The notes under the pieces: generated by a model
Told to the model about the DNA's origin: nothing
Database searches by the model: none
The model's input: the letters and a program-made list of their open reading frames with translations, nothing else
Sequence record: MK327941.1
Reading direction: 5' to 3' (one strand)
Source: Escherichia phage vB_EcoM_G37-3
Length of the DNA stretch: 64,000 nucleotides
Program-made: the position numbers and the translations under genes
Shown: positions 1-64,000 of the stretch, one piece after another
Layout: each line of letters begins with the position of its first letter
How positions within the stretch are numbered: the first letter of the stretch is position 1

Positions 1-743
1 CGCATTACCAATTTTGTTTTTAGCATTCCTCTATACTCACCGCCAACAAAATCAACAAATGTATCACCTTTATCAATCGCCTTATCTGTTATTTCCTTTA
101 CTACTTGCTCAGTTGACTTCTTGTTTTTACCTGAACATAGTTTACATCTAGATCCATTAACTAAAAACGAGTGACCGGATGCAGTATATTCATGTCCATT
201 AGGGCATTTAACTAAGATATTTCTTTCATAAAAATCTTTATAATCAGACACATAGTCAATGACTTCGTGGTCTTTTTGGTTATTCCTCATCTCTGTTAGC
301 AACTCTTCGCTATTCCAGCGTTTACCCTTAACGCAGAGACAACCATGACCTTGATAAAGATATATAAATTTCTTAGTAAAGTTTTTGTTGCAATCAGGAC
401 AATGCATTAGTAATTCTGTCATTTGACCTGTATATCCTTTAGGAATATCGATCAATGTGTATTTTCCGCATATTGTCTTTAATGCATCATCTATTCTTTC
501 TTTGGTCCAGCGTAAGCGACCAGTGCATTCATGACATTTTACACCCAGTCTAAGAGTATCTAAACTAAATATAGTTGACGTATGTCCTTTATCACATTTT
601 AACTTAAATCTAGTATCCTTTGCGTTGGTGTATTCTCCGACTAGACCATACCATTCATAACCACATGGGATATGTTCTTTTACCTTCTCTAGATATACAC
701 CGAACGGTCTAGGAACTGAATTAGGTTTTCTTTCTTTAGTCAT
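1..743 (-). CDS. hypothetical Cys/His-rich protein with three tandem zinc-ribbon-like repeats (first 247 codons only; gene runs past window start)
   Basis: Manual reverse translation from ATG at 743..741 (AGGAT SD upstream), open to position 1: MTKERKPNSVPRPFGVY...; repeats CDKGHT..CHEC, CPDCNK..GHGCLC, CPNGHE..CKLCSG. Not in ORF track because truncated. Confidence 0.5.
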   Translation of the reverse strand, partial: MTKERKPNSVPRPFGVYLEKVKEHIPCGYEWYGLVGEYTNAKDTRFKLKCDKGHTSTIFSLDTLRLGVKCHECTGRLRWTKERIDDALKTICGKYTLIDIPKGYTGQMTELLMHCPDCNKNFTKKFIYLYQGHGCLCVKGKRWNSEELLTEMRNNQKDHEVIDYVSDYKDFYERNILVKCPNGHEYTASGHSFLVNGSRCKLCSGKNKKSTEQVVKEITDKAIDKGDTFVDFVGGEYRGMLKTKLVM

Positions 744-766
744 ATTTTTATATCCTGTAAATTAAA

Positions 767-785
767 GCGCCGTCACCAGCGGCGC
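767..785 (-). terminator. GC hairpin gcgccg-N7-cggcgc with flanking U-rich tract, downstream of gene 2
   Basis: Inverted repeat read in sequence, between gene 2 stop and next reverse ORF. Confidence 0.4.
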
Positions 786-799
786 TATTTTTATAATCA

Positions 800-1621
800 T
801 TAAAACAATTTCCACACCTTACGAGCATCATATTTCTTGTCTTTGCTCATAAACTGGTAGGTCGGAAGATACACAACCGTGCTCCAATCTTTTGGTGCGA
901 TCTCAATCAGTTTTGTTTGGATGTGTCCAGGCAAATATGCTTTGATCATGTGGTCTGCGCCTCTCATACCTTTAACATCACTCCATTTAATTTTTAAACG
1001 AGTTTTATTACTAAGAGTAGGTGTACTCGCGTATTGTCGCAACAACGCTTCTAAGAACTGCTGGCGAGCTTTAGGTGGCGCATAGTGCAAGTTCAAACCT
1101 AGCATAATCTCGTTTCCCGCTTTAGATGTACCAAATCCTAGACAGATAATCAAGGGGTATCGGTCAAAGAATGGCAAAGAATCCCGATATTTTGGGTTAT
1201 ACGCATAAGTATAGATCCGTCCCACTTGTGGTTTTACTACCTGATGACCTTTTACACCATCCTTGATGGTCTTCATAAACCACTCCTGTGATTTTTCTTT
1301 AGGACGACTCTTTGATACAGCACGCATAGACGCACGAAAATCATTAATCATCATCATTGCGCGTTGCTGCTTATTGAGACCCTTTGCGCCTTTCCCTTTT
1401 AGTTTTTCAACTTCTATTGCTGTTTTAATTTCGCTGGCATAACGAGACATACTTTTAGTGAAAGTCGCATAGGCTATTCCCTTAGAATCTGCAAATGCTT
1501 TAGCTGTCATTCCTTTGGCTTTTGCTTTCGCAAATTCTACACCCAATTCGACCCACTGTTTAGACTTTCGTTTTTTGGGAGACGGCTTTTCGTCTTCTGT
1601 GATTATTTCAAATACGCTCAT
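800..1621 (-). CDS. 2: DNA end protector protein gp2
   Basis: ORF track 273 aa; length and position next to gene 4 match T4 gp2 (274 aa, from memory). Confidence 0.8.
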   Translation of the reverse strand: MSVFEIITEDEKPSPKKRKSKQWVELGVEFAKAKAKGMTAKAFADSKGIAYATFTKSMSRYASEIKTAIEVEKLKGKGAKGLNKQQRAMMMINDFRASMRAVSKSRPKEKSQEWFMKTIKDGVKGHQVVKPQVGRIYTYAYNPKYRDSLPFFDRYPLIICLGFGTSKAGNEIMLGLNLHYAPPKARQQFLEALLRQYASTPTLSNKTRLKIKWSDVKGMRGADHMIKAYLPGHIQTKLIEIAPKDWSTVVYLPTYQFMSKDKKYDARKVWKLF

Positions 1622-1632
1622 AATATTATCCT

Positions 1633-2106
1633 CTATTTGTTAAGCCCTTTAAAGCCAAACACTTTCTTTAATGCATGTTCGGTGATGATCTTAAACTCCA
1701 TGTTATGCTTTTGGCATAATTTCACGGCAGCTAACCATTTTTCAGTATTTTTTGTGTATGTCCATACTTCATGCATATATCGTTGCTTTGTCTTCGCGGT
1801 CATTCTTTTTGGCTTTTCCGGTGGCCTTGTCTCTTTAGCTGGTTTAACTTCCCATAAATGCTCCTTGCCATCATCAAACTTAACGTAAAAATCCATAAAG
1901 TATCTGTGTCTTTTCCCGTCTGTTGATGACTCATAAGGAATTACTACGGTCTCAGATCCCCATTTTGAAACTCTAGGATTGCGGTCTAGCCACTGCATGA
2001 TCCATCTTTCCCAGCTTGAACGGTATGTGATCTTACGTATATCCCCTTTATACTTTTCCTTATTCTCAGGAACATACTTGCCCTTATAAGTGTTAGATCC
2101 TCCCAT
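1633..2106 (-). CDS. 4: head completion protein gp4
   Basis: ORF track 157 aa; position between gene 2 and divergent gene 53; T4 gp4 is ~150 aa (from memory). Confidence 0.75.
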   Translation of the reverse strand: MGGSNTYKGKYVPENKEKYKGDIRKITYRSSWERWIMQWLDRNPRVSKWGSETVVIPYESSTDGKRHRYFMDFYVKFDDGKEHLWEVKPAKETRPPEKPKRMTAKTKQRYMHEVWTYTKNTEKWLAAVKLCQKHNMEFKIITEHALKKVFGFKGLNK

Positions 2107-2121
2107 TTTAGCACCCTTTAT

Positions 2122-2129
2122 TATAAATA
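2122..2129 (+). promoter_or_regulatory. T4-type late promoter motif TATAAATA upstream of gene 53
   Basis: Exact TATAAATA about 33 nt upstream of ATG 2162. Confidence 0.5.
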
Positions 2130-2161
2130 CATAATACTATTTATCAATTGAGGGTGCTAAA

Positions 2162-2716
2162 ATGCTCTTTTCTTTCTTCCCTGCCATTGAATACAACGGC
2201 AAGATGATTACTGACATTGTGCGCAATTACCGCGCCTATTTCAACGCAATAATTTCTGATTATAACATACAAACATATTACATTCAAGGTAGTCCACGAC
2301 CGGAACAAGTTGCATATGAAGTATACGGAAACCAACAACTTTATTGGATCTTGCTGATGCTTAATGACGTATACGATCCGTTCCATGACTGGATCACCGA
2401 TCAAGAGACAGCATATGAATCAGCCGAACAGCGATATGCAAATGTAGGAGGAAATCAAGTATTATACCACGTTGATATTGACGGAAACAAGTATTGGAAT
2501 CTTACCGAATATCCGAAAGGATCAAGCAATTGGTATGATAAAGGGGATATTCATCATCGTCATTTGCAGTTTCAAGGTGCACTATCGGCAGTAGACACAC
2601 TGGAAGATGCGATCCTCCGTAATGAGGAACGACGCAAGATCAAGATCATAGATCCTACACAAATTAAACAATTTATTAACGCATTCATTCGAGAAATGGA
2701 AAAGGCTGATGTGTAA
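2162..2716 (+). CDS. 53: baseplate wedge protein gp53
   Basis: ORF track 184 aa; first gene of forward baseplate cluster, directly upstream of gene 5. Confidence 0.7.
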   Translation: MLFSFFPAIEYNGKMITDIVRNYRAYFNAIISDYNIQTYYIQGSPRPEQVAYEVYGNQQLYWILLMLNDVYDPFHDWITDQETAYESAEQRYANVGGNQVLYHVDIDGNKYWNLTEYPKGSSNWYDKGDIHHRHLQFQGALSAVDTLEDAILRNEERRKIKIIDPTQIKQFINAFIREMEKADV

Positions 2717-2727
2717 GGTGATTAATT

Positions 2728-4527
2728 ATGCTAATGTTTAATAACTCCGTTAAATGGTTTACCGGAATTGTAGAAAACAGGGAAGACCCATTAATGCTGG
2801 GTCGTGTTCAGGTTAGGATTCATGGTATACATCCCTCGCTATCCGCACACGGTGACATTCAAGGTCTTCCAACCGAAGATCTATTATGGATTACGCCAGT
2901 ACAAGATATTACAAGCGCGGCGATCTCCGGTATAGGTCAAAGCCCTACTGGTATTGTTGAAGGTTCAATGGTATTTGGTTTGGCTTTAGATGAACGTTAT
3001 TTAAACTGCGTTATTCTTGGTACTATTGCCGGACAATATACAGAGAAACCACTCACTACAGAGGGTTTTTGTGACCCTTCTGGTGCATATCCTCGTTATA
3101 TTGGTAATGATGTTAATATTCTTGCTCGTGGCGGTATTAACCCAGAAACCGGACAAACAACAAAACCTGATAGTGTCTATATTCGAGATGAAAACACTGG
3201 AGTTGCAGTAAATCCAGACGACGAGCCATTAGACCAAATTCCGGTTGATGATAATCCTGATTTTACAATAGAAAAAATGCTGCGGGGCGATGAGGGATAT
3301 CGCGAGAAATGGTATCTTGATTCAGAAGGATATCCGACAATAGGCATCGGGCATTTGATCATTTATAAGAAAACCAGTGATCTTGGTATTATCAATAATG
3401 AACTTTCTAAGCTGGTAGGGCGTGAAGTTACAAACGGAAGACTTACCGCCGAAGAAGTTAGTAAAGTATTTGCCGACGATATAGAAAAGACTCGTCGTGA
3501 TATGCGCAAACATCCACGAATTGCACCTGTCTATAATAAATGTAATGCCTCTCGTCGCATGGCATTAGAAAATATGGCGTTTCAAATGGGTGTTGGTGGA
3601 TTGGGTAAATTTAAGAATAGTCTTGCTGCGATGTTAGCGGAAGAATGGAAACAAGCCTATGATGGATTACGTCAATCGGTATGGGCTAACCAAACTCCAG
3701 GACGCTCCAGCCGTGTTTCTAAAATTATTTTAACTGGTAACTTAGAATCATATGGCGTAATTGCTCCAAAGAAAGAGGAATCAATTTCTGATGATCCGCG
3801 AGAACGTTTGAGAAATGCCCGTATTGCTGCCTATAAGACGCAGAGAGCAGAAGAAGACCCAGAAGCACCGTTTACCCCACAAGACACACGAATCATGTTT
3901 AAAGAGCCTAAGAGTTCGTATTCTGCAAGGTATCCATATAACCATGTGTACGAGTCAGAGAGCGGTCATATTATCGAGATTGATGATACTCCTTCTCATG
4001 AGCGATATCATCGTAAACATCCTTCTGGTACATTTGAAGAAACCAGACCGGACGGAACGAGGGTAGAAAAGATTGAAGGCGATGATTATCTGATCGTTAA
4101 ACAAGGCCGGAAAGTAAACGTCAAGGGTAATTTGCAAGTTGTTGTTGAAGGTGACGCGCAAGTTTATTATATGGGTAATGTGATGCAAACCGTTGATGGT
4201 AACGTCACTGAATTTATTCGTGGCAATGTTAATCAGACCGTTGAAGGTACTGCTAACATGCATGTTGTTGGTGATGTTATCGCACAGCTTGACGCTAATT
4301 TGACGGCTAACGTCAAGGGTAATGCTGAATTAATGATCGAGGGTAACACTACCGAAACAATTAAAGGTAACTATGATTTAACCGTTGAGGGTAATTTTAA
4401 TATGACAGTCAATGGCACTAAATCAGATCAGGTTAATGGTGACTGGTCCCGTAATTGTGGTGCAAGCGTTAAAGATATTGCATCTGGTACAGTTAAAATT
4501 GATGGTAGCCGTATTGATCTTGGGTGA
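2728..4527 (+). CDS. 5: baseplate hub subunit and tail lysozyme gp5
   Basis: 599 aa; central lysozyme domain (EGYREKWYLDSEGYPTIGIGHLI resembles T4 lysozyme catalytic region); C-terminal 8-residue beta-helix repeats (VxGxxxxx: VEGDAQVY, VDGNVTEF, VEGTANMH...). Confidence 0.9.
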   Translation: MLMFNNSVKWFTGIVENREDPLMLGRVQVRIHGIHPSLSAHGDIQGLPTEDLLWITPVQDITSAAISGIGQSPTGIVEGSMVFGLALDERYLNCVILGTIAGQYTEKPLTTEGFCDPSGAYPRYIGNDVNILARGGINPETGQTTKPDSVYIRDENTGVAVNPDDEPLDQIPVDDNPDFTIEKMLRGDEGYREKWYLDSEGYPTIGIGHLIIYKKTSDLGIINNELSKLVGREVTNGRLTAEEVSKVFADDIEKTRRDMRKHPRIAPVYNKCNASRRMALENMAFQMGVGGLGKFKNSLAAMLAEEWKQAYDGLRQSVWANQTPGRSSRVSKIILTGNLESYGVIAPKKEESISDDPRERLRNARIAAYKTQRAEEDPEAPFTPQDTRIMFKEPKSSYSARYPYNHVYESESGHIIEIDDTPSHERYHRKHPSGTFEETRPDGTRVEKIEGDDYLIVKQGRKVNVKGNLQVVVEGDAQVYYMGNVMQTVDGNVTEFIRGNVNQTVEGTANMHVVGDVIAQLDANLTANVKGNAELMIEGNTTETIKGNYDLTVEGNFNMTVNGTKSDQVNGDWSRNCGASVKDIASGTVKIDGSRIDLG

Positions 4528-4535
4528 GGTAACTA

Positions 4536-5105
4536 ATGGTTGAAATTCTTCCGATGAGTTCAAAATTGGAGGATATCAGCGAGCGAGAAATCTTTGAGGT
4601 GGTGTTCTCTTATAAAGCAACGCCACCGGATGCAAATACCACATACACGATTAAAGAGTTTAAGATCAGCGAGTATCGCCCTAATAAGGGCGTTACCGTT
4701 GAAGAAACTAAAATATCTGGTGAGTATCGGGATAGTTTTTCGCTTGGCGCGGATTCTCTTAAATATATAACGAAAGATAGAATTAAAAAATCTGCCGGAA
4801 GTTTTGATGATTTACCAGATCCAACTACCGCAGATCTATATTATTTTAACGCTCCTACACGTCTACAGGAGGTTTATACTTATAAAGTAACCCTAACCTA
4901 TATCCAATCTGTTTCAGAGTCTTCTGGTGGTTCTGGTGAAGGAAATAGTGGTGGTTCCAGTAGCCGAGAGGGTGCTGGTGAAACTAATCCGCCTCCGGTA
5001 GTAACCGAGCACACAATAGAGAAAGTTTATACTCAAACCGTTTTTGGAAATTGGGATGTGTGGAGTAAACAGTTAAGAGATTATGTTAGAAGAAGTGAGG
5101 GATAA
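4536..5105 (+). CDS. hypothetical protein at the T4 5.1 position, Gly/Ser-rich segment
   Basis: ORF track 189 aa, SD before ATG, coupled to gene 5; no recognisable motif. Confidence 0.55.
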   Translation: MVEILPMSSKLEDISEREIFEVVFSYKATPPDANTTYTIKEFKISEYRPNKGVTVEETKISGEYRDSFSLGADSLKYITKDRIKKSAGSFDDLPDPTTADLYYFNAPTRLQEVYTYKVTLTYIQSVSESSGGSGEGNSGGSSSREGAGETNPPPVVTEHTIEKVYTQTVFGNWDVWSKQLRDYVRRSEG

Positions 5106-5106
5106 T

Positions 5107-5646
5107 ATGATTGAAGTAATTCATTACACCAAAGAAGATGAAATTTTATATAATAGACTACATGAACTATTTTATGAAGTTGACGGAAAGGTTTATAGAA
5201 GGTTCTCTCGTGGACGTTCTAAAGCCGGAAGTCTAGTTGGTGGATTGAAGATAAATCCATGTGGATATAGATATTGGAGACTTGCTGTTGATGGTAAAGA
5301 GTTTCAGAGGTCTCATGTTGTTTATCATATGCATCACGGACACACTCCAAAAAAACCACTACAAATAGATCATATTAACACAAACTCCCTTGACGACCGA
5401 GTTAGCAATTTAAGACCAGTAACAGTTACTCAACAAATGTACAACCAAAATAAACAATCCGATTGCACATCTTCATATATTGGTGTTAATTGGAATAAAA
5501 ATTCCAAAAAATGGGAAGCTAGAATTAGAGCTAATGGAAAACGAATCCGTTTAGGTCTATTTGATAATGAAATTGACGCTGCGATTGCCTATAACACCGC
5601 TGCATTATCTAGAGATTCAAAAGTTAACAAATTAAACGATGTATGA
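5107..5646 (+). CDS. HNH homing-endonuclease-like protein with C-terminal AP2 DNA-binding domain
   Basis: HNH motif HHGHTPKKPLQIDHINTN..DDRVSNLRPVT; AP2-like YIGVNWNKNSKKWEARIRANGKRIRLGLFDNEIDAAIAYNTAA; start taken at ATG 5107 (GAGGGA SD) rather than track ATG 5083. Confidence 0.75.
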   Translation: MIEVIHYTKEDEILYNRLHELFYEVDGKVYRRFSRGRSKAGSLVGGLKINPCGYRYWRLAVDGKEFQRSHVVYHMHHGHTPKKPLQIDHINTNSLDDRVSNLRPVTVTQQMYNQNKQSDCTSSYIGVNWNKNSKKWEARIRANGKRIRLGLFDNEIDAAIAYNTAALSRDSKVNKLNDV

Positions 5647-5661
5647 GGATGGGGGTGTTTA

Positions 5662-5955
5662 ATGGCTGGATTATCCTACGATAAAGCTAAAACTACAGGG
5701 CACGGAAACTACCCACCTACTGTAATTAATGCAACTCAATCGAAGGTATTTGTTGAGGGTATCCCTGTATTAGTAGAAGGAGACCCAATTACACCACACA
5801 CAAAAACAACAAAGCCTTATGATACACACGGGGGAACTACGGTCGCCAGTACCCCGAAAGTCTTTGTTACCGGAAAGAAAGCAATTCAAATGGCAGATCG
5901 TATTAGCTGTGGCGATACCGTCGCTATGGCATCACCGAAGGTTTATATCAAATGA
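5662..5955 (+). CDS. 5.4: PAAR-repeat tail-spike tip protein gp5.4
   Basis: 97 aa, same length as T4 gp5.4 (from memory); overlaps gene 6 start (ATGA). Confidence 0.8.
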
Positions 5956-7854
5956 CAAAGCAAAAGATTACACAAATTCCTGATATTTTTAATGCTGCTA
6001 CATTCGATGAAATTAAAAGCGCATTAACAGACTGGATGAGAAACCAGGAAGAATTTAAAGATTTTGATTTTAATGGTGCTGGTATTAACGTATTGATGGA
6101 CTTGCTCGCATATAATACCCTTTATATTCAGCAATTCGCCAACGCCGCGCTATATGAATCTTTTATCAGAACGGCAATTAAGCGTAGTTCAGTTGTTCAA
6201 GCCGCGCAAGATTTAGGATATTTGCCAGCAAGTAAAACTAGTGCATCAACTACAATTATGTTGCATGTATCACATCCACGAAATCCGGCAAGTATTCGAA
6301 TCCCACGAGGAACTAAATTTATTGCAAGTGTGGACCGCCAGACGTCTTATCCGTTTGTTACTACAGAAGACGTTGTGAGCGTTTTAGGTTCAAATGGTTT
6401 ATATACTCCTATGCTTAAAGTCGCACAAGGTCGTATTGTTCGTACAGAAATGTTATTTGATCCGAAGAAACAAATTCTGATCCGCGATCCTGATATTGAC
6501 CGCGCTCAGGTTAAATTGTGGGTGGATGGGGCTGAATGGAAAGACTGGACGCGAGAAAGTATTGTTAATGCAACTGGCGCCAGTAATATTTTCTATATGC
6601 GTGAAACCGTAGACGGTCATACAGAAATCTTCTTTGGTGAAGGTGAATCAACTTTATCTGCTGCTGGCGGTGCACTGGAAGCAAATTATATTGGTGGACT
6701 TAAGCCGTCAACTGGTGCTAATATTGTTATTGAATATATTAGCACTAAAGGCGCGGAAGCAAACGGATCTGTCAATTTCACATACGCGGATACCCTTGCA
6801 TCTATCTCTATTGTTAAAATTATTGAGAATCCGACAAATGATCGTGATTATGTCGGTGCAGATGGTGGTGGTGATCCTGAATCAATCGAACGTATTCGTG
6901 AACTTGCTCCGGTAATGCGTGAATCTCAGCGTCGTTGTGTTACTGCTTCCGACTATGAGGCTTTTGTATCTAGCCGTTTTGGTAGTATTGTTCAGGCGGT
7001 ACAATGTTTCACCGATCGAGAAAAACCAGGTTATGCTTTTGTTGCTGTTAAGCCTAAATCTGGTTTGCGATTGACAACTATTCAAAAAGAAGATATGCGG
7101 GATTATCTGGCAAAATATAACCTTGCCCCTATCACACCGAGCATCATTGACCCTAACTATCTGTATATTAAACAGAATATTAAAGTTTCCTATTCAATCA
7201 ATGACTTATCAGAATCAGAGCAGTGGTTGCGCGGTGCGGTTATTGATCAGATTGATGCATATTATACCGACGAAGTGGAAATTTTTAACCAGACCTTTAG
7301 TAAGTCTAAAATGCTTGCGCGTATTGACAAAGCTGATGTATCTGTGATAGGTTCTAGTGCAGAAATAGAGATGGTTCGAGAGATCGACAACTTCTATAAA
7401 GCACCTATGGCGGGAATCAAGTTTTTAAACCAGTATAAGAGCGGAATCAAGTCTAGTTCGTTCAACTTCGAAAAGGACGGTAAACAATACCCGATCCATT
7501 ATGTAAGTACAGAAATGAACAAAGAATCCGGTTTAGCTAAATTGCTGGTTGGACCTTTCCCTGTTGATTCTACAATCGCTTTACCGCACTTCCGGCACTG
7601 ATTTTGATAAAGAGGTTATTGACGGTGCGGACCTATACTTTGAGGTTGGAGAGGTTCAGCATTATGACGACCTTATTTCATGGGATCTGGGTAAACTGAA
7701 TATCAATAGCGATCGCTTTACTGGTTCATATATTGAGTTGACAGCTAAACCGATTGCTGATAACATCTTTACTAAAGACGGTTCTTTGATCGTGTTTGAA
7801 AACGATCTCCGTCCTCAGTACACAACTATTAGTCTGGAGGCAATTGCTCAATGA
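5952..7854 (+). CDS. 6: baseplate wedge protein gp6, interrupted by an apparent +1 frameshift near 7550-7600
   Basis: Track ORF 5952..7601 (549 aa) continues in +1 frame as 7549..7854 (track start is TTG, i.e. not a real start); combined ~635 aa vs T4 gp6 660 aa; 3' end overlaps gene 7 start. Confidence 0.75.
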
Positions 7855-10800
7855 TTAAAGCGCCTAGTGTAACTAGCTTGACAATAGAAAAATTGTCTGC
7901 TAATCAGGCGTATATCACATGGGATGACGTAGGCGAAAACTTCTTTTATTTTGTGGAGTTAGCCGAAACCAGAACACGAGACGGGGAGATCATCCCCGTC
8001 GATGAGTTAAGCTGGGTAAACCTGGGATATACTGCCGAACAAAACTGGTTTGAGGATAAAAACCTTTTTCCAGAATATTATTACAAGTTTCGTGTAGCAG
8101 TAGCCGCAGAAGGATTTGAACAAAGTAAATGGGTTGAGACAGAAGAGTTTCAGACATTTAAAACAAACGCATATAATTTTTCTATGATGCGAGAGTTCAA
8201 CCTTGCAAACGAGTTTATAAAGGAAAAATTTACATACGATAATCGAGAGTATGTCAAGTTTAATACCGACCTTATTCAAGCATCATTGATGAAGGAAGAT
8301 TTTGTCTTTAGTCCTGAATATGCAAACATGACAAATATCTCAAACTACATTGTAGTTGATGAGAACTTTCATGAAATACAGGACCACATAGAAAAAGTTT
8401 GTACTGATATAAACCACACTATGTTAGCGGAAATGAACGGTGTTTTGTACCTTTTCGAACGGTTCCAGCCGATCGTGAAAGTGTCAAATGATAAAGGCCA
8501 ATCATGGAAGGCATACAAGGCTTTTAATGACCGTGTAGGCAATCCGGTTTCCCGTACATGCGTTTATCAGTCTAAAACCACTACTTACGTTTTAGGATAT
8601 GACCGAATCTTTTACGGACGACAAGCGAGCGATACTCGATGGAGCGCGGACGATGTTCGATTTAGTGATGATACGATCACTTTTGCAAAGGTCGGTGACG
8701 AAAACGATTTAGGCTTTGACGTTGAGGTCTTTGGTGTATTTTCCAGATTAACAGGTGATACCACAAAATACGCCGAAGCTATGGCGTGTAGTGATGACTA
8801 TTTGTGGGTTGGTGCTAAAGATGTTATTCGCCGGATTCGTCTTAAGAATACTCCTGTTGATACCGTACAGGGTTCGCCTACGTTTGGAGAAAAAATATTC
8901 GATCCTGATGTTATCCGAGTAACAGGAAATGATAAAGCTGTCATTCAGAAAATGGATGTGGTCGACGGTAAATTGCTTGTATTTGTTACGGGTGAAGTTA
9001 AACAGCGTTATCAAGATCCAACTAAACCAGAAAACGTTGTTCCGTCAGATGATGCGGGTGTATACTTAATAGGGAGTGATGGTCTGTCTTTTCAGAGAGT
9101 ATTTGGCAACACTCCGCAGGAAAGGGAATATATTCAGCATGGGTTCAGTAATATGTCAACCAATGGTGATGAGGTGTTCATAAGCCATTATAATCATCAC
9201 TTCGAAAGCATTTTACCTGATCCAGAAACTGCCGAGAAATATGAATTGGGAGAAGCTGTAAAATATTCTCATGAGCCAACTTATCTAACTGATAAGAAAA
9301 TACATCAAACTACTTTCAGAGCAAGTTATGATGATTTGCGTATTTGGGAGTTAGGACCGCAAGCGTATTATAATGAGGCCGATTATACATGGATGCGTCG
9401 AAACGGTGTCCGTGTGTGGATCACAAATGATAATCGCCCGTTGGTTGTTTATCCAGAGGTTATCTATACTCAAGAAGTTGATACATCTGGCATTCTTGAC
9501 CAAAATAGGATCAACCGAGAAGTTTATGATAAAGGGACCGTGACCTGTTATCTTAACAATGTTAAATTTGAAGGATTCAAACAATATGCATCCGGTGTAA
9601 TGTTCCATAAAAACACAGGAGAGATCATAGGATTCTATCAATTTAATTATCGTGTTCGTGATCAGGTTGGTGTATATTGGAAACCTACAAATGTAGCATT
9701 TGTTGCTGAATTGCAAAATCAGGTTCGAGAGGTTCCCTGGGTTCCGGTTCACTACGATCGAGAGCAAGATCCAGATTTGCGGCCTTTACTGAATAAGATG
9801 ACCCCTGATAGCTTTTTACTTGAGAACGAAAATTTCAGAAAATTCTCTGAATATTATCTGCAATTCTTAAGCGATGGTTCAGGAACATATTATAATAAAC
9901 TAAAAAATCTGATTAAAAACAAATATCCACGCGAGAAAGATGCATATGAGTATCTTTGGTCAGAGATGAACAAACGAAACATCTATGCAGATAAAAACAA
10001 GCGAGATGCGGTAGTAAGATTCTTTGAATCCCGCAAATCAGATTTTTATTCCACTAAGGGCGTGGAGGCTTCTTATAAGTTCTTGTTTAAGTTACTTTAT
10101 AATGAAGATGTGGAAATTGAGGTTGAATCACAAGCCGGACTAGAGTATGATATTGTTGTTAGTTCAACGAACATTGACGAGGATATCGTAGGTCGCACGA
10201 TTTATACTCCAACCGGACGGGCTAACGTGACGTATCTTGAAAGGGAATATGAAGGTGGTCGCCTACGCTGGCGAGTAACCATTCATAACCTGATCGGGCG
10301 GTTCGAAGAAGGTCAAGTGATCAAATCAGAGAAAACAGCGTTTGAAGGGATGATCCTTGTTGGTGTACGTGGTAAAGAGTTGTTGAGTAGTTCAATCGAC
10401 TATATCAACCGCTCACGAAGCCAATACACCATGAAGATTAAAAGTGCATTGCCAGTTTCGCGCTATGCAAATGATGTAATGCGATTCGTTCATCCTGTCG
10501 GCTTTGGGTTTATCGGTGTTACCCTGCTTACGATGTTCATTAACAGCGGGTTGAGCATGAAGCACACCGAGACGATAATTCAATCTCTGAAAAATTATAA
10601 GTTTGACAGCGGATTGCCTAGCGTGTATCCTGATCGGGTGGCAGACCTTGACGTTGACGGAAACATTAAGAAAGACCCGCTTACCGGAAAAGCATTATAT
10701 TTGACTTCACCTTTAATCGGTGATGAATTTCCGGTTCCTCCTGAATATGATCAGGAGAACAGCGAATTGTTCCACGGACTTAAAGCAAGCGAACGAAGAT

Positions 10801-10937
10801 TTGCAATGAGTCCACTGTTTGACCAGTCGGCGGTAACATTCTCTATGTTCCGTGAGCTTGTGGATAAACGGTTGAAGGATAATATAGGGAATCCACGCGA
10901 TCCGAAGAATCCGACACAGAGGAAAATTAATGGCTAA
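7851..10937 (+). CDS. 7: baseplate wedge protein gp7
   Basis: 1028 aa (T4 gp7 1032 aa from memory); position. Confidence 0.8.
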   Translation: MIKAPSVTSLTIEKLSANQAYITWDDVGENFFYFVELAETRTRDGEIIPVDELSWVNLGYTAEQNWFEDKNLFPEYYYKFRVAVAAEGFEQSKWVETEEFQTFKTNAYNFSMMREFNLANEFIKEKFTYDNREYVKFNTDLIQASLMKEDFVFSPEYANMTNISNYIVVDENFHEIQDHIEKVCTDINHTMLAEMNGVLYLFERFQPIVKVSNDKGQSWKAYKAFNDRVGNPVSRTCVYQSKTTTYVLGYDRIFYGRQASDTRWSADDVRFSDDTITFAKVGDENDLGFDVEVFGVFSRLTGDTTKYAEAMACSDDYLWVGAKDVIRRIRLKNTPVDTVQGSPTFGEKIFDPDVIRVTGNDKAVIQKMDVVDGKLLVFVTGEVKQRYQDPTKPENVVPSDDAGVYLIGSDGLSFQRVFGNTPQEREYIQHGFSNMSTNGDEVFISHYNHHFESILPDPETAEKYELGEAVKYSHEPTYLTDKKIHQTTFRASYDDLRIWELGPQAYYNEADYTWMRRNGVRVWITNDNRPLVVYPEVIYTQEVDTSGILDQNRINREVYDKGTVTCYLNNVKFEGFKQYASGVMFHKNTGEIIGFYQFNYRVRDQVGVYWKPTNVAFVAELQNQVREVPWVPVHYDREQDPDLRPLLNKMTPDSFLLENENFRKFSEYYLQFLSDGSGTYYNKLKNLIKNKYPREKDAYEYLWSEMNKRNIYADKNKRDAVVRFFESRKSDFYSTKGVEASYKFLFKLLYNEDVEIEVESQAGLEYDIVVSSTNIDEDIVGRTIYTPTGRANVTYLEREYEGGRLRWRVTIHNLIGRFEEGQVIKSEKTAFEGMILVGVRGKELLSSSIDYINRSRSQYTMKIKSALPVSRYANDVMRFVHPVGFGFIGVTLLTMFINSGLSMKHTETIIQSLKNYKFDSGLPSVYPDRVADLDVDGNIKKDPLTGKALYLTSPLIGDEFPVPPEYDQENSELFHGLKASERRFAMSPLFDQSAVTFSMFRELVDKRLKDNIGNPRDPKNPTQRKING

Positions 10938-11925
10938 TGAAAATAGTGTGATCTATCGCTCAATCATTACTAGTAAATTCAGAACGGAAAAACTTCTGAA
11001 TTTCTATAATTCTGTAGGCGATGGGGCAAATCAAATTACAATTTATGGAACGTTTGGACGTTCGGAGCCGTGGTCAGAAAACGAAAAAGAGGTGGGCTTT
11101 GCCCCACCTTATCCGACCGATTCAACGGCTGGTGTTGTTGACATGTGGACCCATATGATGGGGGCGGTTAAGATTAACAAATCACTTCTTGATGCGGTTA
11201 TCCCTCGTAAAGATTGGGGTGATACCGGACAGGATAACCCGCGCACATTCTTTATCAATGACATTGTTGTTGTCAACTCAGCACCATATAACCGAACTGA
11301 TGTTGGTAGCGGCTGGATGGTGTATCGCGTAACCGATGTTCCTGATCGCGGTTACTGCTCGATTTCAAGCATTGACGCTAAAGTAGAGTGTTTGAAGTTG
11401 GGCGGAAAGTGGACACCCACTCATGAATCAATTGCGCCACCTGTAGGAAAGGGCGATTCTATTGATATGGGTGATGGGTATCGTTGGGAATATCTGTACA
11501 CAATTCCACCTGATGCGGCGATCAACCGTTGCACCAATGAACATATTGTTGTACCGTTCCCCGATGAACTGCGACAAGATCCGGCGCGTTGGGGTTATGA
11601 CAATGTGATCACCTGGTATAATGACTATAATCTGCTTTATCGGCTGAAAGTAGTAACTTTGCGTTTTCAGGCTTATATGGACTCTGCGCAATTCCCAACT
11701 ACCGCGTTAGTGGGTAATACTGGTTTCCGTCAGTTAAGCATTATCCTTAACCCATTGGAAAAGAAAGCACGCCCTAGCGATCCAGACGTTAAAGCGGTTG
11801 AAGATAAGTACCGACCGCAAGACTTAGAGCCACACTCAGGCGAAATGATCTACATGGAAAACCGACAACCTATCGTTCGGTCATTAGATCAAACAGAACT
11901 TGTTTCTGTATTGTTTGAGTTCTAA
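10930..11925 (+). CDS. 8: baseplate wedge protein gp8
   Basis: 331 aa (T4 gp8 334 aa from memory); overlaps gene 7 stop. Confidence 0.8.
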   Translation: MANENSVIYRSIITSKFRTEKLLNFYNSVGDGANQITIYGTFGRSEPWSENEKEVGFAPPYPTDSTAGVVDMWTHMMGAVKINKSLLDAVIPRKDWGDTGQDNPRTFFINDIVVVNSAPYNRTDVGSGWMVYRVTDVPDRGYCSISSIDAKVECLKLGGKWTPTHESIAPPVGKGDSIDMGDGYRWEYLYTIPPDAAINRCTNEHIVVPFPDELRQDPARWGYDNVITWYNDYNLLYRLKVVTLRFQAYMDSAQFPTTALVGNTGFRQLSIILNPLEKKARPSDPDVKAVEDKYRPQDLEPHSGEMIYMENRQPIVRSLDQTELVSVLFEF

Positions 11926-11940
11926 GTGTATGATTTAAAA

Positions 11941-11966
11941 AGCCAATTCTAGAGAGTTGGCTTTTT
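11941..11966 (+). terminator. rho-independent terminator after gene 8
   Basis: agccaa-N10-ttggct hairpin followed by TTTT. Confidence 0.6.
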
Positions 11967-11978
11967 CTATTTTGGGTG

Positions 11979-12006
11979 TTGACAATCTTGTCTGATAAGG
12001 TATAAT
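11979..12006 (+). promoter_or_regulatory. sigma70-type early promoter TTGACA-N16-TATAAT
   Basis: Consensus hexamers read in sequence; about 30 nt upstream of ATG 12036 with GGAGG SD. Confidence 0.6.
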
Positions 12007-12035
12007 GCTCACATCTAAACAACGGAGGATAAATT

Positions 12036-12293
12036 ATGGCACGTCGTAAATTTACAGATAATTGTGAAGCAATTCAGGTATCCCCTTGCGGTTGGGATGT
12101 GATCGCGAACGGTGAAAAGATCGGAGAGATCATCGATCATACTCATTCATCACTAGCCGATTACACCGATGAACTATGGGAGGGTATCAACTTCATGAAT
12201 GACACTAAACGATTCAAGACTATCGACGAAGCTATCTATTTTGTGTATAATCCAACTTTCGGTATGTGGGGAACTAGAAAATGGCACGCGTAA
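12036..12293 (+). CDS. hypothetical protein (85 aa), first gene of inserted early cassette
   Basis: ORF track; strong SD; begins MARRKF; overlaps next ORF. Confidence 0.55.
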   Translation: MARRKFTDNCEAIQVSPCGWDVIANGEKIGEIIDHTHSSLADYTDELWEGINFMNDTKRFKTIDEAIYFVYNPTFGMWGTRKWHA

Positions 12294-12613
12294 ACATTAA
12301 ACTACACTACACAATGGGTAAAGCTAAGTTCCCAATGCAAAAGCATTACTATGGTCTACGTGCACAAGATCCAAAACTCTATGGTACTCATTGGTTTTGT
12401 AAACATGATAACCAATGGCACACATACGAAGAAATGCACGAGATGATGAAACAGGGTATTGAATTGAGTTATTCTAATTATGACCATCGTATAACTTGCA
12501 TTCGAAAATTGAAACGATGGATTCGTAAGAATCCGCAATTTAAAAACTTTGTGTTCTTTATGTCTCATGTTTATTTGGGACATAGCGTTACCGTCACAGC
12601 AAAGGTTAAATAA
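12281..12613 (+). CDS. hypothetical His/Cys/Trp-rich protein (110 aa)
   Basis: ORF track; begins MARVNI; stop overlaps next start (TAATG). Confidence 0.55.
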   Translation: MARVNIKLHYTMGKAKFPMQKHYYGLRAQDPKLYGTHWFCKHDNQWHTYEEMHEMMKQGIELSYSNYDHRITCIRKLKRWIRKNPQFKNFVFFMSHVYLGHSVTVTAKVK

Positions 12614-13452
12614 TGGCACGACTTTCTAAACAAGAACAAAAATTACACGATCGGGTGATGGAGTTGATTAATTCAGATCGCCCATTGACATATGAAGAAA
12701 AAGAATTTTGCTATAATAACTATCATGGCGATGGTCTAGGCGGTTCAGGTGCATTCTTTACCCCAGAAGGGCTTGCATGGGATTTTACCATCGATGCACA
12801 TTGCACAGGAAAAGTATTAGATCTTTGTGCTGGGATCGGTCGCTTATCTTTTTGTATGTTACATCGTTGTAAGCCAGAAAAGATCGTATGCGTCGAACTC
12901 AATCCAGAATTTGCGCGGATTGGCAAGCGACTATTACCGGAGGCAGAATGGATCACCAGCGATGTATTCGAATTTGAGTCAAACGAAAAATTCGATGTGG
13001 TGATCAGCAATCCACCCTTCGGGAAAATCAATACAACCGACACAAAGGATGTATTTGAGTACACTGGTGGCGAATTTGAATTTAAGGTTATGACATTAGG
13101 CCAGAAGTTTGCCGATGTAGGTTATTTTATTGTTCCTTCTGGTTCCGCTGGTTTTGCCTATTCCGGCAGACCTTATTATGACGGGACCATGAAGTCTAAT
13201 AAATATCTAAAATGGAGCAAACAAACTGGTTTGGTGACTTATGCCGGATGTGGGATCGATACATCAATCTATCGTGATGAATGGCATAGTACCAACGTTT
13301 TAACAGAAGTGGTTGAGGTTCGGTATTACGAGAAAGAAGCCGTAGAAGCGCCTAAATCACGTCCTAACGAACAAATAGAAGAAAGTAAGGAGATTACCTT
13401 ACCGAAACAGGAAAGCGAGTCTGGGACGCTCTCAGATTTGTTTGACATTTAA
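12613..13452 (+). CDS. AdoMet-dependent amino-methyltransferase, gamma-class N6-adenine DNA MTase-like
   Basis: 279 aa; motif X-like GAFFTPEG, motif I VLDLCAGIGRLS, motif IV VISNPPFGK in gamma-class order. Confidence 0.7.
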   Translation: MARLSKQEQKLHDRVMELINSDRPLTYEEKEFCYNNYHGDGLGGSGAFFTPEGLAWDFTIDAHCTGKVLDLCAGIGRLSFCMLHRCKPEKIVCVELNPEFARIGKRLLPEAEWITSDVFEFESNEKFDVVISNPPFGKINTTDTKDVFEYTGGEFEFKVMTLGQKFADVGYFIVPSGSAGFAYSGRPYYDGTMKSNKYLKWSKQTGLVTYAGCGIDTSIYRDEWHSTNVLTEVVEVRYYEKEAVEAPKSRPNEQIEESKEITLPKQESESGTLSDLFDI

Positions 13453-13457
13453 TTATA

Positions 13458-13483
13458 AGCCGTCCTTGTGGACGGCTTTTTTG
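13458..13483 (+). terminator. rho-independent terminator after MTase gene
   Basis: agccgtcc-ttgtg-ggacggct followed by TTTTT. Confidence 0.6.
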
Positions 13484-13492
13484 TATGTGTTT

Positions 13493-13500
13493 TATAAATA
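13493..13500 (+). promoter_or_regulatory. late promoter motif TATAAATA upstream of gene 9
   Basis: Exact TATAAATA about 27 nt upstream of ATG 13528. Confidence 0.55.
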
Positions 13501-13527
13501 ATACATCATAACATGAGGAATTAAACA

Positions 13528-14382
13528 ATGGCACAAGTTCCAAAGAAAAGAATAGACACAGGTACTGTCGGCAATCCATCGACTGGCGATATCTTATATG
13601 ATGGCGGTAATAAAATTAACGATAACTTTGATTCAATATATGACGCATTTGCTGATCAACGTCTAAAAGAGATTGATCATGGTGCTGGTCGAATGGTTAT
13701 TCATGCCACGGGATACTATCAGAAACACCCACGACAAAGCTATGCAGGGTCGGCGGTAGAGATTGGTAGCTTACATGATATTGACACAACTCAAGGCGCA
13801 TTAATAGCAATTCTTCCTAAAGCTAAAGTCGGTGAGGGTGTTGTGTTCATAAATAGTAACGGTAGCTTTTCGGCAACAACACCACTAAACATTAGAACTC
13901 AAGCAGGAGATTCTATTAGCGGGTATTCCGGTGACGCGGTAATAACTCAACCTTTCTCAAAAGTCACCGTCTGGTGTACTGCCGTCGAAGGTAGTAGAGT
14001 TACCTGGCGGCTAGGCATCGAAAGTATGTTTACCGACACAACCACACCACTAGATAGGACAGTTAATGTAACTGGAGTTGCAACCAACGTTGCTATTGCA
14101 GCAAAAACAGAATATGTATCAATTAAACTATTAACAACCGCTAGCAATACGACGGGTTCAAAAATGCGCTCAAGCGAAACTCTATTGATGATTGATGCCA
14201 GAGCCGGAAAAGTTTACGCGACAGAATATGCGGTTTTACAGAAAACAGAAGACGAATTATACACGGTTCGTTATTTCATTGGTTCCGGCGATAAAGTATA
14301 TGCAGAGTATAAGGCTACTGGCGAAAATATTCGTTTAGCAGTTAAAGCCACAGACACTATTAAAATCGGGGTTGCTACATGA
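13528..14382 (+). CDS. 9: baseplate wedge / long-tail-fibre socket protein gp9
   Basis: 284 aa; N-terminus PKKRIDTGTVGNPSTGDILYDGGNKIN resembles T4 gp9 (from memory). Confidence 0.8.
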   Translation: MAQVPKKRIDTGTVGNPSTGDILYDGGNKINDNFDSIYDAFADQRLKEIDHGAGRMVIHATGYYQKHPRQSYAGSAVEIGSLHDIDTTQGALIAILPKAKVGEGVVFINSNGSFSATTPLNIRTQAGDSISGYSGDAVITQPFSKVTVWCTAVEGSRVTWRLGIESMFTDTTTPLDRTVNVTGVATNVAIAAKTEYVSIKLLTTASNTTGSKMRSSETLLMIDARAGKVYATEYAVLQKTEDELYTVRYFIGSGDKVYAEYKATGENIRLAVKATDTIKIGVAT

Positions 14383-16181
14383 AACAATTAATTAATATCG
14401 GTAACGTTGTAGATGACGGTACTGGTGATTATCTAAGAAAAGGCGGTCAAAAGATCAACGACAACTTTTCTGAACTTTATACTAAGCTGGGGGATGGAGA
14501 TACCCCCCACGCATCCGGTGCATGGAAAACGCATACAGATCCATTATTAAAGCCTAATTTTGGTGATGCGTGGGCTATCAATACAACAAACAACGCGGTG
14601 TCGGTAGAGCTTCCTAAAGGTGGCGTTGGTGATTATAACAAGACAATTAAACTTCGTGATGTTTGGCGCTCGTGGGCGTCTCATAACGTAACACTTAAGC
14701 CAGCACAAGGTGATACCATTAAGGGATCTCCAATCGACCGTGAGTTGTATAAAGATTTTATGGATGTTGAATTGGTTTATTGTGCGCCTGGACGCTGGGA
14801 ATATATCGAAAATAAGCGAGTTGACACGATCACCACGTCTGACCTAAGCACAGTAGCTAAGGAAGTTTATATTGCCACAGAAGGGCAAACAGATTTCCCT
14901 AATGTATTTGGTTCTAACACATATAACACTCGAAATGTTGAAGTATATTATCGAGGAAACCTTTTATATTATGGCAAGTCTTTTAGTAATGACTCTAACT
15001 ACGGTTCAATCGGTGAGGATGGATCACTTGTTGAACTTGATGGCAAAAGCATAAAACTTCGTTTTCCTTGTTCGGCTGGGGACACCGTTCAAATTATTAC
15101 ATATATGGACGGAATTGCATCATTCCGGTCTAGTTATATCACACACACAATTAGAGTGTATGATACCGGAATGACAGCACTAGAAACTATTCCGGGTGAA
15201 GTGTGGGTAGGTGATTTATCGACGAAAAAAGAATTTACCAATGCTGATTTGGGAGTTAGTAAACGTGATATAATTAACCCAAATTCATTTGAGTTATTAA
15301 TAAATGGTACTCAAATGATTAAAGCTGGTGATGCTGATCTTCCTTCGTTTGTTTGTGAAGGTGCTGACGGAGAAACCGAAGAGAGTTGCGCACTTGCTGG
15401 CGGTCAGTGGGTACAGTCTGGAGAAGATTATTCACTGGTATTTGATGAGAATAGCATTGTAACAGGGATTAAATTAGCTAAAGCGTTGGACAATAGAGAT
15501 ACTATCACAATTCGTTGGTTTAATAACGATATCGGAACTCTATTAGAATGGGATGGTGTCGGCGGAATTAAAGAAAAAGCAGACAAGATTTATCTCAATA
15601 ACGAAGACGAAGTTAATTTAACAAAACAAATTGAATATACCGACTTCCAGAATCCCAGCCAGAAAAACACTCGTCCGGCAGAAGAGTATTCAGGTCGAAT
15701 TATGGATATATATGCACTGTTTGATATTTTCCATCCGATCGGCACGATATACGAAAACGCACATAACCCAGCTAACCCAGCGACCTATATGGGTATTGGT
15801 ATCTGGGTTCGGTATGCGGAAGGAGAATTTCTTGCTGGTTGGTCTTCCGATGCCAGCGACCAGAATTTTGCATTAAACAATAACGATCTTGATATTCATG
15901 GACAACCTACACACACCGCTGGTGGTACTGGTGGTGAAGTTGCCTATCAAATCAAGAAAGATATGATTCCTGAATTACAATCCAGCGATCGTGTTTTGGT
16001 GAAAGACGATACAGGGTCAATTATCATTGGTGGTTGTCAAGTTGATCCCGATGCGGCAGGTCCAGCGTTTACGAAATATAGAGAGGATATCGTAAAAGTT
16101 AATTCTGGAAATGCTGATCCATCAATGATGGGCATTCTTCCTCCATATCGCACCGTTCATCGCTGGTTAAGGGTAGGTTAA
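14379..16181 (+). CDS. 10: baseplate wedge subunit and tail pin gp10
   Basis: 600 aa (T4 602); overlaps gene 9 stop. Confidence 0.8.
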   Translation: MKQLINIGNVVDDGTGDYLRKGGQKINDNFSELYTKLGDGDTPHASGAWKTHTDPLLKPNFGDAWAINTTNNAVSVELPKGGVGDYNKTIKLRDVWRSWASHNVTLKPAQGDTIKGSPIDRELYKDFMDVELVYCAPGRWEYIENKRVDTITTSDLSTVAKEVYIATEGQTDFPNVFGSNTYNTRNVEVYYRGNLLYYGKSFSNDSNYGSIGEDGSLVELDGKSIKLRFPCSAGDTVQIITYMDGIASFRSSYITHTIRVYDTGMTALETIPGEVWVGDLSTKKEFTNADLGVSKRDIINPNSFELLINGTQMIKAGDADLPSFVCEGADGETEESCALAGGQWVQSGEDYSLVFDENSIVTGIKLAKALDNRDTITIRWFNNDIGTLLEWDGVGGIKEKADKIYLNNEDEVNLTKQIEYTDFQNPSQKNTRPAEEYSGRIMDIYALFDIFHPIGTIYENAHNPANPATYMGIGIWVRYAEGEFLAGWSSDASDQNFALNNNDLDIHGQPTHTAGGTGGEVAYQIKKDMIPELQSSDRVLVKDDTGSIIIGGCQVDPDAAGPAFTKYREDIVKVNSGNADPSMMGILPPYRTVHRWLRVG

Positions 16182-16182
16182 T

Positions 16183-16827
16183 ATGATTTCTAAAACACGT
16201 TCTAAAGCAAGCGTATTTTCTAGCGACGCAGCATTCATTTCATACGATCCGGGGTCGAAAGACCCCATTATTGGTGACATTCGCCCAATTGGTGGATTAA
16301 ACGTAGACCAATCTCGCAAAGGTTCTTTTATTAACAACGTACAATCAGCCATTGATGATTTGTATAGCATTTCTATGCTTAATGTCGGTGATGTATTGGT
16401 AACTACAAATTCAACTCCACCGGAAGCGGCTGGACAAATAGAAACTCTTTCTTTCACTGGAACGGTAACAAATAAACACGATCCAGCCGCGACAAAAGTT
16501 GTAATTGAAGTTTTGGGTTATCCATTTGTTGTTAATGTTGGAACATCGAATGTTGCATTATGCGAAATGGTCACAACAAAATTTACTGAATTGAAAGACA
16601 AAAGTATCTTATTCTCTAAAGTTGAGAGGAAAGGTACTGGCAACGATAAAATAGAGATTCAGTATATTGATTCAAACGCACACGAAGCAACGGTCGTAGA
16701 AAAATATGGTATTAGCGTTCGTGGGGAAATAAATTCCCCTGCTCGTTATGGTTATGGTGCATGGTCCAGATTGGGAACGGAAGAAAAATTTGATTCAACA
16801 CTATTTTATTTTAAGCGTATTGCGTAA
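16183..16827 (+). CDS. 11: baseplate wedge subunit and tail pin gp11
   Basis: 214 aa (T4 219); position. Confidence 0.8.
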   Translation: MISKTRSKASVFSSDAAFISYDPGSKDPIIGDIRPIGGLNVDQSRKGSFINNVQSAIDDLYSISMLNVGDVLVTTNSTPPEAAGQIETLSFTGTVTNKHDPAATKVVIEVLGYPFVVNVGTSNVALCEMVTTKFTELKDKSILFSKVERKGTGNDKIEIQYIDSNAHEATVVEKYGISVRGEINSPARYGYGAWSRLGTEEKFDSTLFYFKRIA

Positions 16828-16838
16828 GGTGTAAAATT

Positions 16839-18242
16839 ATGAATAACACTATTAATCACGTAAAAGACGATGCACAGTATGTTAAGTTTGACCCTACCGG
16901 AAATTGGCCTAGCAATATAAAAAACGTACAAGCGGCATTAGCCGCTATTCAGGGATTTGCGATTGCAGGTCTTCCAACGGCAACCGAAGAAACAGCGGGT
17001 ATTGCTGAAATTGCTACTCAACAAGAAGTAGATGATGGGTTGGATGGAACGAAAATTGTTACCCCAAAAACATTGGCTGTTAAGCTGTCAAGACCGGACG
17101 CAACAAAACTTGTCAAAGGGATCACTCGCTATGCTAATAACGATGAAGCTATGGGCGATACTCCAAATATTGCAATTGGTCCTGATACATTAACCCATGT
17201 ATTCGAGAACAAGAAAGCAACGGAAACCGTACAGGGTACAATTAAAATCTGTTCTATGGATGCGGCAAAAATAGGTAGCGATGACACTATGGCAGTAACG
17301 CCTAAAAAGATGCACGCTGCTATTGCTCAGATTGTTCCAGGGTTGATTCCAGAACAAAACACGGCGACCGAGTCCCGTGAGGGTTTAGTTAGACTGGCGA
17401 CAAGCCAACAAACGCTTGCTGGTACTATCAGAGAAGGATTTGCCGTTAGTCCATATGCATTTTCCAACGCAAGAGCCAATGAAAATCAGGCGGGTACTGT
17501 TAAAATTGCCTCATCCCAACAAATGATTGACGGCAATGACAACACAGTAGTAGTATCAGCACAAAAATTTGCGAACACTAAAGCAACCACTGGACAATTC
17601 GGTGTTGTTAAGCTAACAGATAACCCAGGATCAGGCGAGGCAAACACAGCACTGTCGGCAAACGCTCGTGTATTGCCTCTAAGTGGTGGTGTCGTTACTG
17701 GTGATGTGTATCGTCATAGCGGAGGCGACGGAAACCAGTTTATCATTAAAAATGAACTGGATGGTCTTTGTATGCCTATTGGTGGCATCATTCTTACAGC
17801 ATTTAACAGTTTCGACCACGCACAATTCAAAATCTGTAACGGTCAATGGTTAAATAAACACCAATATCCAGTATTATTTTCACGAATCGGTTTCACTTAT
17901 GGCGGAGATGGTGGAGACAACTTTGCTCTACCCGATATGCGAGGGCTTGTTGCTAGAGGATGCGACCACGGTCGAGGACTAGACCCAGGTCGTGGATTTG
18001 GTACTTATCAAGACGACACCATGCAACATATGACAGGTAACTTCCCTGTAGCTAACCGTTGGCGCGGTTGGACTGGTGGTGCATTTGCCATCACAGGCGG
18101 TCAATGGAGCACGAACTATAAAAACGGTGGTGGCGATGATTGGGGTAGTATTGTTAACTTTGACAGCGCAAGACAGGTTAGAACGTCTGGCGAAACTCGC
18201 GTTAAAAGCCTTGCATTAAACTACATGATAAGGGTACAATAA
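16839..18242 (+). CDS. 12: short tail fibre protein gp12
   Basis: 467 aa; repetitive G-T-x-K/AG-x-A-x-IA segments and position after gene 11. Confidence 0.85.
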   Translation: MNNTINHVKDDAQYVKFDPTGNWPSNIKNVQAALAAIQGFAIAGLPTATEETAGIAEIATQQEVDDGLDGTKIVTPKTLAVKLSRPDATKLVKGITRYANNDEAMGDTPNIAIGPDTLTHVFENKKATETVQGTIKICSMDAAKIGSDDTMAVTPKKMHAAIAQIVPGLIPEQNTATESREGLVRLATSQQTLAGTIREGFAVSPYAFSNARANENQAGTVKIASSQQMIDGNDNTVVVSAQKFANTKATTGQFGVVKLTDNPGSGEANTALSANARVLPLSGGVVTGDVYRHSGGDGNQFIIKNELDGLCMPIGGIILTAFNSFDHAQFKICNGQWLNKHQYPVLFSRIGFTYGGDGGDNFALPDMRGLVARGCDHGRGLDPGRGFGTYQDDTMQHMTGNFPVANRWRGWTGGAFAITGGQWSTNYKNGGGDDWGSIVNFDSARQVRTSGETRVKSLALNYMIRVQ

Positions 18243-20011
18243 TGATCGAACAGTTAAACATTCGAAAGATCCCTAACGTCGATGGTGTCCCTGGAGAGGG
18301 ACAGCATTCTATTAGCTGGATTAAAAATGGTGAATGTCTAAGCGCAGCAACCACAGAAACAGGACACGAGGGGACGCTTAACCGCGCCCCTTATGCGATT
18401 CAAGAAAATATTGTTCGTCTGGATGAAAATTCTAAGACAACGGTAACAAAAGTTAACGAAGTTGTTACAGCAGTTAATGATATTAAAACTACTTTAGGCG
18501 CGGTTGCTGATGGTAGTATTATTGATATTGTCAATCAAACTATTGCAAAGGTTGAGTCTGTAGAAGAAAATTTAGGAGAAACTTCAAGGACATTACAAAC
18601 CACAGTAGATGAACTGGCGGAGACAGGAAAGAAAATTGGTGTTCGTCCGGCAGCAGATCCGAGTACACGAACAATATATGATGATATTTCTTTCATCAAA
18701 CAAGAATTGGGCGCTTTCCCTAACTTCAATATCAACGGTTCTCCAGATCCGGGTAGTTCCGGTTCCGGTATCAAATATCGAGTTATCCAGAATACGGAAG
18801 CATTAAACAACCACGGTCAGCGAATCCGCCAACTAGAAAACGACTGGCAAGATTCTGACGTTGGAGAGCTAACAAAACAAGTTAACAAAATGCGAAGCGA
18901 GCTAGGCGATACATCACTAGCAACACAGGACAATGTTTATCTTCGTCTTCGCACAAATACTCGCAATATCGCTAGTATATCAAACGAAGTTCAGGAAGTA
19001 AAGAAAGCGATTCTATTTGAATCAATTCCTGATATCGGGACTAAAGTAACTAAGCTACAATCTGATTATACACAGCTTAATGATGAAGTCAACGGCGTTG
19101 ACGCTGGTATCCGTCCTCGTTTAACTCTTCTGGAAAATAATATTGGCAATCCTCAAGCCGCTGGAAGTATTGATTATCGATTGACTAATCAAGAACGGGA
19201 ATGTGTAGATCTTAAATCTGTTGTCGGTGTTAGTGGTGCTGATGGCCTACGTGGTGAGGTTGCACGAATATCTAACACAGTTGGTACTGATAGTGAGCGT
19301 CATACTATCGCAGGTCGTCTAAAAATTGTAGAAAACACACAGGGACGACTAGAAGCTAGCGTACAGGATATCGAGCAAATGATCGGCGATCGAGATTCCG
19401 GTCTAACCGCCGGGGTTATTAAGCTGTCAAGCGACATGTACGGTAATCCAGAAGGAAGCACGCAGCTTGAACAAGATGGGATCGTGAAAACTGTTAAGGA
19501 ATTGAGCACATCCAATGCAAGTAAGGTAACAGACGTTCCTGATGATGGTTTCCATTATCTACGTAAGCACGGGGAATGGGTTCAGGTCGCATGGGCGGCT
19601 GGTGCATTTAAAAACACCGCTCAGATTGATATTACTCTCGACGGACAAGATCAATACAAAGGAATCCCGCTAAACGATATGACCGAAGAAGTTCCTGCGC
19701 GTGGAATGGTTAAGAGCGAATCTATTGTTACGGTTAACGACAAAGGCTTATTCCGTTGTGTTTTCCGTTGTTCTGTACATGCTGCACATAACGCTACTTT
19801 CGTAGTCGGTATTGCTAAAAATGGTCAGATTGTACATGAGGTACGAAATGGTCAGTATGGAACTGATGATTTAATTAGCTATTCTACCAGTGCTTTCCTA
19901 AATATTGAAAAGGGCGACCGGATCGATATTCGCATTAAGGGCGTATCCGAAGAAACATTAGCGCAACAGCTACAAATTAAAGAGTTCCTCTTTGGAATTT
20001 CTCCGGTATAA
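18242..20011 (+). CDS. wac: fibritin (whisker) with foldon-like segment plus ~120-aa extra C-terminal domain
   Basis: 589 aa; coiled-coil-like repeats; DGFHYLRKHGEWVQV resembles T4 foldon DGQAYVRKDGEWVLL; T4 fibritin (487 aa) ends right after the foldon. Confidence 0.8.
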   Translation: MIEQLNIRKIPNVDGVPGEGQHSISWIKNGECLSAATTETGHEGTLNRAPYAIQENIVRLDENSKTTVTKVNEVVTAVNDIKTTLGAVADGSIIDIVNQTIAKVESVEENLGETSRTLQTTVDELAETGKKIGVRPAADPSTRTIYDDISFIKQELGAFPNFNINGSPDPGSSGSGIKYRVIQNTEALNNHGQRIRQLENDWQDSDVGELTKQVNKMRSELGDTSLATQDNVYLRLRTNTRNIASISNEVQEVKKAILFESIPDIGTKVTKLQSDYTQLNDEVNGVDAGIRPRLTLLENNIGNPQAAGSIDYRLTNQERECVDLKSVVGVSGADGLRGEVARISNTVGTDSERHTIAGRLKIVENTQGRLEASVQDIEQMIGDRDSGLTAGVIKLSSDMYGNPEGSTQLEQDGIVKTVKELSTSNASKVTDVPDDGFHYLRKHGEWVQVAWAAGAFKNTAQIDITLDGQDQYKGIPLNDMTEEVPARGMVKSESIVTVNDKGLFRCVFRCSVHAAHNATFVVGIAKNGQIVHEVRNGQYGTDDLISYSTSAFLNIEKGDRIDIRIKGVSEETLAQQLQIKEFLFGISPV

Positions 20012-20017
20012 GAAATT

Positions 20018-20040
20018 AAAGGGGCGTTAAGCCCCTTTTC
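20018..20040 (+). terminator. rho-independent terminator after wac
   Basis: aggggc-gttaa-gcccct followed by TTTT. Confidence 0.6.
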
Positions 20041-20057
20041 CGTTTATAGGTGATATT

Positions 20058-20990
20058 ATGTCAGGATATGTAACCAATAACCCAAGAGAATTAAAAGACG
20101 CTATTCTGCGTCGTTTAGGCGCACCAGTAATTAACGTAGAAGTCACAGAAGACCAGATTTACGATTGTATTCAGAGAGCACTAGAACTCTATGGGGAATA
20201 TCATTTCGATGGTGTGAATAAAGGATATAAAGTATTTCGTGTTAGTGCAGAGCAAGCGCAACACGGGGTATTTGATTTAAGCGATTCTGGAGTATTCGCA
20301 GTAACTAAAATAATTCGAACAAACGTAGGTAGCGCGGCTACGATGGATGGTACTGCCGTTTATCCGTGGTTTACTGACTTTCTGTTGGGTTTAGCGGGTG
20401 TAAATGGCGGTTTAGGATCTGGCTGTAGTAAATTTTATGGTCCAAATGCAATGGGCGGTGATCTGGGATATTTCGAACAGCTTATGAGCTATCGCGCAAC
20501 TATGCAAAATATGCTCAATCCGCTTCCAGATTATTGGTATAATAGCGCAAACGGACAACTTAAGATTACAGGAAACTTCCGAGAAGGTGATCTCATTGTT
20601 GTTGAATTATATGTTAAAAGCTATATAGACGTTCCTGATATGATCGGTGCGGTTGCTGGTTATGCTCATGCGGGAGGATGTTCTACCGCTGGCGGGATTA
20701 GCGCCGTTTATGATAACCCAACTGCTGGTTTAAGCGGGATTGTTGCTGGCATGGGACCGATCCGTGATAACAAGCAGGGCGCATATAATAACCGTTGGGT
20801 TAAAGACATGGCAACCGCTTTCACTAAGGAGGTGTGGGGGTCCATCATGGCTAAACATCAAGGTCTGCAATTACCCGGAGGTGTCACTGTTGATGGTATC
20901 CGAATCATTGAAGAAGCACGCGCCGACATTGAGAAATTGCGACAAGAACTACTTGACTTAGATCCACCATTTGGTATACTAATGATTTGA
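20058..20990 (+). CDS. 13: neck protein gp13
   Basis: 310 aa (T4 309); position. Confidence 0.8.
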
Positions 20991-21007
20991 TTTATTGGGG
21001 GAGTATT

Positions 21008-21652
21008 ATGAAAAGACGAAACACATTTTTACGATTGTATGTTACCGAATTTTTATCATCCTCCGGCAAAAAGATATATGGAGGGAAACGACACTCTCCA
21101 TATAAAAATTTCGAATCAGACCCGTATGTCGGGTCTGGAGTGATTATAAAACGAGCAATAGAAAAATATGGAAAGGATTGTGTAATTTCCATATCTTGGT
21201 CAAAACCATTTGAAACACCAGAATTATTGAAAGAGGCCGAAGAATTATTAATAGACGAACTCAAAGACAAATATTCCTATTTTTGCGCTAATTTGGTTAA
21301 AGGTGGACAAGGTGGTTCATATTATGACAAAGACAAAAATCCACGCGTAGGAAAAAAGAGAACTAAAGAAAGTCGAAATAAAATGTCAGAGGCAGCAAAA
21401 AATAGAAAATGGACAGAAGAAGGGTTGAAACGTAGAATCGAAGCAACAATTAAAATGAAAAAAACAGCAAAAGTCCCAGATTTTTCTGGCGACAAAAATC
21501 CAGCCGCAAAGAAAATACAGGTAGGAGATCTTATTTTTAATACTGGAAAAGAATGCGCGAAATATTTTAATATATGTCAAGCAACGGTCATAGATAGGTG
21601 CAAAAATCAACGTCCTAAATGGAAAGAATGGAGATATTATGATTCAATATAA
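21008..21652 (+). CDS. putative Seg-like homing endonuclease (degenerate GIY-YIG N-terminus, NUMOD3/HTH-like C-terminus)
   Basis: Start taken at ATG 21008 (GGGGGAG SD; track start 20987 is TTG); LYV..GKKIYGG..YVGSG N-terminal pattern; [15 protein letters not shown] and [24 protein letters not shown]-binding-like motifs; inserted between genes 13 and 14. Confidence 0.5.
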
Positions 21653-22385
21653 TTCTAACTTATTCGCAAGACTAGAAAATGGTAGCGGATATGATAAAAC
21701 ATACGCGACGGAGATTTTAAATCCGTGGGTGAATTTTAATTCACATACAAACACCCAGACGTTAGCCGACGTTATGGTCGCCGAAGCTATTCAGATGCGA
21801 GGTGTAGAATTATATTACATCCCTCGTGAATTTGTCAAACCAGATATGATATTTGGTGAGGATGTTCAAAGCAAATTTACTAAAGCATGGAAATTTGCGG
21901 CTTATATTAACTCATTTGATGGGTATGAAGGAGCGGGTAACTTCTTCTCTAGTTTCGGTTATCAAGCCAATGATGAACTAACTTTTACGGTTAACCCCAA
22001 CCTATTCAAGCATCAAGTAGATGATCAAGAGCCAAAATCAGGTGACTTGATTTATATTCCAATGAGTAATGATTTATTTGAAATCTCATATGTAGAGCCA
22101 TATCAGCCGTTTTTTCAGGCTGGCAAAAATGCCATGCGTAAAATTATTGCAGAGAAATTCGTGTATAGCGGCGAGGAATTGCGACCAGAATTACAACGCA
22201 ATGAGGGAATTAATGTTGATGAGTTTGCGGATCTGGACCTTGCACCGATCACTAATCTGGACGGATTAACAGATATCAACTTAGAACAGTACAAAGAAGA
22301 TAAGCAATTCAGAAGCGAAGGACAAGATTTTATTGACCCGTTTGATCCTATTAATGGCAAGGGTTCACCTTTTGCTAATTTTTGA
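21639..22385 (+). CDS. 14: neck protein gp14
   Basis: 248 aa (T4 256); position. Confidence 0.75.
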
Positions 22386-22411
22386 TAAATACTCATAAAC
22401 AAGGGGGTCAA

Positions 22412-23245
22412 ATGTTCGGTTGGCACTATAATTCGTCAATTAGACGGTATATTGTATTGCTGGGTAATTTATTCTCCGGCGTACAAATTAAAAGGGTGCG
22501 TAGTGACGGTGAGCGTTTTATTAAAGTTCCTATCACCTACGCAAAGAAAGAAAAATTCATGATGAGTCTGGACAAATATAACAATATCTCAAGCGAGGAA
22601 GACGTAGCAAAGGTAGAAACTATTTTACCGCGTATGTGTCTTTCTTTGATTGATATGACATACGCCCAGAACTTTAAAACAAATATTGCAAATAAGACAG
22701 TACCAAAATATACGGCTGATGGAATCAGGAGTGTGACACAATATAATCCTGTACCATATAAGTTTACTTTCGAGTTGGGGATTTATACACGTAACGAAGA
22801 TGATATGTTTCAGATAATTGAACAGATTCTCCCTTACTTCCAGCCTCATTTTAACTGTAAGATTAAAGAACTACACGGCAATGATGTATGGATTGATCGA
22901 GATATTCAGGTCACAATTAGTTCTATTACTCCAGATGAACAGGTAGGCGAAGATAAGTTTTCTCGTCGTCGTCTTGAGTGGACCATCATGTTTGAGTTCA
23001 TCGGGTTTATCTATCCTCCAGCTACCGACGTTAAGGGGGAAATCAGAACGATTTATCTCGATTTTCATGCTAATTCTCGTGAATTAAATCCTAGCGGTAA
23101 TTTTGAATCTGTGGATCATGAGGTCGTTAAACGTGATGTTGAGCAAGAAGAATGGGATGGAACAATCAAAGAATCATATTCTAGTGATATTCCAATACCA
23201 GTTGCACCAACTCCACCGGGTCCACGTATTGTAAGAGAATTTTAA
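22412..23245 (+). CDS. 15: tail sheath stabilizer and completion protein gp15
   Basis: Start at ATG 22412 (AGGGGG SD); MFGWHYNSSIRRYIVLLGNLFSGVQIKR resembles T4 gp15 N-terminus (from memory). Confidence 0.8.
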   Translation: MFGWHYNSSIRRYIVLLGNLFSGVQIKRVRSDGERFIKVPITYAKKEKFMMSLDKYNNISSEEDVAKVETILPRMCLSLIDMTYAQNFKTNIANKTVPKYTADGIRSVTQYNPVPYKFTFELGIYTRNEDDMFQIIEQILPYFQPHFNCKIKELHGNDVWIDRDIQVTISSITPDEQVGEDKFSRRRLEWTIMFEFIGFIYPPATDVKGEIRTIYLDFHANSRELNPSGNFESVDHEVVKRDVEQEEWDGTIKESYSSDIPIPVAPTPPGPRIVREF

Positions 23246-23258
23246 GAGGTAATTTATT

Positions 23259-25579
<2,321 letters not shown>

Positions 25580-25610
25580 CGATAATGCATAAAAAGATGA
25601 GGAAATTCTA

Positions 25611-27608
25611 ATGACTCTATTATCACCGGGTTTCGAAACGAAAGAAACTACTCTCTCCACTACCATTGTGCAATCTGCGACTGGTCGCGCGGCACTGGTG
25701 GGTAAATTCCAATGGGGTCCAGCTTTCCAGATTGTTCAAGTAACTAATGAAGTTGAATTAGTTAATAAATTTGGTCAGCCGGATAATAACACCGCAGACT
25801 ATTTCATGAGCGGGGCTAACTTCCTCCAGTATGGCAATGACCTGCGTGTTGTTCGTGTACTCAATAAAGAAAAAGCAAAAAACGCAACTGTCCTAGCTGG
25901 TAACGTAGAGTTTGAAATCACAAACGAAGGTTCTAACTACAAAGTAGGCGATTCAATTAAAGTAAAATACAATCGTCAGGATGTTGAAACCGCTGGCAAA
26001 GTAACCAAAGTAGATACCGAAGGTAAAATTAAAGGTATTTTCATCCCAACCGGGAAAATCATTTCTCTGGCTAAATCCATTGGTGTTTACCCTAATCTGG
26101 ATGGGTTTACCGTAGAAATCACTTCCGGCACTGGTAACTCAACTGCGGCAATTACCATTTCCAAAATTGTAACCGATTCCGGTCTTCTCTTAACGGATCT
26201 GGAAACTTCCCGTGCCAATATCACAAATCAAACTTTCTTGACTAAACTCAAGAAATATGATATGCCAGCGGTAAGTGCAATCTATGCGGGTGAGATCGGG
26301 GACTCTCTGGAAGTCGAGATCCTAGCACGTAGTGCGTTTAAGAACACCGCACCGGATCTGACAATGTATCCTTACGGCGGTACTCGCACCGCAGCACGCA
26401 ACCTGATTCCATATGCACCGCAGAATGATAATCAATATGCGTTTATTGTTCGTCGTGATGGTGTTGTGGTAGAATCCTATGTACTGTCTACTCTGAAAGG
26501 GGATAAAGACGTATACGGCAATTCTATCTATATGGACGACTTCTTTGCTCGTGGTTCTAGCCAGTACATCTATGCAACCGCTCAGGGCTGGGTAGATGGT
26601 TTCAGTGGTATTATCTCTCTTGCTGGTGGTGTGTCTGCTAACGAAGCAACGATCGGTGGAGTTGGTGCTGATCCGTTCATCGGTGCGATGATGCAAGGTT
26701 GGGATCTGTTTGCTGAACGAGAATCTATTCACGTAAACCTGTTGATTGCTGGTGCATGTGCTGGCGAAGGCGATGCGTTCTCTACCGTACAGAAACATGC
26801 TGTTTCCATCGGTGATGAGCGTCAGGATTGCTTAGTAATGGTTTCTCCGCCGCGTAGCACTGTTGTTAATATTCCGGTGACTACTGCAATTGATAACCTG
26901 ATTGCATGGCGCGAAGGTTCAGGAAACTATAATGAAAACAACATGAACATTAATACCACTTACGCGGTTATTGATGGTAACTACAAATATCAGTATGACA
27001 AATACAACGACGTAAACCGTTGGGTTCCGTTGGCTGCTGATATTGCTGGTTTGTGCGCTCGTACTGATGCTGTATCCCAGCCGTGGATGAGTCCGGCAGG
27101 TTATAACCGTGGTCAGATCATGAACGTGGTTAAACTGGCAATTGAGCCTCGTAAGGCGCACCGCGATCGTCTGTATCAGGCCGCAATTAACCCGGTAATC
27201 GGTGCTGGCGGTGAAGGGTTTATCCTAATGGGTGATAAAACCGCTACGACTGTTCCTAGCCCGTTTGACCGCATTAACGTTCGTCGTCTGTTTAACATGC
27301 TGAAAAAGAATATCGGCGATTCAAGCAAATACAAACTGTTTGAAAACAACGATAACTTTACTCGCGCTTCCTTCCGTATGGAGGTTTCGCAATATCTCAG
27401 CACGATTCGCTCTCTGGGTGGCATTTATGACTTCCGAGTACAATGCGACACCACGAATAACACGCCGGATGTAATTGATCGTAACGAATTTGTTGCTAGT
27501 ATGTTCATCAAACCAGCAAAATCGATCAACTATATCATGCTCAATTTCACTGCTGTTGCAACTGGTTCTGATTTTGACGAAATTATCGGTCCAGCTAACC
27601 AGGCATAA
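25611..27608 (+). CDS. 18: tail sheath protein gp18
   Basis: 665 aa (T4 659); position. Confidence 0.9.
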   Translation: MTLLSPGFETKETTLSTTIVQSATGRAALVGKFQWGPAFQIVQVTNEVELVNKFGQPDNNTADYFMSGANFLQYGNDLRVVRVLNKEKAKNATVLAGNVEFEITNEGSNYKVGDSIKVKYNRQDVETAGKVTKVDTEGKIKGIFIPTGKIISLAKSIGVYPNLDGFTVEITSGTGNSTAAITISKIVTDSGLLLTDLETSRANITNQTFLTKLKKYDMPAVSAIYAGEIGDSLEVEILARSAFKNTAPDLTMYPYGGTRTAARNLIPYAPQNDNQYAFIVRRDGVVVESYVLSTLKGDKDVYGNSIYMDDFFARGSSQYIYATAQGWVDGFSGIISLAGGVSANEATIGGVGADPFIGAMMQGWDLFAERESIHVNLLIAGACAGEGDAFSTVQKHAVSIGDERQDCLVMVSPPRSTVVNIPVTTAIDNLIAWREGSGNYNENNMNINTTYAVIDGNYKYQYDKYNDVNRWVPLAADIAGLCARTDAVSQPWMSPAGYNRGQIMNVVKLAIEPRKAHRDRLYQAAINPVIGAGGEGFILMGDKTATTVPSPFDRINVRRLFNMLKKNIGDSSKYKLFENNDNFTRASFRMEVSQYLSTIRSLGGIYDFRVQCDTTNNTPDVIDRNEFVASMFIKPAKSINYIMLNFTAVATGSDFDEIIGPANQA

Positions 27609-27641
27609 TCAGTAAATTAGCATAGATTAAAAGTTAAATCA

Positions 27642-27662
27642 AGCGGGGAGAAAATCCCCGCT
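27642..27662 (+). terminator. stem-loop gcggggag-aaaa-tccccgc after gene 18 (weak terminator or RNA-stability hairpin)
   Basis: Perfect inverted repeat; no strong U-run. Confidence 0.4.
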
Positions 27663-27681
27663 CTATTAAGGAATATCAATT

Positions 27682-28176
27682 ATGGCACTCGATTTGAATG
27701 ATATTACACGCGGTTTCGAGTCTGGCGATTTTGCTCGTCCTAACCTGTTTGAAGTTGAGATACCGTATCTGGGGCAAAACTTTAAGCTGATGTGTAAGGC
27801 TGCGACTGTCCCGGCTGCTACCGTAGAAAAAATTGCTGTAGGCTATCAAAACCGTAAAATTAACATCGCTGGCGACCGTGTATACGACGACTGGACCATC
27901 ACTGTATTCAACGATGACGCACACAAGATCCGTGATGCTATCGTTGCATGGAGCGATCAGACACACGGCACTGGTTCGGCGATCACTGGTGCAACTCCTG
28001 CACAATATAAGAAACAAGCTATTGTTCGTCAACTTAACCGTAACACCGAATCAACTAGCGAAAAAACATTGTACGGTATTTTCCCAACCAACGTTGGTGA
28101 AGTAACCCTCGATTGGGAACAAAACAACGAAGTTGAAACGTTTGAAGTTACTTTTGCTATCGATTGGGTAGAATAA
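27682..28176 (+). CDS. 19: tail tube protein gp19
   Basis: 164 aa (T4 163); position. Confidence 0.85.
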   Translation: MALDLNDITRGFESGDFARPNLFEVEIPYLGQNFKLMCKAATVPAATVEKIAVGYQNRKINIAGDRVYDDWTITVFNDDAHKIRDAIVAWSDQTHGTGSAITGATPAQYKKQAIVRQLNRNTESTSEKTLYGIFPTNVGEVTLDWEQNNEVETFEVTFAIDWVE

Positions 28177-28188
28177 ATATATTATCAT

Positions 28189-28207
28189 GCGGGGAGAAGT
28201 TCCCCGC
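28189..28207 (+). terminator. stem-loop gcggggag-aag-ttccccgc after gene 19, near-identical to the one at 27642
   Basis: Perfect inverted repeat read in sequence. Confidence 0.4.
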
Positions 28208-28234
28208 CTAATTTCTCCCAATTCGAGGTGAATA

Positions 28235-29800
28235 ATGTTTAGTAGATTAAAAATGCTTGCGCGTTGGGCTGATTTTGACAACGACAAATACGAAGAACAA
28301 ATTAAAGATAAAGCAGAGTCTATCGCCGCACCTAAAAACAATGATGGTGCTACGGAAGTAGAAATTAATGATAATTCACCTGCTAGCTCGTGGAACTCTC
28401 TTACCCAGCAATTTTACAGCACCGACCAGAAAATCAGCACAACTAAGCAATTAGTTAACACATATCGCGGTTTGATGAATAACCATGAAGTCGAAAACGC
28501 TGTACAAAATATCGTTAACGATGCGATTGTATTTGAAGAAGGTCATGAAGTTGTTTCATTAAATCTTGAGGCGACTGGCTTTAGTGAATCTGTAAAAGAG
28601 CGCATTCATGAAGAATTTAAAGATCTTTTAAACACTATCCAGTTTGATAGACGCGGTCAGGATATGTTCCGTCGCTGGTATGTCGATTCTCGTATTTTCT
28701 TCCATAAAATCATCGGCAAAAATCCAAAAGATGGTATCATAGAATTACGCCAGCTTGACCCACGTAATCTTGAATACGTTCGAGAGATCATTACAGAAGA
28801 CACACCGGAAGGTAAAATTTATAAAGCAACGAAAGAATATTTCATTTACACTGTAGGCAATAGCTCTTATTGCGCAGGTGGTCAAGTATTCTCTCCTAAT
28901 AGTCGCGTTAAAATCCCGCGTAGTGCTATTACATACGCTCACAGCGGCTTGATGGATTGCGATGATAAATATATCATTGGTTATTTGCATCGGGCTGTTA
29001 AGCCAGCAAACCAGCTTAAATTGTTGGAAGACGCAATGGTCGTTTATCGTATCACGCGTGCACCGGAACGCCGAGTGTTCTTTATTGATACCGGAAACAT
29101 GAACAACCGCAAGGCTGCACAGCACATGAACTCAGTGGCACAGTCTTTTAAAAACCGCGTTGTTTATGATGCATCGACTGGTAAACTTAAAAACCAGCAA
29201 GCAAATCTATCAATGACAGAGGACTACTGGTTACAGCGTCGAGATGGTAAAGCAATCACCGACGTTACTACTTTACCAGGTGCATCCGGTATGAGTGATA
29301 TCGATGATATTCGCTACTTTAACCGTAAATTGTATGAAGCGTTGCGTGTGCCATTGTCACGTAGCAATCTCTCCGATGCAAATATGGTGATCGGTGGTGA
29401 CGGTTCAGAAATTACTCGCGATGAGTTGGAATTTTCGAAATTCATTAGAACTCTGCAATCACAGTTTTCGGAAGTATTGCGCGATCCGCTTAAATATAAT
29501 CTGATTCTCAAAAATGTAATTACGGAAGACGATTGGGATCGTGAAATAAATAATATCAAGGTGGTTTTCCATCGGGACTCTTACTATACAGAAGTTAAAG
29601 ACGCGGAAATTTTAGAGCGTCGAATCGGTCTAATCGAACGTATTACACCTTACATTGGTAAATATTTCTCTAACCAGACAGTGATGCGTGACATTCTGAA
29701 ATATACCGATGACCAGATGGACACCGAGAAGAAACAGATCGAAGAAGAAGCGAACGATCCGCGCTTTAAACAAACTCCCGATGAAATAGAGGATTTTTAA
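28235..29800 (+). CDS. 20: portal vertex protein gp20
   Basis: 521 aa (T4 524); position. Confidence 0.9.
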   Translation: MFSRLKMLARWADFDNDKYEEQIKDKAESIAAPKNNDGATEVEINDNSPASSWNSLTQQFYSTDQKISTTKQLVNTYRGLMNNHEVENAVQNIVNDAIVFEEGHEVVSLNLEATGFSESVKERIHEEFKDLLNTIQFDRRGQDMFRRWYVDSRIFFHKIIGKNPKDGIIELRQLDPRNLEYVREIITEDTPEGKIYKATKEYFIYTVGNSSYCAGGQVFSPNSRVKIPRSAITYAHSGLMDCDDKYIIGYLHRAVKPANQLKLLEDAMVVYRITRAPERRVFFIDTGNMNNRKAAQHMNSVAQSFKNRVVYDASTGKLKNQQANLSMTEDYWLQRRDGKAITDVTTLPGASGMSDIDDIRYFNRKLYEALRVPLSRSNLSDANMVIGGDGSEITRDELEFSKFIRTLQSQFSEVLRDPLKYNLILKNVITEDDWDREINNIKVVFHRDSYYTEVKDAEILERRIGLIERITPYIGKYFSNQTVMRDILKYTDDQMDTEKKQIEEEANDPRFKQTPDEIEDF

Positions 29801-30043
29801 ATGAAACAATTTATCGAAGCAATTGAAACTCGCGATCTAACGCTGATCGAAAAAGAATTTGATAAGATCATGGAGGCTAAAAAAGCCCAGATCATCGAAT
29901 CCCAGCGTGTCGAAATCGCATCCAGTATCATGATCGAAGGTGAAGAAGAAAAAGACCGCGATGATGAAAAAGATATGGATGATGAGGACGACGAAGACGA
30001 AGATCGCAAAGACGATAAAAAAGACAAAGAAGACGACGAATAA
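29801..30043 (+). CDS. 67: prohead core protein gp67
   Basis: 80 aa with poly-acidic C-terminus (DDEDDEDEDRKDDKKDKEDDE); same length as T4 gp67. Confidence 0.75.
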   Translation: MKQFIEAIETRDLTLIEKEFDKIMEAKKAQIIESQRVEIASSIMIEGEEEKDRDDEKDMDDEDDEDEDRKDDKKDKEDDE

Positions 30044-30055
30044 TAGGAAGCCAAC

Positions 30056-30463
30056 ATGATTAAAGATTTTACTCCTAAAGCTGACTTAGAAACTTTTCTG
30101 CCGGAAGCACAGGAAAAATTGGACATGTTGGCTATGTTTGAGTCAGAAGAACTATTGAAAATCGTTGAAGGTATCTCCGAGGATGAGCCGGAACTGGCGG
30201 TAGCAATGCTGTCTATCATCGACGGAATTACTGTAAATGAAGCAATGGTTAAACATGTAAACGCACGCGGGGAAGTTGCACGTAAGAAAGATCGCAAAAC
30301 CCGTGAGCGTAATGCTTACATGACTACTGGCCTAAGCAAAGCTAAACGCCGTCAAATTGCCCGTCGTGCTGCAAAAACCAAACGCGCAAATCCATCTATC
30401 GAACGTCATGCGGAACGTAAGCGCAAAAAAGCAATGCGTAAACGTAAGGCGTTAGGATTATAA
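30056..30463 (+). CDS. 68: prohead core protein gp68
   Basis: 135 aa, basic C-terminus; position between 67 and 21. Confidence 0.7.
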   Translation: MIKDFTPKADLETFLPEAQEKLDMLAMFESEELLKIVEGISEDEPELAVAMLSIIDGITVNEAMVKHVNARGEVARKKDRKTRERNAYMTTGLSKAKRRQIARRAAKTKRANPSIERHAERKRKKAMRKRKALGL

Positions 30464-30474
30464 CAGGAAACAAC

Positions 30475-31170
30475 ATGGAAAAGAACGAATTACTGATCGA
30501 ACAATGGGGCGTTCCTGGTGCTCGCGGTAGTTCGTCATTGCTTGAATCATTTGATGATAAGGCTACAGGAAATCTCTATATTCAAGGGATTTTCCTGCAA
30601 GCCGAAACGGTAAACCGCAATAAACGCTGGTATCCTCGCAGTGTTCTAGAAAATGCGGTTACTAAATACATACATGAACAAGTTGAGACACATCAAGCTC
30701 TAGGCGAACTTAATCACCCAGCAAGAGCAATGCCAGATCCATCTAATGCTTGCATCATAATTGAAAAATTATGGTGGGAAGGTAATAACGTGATGGGTAA
30801 AGCCCGTGTTATTGAAGGGGATAAAGGCGCAGGTGATAAACTTGCGGCACTGATTCGCGCTGGCTGGATTCCTGGCGTTTCCTCCCGTGGGTTGGGTCGG
30901 TTGAAAGACTCTGGTCGCGGATACAATATTGTACAGGAAGGTTTTGTGTTGACGGTTGGTGTTGATGTTGTATGGGGTCCGAGCGCACCAGATGCGTGGG
31001 TAACTCCGGTGGTTGAGTCAACGGATAGCGATTCTAGCGCGTCAGACGCACCAGAAATCGATAAAACCGAAAAAGTGACTAACCCTACAGCCTCACAACA
31101 AAACATCGTAGAATTGAATAATAGCGCGTTTATGGCGCTCGCAGAAGCGTTATCTAAACGCTATAAATAA
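30475..31170 (+). CDS. 21: prohead core scaffold protein and protease gp21
   Basis: 231 aa; GELNHPA and GVSSRGLG segments consistent with T4 gp21 serine protease. Confidence 0.85.
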   Translation: MEKNELLIEQWGVPGARGSSSLLESFDDKATGNLYIQGIFLQAETVNRNKRWYPRSVLENAVTKYIHEQVETHQALGELNHPARAMPDPSNACIIIEKLWWEGNNVMGKARVIEGDKGAGDKLAALIRAGWIPGVSSRGLGRLKDSGRGYNIVQEGFVLTVGVDVVWGPSAPDAWVTPVVESTDSDSSASDAPEIDKTEKVTNPTASQQNIVELNNSAFMALAEALSKRYK

Positions 31171-31201
31171 TAACGTCGTTATCAACAAGAAGGTTATAAC
31201 C

Positions 31202-31996
31202 ATGCTTAAAGAAATGCTGCTCGAAGAAGCAAAACAGATCACCGTAGACGTTGCTCTCGATGACCTGTTTGAATCCGTCGAACTGTCGCCGGAAGTAAAA
31301 GAAAATTTTGGTACTATCTACGCTCAGGCGGTAAAAGCTAATGCTGTTGCTCTGGCAGAAAGCCACATTGAAAAAATCGCCGCTAAAGCCGATGAACTGG
31401 TAGAATCAAAGGTCGAAGAAGCACGCACCGAGATTGAAACCAAACTGTACGAAGATGCAGATAAATTCCTGAATCACTTAGGCGCTAAATGGCTGGCAGA
31501 AAATAAAGAAGCCGTTACCCGTAATATTAAAGCGGATCTGTGCGAATCCCTGATTGGTTCTCTGAAAGATGTTTTCGTTACTCACAATGTTGTAGTACCG
31601 GAAGAATCTGTAGACGTTGTTGCTGAACTTGACGAAGCACTCAAAGAAGAAAAAGAAAAAACCTCTGAACTCTTTGATGCCAAACTGCAACTTGAAAGCG
31701 AAATTCGTGGCATGAAGCGCGAACAAGCGATCAATGAAAGCACTCGTGATCTTTCCGATACTCAGAAAGAAAAAGTAACCGCGCTGATTGAAGGTCTGGA
31801 ATATAGCGAAACTTTCGATAAGAAATTAACTGCAATTGTCGAAATGGTTGCTAAGAAAGAAGACAAACCAGCGAAGATTGAAGAATCACTAAATACTGAT
31901 GCCGACAAGCTGAATGTTATTGCAGAAGCTGTCGAAGAATCAGAGAAAAAGGCAACTGTAGATTCCGGCGTATCCCGCTACCTGAATTTCATCTAA
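31202..31996 (+). CDS. 22: prohead core scaffold protein gp22
   Basis: 264 aa, acidic, helical; position. Confidence 0.8.
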   Translation: MLKEMLLEEAKQITVDVALDDLFESVELSPEVKENFGTIYAQAVKANAVALAESHIEKIAAKADELVESKVEEARTEIETKLYEDADKFLNHLGAKWLAENKEAVTRNIKADLCESLIGSLKDVFVTHNVVVPEESVDVVAELDEALKEEKEKTSELFDAKLQLESEIRGMKREQAINESTRDLSDTQKEKVTALIEGLEYSETFDKKLTAIVEMVAKKEDKPAKIEESLNTDADKLNVIAEAVEESEKKATVDSGVSRYLNFI

Positions 31997-32014
31997 TGTA
32001 ATTCAAATCTACTT

Positions 32015-32022
32015 TATAAATA
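32015..32022 (+). promoter_or_regulatory. late promoter motif TATAAATA upstream of gene 23
   Basis: Exact motif about 34 nt upstream of ATG 32056. Confidence 0.55.
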
Positions 32023-32055
32023 CTTTAGGTTAACAACAAACAAGGTTTAAAGAAC

Positions 32056-33642
32056 ATGAAAACTACCAAAGAACTGATGGAAAAATGGTCCCCGCTGCTG
32101 GAGAACGAAAAACTGCCGGAAATCGCAACTGCGTCTAAGCAGAAACTGGTTGCTAAAATTCTGGAATCTCAGGAAGCGGATTTTGCTGTAGACCCGATCT
32201 ATAAGGATGAAAAAGTTGTTGAAGCATTCGGTGGCTTTATCGCAGAAGCCGAAGTTGCTGGCGACCACGGTTATGACGCATCTAATATCGCGGCTGGTCA
32301 GACTACCGGTGCAATCACCAACGTAGGTCCGGCTGTTATCGGTATGGTTCGCCGTGCTATCCCTAACCTGATCGCATTTGATATTTGTGGTGTTCAGCCG
32401 ATGAGCACTCCGACTAGCCAGATCTTTGCAATCCGTTCTGTATACGGTGGCGATCCGCTGAAATCTGGTGCTCGCGAAGCATTCCACCCGATGTATGCAC
32501 CTGATGCGTTCCATAGCTCTCTTGCTGCTAAAGGTGCAACCGTAGGTTCACCAACTGGTACTGCATTCGCTAAACTAACTCTTTCCCAGGCTATCGCTGC
32601 TGGTGATATCGTATATCACACCTTCGCAGAAACTGGTATTGCGTATCTGCAAAACGTAACTGGTGATTCTGTAACCCCTACCAAAGCAGGTCAAGAAACC
32701 GAAGACGAAACTGTTATGAAACTGATCGAAGAAGGTAAATTGGCTGAAATCGCTTATGGTATGGCTACTTCCATTGCCGAAATTCAGGAAGGCTTTAACG
32801 GTTCCAGCAATAACCCGTGGGCTGAAATGTCAATGCGTATTGACAAACAGGTTGTTGAAGCGAAATCTCGCCAACTGAAAGCCCGTTACTCTATCGAAGT
32901 TGCGCAGGATCTGCGTGCTGTACACGGTATGGATGCTGACGCTGAACTGAATGCTATCCTGGCTAACGAAGTTCTGCTGGAAATCAACCGTGAAATCGTT
33001 GACGTCATCAACTTTACCGCTCAGGTTGGTAAGACTGGTATGACTCAGACCGTTGGTTCTAAAGCTGGTGTATTTGACCTGCAAGACCCGATCGATACTC
33101 GCGGTGCTCGTTGGGCTGGTGAATCCTTCAAATCTCTGATCTACCAGATCGACAAAGAAGCTGCTGAAATCGCTCGTCAGACTGGTCGCGGTGCGGGTAA
33201 CTTTGTTATCGCTTCCCGTAACGTTGTAAACATCCTGGCTTCTGCTGATCAGGGTATCAGTCTTGCTATGCAGGGTGCTGCAAAAGGTCTGAATACCGAC
33301 ACCACTAAAGCTGTTTTCGCTGGTGTTCTGGCTGGTAAGTACAAAGTGTTCATCGACCAGTATGCTCGTCAGGACTACTTCACTGTAGGTTACAAAGGCG
33401 ACAACGAAATGGATGCTGGTATCTACTATGCTCCGTATGTTGCTCTGACTCCGCTGCGTGCAACTGACCCGCAGTCTTTCCACCCGGTTCTGGGCTTCAA
33501 GACTCGCTATGGCATCGGTATTAACCCGTTTGCAGACAGCAAATCCCAGGCACCGTCCGCTCGCATCACCTCCGGTATGTTGAGCAAAGACAGCGTAGGT
33601 AAAAACGCATACTTCCGTCGTGTATGGGTTAAAGGTTGCTAA
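32056..33642 (+). CDS. 23: major capsid protein gp23
   Basis: 528 aa (T4 521); position and size. Confidence 0.95.
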   Translation: MKTTKELMEKWSPLLENEKLPEIATASKQKLVAKILESQEADFAVDPIYKDEKVVEAFGGFIAEAEVAGDHGYDASNIAAGQTTGAITNVGPAVIGMVRRAIPNLIAFDICGVQPMSTPTSQIFAIRSVYGGDPLKSGAREAFHPMYAPDAFHSSLAAKGATVGSPTGTAFAKLTLSQAIAAGDIVYHTFAETGIAYLQNVTGDSVTPTKAGQETEDETVMKLIEEGKLAEIAYGMATSIAEIQEGFNGSSNNPWAEMSMRIDKQVVEAKSRQLKARYSIEVAQDLRAVHGMDADAELNAILANEVLLEINREIVDVINFTAQVGKTGMTQTVGSKAGVFDLQDPIDTRGARWAGESFKSLIYQIDKEAAEIARQTGRGAGNFVIASRNVVNILASADQGISLAMQGAAKGLNTDTTKAVFAGVLAGKYKVFIDQYARQDYFTVGYKGDNEMDAGIYYAPYVALTPLRATDPQSFHPVLGFKTRYGIGINPFADSKSQAPSARITSGMLSKDSVGKNAYFRRVWVKGC

Positions 33643-33727
33643 TATAAGCCATTCCTGAAAAACTTCGGTCGGGTGCAATACCCGACTTATCATAAACCTT
33701 ATGACAGTGTAAAGTGTTAATTCCAAA

Positions 33728-33755
33728 GGGAAGACTCGAAAGGGTCTTCCCTTTT
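33728..33755 (+). terminator. rho-independent terminator after gene 23
   Basis: gggaagac-N8-gtcttccc followed by TTTT; a second hairpin gtcgggt-gcaat-acccgac lies at 33668-33686. Confidence 0.6.
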
Positions 33756-33771
33756 GCGTATTATATCCCGT

Positions 33772-33779
33772 TATAAATA
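33772..33779 (+). promoter_or_regulatory. late promoter motif TATAAATA in the 23-24 spacer
   Basis: Exact motif; no ORF immediately downstream. Confidence 0.4.
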
Positions 33780-34142
33780 AGGTTGCAAGCCTATATTCTA
33801 TTTGGAGCGAAAATAGATACACACAACAAAGACAGGAAGATGCAGAACATCGGTGGGTTGCGATCCTAAATCCGGTGGCTATGATATGTGATTGATTTTG
33901 ATGCGGGATTTATTAAAACACAACAAACAATTCCACCAATTTTCGTAGTAACTGCATGGCAAAGGACCAATGAATGAGATGAGCGTTCATGCTGTGATAT
34001 TGGGTCGGATAGATTTGGTAGATATACAGATCTGGTGTATGCCGACCTTGTTATGACATTCCAGCGTGACGCTAGCGGTAATTTTTTGGTTTTGGTACGC
34101 TGTTCCCTGAATTAACCCAAAATTCTCCATAAGGAGGAATGC

Positions 34143-34295
34143 ATGAGTAAGAAAGAAAACAGCTATGTTATGACTCGTAAGGAATACAACGAATTGATGT
34201 TAGCATTAGCTTATGCAATTATTCGTTCTGATCATGCAATTAATCTGGTAAACAAAGTTAACCGTAGCGTTGATAATGTTTCTAGGAAGAAGTAA
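34143..34295 (+). CDS. hypothetical small protein (50 aa)
   Basis: AAGGAGG SD 6 nt upstream of ATG; MSKKENSYVMTRKEYNELML...; below the ORF-track length cutoff. Confidence 0.5.
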   Translation: MSKKENSYVMTRKEYNELMLALAYAIIRSDHAINLVNKVNRSVDNVSRKK

Positions 34296-34334
34296 GTTTA
34301 TTTTTGGAATCCTTTGGATTCCTTTTTCTTTTTG

Positions 34335-34342
34335 TATAAATA
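34335..34342 (+). promoter_or_regulatory. late promoter motif TATAAATA upstream of gene 24
   Basis: Exact motif about 38 nt upstream of ATG 34380; preceded by hairpin ggaatcc-ttt-ggattcc. Confidence 0.55.
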
Positions 34343-34379
34343 TGATATATCCATTAAGGCAAATACAGGATTCATAAAC

Positions 34380-35621
34380 ATGACTCATATTTTTACTGAA
34401 CTGTTGCGGGAATCTACTTCCTCAGTAGCTAACCAGACAGCGCGACCGCAACTATTATCATTAACTCGCGCGGTAAACAACCTGATTTTCTCTGATCTGG
34501 TAGCAATCCAGCCAACGGATCAACCAGTATCTGCATTGTACGGCCTACGTTATCTTAATCATGATGGTCAGATGACTTTCCGAACTGCTGCAACCTACGG
34601 TGGCGCGGTTGGTGATCGCACAGAGATTGAAGAGTTTTCAAAAGAAAAATCTTATGACGAAGGCGCACTATTCAAATCAGGCGATGTTGTATACGAAGTT
34701 GTGACCGCTGGTACAGTCGGTGAAGATGCCGAAACTCCAGAAGCTGCGATCTTTAAAGGCGTAATGACAAACAAAATTCGTTTCTATAGCGATTGTGCAT
34801 CGGTAGAATACTTTGAAGATAAAAACACCGAAATTGCGTCTACCTCTATGCAGTTTGACAAGTGGCAAGTTAATGTAGGTTCTCGTAAACTGAAAACCTC
34901 GTTCACCACTGAATTAATGCAGGATCTTGAGGCAAGCCAAATCAACTCTGAAAACTCTGTAATTGATCTTCTGGCTACTGTTGCTTCCGAAGAGATCAAC
35001 AAAGATATTATTCAGAAGTTGATCACTGTATCATCTCGCTATAAAATTAAAGGGATCACCCCTGATGGCGTACTTTCTCTCGTTAGCGTTCAGGATGCAC
35101 CAACACAAGCGCGTGAACTTTACCGCTATGCTTGCGAGATGAGCAATCAAATGTTGCGGACTTCCTCCTTTGCTGGTACATACGTTTTGGCGTCTTCTCG
35201 CGTGGTTGGCCTCCTGCAATCATCCGGTTGGATGGAAGAAACCGACAATGCTCTAAGCGAAGGTCGTCTGCGTTGCGGTCTGGAAGTGTACGCAGACACG
35301 ACAACACCTTTCGATTATATGCTCGTTGGTTGTAAGCACATGATCGGTGATATGGAGAGTGTAGGTTCTCTGTTCTACTCCCCATATACAGAAGCCGACG
35401 GCGCTGGCGCGTATAAGAGCGTAATTGACCCTAATAGCTTCCAGCATCATGTAGCTATTATGAATCGTTATTCACTCTCTGTCAACCCATACACATCAAA
35501 AGTTGATCAGGAAGAACACCAGGTCATCAAGGGTGACGATTGGGGTAAAATGGCTGGGCGTTCAGAAATGTCCTACATTTTAGGAATCGAACTGCCACCG
35601 CTTGAGATTGACAACGCTTAA
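34380..35621 (+). CDS. 24: capsid vertex protein gp24
   Basis: Start at ATG 34380 (MTHIFTELLRESTSS..), which resembles T4 gp24 N-terminus; track start 34314 lies upstream of the late promoter. Confidence 0.85.
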   Translation: MTHIFTELLRESTSSVANQTARPQLLSLTRAVNNLIFSDLVAIQPTDQPVSALYGLRYLNHDGQMTFRTAATYGGAVGDRTEIEEFSKEKSYDEGALFKSGDVVYEVVTAGTVGEDAETPEAAIFKGVMTNKIRFYSDCASVEYFEDKNTEIASTSMQFDKWQVNVGSRKLKTSFTTELMQDLEASQINSENSVIDLLATVASEEINKDIIQKLITVSSRYKIKGITPDGVLSLVSVQDAPTQARELYRYACEMSNQMLRTSSFAGTYVLASSRVVGLLQSSGWMEETDNALSEGRLRCGLEVYADTTTPFDYMLVGCKHMIGDMESVGSLFYSPYTEADGAGAYKSVIDPNSFQHHVAIMNRYSLSVNPYTSKVDQEEHQVIKGDDWGKMAGRSEMSYILGIELPPLEIDNA

Positions 35622-36209
35622 CTAAATATCTAACCAAGACAAGTCAGATCCGCCAAAGATTTTTTCGACGGCGGATCTATTTTCTTGATGATATAAGTTA
35701 AAACATGGTATCCCATGTCTACGGGCAACATAAACAGCAATTCGAGTTCCTCCCGAAACGATTCCATTAACTTCTTTCGCCCAGAATATCACACAATCTA
35801 CAGGGTCATCAAGTGTCTCACCTAAGACTTGAGCGACATTTCTAGAAAACAGATTTTGCATGTATAACGGTATAGAACGAGGATTATCATAAACGTGTTC
35901 TAATTCATCCATCGCCAGATTTTTTTGTTCTAAGGTTTGCCATGCAATCACATCATGACCGTTATGCTTGTGGTCATAAAACTTCCAATTTGGAATGAAA
36001 ATTTTTCTATAATCTGGATCGTAATACTTCATGAAAGCATTGTCCATACCGTAAGCCCCTCCAGAATGCGCTACAACGCGATTTTCTGACAATACCCTCC
36101 CAATGGTACTAGCCATTATCAAAATGTCGCTAGGCGCTTTTCTAGAGCCGATTAAAGCACATCTACGAAGTGGTTTTACTCCAAATAGATCTTGTAACTG
36201 GTCAAACAT
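35622..36209 (-). CDS. DprA/Smf-like Rossmann-fold (SLOG) protein
   Basis: 195 aa; LIGSRKAPSD..VVAHSGGAYGMDNA and GIVSGGTRIAVYVARRHGIPCFNL resemble DprA core; GGAGGA SD; convergent with gene 24. Confidence 0.5.
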   Translation of the reverse strand: MFDQLQDLFGVKPLRRCALIGSRKAPSDILIMASTIGRVLSENRVVAHSGGAYGMDNAFMKYYDPDYRKIFIPNWKFYDHKHNGHDVIAWQTLEQKNLAMDELEHVYDNPRSIPLYMQNLFSRNVAQVLGETLDDPVDCVIFWAKEVNGIVSGGTRIAVYVARRHGIPCFNLYHQENRSAVEKIFGGSDLSWLDI

Positions 36210-36361
36210 AATATTTCCTCCATAGAAAGCAATATCATACTACAAGTTAATAACAAATACAAGTATCCGCGTAGCGGAAGCGAGCACAGCGAGCAATAAA
36301 ACACTTCCAGTAATTGATTAATAAATGTTCGAAACAAATTTTTATTATTCTATAAGATAAG

Positions 36362-36387
36362 TCTTCGTTTTGATCATAATTTAATCA
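36362..36387. repeat. 26-bp direct repeat copy 1 (tcttcgttttgatcataatttaatca)
   Basis: Exact match to copy at 36511-36536. Confidence 0.7.
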
Positions 36388-36510
36388 TACATGTAAAAAC
36401 TACACAAAAGGATATCGCTTCGCGAACTCCTACGGAGTATAACATTTGTGTTACAATATGTAGTGATTAATAATTAACCAAAGATACATTTTCTATGTTC
36501 TAAAGATCTT

Positions 36511-36536
36511 TCTTCGTTTTGATCATAATTTAATCA
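36511..36536. repeat. 26-bp direct repeat copy 2
   Basis: Exact match to copy at 36362-36387; both within an ORF-free AT-rich spacer. Confidence 0.7.
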
Positions 36537-36588
36537 AACAGTATTAATATTGTGCACATGTAAACTAAAATTATGTTAATAACAGATA

Positions 36589-36616
36589 CAAAAAAGCCGC
36601 CCCGAAGGACGGCTAA
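36589..36616 (-). terminator. rho-independent terminator after reverse gene 36623..37060
   Basis: Reverse strand agccgtcc-ttcg-gggcggct then U-run. Confidence 0.6.
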
Positions 36617-36622
36617 TGTTAA

Positions 36623-37060
36623 TTATTTGTTGATAACGATCTGATTTCGGCGAATGGTAACATTACTCTTAGAGATGATCAGATCATCCGGCACTACGTT
36701 AGTTTTGTATGGTTGGAAGCGAACAAGCATCTGATTGCGTTTAGACCCTTCCTTAATCTTGATTTCCATCTGAATATTGTTGCCTACGTGAGCAACCGCA
36801 ATTTCACCTTTATTCTCATAGACCCACTTGCTGGTAACGTCTCCAGCAAAAGCCTTAATAACTTGCAATGCTTCGTCGTATGCGGTAGAGCTGTGAACTT
36901 TCAGAAGGCCAGCCGTAGCAAGACGGGAGCAGGTGATCGCCGGAGATTGCCAAACATCAACATTAATTTGCTCAATCAGAGTAACACCGCCCTGGTCAAC
37001 TGCTTTGAATGCTTCAAACATTGTCTTTTTCATTGCTACGTGGTTTTTACGGAATTTCAT
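36623..37060 (-). CDS. hypothetical protein (145 aa)
   Basis: ORF track; GAGGTG SD upstream of ATG 37060. Confidence 0.6.
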   Translation of the reverse strand: MKFRKNHVAMKKTMFEAFKAVDQGGVTLIEQINVDVWQSPAITCSRLATAGLLKVHSSTAYDEALQVIKAFAGDVTSKWVYENKGEIAVAHVGNNIQMEIKIKEGSKRNQMLVRFQPYKTNVVPDDLIISKSNVTIRRNQIVINK

Positions 37061-37106
37061 AATTAGTCACCTCTATTGATTAGTTATTCAGAATATTAAT
37101 TACAAA

Positions 37107-37382
37107 TCAGGACATTGCCCGTTTGAATGCGTCCATTATAACAGTGTTATTTGGCTTGTCAACACGTTTTTGAACTTTATTTTTAAATTTTTTGTTGATG
37201 TGGTGTTTACGATAAACAACCTTTTCACGGTTGGCGTAAGCCTCTCGTGCATCTTTTACCATCAACCATGCCTTAGCCGCATCTTGTCCGCTGATCCCGC
37301 CAATCTTCTTAGCAATATCAACAAAATTAAGACCGTGGTCTTCGCGTAGCATGTAAACCATTAACGCTGTTTTCTTGTCCAT
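37107..37382 (-). CDS. hypothetical protein with HTH-like segment (91 aa from internal Met)
   Basis: Track ORF 37107..37490; start preferred at ATG 37382 (MDKKTALMV..) to avoid a 108-nt overlap with the upstream ORF; LNFVDIAKKIGGISGQDAAKAW is HTH-like. Confidence 0.5.
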   Translation of the reverse strand: MDKKTALMVYMLREDHGLNFVDIAKKIGGISGQDAAKAWLMVKDAREAYANREKVVYRKHHINKKFKNKVQKRVDKPNNTVIMDAFKRAMS

Positions 37383-37579
37383 CACTTCGCCCCATTGACG
37401 ATTAACAGGATAGTGATCAGCACCGGAAACTGGATCATGATAGTGCCAATAAACCGGATAAATGCATTTTCTGACTTCCACACATGACATGCGACTAGCT
37501 GATAGACCATTGTTGAAACCAGAACTAGGATATAAACCGAAAGCGGTGTAACTTCGATTAGTCGGGAAATCTCATTCAT
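37382..37579 (-). CDS. small hydrophobic (membrane) protein, 65 aa
   Basis: ORF track; GAGGTG SD; two hydrophobic stretches. Confidence 0.45.
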   Translation of the reverse strand: MNEISRLIEVTPLSVYILVLVSTMVYQLVACHVWKSENAFIRFIGTIMIQFPVLITILLIVNGAK

Positions 37580-37706
37580 ACTTCACCTCATACATTCATA
37601 AACACAACAACGAATAATACAGTAACAGTTATCAACGCCATTTTCAACCCCATATTCATAATATTTTCTTCGCCTCACTATGGACAGTAGCAGGTCGATG
37701 CGTGCC

Positions 37707-37734
37707 ATTATAGGCATCTAAATCGCTCTGTCAA
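37707..37734 (-). promoter_or_regulatory. sigma70-type promoter (reverse strand) TTGACA-N16-TATAAT
   Basis: Reverse complement of tgtcaa (37729-37734) and attata (37707-37712). Confidence 0.5.
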
Positions 37735-37744
37735 GCACAAAAAC

Positions 37745-37768
37745 AAAAAGCCACCCCGAAGGATGGCT
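37745..37768 (-). terminator. rho-independent terminator after hoc
   Basis: Reverse strand agccatcc-ttcg-gggtggct followed by U-run. Confidence 0.55.
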
Positions 37769-37779
37769 GATAGATTTCA

Positions 37780-38990
37780 TTAAGCAGGATGCGTTTCACG
37801 AATGCGTAGAACTCGCTCTAACGTCGCTCGGTCCAGCTTATGTAACTCTTTGGAATGATACATGAAACCATTGCGAGATTCCATGCAAGTGCAATCACTA
37901 TATTTTTCTTCCGCTGCCGCGATCGTCTCCAGATCTTTGGCGTACTTGCTGGTTGAATAAACTTCTCGATCACGCCACTCTAACCCAGCCTCATTGAATT
38001 TAACAATCTCGTCAAATACCCACCATCCAATGTAGATAAATGAAGTTTTGCGCCACGGGATCGGGTGTACGTAACGAAACATTTTAACAACTTCCATTGA
38101 ACATTTTCGGCTTGTACTTGCTGCAACTTCTACTGTTTCATCTTCGATCTGTTGATATAGTTTAGCAACACACCAGAATTTGGCTGTGTCATCGTAAGTA
38201 GCACTCTCTTTGAACAGATGACCGTCTGGCATGATAGAAAATCCTTCCAGTGCTTCGCCGACCTCACTACCGATTAGAGTCGGTGACGGTTGCCCTTCGC
38301 GCTGCAAATACCAGTTATATTTGATCGTCAATTAGGCATACCGCTAGAATCGCCTACAATGTCCTCTGACACAACATAATTAAGTGATATCTCATTACCT
38401 AGTGCCACGGTCTTTGATTCCACCACATCCTGATCTACGTTCATTGTTGCCAGCATGATTTTAGTCGATGCGCTAGCGGCTGAATCTTCCGACTCGCCCC
38501 ACTTTTACAGTATACACGCCGTTTTTATCTGCTGTAAATTCTTGGATCGTAATATCCTTTTTTGTGTCTATAACGTCATCGCCCTTACTCCAACTATAAT
38601 GTAGTTCATAGTTGTCTGCTGGAGTCTTCCCACCAGAAAAATTGACTGTTGCATGTAATTCTACGTCTGTTTGTGATGATACGTAGAATGCTGCGGTTCG
38701 GTGATATTTACGATTAATGCAGCTTCTTCCATGAGGAAAACTTCAGATTCTACTGATGTCATCGTATCGGTATCTTGTACCGTTACTTTATAGCTACCCG
38801 CATTTTCACTTGTTGCGTCTGCTACAGTTAGCGTAGCTGTGCTATTTTCATGCGGTTGGTCGTCTTTTGTCCATGTATATGTCAAATTGCTGGGTAATGG
38901 TTCGTCACCCGCTACAGTCGCCGTTAAGGTGAAACCATCTCCAGCAAGAAAACATCTTTTGTTAGATTGTATTGATACTGTGAAAGCCAT
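37780..38990 (-). pseudogene. hoc: hoc (outer capsid decoration protein) split over four reading-frame segments
   Basis: Track ORFs 38661..38990 (Ig-like: LTYTWTKDDQ..SYKVTV) and 37780..38331 (FRYVHPIPWRKTSFIYIGWWVFDEI..ESRNGF resembles T4 Hoc C-terminal capsid-binding domain); the 330-bp gap translates as further Ig-like segments in two other frames. Confidence 0.7.
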
Positions 38991-39085
38991 ATAAAGCCAC
39001 TCCCATCGAAAATCCGAATTTAATTAATTGAAATAGTTGATTGTCATCAACCAGATAACCATTGCGAGATTCCAATACATGAGTA

Positions 39086-39250
39086 TTAGAATAGTGATGC
39101 AACGAGGCCGAAATAGTATCGATCTCGTCTGGGTATTTGTTCTGCTATAAAGTCTGCTGTACTAACAACAATCTTTAACAGAAGTGGATGACCAACGGAG
39201 CCATAAACCGGATCTTCTGTTTGATGTAATACATTGATTTTGTTAGACAT
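39086..39250 (-). CDS. hypothetical small protein (54 aa from internal ATG)
   Basis: Track ORF 39086..39274; GGGAG SD before ATG 39250. Confidence 0.4.
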   Translation of the reverse strand: MSNKINVLHQTEDPVYGSVGHPLLLKIVVSTADFIAEQIPRRDRYYFGLVASLF

Positions 39251-39330
39251 GTAGTTCTCCCTTTTTAATTGCATAACGGAACTACAATTAAAATTATAAC
39301 AAATATTTCACAACTTTTATCACCCAAAAA

Positions 39331-40056
39331 TTACTTGAGTGTGTGGAATTGGCTATGTTTAGTCTCTCGCACCTTGACAGACCCATCGCGTTTGATATAA
39401 TAGATCAGTGACTTGAGGGTGTCGTGTACATACGCGTGTGGGAAACGCTCTGGATACTTCTTCCAATCTGGAGTATTAACGATCCAGTCGAAAATCCACC
39501 ACGGGCAGGAGTAGTAACCACGACCGCCACCGATCAAACAAATGGTTGGACGGAAACCAGTAAGATCGCAAAATGAATCAGTGTCATGTGCAGGAGAACG
39601 ATGTTCGGCTTCGTCAGAGAAAATGTTTGCTACCGGAGATTTCACTTTAACTTCCGGTGCTTCTTCAACATCTGACTTAACTTCTTCGACCACTGGTTCA
39701 ACTGCTGGAGATTCTTCTTTTGTTTCTTCAATGACGATCTCAGGTTCTTTCATTGCTTCAACCAGAGACGGATCAACTTCGTCGAATACTACTTTATCAT
39801 CTGCGGTGTCTGCTGCCAGAATAAGATCGTTAATACTGGTTCCTTCTGCCGGAGTTTCTTCTTCCATTTCGGAAGCCAGTTTAGTTAATTCGGTTTCTAC
39901 GAACTCGATCATGTTCTCTAGTGAGAACGTCTTTTTGACCTTAATATCAAATTGTTTTGCGTAGTCCGCTAATTCTGTTTTAGCGGTTTTCTGTGCTTCT
40001 TTGTCGTCGGACGCCGCAATAGCGCGGAGTTCTTCGAAATATTCTTTATCAAACAT
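39331..40056 (-). CDS. acidic protein at the T4 inh position (possible inhibitor of prohead protease)
   Basis: 241 aa; Glu-rich middle; position upstream of hoc as inh in T4 (from memory); identity not verified. Confidence 0.4.
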   Translation of the reverse strand: MFDKEYFEELRAIAASDDKEAQKTAKTELADYAKQFDIKVKKTFSLENMIEFVETELTKLASEMEEETPAEGTSINDLILAADTADDKVVFDEVDPSLVEAMKEPEIVIEETKEESPAVEPVVEEVKSDVEEAPEVKVKSPVANIFSDEAEHRSPAHDTDSFCDLTGFRPTICLIGGGRGYYSCPWWIFDWIVNTPDWKKYPERFPHAYVHDTLKSLIYYIKRDGSVKVRETKHSQFHTLK

Positions 40057-40082
40057 GTTATTCTCCTGATTGGGGGTGTTTG

Positions 40083-40090
40083 TATAAATA
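40083..40090 (+). promoter_or_regulatory. late promoter motif TATAAATA upstream of uvsW
   Basis: Exact motif about 37 nt upstream of ATG 40127. Confidence 0.5.
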
Positions 40091-40126
40091 TTTGTATACT
40101 GTATTTATTGAGTGAGGCTATTCGCT

Positions 40127-41814
40127 ATGCAAGATATTAAATTCACTTTCTGAACTACTCCCATGTTCAAATTGAATGTAGCGATTCAATTTTATTAGAA
40201 ATGCGAGATTATTTTAGTTTTGAAGTCGAGGGAGCGCGGTTTCAAAAAAGATTTAAGTATGGTGGATGGGATGGGCGTATTCGTCTTTTAGATTACAACG
40301 GAAAGCTGCCAATCGGTCTAACTAAAACCGTGGGAATCTTCGCTAAAAATATGGGCTATAGCGTATGGGTAGATCCTCGCTTATTCGAAAAAGAACAAGT
40401 TACAGAAGAAGAAATTACAAAATGGTGTAATAACTTAGAATTATATTCCGGTGCTAACAGGATCACCCCTCATTGGTATCAATCAAAGGCCGTCTTTGAA
40501 GGTATTTCATCATAAACGCCGTATGTTAGTTTTGCCTACGTCCGCTGGTAAATCTGCGATTGCTTGTATGTTGTCTCGTTGGTACTTAGAGAATTACGAA
40601 GGGAAAGTGTTGATCATCGTTCCTACCACGTCGCTAGTGCTGCAAATGCGTGATGACTTTGTTGATTATCGCCAGTTTCCTTATGAAGCAATTCATACTA
40701 TCATGAGCGGTACTAGTAAACACGTAGGTGATCGCCTGATCGTTGTTAGTACGTGGCAATCTGCATGTAAACAACCTAGTGAGTGGTTCCAACAATTCGG
40801 GATGGTTATTGTTGACGAATGTCACAAGGCCACTGCTAAAACCTGCTAAACATCGTTACTGATATGGATCATTGTCAATTTAAGATCGGCATGACTGGTT
40901 CCCCTCGTGACGGGAAAGCTAACATGATGCAGTATGTCGGGCTTTTCGGTGATATTTCTAAGATCGTGAGTATTGACCGCCTGATGGAAGAAGGGCAGGT
41001 GACAAAACTGAAAATTAACTGTCTTTTCCTTCGTTATACCGATGAGGAATAGCGCGGTTAAGGGGCGAGAATATGCGGAAGAGATCAAGTACATTACATC
41101 TAACCCACGACGAAATAAGTTTGCTTGTAATTTGGCGCTAAAACTCGCTAAGAAGGGCGAAAACGTATTCCTGATGTTCCGCAACACTAAGCACTGAAAA
41201 TTAACTGTCTTTTCCTTCGTTATACCGATGAGGAATGTAGCGCGGTTAAGGGGCGAGAATATGCGGAAGAGATCAAGTACATTACATCTAACCCACGACG
41301 AAATAAGTTTGCTTGTAATTTGGCGCTAAAACTCGCTAAGAAGGGCGAAAACGTATTCCTGATGTTCCGCAACACTAAGCACGGAAAACTTATGTATGAT
41401 GCGTTACAGAAGGTACACGACAAGGTTTATTATATTGACGGTGGAGTTAAGACAGAAGAACGTGATGAATTTAAGAAATTAGCGGAAGGGGAAACCGGGA
41501 TCATTTGCGTTGCATCCTATGGTGTGTTCTCTACTGGTGTTTCCATCAAGAATTTGCATCATGTTATTTTCGGTCATCCAGTGAAGGAATCAACTATCGT
41601 TCGTCAGAGTATCGGTCGTGCATTGCGTAAACATGGTTCTAAGGATATTGCAACGGTCTGGGATCTTATAGATCATCTGGCGGTGAAGACAAAGAGCAAT
41701 AATGCTAAGAAACAGTTTAGCCACCTTAATTATGCTCTTAAACATGCGCTTGAAAGAATAAAAATTTACAACACCGATCGATTCGAATATGTCACGAAAA
41801 CAATCGAGATTTAA
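40127..41814 (+). pseudogene. uvsW: uvsW (RNA-DNA/DNA-DNA helicase) disrupted by at least three frameshifts and an internal tandem duplication
   Basis: Pieces MQDIK (40127), frame A to 40515, frame B to 40849, frame C 40840..41052, frame C 41191..41814; each aligns to consecutive segments of T4 UvsW as recalled (FSFE..RF..RFKYGGWDGRIRLLDYN, LPTSAGKS, DECH, SPRDGKANMMQYVG, HGSKDIATVWDLID). Confidence 0.75.
41007..41380 (+). repeat. perfect tandem duplication inside uvsW (copy 1 41007-41192, 186 bp; copy 2 41193-41380, 188 bp)
   Basis: Copies identical except a 2-bp (gt) deletion in copy 1 that creates TAG at 41050-41052. Confidence 0.85.
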
Positions 41815-41818
41815 TAAA

Positions 41819-41842
41819 TAGGGGCTTTAATGCCCCTTTATT
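41819..41842 (+). terminator. rho-independent terminator after uvsW
   Basis: aggggc-tttaat-gcccct followed by T-rich tract. Confidence 0.55.
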
Positions 41843-41857
41843 CTACGGAGATTAAAA

Positions 41858-42094
41858 ATGATTAGCTTTAAACGTTTTTTGGTTGAGGCCGCTATTGACG
41901 GTTTCATGCGTAAGATTTATTCTTGTAATACTATCGAGGGATTAAATGAACTTGAGGCATATTATGAGAAGCGCAAGAAAGAAACAGAATTGAAACCTGC
42001 TGATGATATTTCGATCCGTGATGCCATCGCTGGACGCCGTAAGCAATTGGAAGCGGACAACGAGCCAGAAGAGGAGCCGGAAGAGGATTTTTAA
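41858..42094 (+). CDS. hypothetical acidic protein at the uvsW.1 position
   Basis: 78 aa ORF track; GGAG SD; position matches T4 uvsW.1. Confidence 0.5.
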   Translation: MISFKRFLVEAAIDGFMRKIYSCNTIEGLNELEAYYEKRKKETELKPADDISIRDAIAGRRKQLEADNEPEEEPEEDF

Positions 42095-42100
42095 GATATA

Positions 42101-42130
42101 AAAAAGCCCCATCAATGATGGGGCAAAATA
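42101..42130. terminator. bidirectional terminator hairpin gcccc-atcaatgat-ggggc flanked by A/T runs
   Basis: Lies between convergent forward and reverse genes. Confidence 0.55.
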
Positions 42131-42157
42131 AACCAATTAAAATCGGTTATCAACAAA

Positions 42158-42334
42158 TTACATTAACAGCATTGTTTGCTCTACGAGTTGTTCTTGTTCT
42201 TCGCCGTTCGCATCTTCACTAATCGAACGTTCTGTTACTAGCTGTAAGCAGTAGCCAGTGTGAACAACGCCGTTTTCTGTCTGGACGGATAACGCATCCT
42301 CGACAGGTTGTTTACAACAAATACAGATTTTCAT
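42158..42334 (-). CDS. hypothetical small Cys-rich protein (58 aa), downstream of uvsY
   Basis: GGAGGA SD before ATG 42334; MKICICCKQPVEDALSVQ...; below track cutoff. Confidence 0.45.
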   Translation of the reverse strand: MKICICCKQPVEDALSVQTENGVVHTGYCLQLVTERSISEDANGEEQEQLVEQTMLLM

Positions 42335-42355
42335 AAAAATTCCTCCTGCATGTAT

Positions 42356-42763
42356 TTAGCGACCAGATTCCAGCATACGCAATTCTATAGCATTCTTGAT
42401 CGCAAAGCCACGAGATTTAACGATATCAAGTGCGCGACCAGCGAAATCCATTACCATCTGGTAATATGCAATTTTCGTATCAAGCGGTAAGATCTCGTCG
42501 TCTGCTGCCATGACAACTTTCAATTCTGATTTCTCATATTCAGCACGACACCAGTCATCACTACGGTTAGTGTAAAAGTCAAGACGATTTTTCATAGCCT
42601 TTTTCTTTTTAGCCTCAAGAGCAATCGTCTCTCTTTTCGCCTCGCTGTAAATCCTTAACCACTTTGAGTATACTACCGGATTATTCAGCGCCTCCCATTG
42701 CAACTTAGTCGCATCGATCTTCATGTCAGATTCTAATTGTTCTTTCAAATCGTTTAGGTCCAT
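42356..42763 (-). CDS. uvsY: recombination mediator protein UvsY
   Basis: 135 aa; ATKLQWEALNNPVVYSKWL and KSRGFAIKNAIELRMLESG resemble T4 UvsY. Confidence 0.9.
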   Translation of the reverse strand: MDLNDLKEQLESDMKIDATKLQWEALNNPVVYSKWLRIYSEAKRETIALEAKKKKAMKNRLDFYTNRSDDWCRAEYEKSELKVVMAADDEILPLDTKIAYYQMVMDFAGRALDIVKSRGFAIKNAIELRMLESGR

Positions 42764-42810
42764 AATATCCCCTTATTCACACTAAGACCTATATCATATC
42801 ACACACAAAA

Positions 42811-43197
42811 TCACTTTGCAAGTCTTATGCGTAGTTGTTCAAGATCATCTGGGTTATCTATTACTGAAAAGTAGATTGATACTATGATTGAGTTATCGTC
42901 GTACTGCGGAGTTACTTCTACTGTCAGGTTTCGGACCCGTGGTTCATAGTTTCGGATCGCCTCATTGATGTTTTTTGATAAGGTATCCACCGTCAGTGGG
43001 TTCATGTTCTCAAACAGTGATTTATTGAGATCGCATCCAAACAGTGGATCAAATGGACGAGATCCCTTGCGAGTAGTCACGATCAGTAGAATAGAATCTT
43101 TAACCGCTTTAATCCCTATGTTCTTTTTAACGTCGTTATTCCACGATCTGGATATATTGAGATCCAAATCAGTATACATCTGATTAATAGTTGCCAT
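42811..43197 (-). CDS. 25: baseplate wedge protein gp25
   Basis: Start at ATG 43197 (track start 43209 is TTG); TTRKGSRPFDP.FGCDL and FSVIDNPDD resemble T4 gp25. Confidence 0.85.
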   Translation of the reverse strand: MATINQMYTDLDLNISRSWNNDVKKNIGIKAVKDSILLIVTTRKGSRPFDPLFGCDLNKSLFENMNPLTVDTLSKNINEAIRNYEPRVRNLTVEVTPQYDDNSIIVSIYFSVIDNPDDLEQLRIRLAK

Positions 43198-43205
43198 GTT
43201 ATACC

Positions 43206-43835
43206 TCAAAGAATTTTAAGGAAACTGGATAGACCTGATAATGAATATACACCAGATTCCCCGCATTCGCACTTGATCGGTACTGCCAGCGTGATTTGAT
43301 TTCTTGTTAGCTCGTCGATCACTTCTTCCACTTTATCCGTGGTAAGCATATCCAGCACGCGGTCAAAGTCCTGTGCGTTCAGGTCGTCTATATTGAATTG
43401 CTGATCGCCGATCACGATATATTCGATACATGCAATTACCATCTGCATAATATCAACATCTTCTGTAAACTTAGGTTGACGAAATTTGATTTTTACTTGC
43501 CCTAAGTCCAGAATATACGGTTCAACTTCTGGTATCTGTGTGCGTGAAACATCAAGAGAGTATACTTTCTCTTTATTGCATACACCACACACCCAAGTAG
43601 CATCAATTTTCATCTTATTGAGGCTGTGACACCATAAGAGAAGAAAAATATATTCTGCTTCGCATTTCTCTAGCTCTAATGCATTGATCCCCGTACATTC
43701 ATGTATGATCTCTATAACAACCTCTGACAGCTTGCCAGTCTCTTTTGCTGCTACCAGTTTTTGAAATTCGCCGAAGGTGAAAGCACGGGCGTGTATCAAC
43801 TTTTCGCCTAATTGGATCTTGAAAAAGTATTGCAT
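43206..43835 (-). CDS. 26: baseplate hub subunit gp26
   Basis: 209 aa (T4 208); position. Confidence 0.75.
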   Translation of the reverse strand: MQYFFKIQLGEKLIHARAFTFGEFQKLVAAKETGKLSEVVIEIIHECTGINALELEKCEAEYIFLLLWCHSLNKMKIDATWVCGVCNKEKVYSLDVSRTQIPEVEPYILDLGQVKIKFRQPKFTEDVDIMQMVIACIEYIVIGDQQFNIDDLNAQDFDRVLDMLTTDKVEEVIDELTRNQITLAVPIKCECGESGVYSLSGLSSFLKIL

Positions 43836-43877
43836 AATAAAACACCCTTTATAAACACATAGAATTATTTAGTATTT

Positions 43878-43885
43878 TATAAATA
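43878..43885 (+). promoter_or_regulatory. late promoter motif TATAAATA upstream of gene 51
   Basis: Exact motif about 21 nt upstream of ATG 43906 in the divergent 26/51 spacer. Confidence 0.5.
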
Positions 43886-43905
43886 CCCGAAAGGGGGATT
43901 ATACC

Positions 43906-44676
43906 ATGAATATTATCCGAATAAAACTACCGGAAGGTGTGCAGAGATTTAAACCATTCACGGTAAAAGATTATAGAGATTTCCTTCTGGTGTCAACTGA
44001 AATTAAGATGAATCCAGAAGAAGAACAAACGATTCTTGATGAGCTATTAGAAGAAATATATCCAGACGTAGATCCGGCATTTCGTGAATATATTTTCCTG
44101 AATGTCTTTACTAGTTCAATTGGTAAAACTAAGATACCGCTTTGTTTTACTTGCCCGACTTGCAACAAAGAAAGAAGAATGTTGCTTAACTTACAGGTTG
44201 AAGCACTAAAACCAATCGTTCTAGAGGCCGCAGGGCTTAAAATAACTTTCCGGTATGTTAAACCATCAACCGACTATGCAAAAACGTTTCTGGATGCGAT
44301 AGAGCGTGTATCTGATGGTATTAATGACTATCTATGGACTGAATTGCCGGAAGAAGTTAGAGAACAGGTTATCGATTCAATCTCATTTTCTGAATTTGAA
44401 GAAGTTGTTAAGCAGATGCACACAATCAAGATCGAACAAAAGATATCTTGTTGTGAGAGTCATGACCTGAAATACATAGGTCTTCTTCCATTATTCAAAT
44501 TGTTGTTGAATCCAGATGAGTTATTCATCTTTTATCGAATAAACCATCTATTGGCAAAATCAAATTATTCTATCAGTGATCTTATGGACATGTTACCCGT
44601 CGAGAGAAACATTGCACTGACACTGGTCGAGAAAGACGTAAAAGAGGCAAACAATGCAAAGAACGGGGTTTCCTAA
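43906..44676 (+). CDS. 51: baseplate hub assembly protein gp51
   Basis: 256 aa (T4 249); position. Confidence 0.7.
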   Translation: MNIIRIKLPEGVQRFKPFTVKDYRDFLLVSTEIKMNPEEEQTILDELLEEIYPDVDPAFREYIFLNVFTSSIGKTKIPLCFTCPTCNKERRMLLNLQVEALKPIVLEAAGLKITFRYVKPSTDYAKTFLDAIERVSDGINDYLWTELPEEVREQVIDSISFSEFEEVVKQMHTIKIEQKISCCESHDLKYIGLLPLFKLLLNPDELFIFYRINHLLAKSNYSISDLMDMLPVERNIALTLVEKDVKEANNAKNGVS

Positions 44677-45763
44677 TGTCTCAATAAAACTTTATCAGGA
44701 TTATGAGGCATTTCTAAATCATCGCTTTATAGAATTGGGTGCTACCTTTGTTACAATGACTCTGCGTGATTCGATTCGTGGGGTGAACGAAGGATTGTTG
44801 CAATTCTATGATAATAAGGCGATGCATACAAAATTAAACGGGAGAGAGATCATTCAGATTTCGCTATCCACTGCTAATACAGATGAAGTGTTTAACCGAA
44901 TCTATGGGATCTCTCATAGTAATGTAACAATTGACCAAAAATCCGACAACATTTTAACATTCCAGTTAAAGAGCTATCACGAATCATTAAACCTTAAATT
45001 TTCTCGCTCATTGACAAATAACGCGGTTAATAACGTAACTAGCATGATTGATGCCATCTATAAGGAAGTTCCTTTATGGAAACCTACTATAAAGGGTGAT
45101 AACGTTGTTATTCCTCGTTGTCCGTGGGTTAGTACCATAAATGACTATATGGATTTTGTGAGGGCATACGGGCAAAGCGTAGAAACCGAGTCTTTCGTGT
45201 ATTGCTGGGAAGATTTTGATGGTATAACGATCGCTGGACACGATACAATATTAAAAAATGAGCCAATACCAGCTATAATCTGTGAGCCTAGACTCATGGG
45301 GCAGTTTATTGATATGTCGCCTAATCTGATGGTTTTTAATTTCGAGTGGCAGACTAAGAGCAATGCTAAAGTTAAAAATTCATTTAGCAATGTGACATAC
45401 ACAACTATTGATTTTGTTACTAAGCAGTATAATAAAATTATTGTTGGTAATGGGGATAACATTGCACACTTTGCTCATGGTGGCGCTTATGGCGATTTAA
45501 CTTATAAGAATGCGTTTTTGGAAGGTTCTAAACTTGCCACAATAGAACAATATGATTCATATGCTACCGCCGTGTGTCACGGTAATTTTTCGTTGCGCCC
45601 CGGTATGGTTATTCGATTCTTTGATGAGAAGCAACAAGCACGCAATGATTTTATTGTTGACGAAGTTGTGCATGAAATTAGCCGAGAGCAATCATTAACT
45701 CACCTGTATATGATCGGTAACAGCGAAGAATTACAGGAAGTCAAATTTGAAGGTAAGATATAA
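44654..45763 (+). CDS. 27: baseplate hub subunit gp27
   Basis: 369 aa; MQRTGFPNVSIKLYQDYEAF.NHRFIELGAT..TMTLRDS resembles T4 gp27 N-terminus. Confidence 0.8.
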   Translation: MQRTGFPNVSIKLYQDYEAFLNHRFIELGATFVTMTLRDSIRGVNEGLLQFYDNKAMHTKLNGREIIQISLSTANTDEVFNRIYGISHSNVTIDQKSDNILTFQLKSYHESLNLKFSRSLTNNAVNNVTSMIDAIYKEVPLWKPTIKGDNVVIPRCPWVSTINDYMDFVRAYGQSVETESFVYCWEDFDGITIAGHDTILKNEPIPAIICEPRLMGQFIDMSPNLMVFNFEWQTKSNAKVKNSFSNVTYTTIDFVTKQYNKIIVGNGDNIAHFAHGGAYGDLTYKNAFLEGSKLATIEQYDSYATAVCHGNFSLRPGMVIRFFDEKQQARNDFIVDEVVHEISREQSLTHLYMIGNSEELQEVKFEGKI

Positions 45764-46281
45764 TGACAGAAACTAAACCTATGTTAAAATTTGTTGTTCC
45801 TGTAAAAAAATTAGAGATAAACGGGAAACATATCAAGATCCCAAAAATGGGGATTAAGCAACATCGATTATTAAAAGATGTTCGTAGCTGTGATGAAACA
45901 TTAAAGATTCTTCTTGATTCAATCTGTCCTGGGTTAAACGCTGCCGAGTCTGAATTGGTTATGCTTAACCTTTGTGCGTTTAATGGTAAGTGTCTGGAAG
46001 AAAAAGATGGTCTTAAGCTGTCTGATGTGTATATTTGTACAGAGACTGAATTTACTTTAAATGGTAAAGTCTTTAAATTTAAAAATCCAATGTATACTTC
46101 TGACCCCATTATCGATGACGCTGATTTCTTGAGTCATCATTATCACGATCCTAGTGTAGACTTCCATGATTTCCCAGCTTTTATTATGGATTGGGCTACA
46201 GGATTAAGAAAAACTATTGCACTGGATACACCGGAAGGTACTATCTATGGTGGAATTAACATATTGGATCGCCTATCATGA
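45763..46281 (+). CDS. 28: baseplate hub distal subunit gp28
   Basis: 172 aa (T4 177); position. Confidence 0.7.
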   Translation: MTETKPMLKFVVPVKKLEINGKHIKIPKMGIKQHRLLKDVRSCDETLKILLDSICPGLNAAESELVMLNLCAFNGKCLEEKDGLKLSDVYICTETEFTLNGKVFKFKNPMYTSDPIIDDADFLSHHYHDPSVDFHDFPAFIMDWATGLRKTIALDTPEGTIYGGINILDRLS

Positions 46282-46305
46282 ATGACGCATTAACATCATT
46301 TCGGG

Positions 46306-48009
46306 ATGCGCAAGGAAGCGGAAGAAAACCCGATTGATAAACTTAACAAATTAGATAAACTTGATTCTATTGATAATTTGCAAGCCGCTACCGAATTGGT
46401 GGCGGAGACAGTGGAACAAAAATCTAATGAAGTTGTTGGTGCGGTAGAGGATAACACCGCAGCCAATGAATTGACGGCAGAAAATACACAATCTACCGCT
46501 GGCAATACCCAAAAAACTTATGAAGAATTGCAAAAACTCAATAATTTCTCTTCTCAGATGAATGAGAAATTACGTGGTTTTGGTGTTATGATGGAACGTA
46601 GATTTGGTGTTGTCAGTAAAATGGCTAGCGGTATTGGTGCGATTGAAGAAGCATTGAAAAAACCGGAACAACCGCAAACAATGCCATCACCTCAGCCAGT
46701 TTTGCCTACTGTGCCGGAACAGCCTAATAATGACAACTATCAAGGTCTTCCAAAGAAAAAACCAGATGTTGAGGAACGGAAGAAAAAGAACGCCACAGAT
46801 AAGCGTAATGCAGATTCTATGGAAAATCTTCTTAAAGTTGTTCGTGGAGGATTTAAAGAAACCATAGGTATCTCTAATAAGGTCTTAGGGATGTTATTTA
46901 AGATCACTTTGACCGCTATGGCAGAAGCCGCAAAATGGGGTGCTATTTTGATGGGTATTGTTTTTGTCATTGATACCCTGATGGTTCATTTCAGATATTG
47001 GAGCGATTTATTCGAGACAAAGTTCAGTGAATTTATGGATAAGGCCGGAGAATGGGCTGGTCCTATTAGCGATATTTTAACTACTGTTCGTCAGGTTCGA
47101 GATTATTGGTCTAAAGGCGAATATGGGGAGTTAATTAAATCTCTTGTTATGGGTATTGGTGATGCATTCTATAAAACCTTTATCCAACTTGATCGAATTA
47201 TCACTACTGGTATTGCTAAAATTCTTCGCATGATCCCTGGTATGGGTGATTATGCCGATAAGTTAGAATATGGTGCTTTAAAATCTGCTGTCGCTCAAGG
47301 CTATACGCCAAATGAAAGAGAACTCGAATTAATGGATAAGATCGAGTCTGAACACGAAGAAGACAAATATGGAGAGCGCACAGGATGGACAGGAAAAGCC
47401 CGTGATATTGGCGAAGCTATTGGGGATTCTATTAAGGATAAAGTTAACGAAGGTCTTGTTAGTCTGGGCTGGAGAGATCAAAAGGATGTTGACGCAGAGA
47501 AACGACAAGAAGAATTAAAACGCGGGGAATATAAGTCTGTTTCTGCTGAACAACGATCTGCTAGTCGTAAACTTAGAATTAAAAGCGAGGGCGCGATCAA
47601 TAATATTAATGAAGTTATGGAGAATTTGAGCGGTGACTATGACAAAGAAAGAATGGGAGAGTTGAAAAAGGATATTGATGTTTACCGTGAGCAAGTTCAA
47701 GATCCTACATTAGTTGAAAGTGATCGTTCTCAGTTAGAGCGTCTTATTGAAAAATTTGATGAGATGTATGCTGATAAAACTAAGGGTGTGGTTCCAACTA
47801 ATCCTGTTCCTGCAACTGAAACGGAAACAGCAAAACAAGCGGAACGTACTGAACAAATGCAGAAACAAGCTGCAATCCAGCAACAAACGACAAATCAGAC
47901 CTCAAACGTAAATAATACACAAATTGTAACAAACAATAGAACTATTAAACAGGGTGCACCAACAACTAGAATTGATGCTCCCGGTACAATTAATATGGGG
48001 AACTTTTAA
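46306..48009 (+). CDS. 29: baseplate hub / tail length determinator gp29
   Basis: 567 aa (T4 590); hydrophobic segment and position. Confidence 0.7.
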   Translation: MRKEAEENPIDKLNKLDKLDSIDNLQAATELVAETVEQKSNEVVGAVEDNTAANELTAENTQSTAGNTQKTYEELQKLNNFSSQMNEKLRGFGVMMERRFGVVSKMASGIGAIEEALKKPEQPQTMPSPQPVLPTVPEQPNNDNYQGLPKKKPDVEERKKKNATDKRNADSMENLLKVVRGGFKETIGISNKVLGMLFKITLTAMAEAAKWGAILMGIVFVIDTLMVHFRYWSDLFETKFSEFMDKAGEWAGPISDILTTVRQVRDYWSKGEYGELIKSLVMGIGDAFYKTFIQLDRIITTGIAKILRMIPGMGDYADKLEYGALKSAVAQGYTPNERELELMDKIESEHEEDKYGERTGWTGKARDIGEAIGDSIKDKVNEGLVSLGWRDQKDVDAEKRQEELKRGEYKSVSAEQRSASRKLRIKSEGAINNINEVMENLSGDYDKERMGELKKDIDVYREQVQDPTLVESDRSQLERLIEKFDEMYADKTKGVVPTNPVPATETETAKQAERTEQMQKQAAIQQQTTNQTSNVNNTQIVTNNRTIKQGAPTTRIDAPGTINMGNF

Positions 48010-49067
48010 TGAAAATTAGTGTTATCAATGATGCCGTTGATAGCTTTAAAGCGGGGGTTAAAACCTCCGCTGGTTTTACCTCAAAAAATAAAGGGAAAAC
48101 ATTAACCGCTCAATTCCCCGCTGAACGTGCTAGCGGTAATGATGCTAGCGGTTATTATATCAACGACTTATATAATAATGGTCTGTTATTCACTGCATAC
48201 GATTATACATCTCGTACTACTGGTTCGTTGCGTGATTTCAGGAAAAAGAAAAATGTTGCTAGCGGTTTTGGCGGTAGCGTTAATATCGCTGGTTTTGATT
48301 TAAATTTGGGTGGGAGAAATGCTGCATTTGACCGAGAGGCAATTGCTAATATTCTTCTTCCTCGTAGTCAATCTGACGTTGACGCTGCTAGCCATAAGTT
48401 TAATGATGTTGGTGAATCTGTTATTTCTCGCGGTGGTGGTACTTTAGGCGGTGCTCTTTCTAATATGGCATCTACTGCCGTTTTTGGCGGTATCGAAAGT
48501 ATTACTGGTGGATACCTTGCCGATCACGGTGAGCAGATTTATAATACTGCGCGAAGTATGTATGCTGGTGCTGACGCACGAACTAAAAACTACGTATGGC
48601 ATCTAACCCCACGTAGTATTGAAGACCTTCGCAATATTCTGATCATATACGAAACGTTTTTAGAATTGTCTTATGGTTCTAGTGGTATTTCCAGCACCGC
48701 AAAAGAATTAAAAGCGGAAGTTGATGCGTGGTATAAAAATACACTATTGAGAAAATCCACCCCAGAGGAAGCGAAGAGAAATGATACTCTGTTTGAAGGG
48801 ATCACCGATTTTCTATCAAACGTAATTACTGTATCTAACCCGACAATATGGATGATCTCTAACTTCGGCAAGCGTACATCGTTTGAAGGGCGTAGCGATG
48901 CATTTGGTCCCGCTCAGATCTCAAGTGTACGTCTGGACAAGTCGCCTGATGGTAAGTTTAATGGCCTTGCTATTTCTCCTAACTTGCCGAGTACCTTTGT
49001 TCTGGAAGTATCATTTAGAGAGATCTTGACACTTTCCCGTGGTACTATATTTGGGAGTGCGGCATAA
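48009..49067 (+). CDS. 48: baseplate tail tube cap gp48
   Basis: 352 aa (T4 364); position. Confidence 0.75.
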   Translation: MKISVINDAVDSFKAGVKTSAGFTSKNKGKTLTAQFPAERASGNDASGYYINDLYNNGLLFTAYDYTSRTTGSLRDFRKKKNVASGFGGSVNIAGFDLNLGGRNAAFDREAIANILLPRSQSDVDAASHKFNDVGESVISRGGGTLGGALSNMASTAVFGGIESITGGYLADHGEQIYNTARSMYAGADARTKNYVWHLTPRSIEDLRNILIIYETFLELSYGSSGISSTAKELKAEVDAWYKNTLLRKSTPEEAKRNDTLFEGITDFLSNVITVSNPTIWMISNFGKRTSFEGRSDAFGPAQISSVRLDKSPDGKFNGLAISPNLPSTFVLEVSFREILTLSRGTIFGSAA

Positions 49068-49999
49068 TGTTTGATTTAAATGATTTTAACGAACAAGCCG
49101 CTAACCTTGACTTTCAGCGATCTAACTTATTCAGCGTGGCATTTGCCACCACTCCAAGTAATAAGACACAAGCGATCCTAGAAAGTATGGGTGGTGCGGT
49201 ATATGATATTATACCAAATGCATTAAATGACTATTTCGGGATTACTCGTGGTGATTATACTGACGCATTAACAAATCTTGCTGTACAGGGTGTTAGGCGT
49301 GCTGTTGATTCATCTGGTGTCAAAAAGTATCTTTTAGGTGCAATGTCATCCCGCGTAGTTCAATCTCTTCTGGGGCAATTTGATGTTGGTACATATGCGC
49401 TTGACTGGTTCAATATGGCATATAAGACAAGCGGTCTTCTGGTGTATGCTGTTAAGGTTCCAGAAAACAGATTGAATTATGAAATGGACCGTAACCACAA
49501 TGCGCCAAACATTCGAATTACCGGACGTGATTTTGATCCGCTTGTATTGAGCTTTAGAATGGACTCTAGCGCATCAAACTATAGAGCAATGCAGGATTGG
49601 GTTAACTCAGTAGAAGACCCCGTTACAGGGCTTCGTGCGCTTCCTGTTGACGTTGAAGCAGATATTCAGGTTAACTTACATAACCGAATGGGAGTTCCTC
49701 ACACGATCATGATGTTTAATGGTTGTGTTCCTGTTGGTGTGAGTGCACCGGAATTAACCTATGAAAATAACAACGAAATTACAACATTCGATGTTACTTT
49801 TGCGTATAGGACTATGCAAACTGGTGCTGTAGGAGAGCAAGCCGCGCGAGAATGGATTGAGGATAAGGCAATAAACGCAATAACAAACACTTTCGGTAAT
49901 AATTTACTTGATAGTGGGTTATCTGCTGCTGGTAATGCTTTATCGCGTCTAAATGGCGTTGGTGGGCGTGTGGTGAATACTGTCACTAACTGGTTCTGA
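49067..49999 (+). CDS. 54: baseplate tail tube initiator gp54
   Basis: 310 aa (T4 320); position. Confidence 0.75.
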   Translation: MFDLNDFNEQAANLDFQRSNLFSVAFATTPSNKTQAILESMGGAVYDIIPNALNDYFGITRGDYTDALTNLAVQGVRRAVDSSGVKKYLLGAMSSRVVQSLLGQFDVGTYALDWFNMAYKTSGLLVYAVKVPENRLNYEMDRNHNAPNIRITGRDFDPLVLSFRMDSSASNYRAMQDWVNSVEDPVTGLRALPVDVEADIQVNLHNRMGVPHTIMMFNGCVPVGVSAPELTYENNNEITTFDVTFAYRTMQTGAVGEQAAREWIEDKAINAITNTFGNNLLDSGLSAAGNALSRLNGVGGRVVNTVTNWF

Positions 50000-50007
50000 T
50001 AAACGAA

Positions 50008-50033
50008 AGGCGGGGATTATCCCCGCCTTTTTA
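50008..50033. terminator. bidirectional terminator aggcgggga-tta-tccccgcct with flanking T/A runs
   Basis: Between convergent gene 54 and reverse lipoprotein gene. Confidence 0.65.
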
Positions 50034-50543
50034 TTTGATTAAATCATCACATTGTTTGCGTAGTTTATAGCGATACTGTTTTGATTGTAGCAATTGAAGT
50101 TTTTCATAATCCCCTTCCTCATATGCAGCCGAAAGATCATCTTGATATGCTGCTTCCGTCCCGATTACACATACTCCAAATTTTCTACGACGGTCGGCAT
50201 CTTCCATTGCTTTGCGATTCATTTCTTCAATTGAATTTTCATGACCATAATAATATTCGTAAATGCGTTTCTTCTCTGCTTCTTTATCTGCCTTAATCTT
50301 TGCGATCTGTTCTGCTGATTCCGGTTGACGACCTAAACGCTGTAATGAGGCGTCTTTCTTTTCAAGGTAGTCAATCACGCAATCTTCAACGCTATTAAAT
50401 GGAAAACGTGACTCTTTCTGCCATCGTTCACATGACCGTACAAACTCGTGTGTATTCTTAGATGCAAGTGCCAGATCATGCACAGCGCACCCATTAAGCA
50501 TAGCCACTAAAGCCGCAAGACCAATCAGTTTAATCATTTTCAT
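50031..50543 (-). CDS. predicted lipoprotein
   Basis: 170 aa; signal peptide MKMIKLIGLAALVAMLNGC with lipobox L-N-G-C. Confidence 0.6.
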   Translation of the reverse strand: MKMIKLIGLAALVAMLNGCAVHDLALASKNTHEFVRSCERWQKESRFPFNSVEDCVIDYLEKKDASLQRLGRQPESAEQIAKIKADKEAEKKRIYEYYYGHENSIEEMNRKAMEDADRRRKFGVCVIGTEAAYQDDLSAAYEEGDYEKLQLLQSKQYRYKLRKQCDDLIK

Positions 50544-51364
50544 TTAGTCACCTCACCGAAAATTGTAAATTGTCTACGATTCTCATCGCCGAAAGATTCT
50601 ACTACGTCGTTTACCTTGACGCAAGTCCCGCGCGGTAAAATTACTTCACATTCGCAAGGGTTCCATGCAATTGACCCAACAACAAAACCTTTATGATCTT
50701 TTACGTCAATTACCCATGATACATTACAAGAATGTTGCATCTTTCCGGTCATTGATTCATATCGATTCTCACAATAAAGGCTAGTGCTGTTTGATAGCCA
50801 TCCTCCAAAGATGATTGGTGTCATGCTGGTAGATACAAAGTTTTTAAAGGTAAACTCCTTATCTTCAATGATACGCTCTATTGTCTGAATGTCAAGATGT
50901 TGACCGCGATAAAGAGTACCGTTTAACTTTTCGGTTTTATCCATGACGCAATCCATCAAATCGACAATCTCTGATATCTCATCGGTCATGTCTTCTTCCC
51001 CTAAGAGAGCACCATTTACCCATTCGTATTGTTCAGACACATAATCACAGATTGCATTATATTCTGCTGGGGTTATGTTGTTATGTTTGTAATGTTTGAA
51101 TACATTATCTCCAAAGTCTTCGGAGTGTACTTCATACATCACATTAATGATTTTCTTGACAAATCCATAATCTTGTGTCTCACGCTCAAGGAAGCGGATA
51201 ACCTTCACATAATCATCAAAGTTAATCTGATCGCTAATCATCTCAGTGATCATGTAACCATTAATCCCCTCAATGTCATATGTTTCAATATAATTGTCCA
51301 TACGTTCCATCATTGATTCGCGTGATTCTTCCGAAAGACGAAAATCCTGTAATTTCTTGAACAT
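50540..51364 (-). CDS. mono-ADP-ribosyltransferase, Alt/Mod-family paralogue
   Basis: 274 aa; R-S-E triad motifs LYRGQ, FVSTSMTP, CECEVILPRG. Confidence 0.65.
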   Translation of the reverse strand: MFKKLQDFRLSEESRESMMERMDNYIETYDIEGINGYMITEMISDQINFDDYVKVIRFLERETQDYGFVKKIINVMYEVHSEDFGDNVFKHYKHNNITPAEYNAICDYVSEQYEWVNGALLGEEDMTDEISEIVDLMDCVMDKTEKLNGTLYRGQHLDIQTIERIIEDKEFTFKNFVSTSMTPIIFGGWLSNSTSLYCENRYESMTGKMQHSCNVSWVIDVKDHKGFVVGSIAWNPCECEVILPRGTCVKVNDVVESFGDENRRQFTIFGEVTK

Positions 51365-51442
51365 TTTAAACCTCCCATATAACAGAAAACGGGGCTAGTA
51401 TAAAACTAGTCCCCGTTTGAGTCAACCATTATTTCTTAAAAA

Positions 51443-53494
51443 TTACATTTTAAATTTATCTGGCATTGCGTCTACAGATACCAGATCAGCGATAAGCTGA
51501 CGTAGAGTTGCCTTATCTGCTTTCTTACGTTCGGTTTTAGCTTCGCTAATGAAGCTGGAGAAAGACAGGTCAGAAGCAGGTTTAACAACACCTTCACGGA
51601 TGAATGCATCGCCGTCCGCGATCATCTCGCCAGATTCTTGTAATGCTGCCAGTTCATTTTTGTTCATAATATGTGCCTCAATGTAATAAGTTTCTTGTGA
51701 ATCCGTCGATGCCGTAGCACGAGTTACCGTATCAAAGGATAACACAACACCGCGAGGAAGTAAAATCTCGCATTCTTTGTAAGCAAATGCTTTGTTACCT
51801 ACTGGCAAGACAGGGATGTTTTCCGCGCCAGCAATGGAGAAAGCAACATTAGCGCCACCTTCACCGCGAGAGCCAGCCATAGAATCAACACCAGCAACGG
51901 CACTAGCCACGTTTGCATTCCAGCCGCCAAAAATGTTAGGTGCAAGGGAAGTGCTCACATAGTTTTTAAAGTAAAACGCTTTTTGCTTACGTGCAGTTTC
52001 CCACATTTGCGACCGGAAGTCCATACCACGATACAGAATAGTACCAGGATCAAGTTTAACGCCATAGTTAGAGAAGGCATTATCCAGTGCATCGCACATC
52101 TTGACCAATTCTTCTGGATCTGCGATTCCCTCAAACTCTTCCAGCTTACGGTCGGTTAGGAAGTTGTTCATATTGATGTATGCTGCATCGGCATATTCGC
52201 TCAACACAAAACCTTCCGCGCCTGGTAGATCAAGATCAATATCTGCCATCATTTCACCCATGTTGCTAGCAATTGCTTCAAACATACCGGAAGCAACATT
52301 ACGTAGGGCATCGGTTTTAATCTGGGTGATATGACTACGCAGCATTTCAGCTTTTACATCTGCTGGCATAGACTGGTCTACTCGATCCATTGCCAGGGCG
52401 GTGATCTTGTTTTCGAATACTTCCTCGCTCATGATTTCTTTTAAGCGTTTGATTGATGCTGCGATAACTTCCGCAGACAATGGATCATATTGATCCTGAA
52501 CTTTTACCAGTTCGCTTACTGCGTATTTTGCATCGGCTTCGCTTTCAAAAATAGTACGCATGAAACCATAGCGAGTGATAATATCACTTGTCCAGTCATT
52601 CAGAGAACGGGCGGTTGAACGTTCTAAGGCTTGACGATCAATCAGAGTATTAAACTGTTTCTTAGGTTCGGCTTCGGTGATATCTTCTTCCGGTTTAAGA
52701 TTAATTTTTTCTGGATGATTCACATAGTCGCTGTTATAGGTCGCTTGAGTTTTCAGCATTTCTTCTTTAGTCAAACGAGATTTAGCCGCTACGCGTTGTT
52801 CCGCTTCCGCGTTTCGTTCTTCTTCTGACACCAGACTAGCCGCATACGCCTCATCTTTAGTCAGAGATTCACCAGTAGCCTTAGATACCCAGCGATCACC
52901 TAAATCACTTTCTACTTTAGTGAACAAGGAATCATCAAGTTTAATCCCTTTAATCTTATCAATCGCCATACCGCGACGCTTGACAACAACTAAAGCGATC
53001 TTTTTGCTGGTCATTACTTCCTGCTGGAATACTTCAAACTTCGGTGTACGACGCACCAAACGCTCTATAACGCGCTTAACCAGTTCGGTCTTACCTTTCA
53101 TGCGGGATACGTTAAAACGGAACATAACAGCGTCTAATTGCGCTTTACGGGCTGTTTCCATAACCACATCAAAAGCACTTGCCATAACTGCAATCGGGTT
53201 ATCGCCTAGACCATTTTTAAGCTGTACAATACGACCGCTTTTGTTCATTTCGCACAGTACAACATGCGCTGTCTTGTCACCCATACGAATGATTTTAGGT
53301 GTTTTGTTGGTGAAGTTACAAAGACGGACAATCACATCTTTATCGCGTGTCTGTACTGCAAAAAGCTGTTTAGGATTCTGCTTAGGCTTTAAGCACTGTA
53401 CCGGAGCAATACTACCAAAGTTTTCTTCCTCTTCCGTCAACAGCCATTTCTCGAAAGATTCAATCATTAGGTCGTCGATTTCTAAGTTAAACAT
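51443..53494 (-). CDS. alt: ADP-ribosyltransferase Alt
   Basis: 683 aa (T4 Alt 682); LYRGMDF, YVSTSLAPNIFGGW, ECEILLPRG. Confidence 0.8.
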   Translation of the reverse strand: MFNLEIDDLMIESFEKWLLTEEEENFGSIAPVQCLKPKQNPKQLFAVQTRDKDVIVRLCNFTNKTPKIIRMGDKTAHVVLCEMNKSGRIVQLKNGLGDNPIAVMASAFDVVMETARKAQLDAVMFRFNVSRMKGKTELVKRVIERLVRRTPKFEVFQQEVMTSKKIALVVVKRRGMAIDKIKGIKLDDSLFTKVESDLGDRWVSKATGESLTKDEAYAASLVSEEERNAEAEQRVAAKSRLTKEEMLKTQATYNSDYVNHPEKINLKPEEDITEAEPKKQFNTLIDRQALERSTARSLNDWTSDIITRYGFMRTIFESEADAKYAVSELVKVQDQYDPLSAEVIAASIKRLKEIMSEEVFENKITALAMDRVDQSMPADVKAEMLRSHITQIKTDALRNVASGMFEAIASNMGEMMADIDLDLPGAEGFVLSEYADAAYINMNNFLTDRKLEEFEGIADPEELVKMCDALDNAFSNYGVKLDPGTILYRGMDFRSQMWETARKQKAFYFKNYVSTSLAPNIFGGWNANVASAVAGVDSMAGSRGEGGANVAFSIAGAENIPVLPVGNKAFAYKECEILLPRGVVLSFDTVTRATASTDSQETYYIEAHIMNKNELAALQESGEMIADGDAFIREGVVKPASDLSFSSFISEAKTERKKADKATLRQLIADLVSVDAMPDKFKM

Positions 53495-53562
53495 TTTATA
53501 TCCTCTAGTTGATAACCTATAAACCTATATTTATGAAAACGGGGCTTAACGCCCCCTTTTTA

Positions 53563-53775
53563 TTATAATGCACCATCGAGCAATTGCTCTAAGGTGTATC
53601 CTGAATAGTCTTTTTCAATCAGGATATATTTTCCTACTCGTTTAATACAACCGCGCATTTCAACATATTCTGCGTAGTTGATGGTGCGAGTTGTTCCATC
53701 TTCTAGCAAAGCAGTACCGATTTCGTTAATGCGGTCATAAGTTACGTAGGTAATGATGATTTCGATGTTAGCCAT
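53563..53775 (-). CDS. hypothetical protein (70 aa from ATG 53775)
   Basis: Track ORF 53563..53841; start moved to internal ATG with AAGGAG SD because the upstream codons overlap the promoter element. Confidence 0.5.
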   Translation of the reverse strand: MANIEIIITYVTYDRINEIGTALLEDGTTRTINYAEYVEMRGCIKRVGKYILIEKDYSGYTLEQLLDGAL

Positions 53776-53809
53776 TTGATACTCCTTAGTAGTTCGTTTC
53801 GGTATGTGT

Positions 53810-53838
53810 ATTATAGGGGATCGATGATCCCCTGTCAA
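53810..53838 (-). promoter_or_regulatory. PeSL-like early promoter cassette: TTGACA, 17-nt palindromic spacer (ggggatc..gatcccc), TATAAT, conserved leader
   Basis: Reverse complement gives TTGACAggggatcatcgatccccTATAAT; A-tract upstream. Confidence 0.6.
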
Positions 53839-53846
53839 CAACTTTT

Positions 53847-54365
53847 TTAGTTATTTTTTAATTGCTCATCTTGCAATAGGGCAATCACATGCTGGCGATG
53901 TTCTTCCGATTGAGGCACACCGAAAAAGTTTGTTTTGTAGAAATACTCTAATCGGTCTTCTCGTGTGCTCTCTTCCATCATGATCGCGGGTAGTCCGAGA
54001 TTTCGGAAACGTCGCTTTTCTGCTGGCGTAAAATCACTGTAATACAACATAGAATCATCATTACCAGCAATGCTAAACTCATCTTTCATAAAGGAGAATA
54101 TTGCGTTTAAACGCTGTTTACCGTCCACGATTTCGATCTCATAGCGAGAGCCATCATCAATCTTAGCCATTGCGATAGCACCAACCGGAAAATCATTAAT
54201 CAGGTTTTCGATAAACATACGTTTGTTTTCGGTGTCCCATACCAAAGGACGCTGATAATCTGGGTTCATGTTGATATATCCATCTTCTAACCACGCCTCA
54301 TAAACAGAGATGACAAAGTTTTTAGTATTGGTATAGTAACGGCGTTTAGGCGTTAAACGGTTCAT
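53847..54365 (-). CDS. DUF262 / ParB-like nucleotide-binding domain protein
   Basis: Start at ATG 54365 (AGGAG SD); DYQRPLVWD..FIENL and VDGKQRLNAI match DUF262 hallmarks (QR, DGQQR-like). Confidence 0.55.
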   Translation of the reverse strand: MNRLTPKRRYYTNTKNFVISVYEAWLEDGYINMNPDYQRPLVWDTENKRMFIENLINDFPVGAIAMAKIDDGSRYEIEIVDGKQRLNAIFSFMKDEFSIAGNDDSMLYYSDFTPAEKRRFRNLGLPAIMMEESTREDRLEYFYKTNFFGVPQSEEHRQHVIALLQDEQLKNN

Positions 54366-54366
54366 G

Positions 54367-54699
54367 TTATAGTCTCCTGAATGGATCATCACGTAAATCA
54401 ATATCTTTTAAGAACTCATCCCATGAATGGCGGATATTGTTCTTAATTCTCCAGATAAGCGCAGGGATTGAACGCTCTCCCATCTGGAAGTATGGATCAT
54501 ATGATCCGTATGCCCAATATGCTACTACAATTCCACAATCAGAGCAATAGTATTCTATTTCACTTGCTGGCGACCAAAGTCCATCAATATGATCGGTGAT
54601 CTTGCTTTCGATGTTATGGCTATGACAATCAGGGCAACGGATGCAATGACCTTGTTTATCGTAATTTGACGTTAGCGAATACTTAAACAATCTCATCAT
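54367..54699 (-). CDS. hypothetical zinc-ribbon protein
   Basis: 110 aa; CIRCPDC..H and CSDCG Cys pairs; coupled to flanking genes. Confidence 0.55.
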   Translation of the reverse strand: MMRLFKYSLTSNYDKQGHCIRCPDCHSHNIESKITDHIDGLWSPASEIEYYCSDCGIVVAYWAYGSYDPYFQMGERSIPALIWRIKNNIRHSWDEFLKDIDLRDDPFRRL

Positions 54700-55412
54700 A
54701 GATCCTTATTGGCTTCAAATACTGCCTTTGCGAATCCTCGCGGGGTAAGTGACCTTATAGTCTTTGTTTTCGTTCCTTTCCCGCCTAGCTTAGAATGCTG
54801 TTTACTGTACCCTTTATTAATCTGCAAAGGTTTCTTTTCTGGCATCATAAAGCCTTGTCCGGTCCATAAGCAAGTCTTTTTCGGGTACATATCACGGGCG
54901 GCAATATACTCAGGAAACGTAGGATGCTTATCATCTTCCGGCAAATAACCGCCATATTCCCACGGATGAAACATATAATCAGGCTTACGCCACATGCTAG
55001 AGATAACGCTTACAGGATTCTCTATCATGTAGGGAACTCCTAGCCATTCACCCAAATAAGCGGTTATTTTAGCTGCCCGTACATCATGAACTTGAATCAA
55101 TGGTCCTTGTTCTCGTTTCTTTCGTTCAAAGTGCGCAGCGCCACTAACAGCTAAATTGGTGCACGGTGGGAATGCAAAGATAATATCCGGTTTCCCCCAT
55201 TCAAGGTCCATTGCTCTTTCCAGCCAGTTCAAATCAATCCATGTGTTTACATAGGTAATGTTTGGATGTTCAAATCTGGTATTATACTTTTTGTATGTGC
55301 CGTGGTCGCCATCATCAGCATTAAAGCAGATCACCTTATGACCTGCTTTAGCCCATTCTAGCCCCATTATCCCCGATCCGTCAAAGTTACAGAATATTAA
55401 TTTTTGTTTCAT
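54696..55412 (-). CDS. compact DNA (cytosine-5)-methyltransferase-like protein
   Basis: 238 aa; motif I-like FDGSGIMG, PC motif FAFPPCTNLAVSG, ENV-like YMIENPV, C-terminal RSLTPRGFAKAV. Confidence 0.55.
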   Translation of the reverse strand: MKQKLIFCNFDGSGIMGLEWAKAGHKVICFNADDGDHGTYKKYNTRFEHPNITYVNTWIDLNWLERAMDLEWGKPDIIFAFPPCTNLAVSGAAHFERKKREQGPLIQVHDVRAAKITAYLGEWLGVPYMIENPVSVISSMWRKPDYMFHPWEYGGYLPEDDKHPTFPEYIAARDMYPKKTCLWTGQGFMMPEKKPLQINKGYSKQHSKLGGKGTKTKTIRSLTPRGFAKAVFEANKDL

Positions 55413-55654
55413 ATACGCCCCTTTAATCCAACACAGATTTTAGAAGGTTCTTTGCCGTGCCACATTAAGTAAAGTCCGTTAATGCGGCCTTGTTTTGTAT
55501 ATGATTCTTTTCTGATCTTCTTATAGTGTCGTGTTTCCTCAGCCGATTGTTTAGAATACCAATCATAAAGGAAGATGAACAAAGGCCACCCATTAGCGGC
55601 CTTAATGCAGTTATTCAAAAATTCCTTATTGCGTTTAATTAATTTTCTTTTCAC
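55409..55654 (-). CDS. hypothetical protein (81 aa)
   Basis: ORF track; coupled overlaps. Confidence 0.5.
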   Translation of the reverse strand: MKRKLIKRNKEFLNNCIKAANGWPLFIFLYDWYSKQSAEETRHYKKIRKESYTKQGRINGLYLMWHGKEPSKICVGLKGRI

Positions 55655-55902
55655 GCTGCCCCCATTGGTTTGATAGTAACAGAATCTAAAAGACCTTTGT
55701 TAGCCAGTTCGCGGCAAGTTTTCAGATCCGCAACTTCCCAACCAGCCGCAATCAGGTTATCAATCAGGCTGTTAGCAACTTCTTCGCTCATGAAAGAGCA
55801 CTGTTTGCCGATGGTGTAGCGTACACGCTGTAATTTCAGTTTACGGAAGCCTTTAACGTTCAGGTCTTTAGCGATTTTCTTTGCGGTTTCGATGTTAGCC
55901 AT
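55651..55902 (-). CDS. hypothetical protein (83 aa)
   Basis: ORF track; GGAG SD; first gene after promoter cassette. Confidence 0.55.
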   Translation of the reverse strand: MANIETAKKIAKDLNVKGFRKLKLQRVRYTIGKQCSFMSEEVANSLIDNLIAAGWEVADLKTCRELANKGLLDSVTIKPMGAA

Positions 55903-55942
55903 TGTTTGATTCTCCTAAGTGGTATCTCGTCTTGATGGTTGT

Positions 55943-55971
55943 ATTGTAGGGGAGTTATCCTCCCCTGTCAA
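55943..55971 (-). promoter_or_regulatory. PeSL-like early promoter cassette (TTGACA, ggggag..ctcccc spacer, TACAAT)
   Basis: Read in sequence. Confidence 0.55.
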
Positions 55972-55985
55972 CACTTTTTATAAAA

Positions 55986-56153
55986 TTATTTGTTAATTTC
56001 TGGTGCGTTGCTAGGATAGTAACCTTCTTTAACACCCAGATATTTTGCAACCATCCCTACAATCTTCTGTGCTACTACAATGTCAAATTTCAGATAATCT
56101 TCGCCGTGGGTTTCAATGATATATGCTTCACATGCTGCTTTAGTCTCGAACAT
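55986..56153 (-). CDS. hypothetical small protein (55 aa), copy 1 of a duplicated gene
   Basis: MFETKAACEAYIIETHGEDYLKFDIVVAQKIVGMVAKYLGVKEGYYPSNAPEINK; about 89% identical to 59246..59413. Confidence 0.55.
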   Translation of the reverse strand: MFETKAACEAYIIETHGEDYLKFDIVVAQKIVGMVAKYLGVKEGYYPSNAPEINK

Positions 56154-56186
56154 TTTGATTCTCCTATTTCGTTTCGTTATGTGTGT

Positions 56187-56215
56187 ATTATAGGGGATCT
56201 CCCGATCCCCGTCAA
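56187..56215 (-). promoter_or_regulatory. PeSL-like early promoter cassette (TTGACG, ggggatc..gatcccc spacer, TATAAT)
   Basis: Read in sequence. Confidence 0.55.
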
Positions 56216-56229
56216 CAACTTTTTTAAAA

Positions 56230-56511
56230 TTATTCGTGATTAGTTTCGATGTTGTGCATTTTGCACCAGTTCAGCCAATCACCCAGATCCTGATAGTTAA
56301 TGCTTTTATCTGCTGCCATCGTTTTTGTCTTGATACCCATATGTGCGTTATGAGTAAGCATTTTTACAGTGAACTCAATTTTATCACCTTTAGCTTTAAC
56401 ATCAACCAGTTTGGTCCACTGGCTACCAGCGCCGCGAATGTTCATACCAACGATGTTTCCGATGTATGCTTCTTTGTTTTTCAGGATTTCGGTTGCTTTG
56501 ATGAATTTCAT
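56230..56511 (-). CDS. hypothetical protein (93 aa)
   Basis: ORF track; SD. Confidence 0.55.
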   Translation of the reverse strand: MKFIKATEILKNKEAYIGNIVGMNIRGAGSQWTKLVDVKAKGDKIEFTVKMLTHNAHMGIKTKTMAADKSINYQDLGDWLNWCKMHNIETNHE

Positions 56512-56544
56512 TTTTGATTCTCCAGTTCGTTTCGGTATGTGTGT

Positions 56545-56573
56545 ATTATGCTATGTTCTTACTTTGGTGTCAA
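56545..56573 (-). promoter_or_regulatory. early promoter cassette without palindrome (TTGACA-N17-CATAAT)
   Basis: Read in sequence; same leader as the PeSL-like elements. Confidence 0.5.
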
Positions 56574-56581
56574 CAACTTTT

Positions 56582-56851
56582 TTAGATATTTTCAGAAATA
56601 AATTTTAAAACTTGACGTAAATGTTTCTCATCTTTGATAGTCGCCGGAAGTTCTTCTTTTACTTCCTGTGCAAGATAGATATTTCCGTTCCAAGTGAAAG
56701 ATCCGTCTTCGTTTACGCGATAGCTGAACATCCACTCGCAATCATTTTCGATTTCATATACACACAGAAGGGTGTAATCGTTAAAGCTATTGATTTCAAG
56801 GTCGAAGCCGTGACGTTTTGCAAAGTTGGTAGTGGTTTTAGTCAGAGCCAT
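56582..56851 (-). CDS. hypothetical protein (89 aa)
   Basis: ORF track; SD. Confidence 0.55.
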   Translation of the reverse strand: MALTKTTTNFAKRHGFDLEINSFNDYTLLCVYEIENDCEWMFSYRVNEDGSFTWNGNIYLAQEVKEELPATIKDEKHLRQVLKFISENI

Positions 56852-56891
56852 TGTTTGATTCTCCTAAATGGTATCTCGTTTCGATGTGTGT

Positions 56892-56920
56892 ATTATGCTA
56901 TAGGCCGGATCTGGTGTCAA
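56892..56920 (-). promoter_or_regulatory. early promoter cassette (TTGACA-N17-CATAAT)
   Basis: Read in sequence. Confidence 0.5.
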
Positions 56921-56935
56921 TGCCTTTTTTAAAAA

Positions 56936-56955
56936 AGCCGACACTAAGGTCGGCT
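56936..56955 (-). terminator. rho-independent terminator after reverse gene 56963..57271
   Basis: agccgac-ctta-gtcggct followed by U-run on reverse strand. Confidence 0.55.
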
Positions 56956-56962
56956 AATAAAA

Positions 56963-57271
56963 TCATTTAGACAAGTAATCATTCTGTGCAATACGGTCGG
57001 CGTATGCTGGTGTTATGTCAATCGCCAGCACTTTAACGCGTGCTTTCTTGCGACCTGGGTTTTCTCGTAACCAGTGCTCATGACCGTGAACATTTTTATA
57101 CTTTGATGCTTCTTCAAATGTACGGATCGGACCTGGGTAATCAGCGTAAAGGATCTCTAGGTCTTCGGTGATGTAAAAATATACATCGTAATTACTGTTC
57201 TCTAGTTTAAGCAGAGAGTTGCGAAATTGTGGTAAATTCTCGCGGGTAAATTCAACTACAAGATTTTTCAT
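56963..57271 (-). CDS. hypothetical protein, paralogue family A (YxYITED..HGHEHW..VLAIDI)
   Basis: 102 aa ORF track; shared motifs with six other ORFs. Confidence 0.55.
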   Translation of the reverse strand: MKNLVVEFTRENLPQFRNSLLKLENSNYDVYFYITEDLEILYADYPGPIRTFEEASKYKNVHGHEHWLRENPGRKKARVKVLAIDITPAYADRIAQNDYLSK

Positions 57272-57296
57272 AGTGATATCCTCATTCAGATAGATT

Positions 57297-57316
57297 AAAA
57301 GGGGGCTTAACGCCCC
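57297..57316 (-). terminator. hairpin plus U-run after reverse gene 57322..57609
   Basis: Reverse strand ggggcg-ttaa-gccccc then TTTT. Confidence 0.45.
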
Positions 57317-57321
57317 GTATA

Positions 57322-57609
57322 TTAAAACAGTCCTTCCTGTACACCGTAGTAGAGTTCATCGCTGATAATTTCATTAATGCGACGGTGTGCATATTCCTGA
57401 TTTGCGAAGTTATCAGCAAGTTCTACTTTAGTTTCGCCGTCATGAGTCCATTTAGTGATAACTTTACCATCTGCAAATTTGAAGTTGAACTCTTTAGCTA
57501 CTGCATCGCGTACCAGACGTGCGAACTTGTTGTTACGGATTGCATTATCGGTTTCGTGTGCAGCGTGAGCGAATTTGTTAACTTTCAGAGTGATAGTAAT
57601 GTATGCCAT
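57322..57609 (-). CDS. hypothetical protein, paralogue family B
   Basis: 95 aa; shares N..A.R..V.KA.AKEFN.K with 60851..61162. Confidence 0.55.
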   Translation of the reverse strand: MAYITITLKVNKFAHAAHETDNAIRNNKFARLVRDAVAKEFNFKFADGKVITKWTHDGETKVELADNFANQEYAHRRINEIISDELYYGVQEGLF

Positions 57610-57655
57610 AATTTGATTCTCCTAGTTAGAAAGTGTATCTCGTTTCGATGGGGAT

Positions 57656-57684
57656 ATTATGCTATATCCCCGATCCGGTGTCAA
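57656..57684 (-). promoter_or_regulatory. PeSL-like early promoter cassette
   Basis: TTGACA, 17-nt spacer, CATAAT on reverse strand. Confidence 0.5.
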
Positions 57685-57690
57685 CACTTT

Positions 57691-57969
57691 TTATAAAATA
57701 ATTTTTTGATATTTTTCTATGATGTTCGTGTAAGTCACATCAACCGCTAGCACCGTTGCTTCGAATCCACCGTTTAGCCAATGGCTATGATCATGATCGT
57801 GAAAGAAACCTAGACCAGTACGAAGACCTTCTTTATATTCTGCGCGTACATTCAGTTTGTCGTCGATAAACAGATAAAACCATGAATTTTTACTAGGATT
57901 GATGATACAACCTTTCAGATTAGGGAGAATATCACGACTAAGAATAAACTTATCACCTACTTTGAGCAT
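57691..57969 (-). CDS. hypothetical protein, paralogue family A
   Basis: Start at internal ATG 57969 (GAGGAAA SD); FYLFIDDKLNV..HDHDHSHW..VLAVDV. Confidence 0.5.
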   Translation of the reverse strand: MLKVGDKFILSRDILPNLKGCIINPSKNSWFYLFIDDKLNVRAEYKEGLRTGLGFFHDHDHSHWLNGGFEATVLAVDVTYTNIIEKYQKIIL

Positions 57970-57983
57970 AATATTTTCCTCAC

Positions 57984-58291
57984 TTATAAAGTTTGACCGT
58001 TGTTTTTCGCGTAATGCTGAATGCGTGCTTGATCTGCTTCCGCTGGTGATAGATTCCATGCGATCACTACAACTTCTGACGCATCATGATCATTATCACT
58101 TACCCAATGATTATGATTCATACAATTGTTTGCTATCGCGTGAGCAAATGATCTCATTACCGGAGACGTATAATCATAGTAACGGATTTTCAGATTTTCA
58201 TCAACGTACAAGTAGATCGTATACGGCTTATATTCAGTAACCAGTAACAGACAGTTACGCAATTCTGGGAAAATCTTTTTAGTTAATTTCA
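57984..58291 (-). CDS. hypothetical protein, paralogue family A
   Basis: Start at internal ATG 58291 (GAGGAT SD); YLYVDENLKI..NHNHW..VVIAWNL. Confidence 0.5.
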
Positions 58292-58293
58292 TT

Positions 58294-58512
58294 TTATAAT
58301 CCTCGGTCGCGGCTATAGTACACGGTACGCCATACAATTTCATGTTTCGTGTCGCTCCAGCACACGATCTCATTTACTCTTAAATCTTTGTTATCAACAA
58401 AAGATGAACATTGTGACGCTTCTTTCATCATTTTATCTGCTGTTTTCTCATCAAATACAGCACAGATTTCTTTATACACTCGATAATCTTTGAATTGACT
58501 CTGGATACTCAT
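58294..58512 (-). CDS. hypothetical protein, paralogue family C
   Basis: Start at ATG 58512; FKDYRVYKEI..ADKMMKEASQCSSF. Confidence 0.45.
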   Translation of the reverse strand: MSIQSQFKDYRVYKEICAVFDEKTADKMMKEASQCSSFVDNKDLRVNEIVCWSDTKHEIVWRTVYYSRDRGL

Positions 58513-58514
58513 AA

Positions 58515-58730
58515 TTAACACCAATCAAGAGTTTTTGAGAAAACCTCTATCCATTGTTGAGTATATGCGGTTTCTTTCCATGATACAATACCAGTAGAAT
58601 AATGGTTTTTGTTTCCAGAAAAGGACGGGCATTTTGATGCATCTTCCATCATCTTTTCGGCGAACTCTGGTTCGTATACCCGCAAAATCTGTTGATATGC
58701 TTTGTATTCTTTAAATTTGCTCATAATCAT
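58515..58730 (-). CDS. hypothetical protein, paralogue family C
   Basis: ORF track 71 aa; FKEYKAYQQI..AEKMMEDASKCPSF. Confidence 0.5.
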   Translation of the reverse strand: MIMSKFKEYKAYQQILRVYEPEFAEKMMEDASKCPSFSGNKNHYSTGIVSWKETAYTQQWIEVFSKTLDWC

Positions 58731-58989
58731 TCACTACCTTATCAGCTTCTTTTGTTGTTTTTACATCAACTGCGATAACCCGTAAAGGTTCGTCATGGTT
58801 CCACCAATGATCGTGAATATCGGCTTGTGATTTATCACCAAAGGAATCACGAATATCATTTTTACATTTATAGCTAATGTGACCGTCATAGTCAACATAA
58901 AGGTAATTATCGAAAATCGGCGTTTTTAAGATCATACCGAAAAATCTTTCTTTGTGTGTCTTATCCAGTGTTGCAGTAATTCGCATCAT
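58711..58989 (-). CDS. hypothetical protein, paralogue family A
   Basis: 92 aa; NYLYVDYDG..DIHDHWW..RVIAVDV. Confidence 0.55.
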   Translation of the reverse strand: MMRITATLDKTHKERFFGMILKTPIFDNYLYVDYDGHISYKCKNDIRDSFGDKSQADIHDHWWNHDEPLRVIAVDVKTTKEADKVVNDYEQI

Positions 58990-59001
58990 AATATATTCCT
59001 C

Positions 59002-59181
59002 TTAGAAAGGGATGGTCATTTCTTGAGCTTGTACATTCTCGTTAGGATTAAACTTCATCCAACCGATATTGTCTACCAGCATATGTACATTTTTATCATA
59101 TCCTACGTGAGTAGTCAACACTAAATGTGCTTTACCTTCAACGATGATTTCCATGTACTTCTGAACTTCGATAGCTTTCAT
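59002..59181 (-). CDS. hypothetical small protein (59 aa)
   Basis: GGAGAATC SD before ATG 59181; MKAIEVQKYMEIIVEGKAHLVL...; below track cutoff. Confidence 0.45.
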   Translation of the reverse strand: MKAIEVQKYMEIIVEGKAHLVLTTHVGYDKNVHMLVDNIGWMKFNPNENVQAQEMTIPF

Positions 59182-59213
59182 TTTGATTCTCCGTTTGTTG
59201 TCTTGATGGGAGT

Positions 59214-59242
59214 ATCTTACTACTCCCTTTAATCATTGTCAA
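59214..59242 (-). promoter_or_regulatory. PeSL-like early promoter cassette (TTGACA, gggagta..tactccc spacer, TAAGAT)
   Basis: Read in sequence. Confidence 0.5.
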
Positions 59243-59245
59243 CGA

Positions 59246-59413
59246 TTATTTGTTAATTTCCGGTGCGTTGCTTGGATAGTAGCCTTCTTTAACACCCAGA
59301 TATTTTGCAACCATTCCGGTGATCTTCTGTGCTACTACGATATCGAATTTCAGGTAGTCTTCACCGTGGTTTGCTACAATGTATGCTTCGCATTCTGCTT
59401 TAGTCTGGAACAT
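59246..59413 (-). CDS. hypothetical small protein (55 aa), copy 2 of duplicated gene
   Basis: MFQTKAECEAYIVANHGEDYLKFDIVVAQKITGMVAKYLGVKEGYYPSNAPEINK. Confidence 0.55.
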   Translation of the reverse strand: MFQTKAECEAYIVANHGEDYLKFDIVVAQKITGMVAKYLGVKEGYYPSNAPEINK

Positions 59414-59447
59414 TTTTGATTCTCCTATATCTCGTTGGTATGTGTGT

Positions 59448-59476
59448 AGTATAGGGGATCACCGATCCCCTGTCAA
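59448..59476 (-). promoter_or_regulatory. PeSL-like early promoter cassette (TTGACA, ggggatc..gatcccc spacer, TATACT)
   Basis: Read in sequence. Confidence 0.55.
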
Positions 59477-59484
59477 CAACTTTT

Positions 59485-59775
59485 TTATTCTTTATACGCA
59501 TATTTCATAAATTTGTCTGCTACTTCATCGGCATGTTCCGATTCTACGCCGGATTCGAGAACAATAGCAAGGTCGGTTTCGTCGTGACCTTCGTACCAGT
59601 GATTATGTGTGTCGTTTGAATCAATATAGAATTTATCACCTTCGTAAGTTCGAGCAAATACATCTAAATTCTCGTCGATGTAAAAGATCCAATCTTCATA
59701 AAGAATAACCGTATTAGCAAGGTTCTTATTACCTTCAACGAAAGGTTCGGCTACAAACAAATCAGTACGTTCCAT
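59485..59775 (-). CDS. hypothetical protein, paralogue family A
   Basis: 96 aa; WIFYIDENLDV..THNHWYEGHDE. Confidence 0.55.
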   Translation of the reverse strand: MERTDLFVAEPFVEGNKNLANTVILYEDWIFYIDENLDVFARTYEGDKFYIDSNDTHNHWYEGHDETDLAIVLESGVESEHADEVADKFMKYAYKE

Positions 59776-59790
59776 AGTATTTTCCTCAAA

Positions 59791-59952
59791 TTAAGAAAAA
59801 GCGTTGAAAACACCCGCCAACACAACTACGTTAGCGATAAGGCTTAAAAAGCATTTCTTGATACTTTCAGTGCAGATACCAATACTGGCAGGAATTACAC
59901 CGATCACGATAGCATAAAGAATAACTGCGATTTCTTGAAATACACCGTTCAT
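59791..59952 (-). CDS. hypothetical small membrane protein (53 aa)
   Basis: GAGGATAAT SD before ATG 59952; hydrophobic MNGVFQEIAVILYAIVIGVIPASIGI... Confidence 0.4.
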   Translation of the reverse strand: MNGVFQEIAVILYAIVIGVIPASIGICTESIKKCFLSLIANVVVLAGVFNAFS

Positions 59953-60000
59953 AATATTATCCTCAATTTGTGGGAGAGTATTACCCTCCCGATTATTGTT

Positions 60001-60029
60001 ATACTACATTACGCAAAATGGCGTGTCAA
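60001..60029 (-). promoter_or_regulatory. early promoter TTGACA-N17-TAGTAT overlapping the 3' end of the upstream ORF
   Basis: Read in sequence; followed by hairpin gggag..ctccc in leader. Confidence 0.45.
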
Positions 60030-60311
60030 TACTTCTTTTGCTGTTCCGCTAAGATTCTCGATCTCTCCTGGCATAACATCAACCGCCAGAACTTCTACAA
60101 CATCCTCTGATCCTAACCAGTGAGTATGACCTTTGTAGAACTTGATATCCCATTTATCGCTATCGCTAGCCCACCACACATCACCGTCTATAAAGTTGAT
60201 GTAAAGCACACTACGACACATTGAATTAGTTACTTTCAATACTGCGCCTTTCATCTCTTCCACGGTATGGTCTTCCATTTTGAAGACCTCGCCTACCTTA
60301 ACTTTTGCCAT
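60009..60311 (-). CDS. hypothetical protein, paralogue family A
   Basis: Start at ATG 60311 (MAKVKVGEVF..); YINFIDGDVWW..GHTHW..VLAVDV. Confidence 0.5.
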   Translation of the reverse strand: MAKVKVGEVFKMEDHTVEEMKGAVLKVTNSMCRSVLYINFIDGDVWWASDSDKWDIKFYKGHTHWLGSEDVVEVLAVDVMPGEIENLSGTAKEVLTRHFA

Positions 60312-60312
60312 G

Positions 60313-60579
60313 TTACATGCTCCGAATATGTTTAGATGCATCTTCCAGTTCGTCGATAGTGACACTGTGAGCCAGTAAGTGTACTGGTTGTGGTTCTTCA
60401 CCTTCCATAGTATTGATCAGATGACCGTTTCCTGGGTGGAATGTATCGTTGCCGTTCCAAATAGCATACACATCATCTTCTGTTACGTAGATAATAAGTC
60501 CAATCGGTGATTCTGGTAATTGAAAAATTTTACCCACTGCATCTTTGCGATTGTTTACGATATCTTTTACTGTCTTCAT
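60313..60579 (-). CDS. hypothetical protein, distant family A member
   Basis: 88 aa ORF track; LIIYVTEDDVYAIW. Confidence 0.5.
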   Translation of the reverse strand: MKTVKDIVNNRKDAVGKIFQLPESPIGLIIYVTEDDVYAIWNGNDTFHPGNGHLINTMEGEEPQPVHLLAHSVTIDELEDASKHIRSM

Positions 60580-60598
60580 TTAGTTACCTCTCGTTAAA

Positions 60599-60778
60599 TT
60601 ACATCACAATCACGCCAGCCGTTGAAAGTTGATGTTTCAACTGAGCATTTTCTGCTACTGTCAAATCAATGATTTCTTGTGACGCTGCAATCATATAGCC
60701 ATTGGTGATATTGTTTTGCATCAGTTCAATGGTTTCTTCGTTGTAGCGGATTTTAGCGATGATTTCGTTGAAGTTCAT
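60599..60778 (-). CDS. hypothetical small protein (59 aa)
   Basis: GGAGAATCAAAC leader-SD before ATG 60778; MNFNEIIAKIRYNEETIELMQ...; below track cutoff. Confidence 0.45.
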   Translation of the reverse strand: MNFNEIIAKIRYNEETIELMQNNITNGYMIAASQEIIDLTVAENAQLKHQLSTAGVIVM

Positions 60779-60812
60779 GTTTGATTCTCCTAGTTCGTTT
60801 CGGTATGTGTGT

Positions 60813-60842
60813 ATTATAGGGGAGTTTAACCTCCCTTGTCAA
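60813..60842 (-). promoter_or_regulatory. PeSL-like early promoter cassette (TTGACA, ggggag..ctccc spacer, TATAAT)
   Basis: Read in sequence. Confidence 0.55.
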
Positions 60843-60850
60843 CAACTTTT

Positions 60851-61162
60851 TTAAAGTTTTTCCATGATAACGGTCATAATTACATCTTCTGCGCGGGCGG
60901 TCAGATTATCAGCGTCAGCATGTGGGCGGTTGGTTGTTACAGAGATAACACCGTTGCGCACTGGTTTGATATTGATATCAAGATGATCCGCGAAACGTTC
61001 GCCAGTTACAGAATGAATTTTGGTGTTAAATTCTTTTGCCAGTGCCTTGCGAACTTCACGAATCAGGATAGCGTTTTTCAGTTGGTTCTCCGCGCTCATG
61101 GTCTTCTGGGTGTTCATGGTTCCGTCGAAGTCAATCATTGGCAGCGTTACGATGTATTTCAT
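60851..61162 (-). CDS. hypothetical protein, paralogue family B
   Basis: 103 aa ORF track. Confidence 0.55.
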   Translation of the reverse strand: MKYIVTLPMIDFDGTMNTQKTMSAENQLKNAILIREVRKALAKEFNTKIHSVTGERFADHLDINIKPVRNGVISVTTNRPHADADNLTARAEDVIMTVIMEKL

Positions 61163-61207
61163 TTTTGATTCTCCGTTTAAGAAAGTGTGTTTCGTTTTGA
61201 TGTGTGT

Positions 61208-61236
61208 AGTATAGGGGATACGTGATCCCCTGTCAA
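61208..61236 (-). promoter_or_regulatory. PeSL-like early promoter cassette (TTGACA, ggggata..gatcccc spacer, TATACT)
   Basis: Read in sequence. Confidence 0.55.
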
Positions 61237-61249
61237 CAACTTTTTTGAA

Positions 61250-61594
61250 TTATTTTTTCATGAGCTTAATGGCTTCTTCCATAGCCAGCACATTTCGATA
61301 GTTAGGGTATCGTGTTAGATCGTCATACATTCGCTTAAGGGTGGAAACTTCCTCAAACTCTGGGTTTTCTAGATACAGTTGAACAAATTGTTTCTCTACC
61401 ATCTCGGCTTTTAGCTTGTCTGCTTGTTCCTGTTCATATGATTTCGTTGGACCCAACACCAACAAAATGATAAAGGTGATCAACGGGCTAATGATCAATG
61501 ATAGGATAACATAACCGATAACGCTACGGTTTAAACGGCTTGCGTACATGCCTACCAGGAAAACAAAAAGGATATAGATAAACAGAAAGAACAT
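61250..61594 (-). CDS. hypothetical membrane protein (two predicted TM helices)
   Basis: 114 aa; hydrophobic N-terminal half; AAGGAG SD. Confidence 0.55.
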   Translation of the reverse strand: MFFLFIYILFVFLVGMYASRLNRSVIGYVILSLIISPLITFIILLVLGPTKSYEQEQADKLKAEMVEKQFVQLYLENPEFEEVSTLKRMYDDLTRYPNYRNVLAMEEAIKLMKK

Positions 61595-61601
61595 ATAATG
61601 G

Positions 61602-62075
61602 TTACTCCTTATTTTCGCGCTCGTACTTTTCGAAATAAAATTCTACTGGCTGGTCATGAATTGACAGCAAGCCAAAGCGTTTAGCCGCTCGCAATCCCAT
61701 ATTGCGCTGAATGTACTTCTGGAAGTTCTCGCGTATACACTTACGCCAGTATTCTAAGCCCATACAGCTTTTATAAAGATTGCATTGCACACACGCCGGA
61801 TTCATGTTATCAAGTATATCATGTTCCGGTTTATGCATTCCTACAACCTTATACTTCCACGATCCATCATCATTACGGGCAATTCGTCCATTTTCATCAT
61901 AGACTACCTTTGAGCGTCGCAATACTGGTTTGATGTGGTCTGCGTGCCAGCGATCCCCTAGTTCCTCGCCACAATAGGCACAACGTCCACCATATTTCAT
62001 TTTCAGGATCTGGCGTTGCTCTTTCTTTGACAATTTTTTAGGTTTAGGGGCTTTCGCCCCTTCATTATCACACAT
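61602..62075 (-). CDS. HNH endonuclease-domain protein
   Basis: 157 aa; CAYCGEELGDRWHADHIKP ... NMNPACVQCN zinc-HNH motif; start overlaps DNA ligase stop by 8 nt. Confidence 0.65.
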   Translation of the reverse strand: MCDNEGAKAPKPKKLSKKEQRQILKMKYGGRCAYCGEELGDRWHADHIKPVLRRSKVVYDENGRIARNDDGSWKYKVVGMHKPEHDILDNMNPACVQCNLYKSCMGLEYWRKCIRENFQKYIQRNMGLRAAKRFGLLSIHDQPVEFYFEKYERENKE

Positions 62076-63570
62076 CGAATACCTCTTTTACTGTATTTGC
62101 AGTGGTCTTGTCGTAGCGAATACGTTTGATGATCGGGAGAAATAAAGAGAACTCCGGTTCATCTTCTTTACGTGATTTGCTGCGGATATACCCGTTGCAT
62201 GTCATCTCAATGACTTTTCCAATCAGGTTATGACGGTCAGCCCATAACATTTCTCGGTCGAGTTCATTTCGACGATCGAACGGAATTACACGTTCAATAC
62301 CATCATCACCTTTTTCGGTTGTAGTGTCGGTTAATCCCGATCCGGTGTTAGTCATCATTCGTCCGCACGCACTACGGACAGTAAAACCGCCTACCTTATT
62401 GGGGTCTTTACTATGCGGATATACATCAACAATTTCCGCGTCGAAGTCAATCACTTCTTTAAATTTAACCTGATCTTTACTACGGCGATCTTCAAATACA
62501 CCATGTAAATTTTTAAGGATAATACCTTCTAAGCCCATGTTTACATAGCGATGATATACTTCGCGAGCTTCATCTATATTGTTAACTACAGTGTTTTCGA
62601 TTATCTGAACACGAGGATCGTTAAGTTCTTCAACAATCTGTTTTAGTTCTTCGAATCGATCTTTATATTGCTTCGTTGCTTTCTCGTTTCCGTAATACAC
62701 ATCACGGTCGATAACATCCCAGACAGTATAAACAATACATTGGGCTTCTTCTTTTGGAATAGTTCCTTTAAGTGATTTGTTGAGGATACCATTTCCGGTC
62801 TGACGGTCTGCAACAACGGATTCTTTTACTGCTTCCGCTACTGGCGTTAATGGCATTTCCTCTTCTTCAAATATCCATGACAGAGTACCATCATAAACGC
62901 TTTCAACGAAGTTCTGCGCTGGTGTTTGCGAAAGGGTAGGCATATATACCAATTCGCCATCTAGAACAATTCCACGGCCTCGTAGACGCTCTAAAACCGC
63001 AAACAAATCATCAAGTCCCTGATAGGTATTACCTGAACGGGTATAGATTGCTAATGTTTCCCCGTCAATATCAGCCATACCACGAGCACCATCGCTTTTA
63101 AGTTGTGCATACGCCGGATACTTGATATTAGCAATAGCCTTATCAGAATATGACGATGCAAGGTGACACGGTTGCTGGGGGATCAGTTTCTTCCATACCT
63201 TGTTTGCAGTGGTAGCGGAACAACCACATTCCAGATCACGATTCAGGACCATCATTGCAACTTTAGCATCATCTTCTGACAAGCAAGTCAGAGTATCGGT
63301 AACTAGCTGTAATGCTGCGTTACCAGTTACTTGACGCGTGGCAAGTTTATTTTTAAAGACCTGTAATGCACCGGATAAAGACAATACAGACGAATAACGC
63401 GATGGTTTATCGTATTTCTTTACGCCAAACGTAACCTGTTTGCAATATGCCAGATAAAAGCATTCTTTCAGTGTTTCATTGCTTGCAGATTCTTTCAGGA
63501 TCTTTTCTTTCAGCGATGTTTTGTCTGTTGCTGCAAGCTGGTTAATGATATTAAGAATTGACATTTTCAC
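62068..63570 (-). CDS. 30: ATP-dependent DNA ligase gp30
   Basis: 500 aa; QLKSDGARGMADI (adenylation Lys motif), NKSLKGTIPKEEAQC, EGIILKNL resemble T4 DNA ligase. Confidence 0.9.
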   Translation of the reverse strand: MKMSILNIINQLAATDKTSLKEKILKESASNETLKECFYLAYCKQVTFGVKKYDKPSRYSSVLSLSGALQVFKNKLATRQVTGNAALQLVTDTLTCLSEDDAKVAMMVLNRDLECGCSATTANKVWKKLIPQQPCHLASSYSDKAIANIKYPAYAQLKSDGARGMADIDGETLAIYTRSGNTYQGLDDLFAVLERLRGRGIVLDGELVYMPTLSQTPAQNFVESVYDGTLSWIFEEEEMPLTPVAEAVKESVVADRQTGNGILNKSLKGTIPKEEAQCIVYTVWDVIDRDVYYGNEKATKQYKDRFEELKQIVEELNDPRVQIIENTVVNNIDEAREVYHRYVNMGLEGIILKNLHGVFEDRRSKDQVKFKEVIDFDAEIVDVYPHSKDPNKVGGFTVRSACGRMMTNTGSGLTDTTTEKGDDGIERVIPFDRRNELDREMLWADRHNLIGKVIEMTCNGYIRSKSRKEDEPEFSLFLPIIKRIRYDKTTANTVKEVFDV

Positions 63571-64000
63571 CTCGTTTTGTTAAACGTTCACGAATATCAT
63601 TGAGGATACTACAAAATTCCGATTCAGTCAATATAGTCTTTAACGGATCAGTTCCACCTATGCTATGACGTAATTTCTTATTTCCTGTAGCGAGTAATGC
63701 TTTACAAAATTCTGGGTTATTCCGTGCCATCGTAACAAATGCCAGATGTACCAGTCTGTAATAATGCTCACTCATTCGATGAATCGGGCGACCCTGAAAA
63801 TATAACATGTGATTCTCAATCTTTTCAGTTCTTCCGGTTCTTTTTGCTTTGCCACCGTGCATCAAAAAGATTTCTCTTTGTCTCTGAGGGTTCTTAAATC
63901 TTAGCCCCTGTAAAAATCCTTCTGTGCTGTTAATATCGCAACCAAATAGACGGAATGGTCTTTTATTGAAATTACTCAATTCACCAGATGGATAAGGTCC
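63551..64000 (-). CDS. NADAR (YbiA-like) domain protein, 3' part only (gene starts beyond window end)
   Basis: Reading frame open through position 64000 (track start 63979 is TTG); C-terminal NPEFCKALLATGNKKLRHSIGGTDP matches NADAR family hallmarks. Confidence 0.45.
   Translation of the reverse strand, partial: GPYPSGELSNFNKRPFRLFGCDINSTEGFLQGLRFKNPQRQREIFLMHGGKAKRTGRTEKIENHMLYFQGRPIHRMSEHYYRLVHLAFVTMARNNPEFCKALLATGNKKLRHSIGGTDPLKTILTESEFCSILNDIRERLTKRGENVNS

Follow-up and report, generated by a model that had tools for sequence, protein, structure and literature searches.

Homing endonuclease genes of the T5orf172 type are enriched in certain phage lineages, and 87% of 229 such genes bear CapR, DUF723 or DUF4379-type zinc fingers, often arranged as 'beads on a string' (Barth et al. 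2023, PMC10448857). They adjoin essential genes and lie at boundaries of genetic exchange, and T4 has no T5orf172 genes (PMC10448857). The T5orf172 domain belongs to the GIY-YIG clan (PMC8263062), and its profile is highly related to that of MUG113 (PMC10448857). CapR, encoded by the Vibrio cholerae satellite PLE, represses the ICP1 capsid operon; joint mutation of its four conserved cysteines abolishes in vitro DNA binding, and the protein is related to the N-terminal domains of putative ICP1 homing endonucleases with a C-terminal T5orf172 domain (Netter et al. 2021, PMC8096241). A T5orf172 domain put to a different use is found in Odn (gp88) of ICP1, the wild type of which cuts double-stranded DNA in vitro, while a Glu-to-Ala mutant is inactive (Barth et al. 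2021, PMC8263062). For the T4 pairs SegG/gene 32 and SegF/gene 56, the neighbouring gene is cut and resected, and in the repair from the donor whatever lies between the cut site and the endonuclease gene is co-converted (PMC2988022).

The open reading frame (ORF) described here is cut by the left edge of the analysed stretch of Escherichia phage vB_EcoM_G37-3 (MK327941.1; 64,000 nt, hereafter the window), and is probably the N-terminal two-thirds of a free-standing T5orf172 (GIY-YIG superfamily) homing endonuclease. Like ICP1 gp174 and gp165 and the proteins of Vibrio phages Helene and 184E37.3a, all described by Barth et al., the full-length protein combines an N-terminal finger array with a C-terminal T5orf172-type domain. 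Similarly, its gene lies beside an essential gene, occurs sporadically among close relatives and sits at a boundary between conserved and exchanged sequence. The relationship to the protein of Vibrio phage 184E37.3a, which is included in PMC10448857, was also apparent as a direct tblastn match (30% identity over 92% of the protein). In contrast to the family described so far, the host phage here is a T4-type coliphage (Krischvirus), the Pfam T5orf172 score falls just under the cutoff, and three of the four fingers follow the pattern C-x3-H...C-x2-C instead of the CxxC...CxC described for CapR. The text of Barth et al. 2023 (PMC10448857) and the supplements searched mention neither JSE nor RB49. 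The protein is a member of a known family, and its gene is already in public records (JSE, 2009).

The truncated ORF and its finger array

The ORF runs on the minus strand from an ATG at 743-741, with AGGA 9 nt 5' of it, and remains open for 247 codons to window base 3, where it exits the left edge; the two remaining minus-strand frames across window 743..1 are stop-rich. This agrees with a preliminary description of the sequence, which had noted an edge-cut ORF on the reverse strand downstream of gene 2. The piece contained in the window (1..743, minus strand) represents the 5' 741 nt, or codons 1-247 of 380, of an endonuclease gene whose orthologue in JSE is EpJSE_00134 / YP_002922206.1 (380 aa; RefSeq calls the product 'endonuclease', GenBank 'hypothetical protein'). 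Between the window copy and this orthologue, 2 of 247 residues differ, and the window copy matches PHROG 681, 'endonuclease', with an E-value of 3e-34. The 3' third beyond the window edge, read from JSE, comprises 133 residues and holds the rest of finger 4 and the nuclease domain.

A megablast search with window 1-2200 returned JSE with 99.5% identity over the whole stretch, as well as AV108 (whole stretch) and PTE-Eco09 (95% of the stretch) at 99.4-99.6%, all three of which have a 380-aa ORF at the equivalent position. Another 59 records, including RB49, Phi1 and GEC-3S, aligned from approximately base 810 onwards only. Of 63 related phage records, 4 carry the ~1.2-kb endonuclease gene. Within the window there is no second copy of the gene, the internal repeats alone giving cross-matches. 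A large protein collection contained 45 homologues of the JSE protein, and the alignment used throughout comprises 40 sequences. By tblastn, the family was found in 559 phage records (Escherichia, Vibrio, Salmonella, Klebsiella and Aeromonas phages), among which jumbo phages carry several copies, and a JSE-like gene arrangement was seen on the 2.3-kb metagenome contig ERZ27234671. Sequence searches of the PDB with the JSE protein and the 40-sequence profile yielded nothing meaningful, and an NCBIfam search of the endonuclease protein yielded no family.

The Pfam CapR profile (PF21817) matched the 247-aa fragment in three stretches, with an E-value of 1.7e-8 and 35 bits (cutoff 24.2). On the full-length JSE protein, both CapR (4 stretches, E 3.8e-12) and DUF4379, a 'probable treble clef zinc finger' (E 3.7e-8), scored above their gathering cutoffs, and CapR matches were obtained for 39 of the 40 homologues, in which the finger cysteines are invariant or nearly invariant. 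Repeat R1 (aa 27-91; window 471..665, minus strand) has the predicted ligands C50, H54, C70 and C73 and is followed by a linker helix. R2 (aa 92-155; 279..470, minus strand) is divergent, with the predicted ligands C115, C118, C135 and C137 in a CxxC...CxC arrangement, while R3 (aa 156-222; 78..278, minus strand) returns to the first pattern (C180, H184, C200, C203 predicted) and gives the best DUF4379 match, at aa 177-206. Finally, the first 25 residues of R4 (aa 223-247 of 223-280; 3..77, minus strand) are present before the window edge cuts the repeat, and its predicted ligands C249, H253, C269 and C272 lie beyond the window and were read from JSE.

The similarity between repeats was expressed as Smith-Waterman z-scores against 500 shuffles, using the full-length JSE protein. 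Scores of 9.5 (R1-R3), 10.8 (R3-R4) and 6.3 (R1-R4) were obtained, with R2 as the outlier (4.4 with R3, 3.7 with R4 and 0.4 with R1). The CapR matches and shuffle z-scores together confirm three tandem Cys/His repeats, as had been proposed from the letters alone. The length given for them, ~60 aa, did not hold, since the period is 65 aa (C50 to C115 to C180), followed by 69 aa to C249, and a fourth repeat, cut by the edge, starts at aa 223. Likewise, the consensus motif suggested for the repeats, K-C-x2-G-H...C-x2-C-x-G-(K/R)..W, is found in R1 (KCDKGH...CHECTGRLRW) and for the most part in R3 (KCPNGH...CKLCSGKNKK), where the Trp is absent, but not in R2, which has the variant CxxC...CxC (HCPDCN...CLCVKGKRW). 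The suggestion that the repeats constitute a nucleic-acid-binding module is supported by their assignment to the CapR/DUF4379 treble-clef zinc fingers, which would be expected to bind DNA: the four conserved cysteines of the CapR domain are needed for in vitro DNA binding (PMC8096241). The finger domain is homologous to that of CapR, after which PF21817 is named, and R2 shares its CxxC...CxC pattern. CapR, however, is a repressor with one DNA-binding region and no nuclease, whereas the present protein has four fingers and an apparently intact nuclease domain, and it is not regarded as a CapR orthologue because CapR lacks such a domain.

The JSE and ERZ27234671 alleles, the latter at 75-1217 in locus numbering, differ at 9 aa, 6 of which are clustered at residues 14-36 (window ~636-704), in the stretch that leads into finger 1 and in its first strand. 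At positions 27-28, CC, CG and DG occur in the three JSE-type alleles (JSE, window and ERZ27234671). This cluster may reflect local diversification or a small recombination patch.

The probable C-terminal nuclease domain

On the C-terminus of the JSE protein, T5orf172 (PF10544) scored 19.4 bits (E 0.0015), just short of its cutoff of 20, and MUG113 (PF13455) 18.6 bits, with a cutoff of 22.3; both profiles belong to the GIY-YIG clan. Among the 40 homologues, 5 matched T5orf172 and 6 matched MUG113 at E <= 0.01. The threshold used in PMC10448857 was E <= 0.001, which the JSE protein narrowly misses. Pfam GIY-YIG (PF01541) and NUMOD gave no match on the JSE protein, and PF01541 was touched by one of the 40 homologues (E 0.0017).

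Across the 40 homologues, Y286, K300, G302, T304, R311, E341, K345 and the stretch GYTET361-365 are invariant or nearly so. In an AlphaFold2 model built from the 40-sequence alignment, pLDDT averages 86.9 overall and 92-98 in 10-residue blocks from residue 281 onwards. The model places the nuclease core after four units of finger and linker helix. It predicts strands at 283-292 and 295-304, a helix at 308-317, a strand at 322-331 and a helix at 334-348, and this predicted element order, beta-beta-alpha-beta-alpha, is that of the GIY-YIG core fold. Y286 (in YIY), R311 and E341 are located on the expected secondary-structure elements of the model, and from the topology we infer that R311 and E341 correspond to I-TevI R27 and E75. 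The second GIY-YIG motif reads KFGIT, with Phe301 where canonical enzymes carry Tyr; a KFGIT-type motif is the norm for the family and not a sign of decay specific to this copy. A Foldseek search with the whole five-domain model was uninformative. For the ~80-residue nuclease domain, the top three matches were GIY-YIG domains, with more found lower in the list, all at modest scores, which are expected since the domain is only ~80 residues long. Judged from the model, the fold and the conserved residues make up for the borderline Pfam T5orf172 score, and we are confident that the protein is a T5orf172/GIY-YIG-type nuclease with a zinc-finger array. The preliminary description had advised that the missing C-terminus be searched for a nuclease domain, and the JSE residues provide both a T5orf172/GIY-YIG-like domain and the fourth finger.

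The nuclease-domain matches below the Pfam thresholds and the Phe that replaces the second GIY-YIG Tyr could also be expected of a DNA-binding regulator whose nuclease domain has decayed, such as a CapR-like repressor of late genes 2 and 3, and CapR itself is a zinc-finger repressor derived from a homing endonuclease (PMC8096241). Such a role appears very unlikely here. CapR is devoid of a nuclease domain, whereas the domain in the present protein is full-length and folded with confidence in the model (block means 92-98), its Tyr, Arg and Glu are invariant in the 40 homologues, and the KFGIT-type motif is typical of the whole family.

The gene 2 locus and its foreign flank

The right-hand neighbours of the gene in the window are gene 2, encoding the DNA end protector (273 aa; 800..1621, minus strand; PHROG 429, E 6e-70), and gene 4, encoding the head closure protein (1633-2106, minus strand; PHROG 218, E 7.5e-61), after which come genes 53, 5, 5.1 and 6 on the plus strand. 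These neighbours identify a T4-type phage, and JSE, matched over the whole of window 1-2200, belongs to the RB49 group (Krischvirus). The gp4 product (window 1633-2106, minus strand) matches the Pfam TnsA-like endonuclease N-terminal domain (PF08722, E 5.7e-21) and, more weakly, PHROG 'endonuclease' families, a nuclease-like fold in a head-completion protein. The JSE annotation of gene 2 spans 747 nt, 75 nt less than the 822-nt version of the window and RB49. The full 822-nt span in JSE (5800-6621, locus numbering) contains two stops and encodes altered first ~15 residues, while gp2 is intact (273 aa) in the window and RB49. An indel close to the start of JSE gene 2 seems to be responsible, which could be a genuine frameshift or an error of sequencing in the record.

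The ORF had been thought to lie in place of T4 gene 3, which proved incorrect. JSE, AV108 and PTE-Eco09 share the order gene 1, gene 3, a small plus-strand ORF (84 aa), endonuclease, gene 2 and gene 4, and in RB49 and JK32 the order is identical minus the endonuclease gene. Gene 3 is intact further downstream in the three carriers, and by their gene order it lies ~1.5 kb past the left edge of the window. The one point in favour of a structural or assembly protein replacing gp3 (tail completion) is the position in the T4 gene order (3-2-4). An intact gp3 ~1.5 kb further on in every near-identical genome, together with the absence of the ORF from RB49 and ~59 relatives, leaves this idea with practically no probability. 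It was rejected, as the PHROG and Pfam matches were to endonuclease and zinc-finger families only and a separate gene 3 is annotated in JSE, AV108, PTE-Eco09 and RB49; no alignment to gp3 or to another known structural protein was obtained in these searches, all PHROG matches being to 'endonuclease' families.

When JSE was aligned with RB49, the gene appeared as a clean insertion of ~1.2 kb. The left junction is a shared TTA stop, located 6 nt past the bidirectional terminator of the small ORF, and this stop terminates gene 2 in RB49 and the endonuclease gene in JSE. No conversion tract was observed on the left flank of the insertion. On the other side, a 56-nt spacer (744..799, minus strand), found in endonuclease-carrying genomes only, separates the gene 2 stop from the endonuclease start. 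It contains a G+C-rich stem-loop at window 766-786 (AGCGCCGCTGGTGACGGCGCT), followed by TTTAATTT. The hairpin scores as a terminator on both strands, and together with TTTAATTT it looks like a terminator or attenuator. It could limit how much endonuclease is expressed by read-through, as has been proposed for the terminator that precedes mobE in T4. The spacer also harbours two TATAAAAA motifs that agree at 7 of 8 positions with the T4 late-promoter consensus, TATAAATA. Since the agreement is 7 of 8 only and an annotated RB49 late promoter reads TCTAAATA, no promoter was assigned, and a sigma-70 scan upstream of the endonuclease gene gave nothing convincing.

Over 12 kb, JSE and RB49 are mostly 94-100% identical, a few 100-bp windows having 89-90%. 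Identity falls to 57-82%, however, in five consecutive 100-bp windows that adjoin the insertion on its right and cover ~500 bp of gene 2. This region corresponds to a foreign, endonuclease-linked 3' tract of gene 2 that covers codons 116-273 plus the stop (476 bp; window 800-1275, minus strand; 803-1275 without the stop) and has a sharp boundary at 1275/1276. Compared with RB49, 105 codons of gene 2 differ (70 synonymously and 35 not), of which 101 fall inside the tract, while the other 346 nt of the gene contain 4 nucleotide differences only. Within the tract, identity is 69.7% to RB49 and 78.6% to JK32, RB49 and JK32 are 77.1% identical to each other, and the three other endonuclease-carrying genomes are at least 99.8% identical. 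All four endonuclease-carrying records have the tract, and the RB49 type is found in all listed records without the gene. The tract derives from a third lineage, given that RB49, JK32 and the tract are mutually diverged. Its donor was absent from the phage collection searched, where the best match outside the clade was JK32 (79%), which has no endonuclease gene at the gene 2 locus.

We interpret the tract, from the comparison of these genomes, as a co-conversion or co-transfer tract, which probably contains the cleavage target or is its immune allele. The combination of a rare gene with a sharply bounded foreign allele fits the flank pattern known for free-standing homing endonucleases. In the proposed mechanism, the four tandem CapR/DUF4379 treble-clef fingers, joined by helical linkers, would jointly read an extended DNA site, and the GIY-YIG-like C-terminal domain would cut the DNA nearby. 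In a mixed infection with a gene-free RB49-type phage, the enzyme would cut within or close to the 3' part of gene 2. Resection of the break would be followed by repair that copies the donor genome and thereby transfers the endonuclease gene, the 56-nt spacer and up to ~476 bp of the donor gene 2 allele, presumed to be uncuttable. By analogy with the T4 enzymes, one would look for the target within or close to the last 476 bp of gene 2 in RB49-type phages, and expect the linked allele to resist cleavage. Nuclease activity, target location and active homing are what we infer from these sequence patterns. That the enzyme is a currently active homing endonuclease with its target in gene 2 of RB49-type phages is a reading that we favour slightly. 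In the literature, we found no cleavage, target site or homing for CapR-finger T5orf172 proteins of T4-type phages. The foreign gene 2 tract and the gene could also have arrived by ordinary recombination, with no need for endonuclease action. The earlier suggestion that the ORF is possibly part of a homing endonuclease gains support from the finger array with its nuclease domain and from the signature of mobility at the locus.

The comparison with T4 Seg enzymes and I-TevI reveals a number of common features (PMC2988022). These include a free-standing intergenic gene beside an essential gene, a GIY-YIG superfamily fold, a modular combination of nuclease and DNA-binding parts, and a neighbouring gene in which cleavage, with asymmetric co-conversion of flanking markers, would be expected, and the spacer hairpin may be compared with the terminator upstream of mobE. 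The nuclease domain, however, is N-terminal in those enzymes and C-terminal here, and their NUMOD, IENR1 and HTH modules contrast with the zinc-finger array of the present protein. The absence of PF01541 and NUMOD matches and the C-terminal position of the nuclease show that the endonuclease is not of the Seg/I-TevI type.

Another possible role would be that of a domesticated nuclease, used against a competitor such as a co-infecting phage, a satellite or a plasmid, and kept for its benefit to the phage. T5orf172 domains have been co-opted in this manner in Odn (PMC8263062), with which the present protein shares the type of catalytic domain and the conserved catalytic Arg and Glu, and odn-like genes are predicted in E. 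coli phages (PMC10448857). T4 homing endonucleases, moreover, also cause marker exclusion of relatives (PMC2988022), so that selfish and competitive roles overlap. Odn-type proteins, however, bear a target-derived RepA_N domain for targeting, and Odn acts as an anti-satellite weapon and not as a homing element, whereas standard CapR-type fingers are found here. The rarity of the gene (4 of 63 records) and its foreign flank have the look of a recently arrived selfish element, and a PADLOC search gave no defence-system match for the protein. We consider domestication unlikely, and the homing endonuclease remains the preferred explanation.

Relatives, neighbouring endonucleases and possible finger diversification

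Members of the family are not confined to the gene 2 locus in this clade. RB49 itself has a 485-aa homologue, RB49p240, directly downstream of its gene 32 (2548-4005, locus numbering), the gene that flanks segG in T4 (PMC2988022). A 2010 census of T4-related phages listed 7 homing endonuclease genes in JSE and 2 in RB49, with no GIY-YIG-class gene for the latter (PMC2993671, Table 5), and the T5orf172/CapR-finger family apparently went unrecognised there.

In 13 homologues, the C-terminal ~65 aa are 93-100% identical (mean 97%), in contrast to finger arrays that are 22-84% identical (mean 35%); the JSE-type protein shares 44% identity only with this C-terminal cassette. Several of the Krischvirus matches lie at ~139-140 kb, where the RB49 copy adjoins gene 32, and owing to this shared position they may be alleles of one locus. 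Either fingers have been shuffled before a fixed cutter in these 13 homologues, or the 3' end of the gene is anchored to a conserved backbone. A bolder extension, that the four-finger array is a modular DNA-reading code which is retargeted by shuffling or diversifying fingers before a fixed cutter, is speculative and, in our estimation, rather unlikely. If it were true, with each finger contacting a definable block of bases, the family would offer a natural, compact and reprogrammable nuclease scaffold, and the code could first be worked out on a tractable pair, the JSE-type enzyme and its gene 2 target.

Further endonuclease genes were observed close by. In the window, a second homing-endonuclease-like gene, a 187-aa ORF with HNH_3 and AP2 domains (5083-5646, plus strand), occupies the space between gene 5.1 and the PAAR gene. 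JSE and RB49 lack it, their 5.1 abutting the PAAR gene, but vB_EcoM_G5211 has a 100% identical copy, so the window genome combines a JSE-type finger endonuclease with a G5211-type HNH-AP2 gene, a combination matched by no single record examined. In AV108, an additional HNH_3+AP2 gene separates gene 3 from the small ORF (1064-1597, locus numbering), and PTE-Eco09 has a NUMOD3-containing endonuclease between genes 4 and 53 (4606-5301, locus numbering). From the gene content of these records, the gene 3-2-4-53 neighbourhood is a hotspot of endonuclease genes in the clade.

For phage biology at large, the finding changes little, adding another free-standing homing endonuclease to a phage group rich in them. 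It does, however, place the recently described T5orf172/CapR-finger family in T4-type coliphages. The JSE/RB49 comparison is a clean natural example, in which a 1.2-kb gene is accompanied by 476 bp of foreign sequence, with a sharp boundary, in an essential gene, and the pair offers an easily handled E. coli system in which the first target of a zinc-finger-array T5orf172 enzyme could be mapped and the modularity of its recognition addressed. Finally, on the proposed reading, the insertion of the endonuclease would explain the local mosaic structure of gene 2 in this phage clade.

Follow-up and report, generated by a model that had tools for sequence, protein, structure and literature searches.

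A putative AP2-HNH homing endonuclease gene at the gp5.1/gp5.4 junction in the baseplate operon of Krischvirus phages

The gene lying between gp5.1 and the PAAR protein gene gp5.4 in Escherichia phage vB_EcoM_G37-3 is best explained, with a probability of about 0.72, as a free-standing homing endonuclease gene of the AP2-HNH type, carried on a promoterless cassette of about 565 bp which targets the conserved 5.1/5.4 junction and whose product has a putative nuclease activity. The stretch of DNA analysed (sequence record MK327941.1, 64,000 nucleotides; hereafter the window) comes from a Krischvirus, that is, an RB49-like T4-type coliphage. The earlier note on this DNA had described the gene as a free-standing homing endonuclease, a description which is supported by a patchy but precise insertion, by the mosaic backbones of the phages that carry it, by purifying selection on the reading frame and by the repeated occupation of the same junction. 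Given that an identical protein is already deposited and that AP2-HNH genes were reported in 2004-2006, the gene is of a known kind; it is an uncharacterised member of the AP2-HNH class.

In this part of the window the gene order is 53, gp5 (2728-4527), gp5.1, the HNH-AP2 ORF, gp5.4, gp6 and gp7 (Table 1), gp5 being the hub and lysozyme protein with its Gp5_OB, lysozyme and Gp5_C domains. The intact ORF stands at exactly the coordinates, and between the neighbours, that had been given for it, and the peptide quoted in the earlier note, YIGVNWNKNSKKWEARIRANGKRIRLGLFDNEIDAAIAYNTAA, corresponds to residues 123-165. Over positions 4000-7000 the window shares 99.7% identity with Escherichia phage vB_EcoM_G5211, and 57 other records reach 96.8-98.3%. 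The mechanically called ORF begins further upstream, at an in-frame ATG at 5083; the start at 5107 is favoured because it is preceded by a GAGGGA Shine-Dalgarno sequence, because the GenBank record of G5211 holds an identical gene with the same start (labelled 'putative HNH endonuclease'), and because full-length homologues, for example P0072 (MYEVIHYTEEDR), are in register at the MIEVIHYT start. The arrangement of Shine-Dalgarno sequence, 5.1 stop and ATG, with a single nucleotide between stop and ATG, suggests translational coupling to gp5.1. Both gp5.1 and gp5.4 are complete beside the insert, and the HNH-AP2 gene, with its separate Shine-Dalgarno sequence and ATG, is an ORF of its own, outside any intron or intein. 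Its GC content is 34.3%, versus 40.1-43.5% in the adjoining genes; a tblastn search against all 64 kb of the window returned only the self match, and hence no paralogue of the protein.

Table 1. Features in and around the HNH-AP2 gene (window coordinates)
Feature	Position	Strand	Details
T4-type late promoter box TATAAATA	2122..2129	+	upstream of gene 53; nearest upstream exact match
gp5.1 homologue	4536..5105	+	189 aa; PHROG 1168, E=1.6e-53
Cluster of 7 substitutions in 10 bp	5064..5073	+	AGTAAACAGT vs ancestral GCGCAGCAAC; gp5.1 AQQ -> SKQ
Inserted segment, relative to empty-site relatives	5087..5651	+	~565 bp in place of ACATA (5 nt); net gain 560 bp
Translation start region	5097..5109	+	Shine-Dalgarno 5097-5102; 5.1 stop TAA 5103-5105; 1 spacer base; ATG 5107-5109
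Free-standing HNH-AP2 endonuclease gene (putative)	5107..5646	+	179 aa; stop TGA 5644-5646
N-terminal helix and beta-strand region, residues ~9-83 (predicted)	5131..5355	+	AlphaFold H9-21, E22-67, H68-77
beta-beta-alpha-metal (HNH/His-Me finger) core, residues 84-115 (predicted)	5356..5451	+	HNH_3; strands 85-89, 102-106; helix 107-114
AP2/ERF-type DNA-binding domain, residues 122-170 (predicted)	5470..5616	+	strands 127-130, 135-142, 145-152; helix 155-170
gp5.4, PAAR spike-tip protein	5662..5955	+	97 aa, intact; Pfam PAAR_motif E=3.1e-11

The architecture that had been proposed for the protein, an HNH core followed by an AP2 domain, is confirmed at the level of sequence, profile and predicted-fold matches. 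Pfam HNH_3 (PF13392) matches residues 70-111 (39.0 bits, cut-off 24.8; E=6.4e-10), whereas Pfam AP2 (PF00847) matches residues 123-168 (32.7 bits, cut-off 33.3; E=9.1e-8) and misses its threshold by 0.6 bit; the AP2 assignment is, however, backed by phmmer, by a family profile and by the fold, and the precomputed Pfam matches of a 98%-identical protein (P0001) include AP2. The match to PHROG 99, 'HNH endonuclease', has E=2.4e-46. Taken as a single sequence, the protein finds the AP2 domain of WRI1 (7wq5) in phmmer with E=3.9e-6; a profile of 14 family sequences recovers WRI1 (E=1.2e-17), TEM1 (2.8e-8) and AtERF1 (1e-5) on the AP2 side and, on the HNH side, I-HmuI (E=3e-9), aligned over I-HmuI residues 24-121. 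The AlphaFold model (pLDDT 85.7) opens with a helix followed by a beta region and continues with a beta-beta-alpha core and an AP2 unit at residues 127-170, both the beta-beta-alpha-metal fold and the three-stranded antiparallel sheet with its C-terminal helix being present in the prediction. In Foldseek searches of the PDB the model ranks I-HmuI (1u3e) first, with E=3.2e-4 and a probability of 1.00, and compares with plant AP2 structures at 1.6 Å over 59 columns for TEM1 and at a TM score of 0.77 for AtERF1. The N-terminal region (residues ~9-83) aligns with the DNA-contacting N-terminal part of I-HmuI, and the AP2 signature residues YxGV, WxAxI, LGxF and AAxAY are present. In I-HmuI itself, the C-terminal DNA-binding part consists of helical and helix-turn-helix modules and not of an AP2 domain. 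The pairing of HNH_3/I-HmuI cores with AP2 domains has been described for group 2 of the His-Me finger nucleases (PMC5714182), while a preference of AP2 domains for GC-rich DNA is reported, second-hand, in PMC10448857.

The boundaries of the insertion are defined by comparison with relatives in which the site is empty, the junctions being taken from a 17-genome alignment which fixes the right end of the insert to within about 3 nt. In the empty genomes the stop codon of 5.1 overlaps the start codon of 5.4 (TAATG), within an allele of the form …GATTATGT ACATA GGGGTGTTTAATGGCTGG…; the site is thus not intergenic, as the earlier note had called it, since the two genes overlap and the insertion gives 5.1 new final codons, the C-terminus of gp5.1 reading ...DYVRRSEG* in carriers versus ...DYVHRGV* in empty-site genomes. 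On its right side the insert restores the ATG of gp5.4 and a ribosome-binding run of G. All carriers share one and the same junction, and the empty allele does not vary among the ten non-carriers sampled.

A 3-kb query was matched with 100% coverage by 6 records and with 81% coverage by 51. The former represent five phages, namely G5211, MIZ4, MIZ5, KFS-EC (two records) and Ec_Makalu_003; the span of the match is 3001 bp in these carriers versus 2441 bp in the listed 81%-coverage records, a gap of 560 bp, the exceptions being Whisky and JEP8, in which other inserts are found. By tblastn, a protein at least 98.3% identical is encoded only in the six carrier records and always at 5.1/5.4, the next best match having at most 42% identity. 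For a wider census, a 106-nt probe spanning the empty junction of RB49 (whose ancestral form is GGGCGCAGCAAC) was used to sort 56 Krischvirus records: the site is empty with the ancestral allele in 35 and empty with the seven-substitution variant 14-23 bp upstream, a form which kvi and ECD7 have, in 9; the HNH-AP2 gene is present, and the probe matched on its right side only, in 4; in 7 the match ends at the junction and another insert follows (JEP8, G2494, GEC-3S twice, Skers, W115 and Whisky); and one record, phiS, falls in none of these classes. The two KFS-EC records, whose right flank differs, lie outside this census. The comparison of the interval from 5 to 5.4 among relatives thus bears out the expectation of variable presence: 44 records are empty at 5.1/5.4, 6 carry the gene and 7 have a different HNH gene.

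In three metagenomic contigs the HNH-AP2 gene occupies the same 5.1/5.4 context, and 5.1 abuts 5.4 in nine of ten T4-like loci from IMG/VR, which makes the empty state the norm. One IMG/VR locus (L023) has a 288-aa ORF between 5 and 5.1 which by eye resembles a GIY-YIG protein and has no Pfam support. Searches of INPHARED, of a 5.8-billion-protein index and of a 1.84-billion representative library yielded no copy above 45% identity outside 5.1/5.4, and a donor lineage therefore cannot be named.

The absence of the gene from about 80% of close relatives implies that it cannot be essential, and this bears on the proposal that the protein is a housekeeping or defence HNH nuclease unrelated to homing, either a terminase-associated packaging enzyme or one that excludes competitors. 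In other phages, some HNH proteins do act as toxins or as aides to packaging (PMC12724721); the exclusion of competitor markers is, on the other hand, itself a mechanism of homing, and the location in the baseplate operon rather than beside the terminase, the dispensability of the gene and its membership of the HNH_3/I-HmuI group and not of the HNH group associated with terminases led to the rejection of a terminase-associated or defence role, which is regarded as extremely improbable.

The carriers are assigned to different ICTV species (kfsec, gec3s and unclassified), and within gec3s three states of the site are encountered, the HNH-AP2 gene in Makalu_003, the other HNH gene in JEP8 and the empty site in E26. 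In four segments of flanking DNA the carriers do not form a clade, and their nearest neighbours are mostly non-carriers: MIZ6 for the left flank of the window, E26 for the right flank of MIZ4, G2248 and JSE for KFS-EC; this mismatch between distribution and relatedness was judged from flank segments and species. Pairwise comparison of the carriers gives identities of 98.3-100% for the gene, 96.9-99.3% for the left flank and 95.0-100% for the right one; the divergence of the gene is only a little below that of its flanks, which gives no sign of a recent sweep. All five phages have an uninterrupted ORF, with 10 synonymous and 4 non-synonymous variable sites, and the resulting pN/pS of 0.107 (binomial p=7e-5, carrier ORFs) indicates purifying selection.

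Closer to the insert, no differences separate the carriers between 5040 and the gene, and Makalu_003 has many private SNPs further to the left; this shared tract is compatible with a short co-converted stretch. Between the window and G5211 there are 21 differing sites upstream of 4780 and none from there to a 2-bp deletion in gp6 at 7589. The substitution cluster of Table 1 lies within the shared tract; besides all 5 carriers, 9 empty-site records and Whisky have it. Its GC-rich form recurs in L021, a more distant relative with 84% gp5.1 identity, and is therefore probably ancestral, the AT-rich form being derived. A strict tie of the AT-rich variant to the gene was considered and rejected, as the nine empty-site records also have it.

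In mosaic phages such as these, ordinary recombination could give rise to a patchy distribution without nuclease activity. In its explicit form, this alternative regards the gene as passive cargo, which entered once by illegitimate recombination and was thereafter redistributed by general recombination and occasionally lost, no nuclease-driven homing being involved; it would account for the strongly mosaic flanks, for nearest neighbours of the carriers that change from one segment to the next, and for the presence of the gene in only about 10% of the sampled Krischvirus phages. It is nevertheless considered improbable, because the protein displays all the parts of a site-specific nuclease, because every copy of the ORF is uninterrupted and under purifying selection, and because two further endonuclease genes, an unrelated HNH gene and, in T4, segC, have entered this junction independently, which indicates targeted rather than random insertion.

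These other occupants also support the designation of the locus as a recombination hotspot, which the earlier note had proposed. In Whisky, JEP8, GEC-3S, G2494, Skers and W115 a gene for a 246-aa HNH protein is inserted after the ATGGC of 5.4, at a point 22 bp downstream of that used by the HNH-AP2 gene. The two genes share nearly the same junction, an HNH_3 core and a variable presence, and the 246-aa protein has AP2-like repeats of its own, which are degenerate; the proteins are, however, only 29% identical, and the 246-aa gene differs in having its own hairpin, a late-promoter-like ATAAATA and the canonical Asn of the HNH motif. Beside this gene the start of 5.4 is heavily recoded: among its first 21 codons 14 differ, 12 of these by silent changes. 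In KFS-EC the window-type gene is joined to this recoded start of 5.4, and the genome therefore looks like a chimera, a recombinant of two site states. In Whisky, a third HNH-AP2 gene, 41% identical to that of the window and with the canonical Asn, is located between 5.4 and 6. The 5.1/5.3-5.4 interval of T4 holds the GIY-YIG gene segC, listed as experimentally mobile (PMC2988022); segC shares with the window gene the interval, the lack of a promoter, the reliance on the upstream operon and the close contact with gene 5.1, which it overlaps by 20 bp, whereas the start of the HNH-AP2 gene lies 1 nt past the stop of 5.1. SegC, with its GIY-YIG and NUMOD3 modules, has an unrelated catalytic fold and no sequence homology to the HNH-AP2 protein.

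As for the catalytic site, the claim of a canonical HNH motif holds only in part. D88-H89 (5368-5373) align with D74-H75 of I-HmuI and N101 with N87 in the family profile; D88-H89 and N101 are invariant in the family alignment, and N113 is retained too. The third residue of the motif is, instead, not Asn: in the family profile alignment the column of the metal-binding N96 of I-HmuI is occupied by Gln110. D74, H75 and N96 are the conserved catalytic residues of I-HmuI (PMC12724721), and the HNH group is described by a metal-binding Asn or His as the last residue of the motif, a place which is taken here by Gln110. Among 131 HNH motifs gathered from 161 homologues, position 110 is Asn in 128 (98%), Gln in 2 and Ala in 1. 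All five carrier phages have Gln110, and its codon, CAA (5434-5436), is two nucleotide changes away from any Asn codon. Set against the Asn found in nearly all other motifs, Gln110 implies that catalysis may be weakened or lost; Gln retains the amide group and the protein may still be active, although activity cannot be assumed.

It is on these observations that the main rival reading can be built, according to which the gene is a degenerate or domesticated endonuclease, whose cleavage was abolished or reduced by the Asn-to-Gln replacement and which persists as a sequence-specific DNA-binding protein consisting of the I-HmuI-like N-terminal region and the AP2 domain; it might keep the rival HNH gene out of the 5.1/5.4 junction, or act on late transcription. 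Besides the uniform presence of a Gln which is two changes removed from Asn, this reading can invoke the pN/pS value, a degree of constraint unexpected for a selfish gene that does not home unless it has some other function, and the view, found in PMC1524935 and PMC10448857 as a citation of Magnani 2004, that AP2 domains of this kind became plant transcription factors. It appears unlikely all the same, since Gln keeps the amide that Asn uses for the metal and is found in two other family members, since D88, H89, N101 and N113 are all retained, since the distribution is that expected of a recently mobile element, and since purifying selection is equally expected under active homing. The more specific proposition, namely that the replacement yielded a site-specific DNA-binding protein that does not cut, or cuts differently, and that was kept for another role, is held to be improbable.

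With regard to expression, the late promoter box of Table 1 is the nearest exact match upstream of the gene, and an exact-match scan of the + strand found no other TATAAATA between 2130 and 13492; we infer that this box drives a unit comprising 53-5-5.1-HEG-5.4-6-7. Scans for sigma-70 promoters and terminators were at chance level in 2000-8200, and neither kind of site was predicted on the + strand within the insert or next to it. Having neither a late box of its own nor a sigma-70-like or terminator-like site, the gene is treated as a promoterless cassette, as T4 segC has likewise been described (PMC2988022).

The homing endonuclease reading, which remains the preferred one, can be spelled out as follows. 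The gene would be transcribed late, together with the baseplate operon, and its translation would be coupled to that of gp5.1. The protein is presumed to be monomeric and, by analogy with its structural relatives, to combine an I-HmuI-like N-terminal DNA-contact region and a beta-beta-alpha-metal nuclease core with a C-terminal AP2 domain which would supply the recognition of the sequence. In a mixed infection with a gene-less relative, it would nick or cut the conserved empty 5.1/5.4 junction. I-HmuI is a strand-specific nickase and, by that analogy, nicking rather than the cutting of both strands may be expected. Recombinational repair from the carrier would then copy the gene, together with a short flanking stretch, into the break, while the carrier's own copy would be protected by the insertion itself, which splits the junction, the nearby 10-bp AT-rich substitution cluster possibly adding to this protection. 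We infer the nuclease activity, the target site and super-Mendelian inheritance by analogy with characterised systems, and the activity is uncertain given Gln110.

The nearest precedents are to be found in T4-related phages of the same genus. AP2-HNH homing endonuclease genes have been reported in RB49 and RB43 (PMC1524935), the class having been defined by Magnani, Sjolander and Hake in 2004, as cited in that paper. RB49 ORF040c and RB43 ORF027c share with the window gene an N-terminal HNH_3 core, a C-terminal AP2 domain, the free-standing state and a variable presence; they differ in location, being sited near dam, near gene 59 or elsewhere, whereas the window gene is at 5.1/5.4. Paralogues in Krischvirus genomes are 39-42% identical to the window HNH-AP2 protein, which is set apart from the other AP2-HNH members by an identity of at most 45% and by the Gln in place of the metal-binding Asn. 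I-HmuI of phage SPO1 (PDB 1U3E) is the best fold match and shares the D-H pair, the structural Asn and the assignment to His-Me finger group 2 (PMC5714182); it is, however, intron-encoded, has Asn96 where the window protein has Gln110, and is only 19% identical to it in sequence. The plant AP2/ERF proteins (AtERF1, 1GCC; TEM1, 7ET4; WRI1, 7WQ5) share the AP2 fold, but are transcription factors with no nuclease. Finally, a combination of HNH and AP2 is carried by ICP1 phages, in the so-called 'IPA-HNH' genes, and has been recorded in many other phages (PMC10448857); the HNH cores of the ICP1 genes are too divergent for Pfam HNH_3, which the window protein passes.

Two modest points emerge, namely that at least three unrelated endonuclease genes are found at one junction and that Gln110 stands in a protein under purifying selection; neither the colonisation of the junction nor Gln110 alters current understanding. 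If the protein were indeed a non-cutting DNA binder, it would represent a live intermediate in the proposed path from nuclease to transcription factor of the AP2 domains. The locus adds one more case to the clustering of homing endonuclease genes at conserved junctions of essential phage genes and, in phages that are developed for therapy, it marks within the baseplate operon a variable, dispensable cassette and a boundary of genetic exchange.

The start of gene 5.4, which encodes the PAAR protein, is occupied in phages Whisky and JEP8 by a different HNH_3 gene, inserted after the ATGGC of 5.4, whose 246-aa product carries degenerate AP2-like repeats; upstream of the gene lie a GC hairpin (GGCGGGTGTCGATGCCCCGCC) and ATAAATA. 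In the copy of 5.4 adjoining this gene, 14 of the first 21 codons differ, with 12 of the 14 changes being silent; this recoded start looks like an imported tract or an immunity tract. In KFS-EC the window-type endonuclease gene (HNH_3 + AP2, 179 aa) adjoins the recoded 5.4 start, in the form typical of genomes with the 246-aa HNH gene; KFS-EC is thus an apparent recombinant between two occupied states of the site, the crossover falling within a run of G.

Features of the compared loci (coordinates local to each locus)
Feature	Location	Position or change
246-aa HNH_3 gene	Whisky 2604-3410; JEP8 2604-3410	equivalent to window ~5666
Endonuclease gene/recoded 5.4 junction	KFS-EC ~3140-3230	
Third endonuclease gene, 184 aa, HNH_3 + AP2	Whisky 3708-4262	between 5.4 and 6
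segC/gp5.3 region	T4 4697-5292	gp5.3 (56 aa) directly downstream of segC
288-aa ORF	L023 (IMG/VR Tequatrovirus-like contig) 1606-2472	inserted between gene 5 and 5.1
gp6 2-bp deletion	window 7589/7590 (gp6 5952-7856)	CACTATTCC -> CACTTCC

A third endonuclease gene is found in Whisky only; its product shares 41% identity with the window protein and, unlike the latter, which has Gln110, keeps the canonical Asn that ends the HNH motif (N96 in I-HmuI). In T4, segC encodes GIY-YIG and NUMOD3 domains, while gp5.3 gives a hit to PF20987, the DNA-binding domain of I-TevI (E=3.7e-6), and the two look like a single endonuclease gene split in two. The N-terminus of the L023 ORF resembles GIY-YIG by eye (YIYKTT...VYIGKH), a resemblance for which a Pfam search of this ORF returned no supporting match.

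In the window, the essential baseplate gene 6 is broken by a 2-bp deletion into two ORFs (5952-7601 and 7549-7854); the missing TA is kept in all 16 Krischvirus genomes compared, including the otherwise identical G5211, and the deletion probably arose through an error in sequencing or assembly, or reflects a defective clone. From G5211 the window differs by 21 SNPs, all upstream of 4780 (span 2557-4779), with none across 4780-7588, up to the gp6 deletion; the break at 4780 marks a recombination boundary some 330 bp upstream of the window endonuclease gene.

Follow-up and report, generated by a model that had tools for sequence, protein, structure and literature searches.

In the sequence record of Escherichia phage vB_EcoM_G37-3 (MK327941.1), gene 6, which encodes the baseplate wedge protein gp6, is interrupted by a 2-bp deletion at 7589..7592 on the plus strand. 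Coordinates are those of the window, the stretch of 64,000 nucleotides that we analysed. We consider it very likely that the deletion is an error of the deposited or assembled sequence, whether from base-calling, consensus or assembly, and not a feature of the replicating phage, whose DNA would be expected to lack it. The loss of TA, private to this record, shifts the last 86 codons of gene 6 into the +1 frame, and in the real phage the gene is most likely a single 634-aa ORF ending in an ATGA overlap with gene 7. The site was located by alignment with the gene 6 regions of phages G5211 and RB49, by the spans of BLAST matches and by repair of the reading frame.

Layout of gene 6 in the window

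The upstream reading frame of gene 6 (5952..7601, plus strand), read from the ORF list and the raw sequence, encodes 549 aa. It runs from an ATG at 5952 to a premature TGA at 7599-7601 and ends in ...ALPHFRH-TGA, with 547 native residues and an F-R-H contributed by the shifted frame. The displaced 3' part (7591..7854, plus strand) lies in the +1 frame and contains the last 86 native residues, SGTDFDKE...EAIAQ, followed by the stop. From 7537 this frame has no stop codon before the one at 7852-7854, and in the 64-nt zone 7537-7601 both frames are open. The mechanically listed ORF in the +1 frame (7549..7854, 101 aa) has a TTG start, and the frame arithmetic (5952 = 0 and 7549 = 1 modulo 3) places the continuation in the +1 frame. 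The 2-bp deletion and the TGA that it brings into frame leave the window without a single uninterrupted gene 6 ORF.

Gene 7, the baseplate wedge initiator (7851..10937, plus strand), is intact, with 1028 aa and 100% identity to gp7 of G5211. Its ATG at 7851 overlaps the native gene 6 stop as ATGA, and the gene order 5.4 - 6 - 7, with overlapping stop and start codons, is that of a gp6-type gene. The ORF list and raw sequence bear out the initial annotation, which had gene 6 stopping at 7601 with a +1-frame continuation to 7854 over the gene 7 ATG, and its assignment of the two genes to gp6 and gp7 in a coupled overlap was correct. It had estimated a combined length of ~635 aa; a near-full gp6 is indeed rebuilt, and with exactly 634 aa it matches all relatives in length. 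The frame change that it described as a +1 frameshift is likewise real, but the defect is a 2-bp deletion and not a 1-bp insertion.

Comparison with related phages

A megablast of the window against 50,697 phage records assigned it to the genus Krischvirus, the RB49-like T4-type phages. Of these records, that of Escherichia phage vB_EcoM_G5211 (MK327947) is the closest, at 99.3% across 24 kb. In both G5211 and RB49 the corresponding region is one 1905-nt CDS, annotated as gp6 baseplate wedge subunit, between gene 5.4 and gene 7. The window has the synteny 5.1 - HNH - 5.4 - 6 - 7, including the overlap of start and stop codons, in common with G5211 (gene 6: MK327947.1, QBO66380.1) and RB49 (gene 6: AY343333, AAL15102.2), but differs from both in being without the two bases at 7589-7592, and its gene 6 appears as two ORFs.

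The alignment of the window with G5211 and RB49 contains one gap. At this point the window reads CAC joined directly to TTCC, whereas all relatives have CAC-TA-TTCC (CGCAC-TA-TTCCGG), their sequence around the gap being ...TTTACCGCAC-TA-TTCCGGCACTGAT... The missing bases are TA or, equivalently, AT, as the placement is ambiguous within C-T-T. A sensitive BLAST search with 7490-7690 as the query found the two extra bases in 58/58 Krischvirus records, with spans of 202-203 bases against 200-201 query bases, and gp6 is intact at 634 aa in 58/58.

Re-inserting TA after 7589 produces a 1905-nt ORF of 634 aa that is identical to G5211 gene 6 at 1905/1905 nt. The repaired gp6 differs from that of RB49 at 3 residues. 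The 2-bp gap is the sole difference from G5211 over ~27 kb (about 5.0 to 31.9 kb), with zero substitutions. Compared with RB49, the window has 0 differences in the 265 nt downstream of the junction and 52 in the 1640 nt upstream, and from the sequence the downstream part of gene 6 appears free of decay. Long-term pseudogenisation of gene 6 was rejected, given zero substitutions relative to G5211 in and around the gene.

Exact-match scans of IMG/VR, JGI metagenome contigs and GTDB genomes did not find the deletion allele, while the wild-type allele was matched exactly by 2 IMG/VR contigs; on this evidence we rejected the idea that the deletion is a natural allele of some lineage. Nor did the assembly collection have an exact match to the truncated 549-aa protein.

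The divided protein and its T4 counterpart

The repaired gp6 is homologous to T4 gp6 from end to end, with residues 7-634 aligned to 15-660 (5hx2_D, E=1.1e-237). It contains five Pfam gp6 domains above their curated cut-offs (Gp6-like_1st, Gp6_2nd, Gp6_C-I, Gp6_C-III and gp6_C-domII), all of them in common with T4 gp6 (PDB 3H2T, 5IV5, 5HX2). The T4 protein has 660 aa and the RB49-type protein, which is interrupted in the window, has 634 aa and is 26 residues shorter.

The upstream ORF holds four complete domains and the first half of gp6_C-domII (PF21472). This domain is divided between the two ORFs, with profile positions 2-61 matched upstream (E=1e-6) and 76-118 downstream (E=5e-10). Because the ORFs hold the halves of one Pfam domain, they are not a chance pairing. 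The deletion also costs the protein a Tyr codon, and this Tyr is conserved as far as T4 gp6 in the motif P-Y-[ST]-G-x-D-F-x-K, which reads P-Y-S-G-T-D-F-D-K in proteins of the window type and P-Y-T-G-N-D-F-N-K in T4.

T4 needs gene 6 to assemble its wedges and baseplate (PMC3004832). The crystallised C-terminal portion of T4 gp6 (residues 334-660) represents an inter-wedge dimer, and the ring formed by gp6 acts as the 'inter-wedge glue' of the baseplate (PMC3004832). By analogy with T4, a gp6 without its last 86 residues and half a domain would be expected to be defective or non-functional, because the break falls inside PF21472, in the part that forms the T4 inter-wedge dimer.

Other private indels in the record

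We checked the quality of the window by comparing it with G5211 and GEC-3S and by tblastn of all G5211 proteins. Gene 29, hoc and uvsW are disrupted as well as gene 6, and the window contains at least 8 more private frame-breaking indels in these three genes.

Gene 29 encodes the baseplate hub protein that determines tail length, and its product is listed among the T4 tail proteins (PMC3004832). Two bases are missing from it at ~46302-46305 (CGCG to CG), some eight or nine codons after the start, where TTTCGCGGG has become TTTCGGG (window 46278-46320); the two extra bases are present in 58/58 relatives. The native start, ATG 46278, now leads to a 19-aa peptide, and the remainder of gp29 can be read from an ATG in its own frame at 46306, giving 567 aa as against 577 aa.

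The hoc gene (37780-38990, minus strand) carries three private indels, -1 at ~38330, -2 at ~38500 and -1 at ~38687, and the region 38280-38740 is 4 bases longer in 56/56 matched relatives. In uvsW (40127-41814) there are four, -1 at 40139, +1 at 40505, -1 at 40838 and -2 at 41050; 54/55 relatives are 3 bases longer here and 1/55 is 2 bases longer. Part of uvsW is also duplicated in tandem. The copies, of 186/188 bp, lie at 41007-41192 and 41193-41380, differ by the -2 deletion and have their junction at a short microhomology.

Several private indels of the kind seen in gene 29, hoc and uvsW lie in homopolymers or very short dinucleotide repeats, and inspection by eye of the indel sites showed no consistent methylation or sequence motif common to them. 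The indels cluster in 33.7-41.2 kb, directly upstream of the duplication junction, in an indel-dense tract of 33.7-41.4 kb, and their indel-to-substitution ratio greatly exceeds the one seen elsewhere in the window. Several independent frame-breaking indels per gene without an excess of substitutions are characteristic of consensus errors and not of evolution. Together, the tract and the duplication look like a low-quality contig end at an untrimmed join in a circularly permuted genome, and the uvsW duplication itself may be the untrimmed assembly junction.

Small indels relative to both G5211 and GEC-3S are also present at 33750-34330, the interval between genes 23 and 24, and at 53550-53810. 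They lie in intergenic or tiny-ORF sequence, mostly T/A runs and TG repeats, and could be natural length variation or more consensus errors.

We favour a sequencing or assembly error in gene 6 because gene 29, hoc and uvsW carry further private frame-breaking indels. The gene 6 deletion is found in one record only, its flanks are identical to those of the close relative G5211, and the other breaks, including the three indels of hoc and the four indels and tandem duplication of uvsW, are all private as well. The initial annotation had also preferred an indel error, and the intact gene in 58/58 relatives, the identity of the repaired gene to that of G5211, the lack of frameshift signals and the other private indels all support this reading. 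Two observations run counter to it. The sequence context, CACTATTCC, is not a homopolymer, and the deletion is therefore not of the commonest platform-error kind. It is also separated from the indel-dense tract by ~26 kb, and the stretch around it shows no other defect.

Alternative explanations

The deletion might instead be real: a loss-of-function mutation, not a functional feature, that arose very recently in the sequenced DNA. We think this unlikely. Such an allele could come from a defective genome complemented in a high-titre lysate, or from a variant that reached the consensus by chance. Zero substitutions relative to G5211 over ~27 kb and the lack of downstream decay are what would be expected of a very young mutation. 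Real disruption of hoc and uvsW is conceivable too, as both are dispensable in T4, but three or four indels in each without an excess of substitutions look like errors and not like the decay of a pseudogene. Since gene 6 is essential in T4 (PMC3004832), a lethal allele would not be expected to become the main type in a stock that is being propagated, and gene 29, whose product is also on the T4 list of tail proteins (PMC3004832), bears the same kind of 2-bp deletion.

It is highly improbable that the phage tolerates a genuine deletion because some of its ribosomes slip +1 close to the junction and make a near-native full-length gp6 (...ALPHF-GTDFDKE...). The junction codons are CAC UUC CGG CAC UGA, and the candidate slip site is UUC-CGG. 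Few Arg codons are as rare as CGG in the 27 structural genes of the window, where it has a frequency of 2.7 per 1000 (AGG, 2.3). It lies just 5' of the stop, within the 7537-7601 zone that is open in both frames; moreover, only 12 copies of gp6 are needed per virion (PMC3004832). Against this, the frameshift is conserved in 0/58 Krischvirus relatives, and a signal cannot have evolved for a mutation without surrounding substitutions. After a +1 slip from UUC to UCC, tRNA-Phe would probably re-pair poorly.

Recoding signals were likewise missing from the sequence around the junction. A motif scan of 7500-7620 found no prfB-like CUU-UGA, antizyme-like UCC-UGA or Ty-like CUU-AGG, in agreement with the earlier statement that no slippery site or prfB-like stop context was visible. 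There is no homopolymer run in 7537-7601 and no SD-like element (GGAGG, AGGA or GAGG) upstream of the junction. The fold of the 95 nt downstream (7596-7690) is not significant (z = -1.49), as 15/200 shuffles fold as well. The likeness to known programmed +1 frameshifting, in E. coli prfB, antizyme and yeast Ty1/Ty3, is in geometry only, with a 0-frame stop soon after the switch to +1; unlike these, gene 6 lacks conservation of the shift, a shift-prone motif at the stop, an SD-like stimulator upstream and a significant structure downstream.

Programmed +1 or -2 frameshifting was rejected on the 0/58 conservation, the lack of a slippery or stop-context motif and of an SD-like element, and the non-significant fold. 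The initial annotation had ranked a low-efficiency programmed shift below an indel error without fully excluding it. That ranking stands, and with no conservation of the shift we regard the programmed form as effectively excluded. The UUC-CGG before the stop would permit unprogrammed low-level slippage at most and is only a faint lead. There is very little chance that the deletion is present in a viable phage that obtains enough full-length gp6 by such slippage at UUC-CGG. If it were, gene 6 would be a naturally occurring case in which ribosomes that shift frame spontaneously rescue an essential structural gene.

Assembly of gp6 from two polypeptides, of 549 aa and about 86-101 aa, held together non-covalently, is more improbable still, although the downstream frame is still open and the native coupling to gene 7 is kept: the split falls in the middle of a single domain, PF21472, and none of the 58 Krischvirus records has a split gp6. 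The initial annotation had noted that the +1-frame continuation lacks a real start. This is correct, as there is no ATG or GTG near the junction and none after it in the downstream frame; the sole downstream-frame starts nearby are TTG 7549 and TTG 7564, neither with an SD-like sequence upstream. Independent expression of the C-terminal piece was rejected on the lack of ATG/GTG and SD near the junction and on the split inside one domain. Even taken jointly, functional recoding and a split gp6 are very unlikely.

Annotation of the record

With an error as the preferred reading, the appropriate annotation of gene 6 is a single gene of 634 aa in which the suspected 2-bp error is flagged. It should be neither divided into a truncated gp6 and a hypothetical protein of 101 aa nor described as recoding. 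The record as a whole should be flagged for several indel errors, which affect genes 29, hoc and uvsW, and for what is probably an assembly junction left untrimmed, as these errors matter to users of the sequence in comparative or engineering work. If the deletion were true in a viable phage, it would be an interesting case of a tolerated C-terminal defect in gp6.

Genome context

By nucleotide comparison the genome is mosaic, because the flanks of one long segment diverge from G5211 or match other Krischviruses better. This segment of about 27 kb (~5000-31900), which begins with gene 5.1 and extends to gene 22, has 100% nucleotide identity to G5211 except for the gene 6 deletion, and the segments on either side are only about 96-99% identical to G5211 or are closer to other Krischviruses. 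An ORF for an HNH homing endonuclease (5083-5646) lies between genes 5.1 and 5.4, as in G5211.

The uvsW gene of the window is a better match to those of GEC-3S and Phi1 than to that of G5211, whose 5' part is only about 74% identical to the window. In G5211 a GIY-YIG endonuclease gene (41154-41885) lies just upstream of uvsW, and it is absent from the window (40056-40127). The divergence of the 5' part of G5211 uvsW fits endonuclease-associated gene conversion. Among the relatives, the record of phage vB_Eco_TB34 (OX001802.1) has 1093 and not 1094 bases over the uvsW query and two annotated helicase CDSs, which suggests that it may carry an independent 1-bp frameshift in uvsW.

Follow-up and report, generated by a model that had tools for sequence, protein, structure and literature searches.

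In T4-type phages the baseplate genes 8 and 9 are direct neighbours, but in the genome of Escherichia phage vB_EcoM_G37-3 (MK327941.1) they stand 1.6 kb apart, which raises the question of what the intervening DNA encodes. The window analysed here is a stretch of 64,000 nt of this genome, and all features described below lie on its + strand. Gene 8, encoding a baseplate wedge subunit (10930..11925; Pfam Phage-Gp8, E 1.4e-143), and gene 9, encoding the baseplate wedge tail-fibre connector (13528..14382; Pfam T4_gp9_10_N, 5.8e-41), form the upstream and downstream limits of the insertion. The adjacency of the two genes, which the initial annotation had stated, holds true in RB14 (T4-type), IME13 and leB, where the gap measures just 9–63 nt, and the 1.6 kb found here are therefore a lineage-specific insertion. 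The source lineage is Krischvirus (RB49-like), with 57 Krischvirus records spanning at least 80% of a 2.1-kb query. The same annotation had described positions 11926-13527 as an early-promoter cassette placed between late baseplate genes, and each element that it listed was found, displaced at most by a few bases. It had also proposed a comparison of the junction in related phages. In L106, L107 and L108 (gp8 80–88% identical) the order runs from gp8 through a stem-loop, TTGACA/TATAAT, the methyltransferase gene, a terminator and TATAAATA to gp9; the slot keeps the methyltransferase and is variable for the two small ORFs, ORF1 and ORF2, that precede it here.

At its upstream end the insertion carries a stem-loop/terminator (11937..11966), a 13-pair stem followed by a T-run, which lies upstream of the -35 box of a sigma-70-type early promoter (11979..12006). 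The TTGACA (11979-11984) and TATAAT (12001-12006) boxes match the consensus at 12/12 positions and are separated by a 16-nt spacer; by chance the window would be expected to hold 0.11 perfect TTGACA-N16-TATAAT sites, and it holds 8. A Shine-Dalgarno sequence (GGAGGA, 12024-12029) is followed by the ATG of the ORFan ORF1 at 12036. The whole 96-nt stretch containing stem and promoter folds with -26.1 kcal/mol in RNAfold and is laid out like the PeSL at 37707, and an equivalent stem-loop occupies the same place in the relatives L106 and L108. Stem-loop and promoter together are the published PeSL element, an identity missed at first. The arrangement is that of the PeSL cassettes of RB49 and phi1 (Arbiol et al. 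2010, PMC2839356; Comeau et al. 2014, PMC4122927): an intergenic sigma-70 consensus promoter is accompanied by a stem-loop and leads directly into ORFans equipped with a Shine-Dalgarno sequence and ATG, and the placement of the stem 5' of the -35 box corresponds to one of five described PeSL subclasses. RB49 and phi1 were reported to hold about 50 PeSLs, of which a few lie within virion modules beside genes of unknown function, and promoter and terminator activity were assayed for PeSLs other than the cassette's own (PMC2839356). Neither the gene 8-9 locus nor any methyltransferase is mentioned in the PeSL papers (PMC2839356, PMC4122927).

The downstream end is built differently. An intrinsic terminator (13457..13478; 9-pair stem with 6 GC pairs, then a T-run), which has counterparts in L106, L108 and the RB14 8-9 gap, closes the early cassette. 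The T4-type late promoter of gene 9, TATAAATA, follows at 13493..13500 by direct sequence reading; all 9 occurrences of this element in the window are on the + strand, and it is also found 5' of gene 9 in RB14, L106 and L108. In contrast to the published cassettes there is no second flanking PeSL: the downstream end holds no second early promoter, only the terminator (13457-13478) and the late promoter, and PeSL-PeSL mini-circle excision is therefore not evident. The two terminators, the consensus promoter and the gene 9 late promoter of the initial annotation all stand, and the perfect sigma-70 promoter, flanking terminators and late promoter bear out the reading as an early-promoter cassette inside a late baseplate operon.

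Between the promoter and the methyltransferase gene lie ORF1 (12036..12293; 85 aa, phrog_16603) and ORF2 (12281..12613; 110 aa, phrog_12630), two ORFans that appear to be accessory passengers. ORF1 overlaps ORF2 by 13 nt and ORF2 overlaps ORF3 by 1 nt. All three proteins begin Met-Ala-Arg, as had been noticed, and their genes even open with an identical 8-mer, ATGGCACG, of which the two strands of the window together hold only 5 copies. These overlapping frames, the one common promoter, the shared start and the 94–100% conservation of the trio in 57 Krischvirus records are the features on which ORF1, ORF2 and ORF3 might be taken for one three-component DNA-modification or anti-restriction system, the small ORFs having been proposed as partners of ORF3. 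We reject such a system as very improbable because of the distribution of the genes, which occur apart in both directions. The Vequintavirus FV3 has homologues of ORF1 and ORF2 and no methyltransferase, and Bas52 has ORF2 alone, whereas the methyltransferase is found without either small ORF in the gp8-gp9 slot of relatives as well as in over 200 further phages and prophages. In these Krischvirus relatives the succession is gp8, PeSL, methyltransferase, terminator and gp9; the place of ORF1 and ORF2 is either empty or taken by a different ORF of 154 aa. ORF1, which forms one cluster among 5.8 billion proteins, is confined to Krischvirus and 3 Vequintavirus records; it is absent in L106-L108, split in two pieces in RB49, and in Vequintavirus present or absent at a translation start. 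ORF2 exists in Krischvirus as two alleles (72% and 98% identity) within otherwise uniform cassettes. No match of ORF1 or ORF2 in Pfam or NCBIfam reached a curated cut-off, and the low-confidence AF2 model of ORF2 (pLDDT 61) found no fold match in Foldseek except its own orthologue. The small ORFs upstream of the RB16/KP15 methyltransferase were considered as possible homologues and rejected, as they encode a membrane-like protein and an acidic protein with no homology to ORF1 or ORF2. Judged by distribution, ORF1 and ORF2 are unrelated ORFans in a variable slot between promoter and methyltransferase, most probably hitch-hikers, and a false lead is removed with them. The insertion between genes 8 and 9 in the Krischvirus lineage is best read as a PeSL-driven early cassette whose conserved cargo is a single gene, ORF3.

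ORF3 (12613..13452; 279 aa) encodes a methyltransferase. Its catalytic domain (aa 1-240; 12613..13332) is of the N6-adenine amino-methyltransferase type, with motif X (FFTP, aa 48-51, 12754-12765), motif I (VLDLCAGIG, aa 68-76, 12814-12840) and motif IV (NPPF, aa 133-136, 13009-13020, fitting (D/N/S)PP(Y/F/W)) in the gamma-type order X, I, IV that was claimed originally. In 32 homologues the columns FFTP, LCAGIG and N-P-x-F-G are invariant, and D70 and P135 are variable. No Pfam family of its own exists for ORF3; it scores 29.0 with Eco57I (PF07669, cut-off 25.3), 38.5 with the generic MTS model (cut-off 23) and 16.7 with N6_Mtase (PF02384, cut-off 20.4). Structure prediction, one of the checks recommended at the outset, yields one folded domain of some 240 aa with a disordered tail behind it, and the modelled fold matches N6-adenine methyltransferases. 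No separate target-recognition domain is visible in the model, where the sole candidate for one is an insertion at about aa 180-225. The longest alignments are those in which the helical N-terminal part containing GAFFTP aligns to HsdM, MmeI and lmo1582. Against the solved structures of lmo1582 (2F8L), HsdM, M.TaqI, MmeI, METTL5 and PH1948, ORF3 shows only 10–25% identity and differs in having no target-recognition domain. A PDB profile search with the family alignment gave weak Rossmann-core matches only and no close solved structure.

The substrate is less readily assigned than the fold. DNA and RNA methyltransferases score alike in the comparison with the predicted ORF3 structure, and the nearest named sequence relatives are, at weak scores, RNA or protein methyltransferases. 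ORF3 might methylate RNA (rRNA or tRNA, m6A or m2G) or protein (glutamine, PrmC-like) as a means of host takeover, which we consider improbable. All matches of this kind fall far below their family cut-offs. The PrmC/HemK assignment of some GenBank records was rejected, with 37.5 bits for TIGR03534 against a cut-off of 199.1 and the Rossmann core alone aligning, and the alignment of the helical N-terminus to HsdM, MmeI and lmo1582 also argues against an RNA or protein substrate. For the Krischvirus TB34, whose cassette is 97.4% identical to the one described here, virion DNA was reported to have 'no detectable modified DNA', with no modified nucleosides by HPLC-MS (PMC13390438). Dense adenine methylation is thereby excluded; on sparse sites the result is uninformative, because TB34 encodes its own Dam and was grown on a dam+ host, and even so m6A went unreported. 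The initial annotation had allowed that ORF3 homologues might all prove to be RNA or protein enzymes and the virion DNA to lack methylation. On its face this is partly borne out by the nearest named relatives and the unmodified TB34 DNA; an assignment of ORF3 to RNA or protein enzymes is improbable, the scores being weak and below the family cut-offs. Krischviruses have no hmC pathway genes, and virion DNA of RB49, like that of TB34, is unmodified.

Phage orphan adenine methyltransferases of the T4 Dam type have no cognate nuclease and are presumably protective. ORF3 resembles T4 Dam in being phage-encoded without a cognate nuclease, no nuclease gene being present in the cassette, and differs from it in sequence class, as Dam belongs to the unrelated alpha class. 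The near-identical phage G5211 already has a Dam (record positions 41785-42597), which carries no clamp-like tail. We regard ORF3 as a putative orphan N6-adenine DNA methyltransferase.

Beyond the catalytic domain, ORF3 continues into an acidic, variable linker of about 30 aa (aa 241-269; 13333..13419) that is disordered in the predicted structure (pLDDT means of 62, 49, 45 and 48 in the 10-residue blocks from aa 241) and ends in the C-terminal epitope SGTLSDLFDI (aa 270-279; 13420..13449), a predicted gp45 sliding-clamp-binding peptide. The initial annotation overlooked this clamp-like tail. Among Krischvirus copies the linker varies and the tail is invariant. In the L106 and L108 lineages the methyltransferase tails read LDFVDFSEI and SLSMFDI. 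The end of ORF3, TLSDLFDI, is identical at 6 of 8 positions to the end of the DNA polymerase gp43 (...VASLTDLFDI) of G5211, a near-identical phage but a different isolate from the window's own genome, and the remaining two positions are S/T swaps. The G5211 gp43 tail is in turn colinear in alignment with residues 886-902 of RB69 gp43 (...KKASLFDMFD), and the last 11 residues of the RB69 polymerase have reportedly been co-crystallised with the gp45 clamp. When 953 ORFs were scored against the gp43 tail, ORF3 came first after gp43 itself with a score of 32, some 6 sd above the mean (mean -7.4, sd 6.4), and the next scored 19. Origin of the tail by recent copying of the 3' end of gp43 was considered and found unsupported: ORF3 and gp43 agree in just their last 15 nt and use different codons further upstream. 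The likeness suggests that the ORF3 tail mimics the gp45-clamp-binding tail of the phage polymerase, and such a copy suggests that methylation may be physically coupled to replication.

The clamp epitopes of gp43, gp33 and gp55 (Geiduschek & Kassavetis 2010, PMC2988020) have the same design, with a hydrophobic-acidic peptide at the very C-terminus joined by an unstructured, divergent linker, and these tails are interchangeable. The carrier is different, being a methyltransferase with predicted binding here and the clamp loader, gp43, gp33 and gp55 among the gp45 ligands listed. The portability of T4 clamp epitopes (PMC2988020), the invariance of the tail above a varying linker and the rank of the gp43 match at about 6 sd all weigh against ORF3 being an ordinary, freely diffusing orphan methylase, an anti-restriction moron whose tail has no clamp function and resembles gp43 fortuitously or for some other purpose. 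The identity of the last 15 nt makes a chance or recombinational match conceivable, and several T4-like lineages (Aeromonas phages, phiM12 and a Vibrio phage), all enterobacterial prophage copies and about half of the family representatives have no tail. In view of what is found at the same position in other lineages, we judge a freely diffusing enzyme unlikely.

Outside Krischvirus the methyltransferase is present, without ORF1 and ORF2, in about 230 phage records and many prophages. After grouping at 50% identity, 74 of 143 representatives extend at the C-terminus by 12 aa or more; 30 of these 74 have the Q-motif and 44 have [LIMF]F close to the terminus, compared with backgrounds of 0.9% and 6.8%. 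Distant family members on temperate-phage-like contigs terminate, a few residues from the C-terminus, in QLSLF, QLDLF, QADLF or QLDIF, like the bacterial beta-clamp motif QL(S/D)LF (review PMC9690074), whereas ORF3 itself has the gp45-type tail. The motif Qxx[LIM]F lies within the last 12 aa at 30/80 methyltransferase loci in IMG/VR (27 of them strict QL[SD]LF-like) against 3/1192 other ORFs, so that independent lineages carry the motif of another clamp at the position of the ORF3 tail. No gp43 or gp45 is encoded in the flanks of loci with beta-type tails. Two Rhizobium temperate phages, the only named phages found with tails of this type, end in GQLSLFGDAA and PQLSLFGDAA, and their methyltransferase genes are located beside other DNA methyltransferases and replication genes; one beta-tailed homologue is gp073 of Rhizobium phage RHph_N28_2. 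In RB16/KP15 the gene belongs to the replication module, with genes 41 and 61 on either side, and the tail LFTFTIE has only a loose resemblance to those of the phages' own gp43, gp33 and gp55; no other protein within 20 kb shares the 'FxFxIE' tail. The paper describing an 'unknown DNA modification' in KP15/KP27 does not identify an ORF3-type enzyme. Neighbours of this kind, and clamp-binding tails that would be sensible only for an enzyme acting on DNA, speak further against an RNA or protein substrate. It is possible, at somewhat less than even odds, that these genes form a family of phage and prophage adenine methyltransferases addressed to replicating DNA by swapped clamp tails, of gp45 type here and QL(S/D)LF where the host replisome is used.

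A clamp-bound ORF3 could also serve another end. The gp45 trimer offers three sites for ligands and also belongs to the late transcription complex (PMC2988020), and the modelled fold is compatible with RNA m6A enzymes. ORF3 could ride the gp45-gp33-gp55 complex and methylate nascent late RNA, or its tail could compete for clamp sites and thereby influence replication or late transcription. The invariance of the catalytic motifs means that catalysis rather than mere competition is under selection; moreover the relatives with beta-type tails occur in temperate phages, for which no clamp-coupled transcription is known in general. We give either variant very little credence.

The explanation that best accommodates the locus is that ORF3 is a replication-coupled, clamp-tethered orphan N6-adenine DNA methyltransferase, to which, as a whole and including the tether, we assign a probability of roughly 0.55. 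Host sigma-70 RNA polymerase would transcribe the cassette right after infection, with the flanking stem-loops insulating it from late read-through. ORF3 would then attach through its tail to gp45 clamps loaded onto phage DNA that is being replicated, track along the new duplex and methylate adenines at a presumed target site. The likely benefit would be protection of progeny DNA from restriction, or a general self mark. The usual picture of a phage orphan methyltransferase is that of an enzyme diffusing freely, in a cell where hundreds of genome copies arise within minutes and would have to be modified; a tether would explain how modification could keep pace with T4-type replication and remain confined to phage DNA.

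Should the tether prove real, a DNA-modifying enzyme would join the gp45 ligands and the beta-clamp interactome, in parallel to the replication-coupled maintenance methylation of eukaryotes. The beta-clamp partners listed in the review include no methyltransferase, and it also cites the eukaryotic coupling of Dnmt1 to PCNA by a PIP box (PMC9690074), where likewise a DNA methyltransferase is sent to new DNA by a short clamp motif. The likeness is one of analogy without homology, as the enzymes are of C5-cytosine and N6-adenine type respectively and both the position of the motif and the clamp differ. No prior report of a clamp-binding methyltransferase in bacteria or phages was found in the literature, and with clamp-addressed members the family would give Dnmt1-PCNA its first counterpart in viruses or bacteria. 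For Krischviruses, which lack the hmC pathway genes, it could provide a replication-dependent self mark, and it bears on the sensitivity of these phage-therapy-relevant viruses to restriction systems.

The interval between the baseplate genes gp8 (10930-11925, +; Pfam E 1e-143) and gp9 (13528-14382, +; Pfam E 6e-41) holds, in order and on the + strand, a stem-loop of 13 pairs (11937-11966), a perfect TTGACA-N16-TATAAT promoter (11979-12006), three overlapping ORFs (ORF1, 12036-12293; ORF2, 12281-12613; ORF3, the predicted methyltransferase, 12613-13452), a terminator (13457-13478) and the late promoter TATAAATA (13493-13500), all of them elements that the initial annotation had named. Perfect TTGACA-N16-TATAAT sites number 8 in the window against 0.11 expected, and the window has 9 copies of TATAAATA, all of them on the + strand. 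The two baseplate genes were also correctly held to be neighbors in T4, being just 9-63 nt apart in RB14 (T4-type), Tulanevirus IME13 and Pseudotevenvirus leB, and the RB14 gap already contains a terminator followed by TATAAATA; the 1.6 kb was thus inserted at a junction where a terminator and a late promoter already stood. Over 2.1 kb the locus is 100% identical to that of vB_EcoM_G5211 (G5211), an RB49-like Krischvirus, and 56 further Krischvirus records, among those covering at least 80% of this query, show 94-98% identity. The whole window is near-identical to G5211 yet represents a distinct isolate; the two differ by small indels upstream of 11700 and by ~1.4 kb of extra sequence between 13800 and 63900.

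The upstream end of the cassette (11937-12006) conforms to the published definition of a promoter-early stem-loop (PeSL), in which a consensus sigma-70 promoter and a neighboring stem-loop lie ahead of ORFans; ~50 PeSLs were described in RB49 and phi1 (Arbiol et al. 2010, PMC2839356). The stem-loop can occupy five positions, including upstream of the -35 box, and promoter and terminator activities have been demonstrated for other PeSLs (PMC2839356). The upstream-stem arrangement of the cassette recurs in the PeSL at 37707-37734 (-), and classical PeSLs with G-run/C-run stems between -35 and -10 are located at 53810-53838 (-) and 60813-60842 (-); the latter two share the upstream sequence AAAAAAGTTGTTGACA and are therefore potential recombination substrates. 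The cassette differs at its closing end, where a plain terminator stands instead of a second PeSL.

The initial annotation had treated ORF1 and ORF2 as partners of ORF3 in one module, a view that their distribution largely overturns. Both match PHROG families of unknown function and neither reaches a curated cut-off in Pfam or NCBIfam; the ORF2 structure model is of low confidence, and fold matches sought with it were not found. ORF1 (a single cluster among 5.8 billion proteins) is confined to Krischvirus and three Vequintavirus records, and ORF2 to Krischvirus and about 30 Vequintavirus records. In the Vequintavirus FV3 the two lie side by side among ORFans without a methyltransferase (L010 3756-4330), and Bas52 has ORF2 alone (L011 3832-4330), with a stem-loop and promoter resembling a PeSL upstream of it. 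FV3 has the leader CAGATACAGAACGGAGTAACAAAAATG ahead of ORF1 and Bas52 has it ahead of ORF2, so that ORF1 is an indel exactly at a translation start. Conversely, the genes ahead of the methyltransferase in RB16 and KP15 are small and unrelated to ORF1 or ORF2, and in enterobacterial prophages the methyltransferase stands by itself as the final gene, at the edge of the prophage. Metagenomic relatives (gp8 88% and 80% identical) provide the strongest evidence in the proposed comparison of the gene 8-9 junction: they keep the methyltransferase and lack both small ORFs. Two of them (L106, L107) have the order gp8, stem-loop, TTGACA/TATAAT, methyltransferase, terminator, TATAAATA, gp9, and a third (L108) has the same order with a different 154-aa ORF in the ORF1/ORF2 slot. 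What is conserved is thus the set of PeSL, methyltransferase and terminator, and ORF1 and ORF2 ride as passengers in a slot of variable content between promoter and methyltransferase.

Krischvirus records contain two alleles of ORF2 (98-100% and 71-75% identity to the window copy) inside cassettes otherwise at least 94% identical, indicating localised replacement. An identical 8-mer, ATGGCACG (Met-Ala-Arg), opens ORF1, ORF2 and ORF3 (12036, 12281 and 12613) and has 5 occurrences in 128 kb (both strands of the window); the Vequintavirus homologues begin MSL (ORF1) and MAH (ORF2), and the methyltransferases of relatives begin MAR encoded by other codons. The common starts possibly result from homogenisation or recombination at start-codon microhomology.

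ORF3 is a member of phrog_3820 (1e-117). This family comprises 338 clusters at 50% identity (E below 1e-30) and lacks a dedicated Pfam model, its members weakly matching MTS, Methyltransf_25, Eco57I or N6_Mtase. Its motifs X (GAFFTP), I (DLCAGIG) and IV (NPPF) do follow the gamma-class order claimed for them, and 32 homologues show no variation at FFTP, LCAGIG and N-P-x-F-G. The AlphaFold model (pLDDT 84.7, pTM 0.80) comprises one Rossmann domain of ~240 residues and a disordered tail. The alternative that all relatives methylate RNA or protein finds some support in sequence comparison with PDB and NCBIfam, where just weak Rossmann-core matches to PH1948, RsmC and PrmC appear, and fold matches on the RNA side are METTL5 (17.9), PH1948 (17.3) and ErmE (16.3); the longest fold alignments (205-222 residues, N-terminal helices included) are to DNA enzymes. 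The label 'release factor methyltransferase' in some records was rejected (37.5 bits against a model cut-off of 199). G5211, in which the genome beyond the window was read, also encodes a T4-type Dam elsewhere. Outside Krischvirus, T4-like phages have the methyltransferase gene within their replication module, flanked by genes 41 and 61.

The C-terminus of ORF3, where mean pLDDT falls below 50 from about aa 251 onward, is predicted from its sequence to be a clamp-binding tail. ORF3 ends ...ESGTLSDLFDI and the G5211 DNA polymerase gp43 ...KVASLTDLFDI, 6 of the final eight residues being identical and the remaining two S/T swaps; the tails of G5211 gp33 and gp55 are TNTLDI and PSLDQFYEIEN. When the 953 ORFs of 40 aa or more from six-frame translation of the window and the rest of G5211 were scored against the gp43 tail (mean -7.4, sd 6.4), ORF3 reached 32, compared with 39 for gp43 itself and 19 for the next best. 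The gp43 tail is colinear in alignment with residues 886-902 of RB69 gp43 (AAKLDYEKKASLFDMFD), and the 11 C-terminal residues of the RB69 polymerase have been co-crystallised with the RB69 clamp (Geiduschek and Kassavetis, PMC2988020). T4-type clamp-binding C-termini are freely interchangeable and hung on divergent unstructured linkers (PMC2988020), and ORF3 has exactly this design: among Krischvirus copies the linker varies (PKQESE, PEQETA, PEDKSP) and SGTL[ST]DLFDI is constant. ORF3 and gp43 DNA have only the final 15 nt in common, the upstream codons differing, so that the tail appears to be kept at the protein level and not to be a fresh copy. Among the aligned homologues, those from lytic phages have an acidic linker and are conserved at the very C-terminus; prophage copies have neither feature.

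A 500-aa DNA-ligase-like ORF (62068-63570, -), the second-best proteome match to the gp43 tail (score 19), ends ...TVKEVFDV and on this resemblance may be another clamp ligand. The RNase H of G5211 (record 143402-144349; L013:18403-19350, -) starts with MTYNPFTKTTATLNDFFDDP, a clamp-epitope-like hydrophobic-acidic stretch that is N-terminal and not C-terminal. Gene 43 of G5211 (record 17090-20882, L012) is in two ORFs, and the 825-bp ORF between them shows weak similarity to an intron or homing endonuclease gene.

Across 80 IMG/VR loci encoding ORF3 relatives the C-termini sort into four classes. The Krischvirus-type tail occurs at 3 loci and an 'FxFxIE' tail (LFTFTIE, TFDFRIE) at 9, in RB16-, KP15- and CC31-like T4 relatives; 31 loci have no tail (25 enterobacterial prophage copies of 51-61% identity and 6 others). 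Tails of the form QLSLFDAA, QLDLFGMAA, QLSLFGDAA, QMDLFGEAA, QADLFGVAA or QLDIFEQIA are found at 30 loci, and near-variants outside the regex (e.g. LDLFSEAA) place 7 further loci in the same class. The QLSLF/QLDLF-type tails of these distant relatives match QL(S/D)LF, the motif for binding the bacterial beta clamp, usually located at the C-terminus (PMC9690074). Qxx[LIM]F falls within the final 12 residues of 30/80 methyltransferases versus 3/1192 other ORFs of these loci (150 aa or longer), and a strict Q-motif pattern in 27 methyltransferases versus 0 other ORFs. Among 143 complete representatives in a non-redundant library, 74 extend at the C-terminus by 12 aa or more (median 26), with the Q-motif in 30/74 (background 0.9%) and [LIMF]F near the end in 44/74 (background 6.8%). 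The contigs that carry beta-tailed copies measure 10-90 kb and have neither gp43 nor gp45, the T4-type sliding clamp, in the flanks of the gene; such copies also occur in bacterial genomes (e.g. Pseudomonas, a Rhodospirillales MAG), and two are in temperate Rhizobium phages, where further DNA methyltransferases, a DnaA-like protein and a primase are their neighbors. Beta-tails in such settings suggest that tail type follows the type of clamp replicating the element. At two loci (L078:9098-9772, L075:7891-8562) the ORF directly upstream of the beta-clamp-tailed methyltransferase has a clamp-motif-like end (ARQGELFSGEAA, ARQGEMFA).

Against this, the FxFxIE tails resemble only loosely the gp43, gp33 and gp55 tails of their own phages (SLNTLFGDDW, TLDDFM, TLEMFL), and the tail is missing from T4-like copies of Aeromonas, phiM12 and Vibrio. 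The initial annotation had also counted unmethylated virion DNA against a DNA-modifying role, and HPLC-MS is reported to have detected no modified DNA in Krischvirus TB34 grown on DH5alpha (PMC13390438). The TB34 cassette is 97.4% identical to that of the window, and the result speaks against adenine methylation being dense or non-specific. No report of m6A was made for TB34 though DH5alpha is dam+ and the near-identical G5211 encodes Dam; evidently, m6A at sparse, specific sites lay below that study's level of reporting. Glucosylated hydroxymethylcytosine was found in DNA of Krischvirus SAP and not in that of TB34, the two being 99.96% identical (PMC13390438). The possibility that the relatives are RNA or protein methyltransferases, or that virions carry no methylation, keeps our confidence moderate.

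The cassette, its 'putative methyltransferase' annotation and PeSLs are already known. Among the papers searched, none was found to describe a methyltransferase of bacteria or phages that bears a clamp-binding motif; a sliding-clamp review cites eukaryotic Dnmt1-PCNA only (PMC9690074), and the gp45 ligands in a review of T4 late transcription are the clamp loader, gp43, gp33 and gp55 only, with no methyltransferase among them (PMC2988020). For an orphan methyltransferase of a phage, a predicted tether to the clamp thus appears to be new, and the mechanism, plausible though unproven, is readily testable.

Follow-up and report, generated by a model that had tools for sequence, protein, structure and literature searches.

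A predicted C1q/TNF-like head behind an internal foldon-like hairpin in the RB49-type fibritin of Escherichia phage vB_EcoM_G37-3

The wac gene and its product

The window analyzed in this work is a stretch of 64,000 nucleotides of Escherichia phage vB_EcoM_G37-3 [GenBank: MK327941.1]. On its plus strand gene 12, encoding the short tail fibre (16839..18242; Pfam Collar), is followed by wac (18242..20011; 589 amino acids plus stop codon), encoding the neck whisker protein fibritin, and by gene 13, encoding a neck protein (20058..20990), the T4 counterpart of which carries the fibritin dock loop (bioRxiv 10.64898/2026.03.06.709160). The stop codon of gene 12 and the ATG of wac overlap by one base. 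On the strength of its sequence the orf 18242-20011 is assigned as wac: it is flanked by gene 12 and gene 13, encodes the conserved neck-binding N-terminus of approximately 50 residues (aa 7-84 align with residues 6-79 of T4 fibritin, 1ox3/2ibl, E about 1e-14) and a long coiled-coil shaft, divided into segments, that includes a Fibritin_C region. T4 fibritin (487 amino acids) was aligned by phmmer to aa 7-431 with E=1.5e-51 (2bsg/3j2o), PHROG 1056 'fibritin neck whisker' matched the protein with E=1e-179, and Pfam Fibritin_C (PF07921) matched aa 368-450 with 86.5 bits against a cut-off of 21 (E=1.4e-24), the alignment reaching position 91 of the 93 in the profile. The gene is 100% identical to G5211_00149 of vB_EcoM_G5211 [GenBank: MK327947.1], a Krischvirus of the RB49/JSE group, and shares 99% nucleotide identity with wac of JSE.

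Four parts may be distinguished in the protein. The conserved N-terminal domain (18242..18391, plus strand; aa 1-50) aligns closely with residues 6-50 of T4 fibritin, and its role in neck attachment is taken from PMC3797505. The segmented coiled-coil shaft (18392..19534, plus strand; aa 51-431) is likewise homologous to that of T4 fibritin (PDB entries of the T4 protein and its foldon: 2bsg, 1aa0, 1rfo). It is followed by a foldon-like beta-hairpin, VPDDGFHYLRKHGEWVQV (19535..19588, plus strand; aa 432-449), and by a C-terminal head of 140 residues (19589..20008, plus strand; aa 450-589), predicted to be a C1q/TNF-like jelly-roll and to form the distal knob of the whisker.

The hairpin belongs to the second stretch of the 2bsg alignment, in which aa 425-449 are paired with residues 456-480 of the 487 in T4 fibritin, which belong to its foldon; the T4 protein ends seven residues past the aligned stretch, in agreement with the statement of the sequence-only reading that it stops right after its foldon. 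Ten of the 27 positions are identical, among them the P, DG, Y, RK and GEW(V) of the T4 signature P-x-DG-x-x-Y-x-RK-x-GEWV. Across 11 divergent homologues there is no variation at D435, Y439 and R441 and little at W446 (at least 90% conserved). The T4 foldon occupies the C-terminus and trimerises alone, whereas the motif found here is internal and the head comes after it; the corresponding RB49 motif has been reported as insufficient for folding (PMC3797505).

The sequence-only reading had described a foldon-like segment with further residues behind it, and the strings on which it relied (VPDDGFHYLRKHGEWVQV, GLFRCVFRCSVHAAHNATFVVGIAKNGQIVHEV and DRIDIRIKGV) are all present in the orf. The extension is real, but longer than the proposed ~120 residues, since it comprises 140 residues beyond 'VQV' (19589-20008), and the suggested start at 19560 misses the reading frame by one base (in-frame 19559) and falls inside the foldon-like motif.

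In a metagenomic fibritin of 992 amino acids (P0018) at least six foldon-like motifs (D-G-x-x-Y-x-R-x-x-G-x-W) are scattered over the C-terminal half. The foldon hairpin therefore behaves as an internal module that can be used repeatedly, and does not serve only as a C-terminal cap. The Pfam entry PF28231.1 is precomputed on two Krischvirus fibritin clusters (P0007 and P0008), and it was not reported by the local Pfam copy for the window protein, which is 95% identical to the fibritins of these clusters; PF28231 possibly represents a more recent family that models a portion of fibritin.

Predicted fold, occurrence and conservation of the head

When aa 406-589 were modelled by AF2 from the single sequence, the model reached a pLDDT of 48.6 and was left out of the fold search. 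The alignment of the head was built from an exhaustive HMMER search, which led to a divergent fibritin of 591 amino acids (P0005), and from a search with P0005 as the query, which provided nine proteins of the same architecture (588-591 amino acids, identity down to 30%). With the resulting 11-sequence alignment AF2 returned for the head alone an all-beta model of 11 strands (pLDDT 91.9, pTM 0.86), in which a ten-stranded jelly-roll beta-sandwich with the topology of the C1q/TNF superfamily is predicted. The closest structural neighbours of this model were the C1q domain of Caprin-2 (15.2), EDA-A1 (14.9), the cyanophage A4 tail fibre (14.7), BclA (14.6 and 14.3) and ExsFA (14.5), followed by cerebellin, C1q and about 30 TNF ligands (12-14), and by PRD1 P5, the receptor-binding domain (RBD) of TM4 gp23, the phage 1358 RBP and the Sf6 needle knob (9.1-12.9). 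Foldseek searches of PDB and BFVD agreed with these C1q/TNF-like neighbours, and 384 viral matches at E<=1e-3 were obtained in BFVD; many of these were the heads of collagen-like proteins or of tail-fibre proteins. The head is thus predicted to adopt a C1q/TNF-like jelly-roll fold. The beta-rich globular domain expected by the sequence-only reading is folded in the model, and its guess of a C1q/TNF-like fold, for which structure prediction and fold comparison had been proposed, was borne out at the level of prediction.

The closest viral neighbour in BFVD was A0A1J0MHA5 of Klebsiella phage KPV15 (159 amino acids, TM 0.81, 19% identity), a small stand-alone uncharacterised protein. If KPV15 is T4-like, as we take it to be, C1q-like heads would also be encoded separately, as small proteins of their own, in this group of phages.

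Sequence profiles gave a fainter signal. Pfam BclA_C (PF18573) matched eight of the 11 relatives with a best E=2.7e-7, and stayed below its gathering threshold of 38 bits both for the window protein (16 bits) and for the best relative, P0013 (27.9 bits). Pfam C1q (PF00386) scored 16.2 bits against a threshold of 23.7 (E=0.012) for the window protein, with sub-threshold matches in seven of the 11 relatives (best E=0.0018), and the match of NCBIfam GXX_rpt_CTERM to the head (E=0.0095) was below the curated threshold. A profile search with the head among PDB sequences gave no significant match. Because all these sequence matches are sub-threshold, the head is placed in the C1q/TNF superfamily by its predicted fold, and not as a Pfam-level member. 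No paralogue of the head was found elsewhere in the window.

The C1q-like heads of the Bacillus exosporium (the C-terminal domain of BclA, ExsFA and BxpB) share 13-15% identity with the head. The BclA_C domain is expected behind a collagen-like GXX stalk, which in BclA is a triple helix, whereas the fibritin head follows an alpha-helical coiled coil and a foldon-like hairpin, with no GXX repeats. The other relatives by fold comprise the gC1q domains (Caprin-2, C1q, cerebellin, C1QL) and TNF ligands (EDA-A1, TL1A, APRIL) of eukaryotic signalling and recognition proteins, and the TNF/C1q-like heads of other phages: the Sf6 tail-needle knob (3rwn), PRD1 P5 (1yq5), cyanophage A4 (9k09) and A-1(L) (8ke9), TM4 gp23 (9n6a) and the 1358 RBP (4l92). 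These phage heads are parts of tail or vertex devices for host recognition or penetration, whereas the head described here is carried by the whiskers of the neck, structures that in T4 control the long tail fibres and do not bind the host.

By tblastn the 140-residue head was detected in 57 phage records, all of Krischvirus and all at full length, with 75-100% identity, and wac was 1770 nt long in every Krischvirus gene examined. RB49 fibritin (gpwac, AAP04366.2) belongs to the same family and shares the architecture, the length of 589 amino acids and the position between gp12 and gp13; its head is 77% identical to that of the window protein over the full length (tblastn), so the latter is an RB49-type fibritin, and the two differ only by allelic divergence (RB49-like versus JSE-like group).

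Among 1.84 billion protein representatives, searched exhaustively with HMMER, the head was found in fibritins only. Two deeper uncultured T4-like lineages (P0005 and P0014) encode the same arrangement of foldon-like motif plus head in the same context as in Krischvirus (gp11-gp12-wac-gp13-gp14), and their heads had no isolate closer than the Krischvirus records. Homologue searches with the short head domain or its profile gave two fragments of 110 amino acids only: P0001, which sits on a contig of 927 bp, and P0002, which was rejected as a natural split gene and ascribed to a gene call truncated by a 100-N scaffold gap. Two apparent matches of the exhaustive HMMER search (P0004 and P0006) were discarded as low-complexity repeat artefacts.

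The selection acting on the parts of wac was estimated by the Nei-Gojobori method from ten Krischvirus genes. The dN/dS ratio was 0.057 for the N-terminal domain, 0.097 for the shaft, 0.054 for the foldon-like motif and 0.179 for the head. The dN of the head (0.098) equals that of the shaft, whereas its dS is lower (0.60 vs 1.15), which is attributed to the mosaicism of wac in ELT3 and Makalu_002 described below. The head is under purifying selection, and per-site entropy revealed no hypervariable loops in it. The mean entropy was about 0.40 bits for the strands A, C, F and H of the inner sheet vs about 0.65 bits for the outer strands, both averages being hand-computed with the sheets assigned from the canonical strand order; a conserved trimer interface would give such a pattern.

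The constant length in 57 records together with purifying selection indicates that the extension is genuinely coding and did not arise by read-through. The view that it is a disordered or non-functional tail, a read-through artefact, or a recent phage-specific mobile host-range cassette starts from the bare length difference from T4 only, and it is scarcely credible: disorder and artefact are eliminated by the confident AF2 fold, the identical length in the 57 records and purifying selection, a host-range cassette under diversifying selection is ruled out by the dN/dS values and the per-site entropy, and the presence of the head in deeply divergent lineages and its restriction to fibritins among the 1.84 billion representatives also speak against this view. 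Of the two findings that the sequence-only reading had named as fatal to its proposal, predicted disorder did not appear, and the other, a long ancestral form of which that of T4 is a truncation, applies only in so far as the long form is the norm of Krischvirus and of at least the two deeper lineages P0005 and P0014.

An RB49-type fibritin was reportedly described by Letarov et al. in 2005. Letarov and Krisch (2013; PMC3797505) list the 'RB49 type' as one of eight types of fibritin C-terminal module, and report that the module type follows the gp23 phylogeny. The bare foldon of T4 is only one of several such types. Efimov et al. (2022; PMC9569957) considered the C-terminal moiety of RB49-like Wac unrelated to that of T4. 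In the RB43-type fibritin (P0016, Citrobacter phage IME-CF2) the C-terminus is likewise expanded past the shaft by globular modules, which are Ig-like and SprB-type domains, with no foldon motif recognisable by eye. The head-bearing fibritin is therefore no discovery, being the canonical, published RB49 type, of invariant length and fixed across Krischvirus, and not a new system. In the literature searched, where the 2005 work is represented by the papers of 2013 and 2022, no paper names the fold of the RB49-type module; the only increments of the present analysis are the C1q/TNF-like fold assignment and the retained, strongly constrained foldon-like hairpin.

Possible functions of the head

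The heads of C1q, TNF and BclA are obligate trimers, which stand at the C-termini of trimeric stalks and nucleate their assembly; C1q, collagens VIII and X, and BclA are the established cases of stalk nucleation by the head. By analogy, the fibritin head is probably both a folding and trimerisation nucleus and a persistent distal knob. The foldon-like hairpin (aa 432-449) runs directly into the head (aa 450-589), which would most likely assemble as an obligate homotrimer, nucleate the parallel three-stranded coiled coil of the shaft and set its register, and take over or reinforce the task done in T4 by the 27-residue foldon alone. It would then persist on the virion, capping the distal end of every whisker and collar fibre with a compact knob; these fibres number twelve per virion (six whiskers and six collar fibres) if the T4 count applies. 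That the head is trimeric at all, and that it is itself the nucleus, are in each case the most likely reading of the analogy; the foldon-like motif may contribute, or it may itself nucleate the trimer, which the head would then only stabilise.

This role is suggested, besides the likeness to C1q, TNF and BclA, by the reported dependence of RB49 fibritin on its C-terminus: the foldon alone reportedly folds only the fibritins of T4 and JS98, whereas that of RB49 requires sequences of its enlarged C-terminus in order to fold and trimerise, and every fibritin examined is a trimer (PMC3797505). An RB49-type head on a retained foldon-like hairpin gives the structural hypothesis of a trimerisation clamp, which may also be a lectin, and suggests a natural foldon-plus-head trimerisation unit for protein engineers.

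Fibritin of T4 controls the attachment and retraction of the long tail fibres (PMC3797505), and the knob could serve as a docking module that holds the retracted fibres 'up' and aids their attachment, or contacts the tail or capsid. We regard this as possible but unlikely, and would say the same of the knob as the RB49-type version of the environmental-sensing switch of fibritin. T4 genetics has placed the contact with the long tail fibres in the C-terminal part of fibritin (PMC3797505), a different Wac C-terminus may accompany a different resting conformation of the fibres in RB49-like phages (Efimov et al., PMC9569957), and purifying selection on the head fits a conserved internal partner. 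The T4 docking site for the kneecap gp35 of the long tail fibre has, however, been mapped to the shaft helix alpha11 (residues 361-386) and not to the foldon tip (bioRxiv 10.64898/2026.03.06.709160), and the homologous shaft segment is present in the window fibritin (19307..19384, plus strand; aa 356-381, hand-mapped from the alignment). The residues of the T4 gp35-whisker contact are kept here at one of four whisker positions and two of seven positions of the gp35 groove, gp35 itself being 25% identical to that of T4; these counts fit retention and loss of the dock alike. Across Krischvirus gp35 varies too little (94-100% identity) for covariation with the head, whose divergence reaches about 23%, to become visible.

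It has also been considered that the knob, on top of any folding role, acts as an accessory adhesin or lectin for a host-surface or environmental glycan (LPS, capsule or mucus), and by weak reversible attachment would concentrate virions near their hosts. This proposal appears doubtful. Many neighbours of the model are receptor- or carbohydrate-binding heads, among them the CBD of the short tail fibre of cyanophage A-1(L) (8ke9), the RBD of TM4 gp23 (9n6a), the RBP of lactococcal phage 1358 with GlcNAc (4l92), the Photorhabdus TNF-like lectin (9ib6) and BC2L-C, and Letarov and Krisch (PMC3797505) speculated that variant fibritin tips may be accessory adhesins, a speculation which the receptor-binding or sensing function suggested by the sequence-only reading repeats. 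A bare foldon is enough for T4, and the extra 140 residues suggest an added function; since 27 residues suffice there, a pure folding role leaves the 140-residue head unexplained, which makes room for an added binding function. Unlike host-range adhesins, though, the head has a dN/dS of about 0.18 and lacks hypervariable loops, and its type follows the core-genome phylogeny and not the host, unlike gp37/gp38 (PMC3797505). Recognition of O-antigen and OmpA in RB49-like phages maps to the long-tail-fibre protein gp38 (PMC9569957), no ligand-site motif was identified in the head, and the published biochemistry (PMC3797505) points instead to folding and trimerisation.

It seems improbable that the Krischvirus knob is a lectin-like adhesin or an environmental sensor for a conserved glycan such as the LPS core, enterobacterial common antigen or gut mucin. 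Were it so, a glycan-binding knob would pre-concentrate virions on surfaces or gate the deployment of the long tail fibres, and the neck whiskers would gain a direct ligand recognition that is absent from the bare foldon of T4. Neither the unlikely docking role nor the doubtful adhesin role excludes the head as folding nucleus and distal knob, and both are compatible with it.

Allele groups and genes around wac

The block gp12-wac-gp13 (16839-20990) occurs in Krischvirus as two groups of alleles, JSE-like and RB49-like, with about 78% nucleotide identity; the G5211 allele of wac belongs to the JSE-like group. The kneecap protein gp35 is not split in this way and retains 94-100% amino acid identity across the same genomes. 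In wac of ELT3 and Makalu_002 (L007 and L008) the sequence is RB49-like (98-99%) up to about nt 1350-1500, and the last ~270 nt are G5211/JSE-like (95-99%). The combination of an RB49-like 5' part with a G5211/JSE-like 3' end therefore places a homologous-recombination breakpoint inside the C1q-like head.

Escherichia phage vB_EcoM_Skers [GenBank: MW748999.1; 154,769 bp] carries a Krischvirus gp35 (97.9% identical), and it is absent from the 57 records matching the head and, among the gp12-wac-gp13 matches listed (the top 60 of 937), from the 57 that match at full length. Its record is about 10 kb shorter than those of its relatives, and it is probably an incomplete genome record and not a natural deletion of wac.

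Between gene 13 and gene 14, and overlapping both, lies an orf for a free-standing Seg-like homing endonuclease (21008-21652, plus strand; the mechanical orf starts at TTG 20987). It matches Pfam I-TevI_DNA-bd (E=3.4e-4) and NUMOD3 (E=0.012), and is annotated in GenBank as 'putative group I intron endonuclease'. The same slot is empty in RB49, JSE, ELT3, JK32, SSG23 and UPWr_E1; it is occupied by an annotated SegB endonuclease of 271 amino acids in Makalu_002, by SegC in Phi1, and in KFS-EC by an orf of the same size and position annotated as 'hypothetical protein'.
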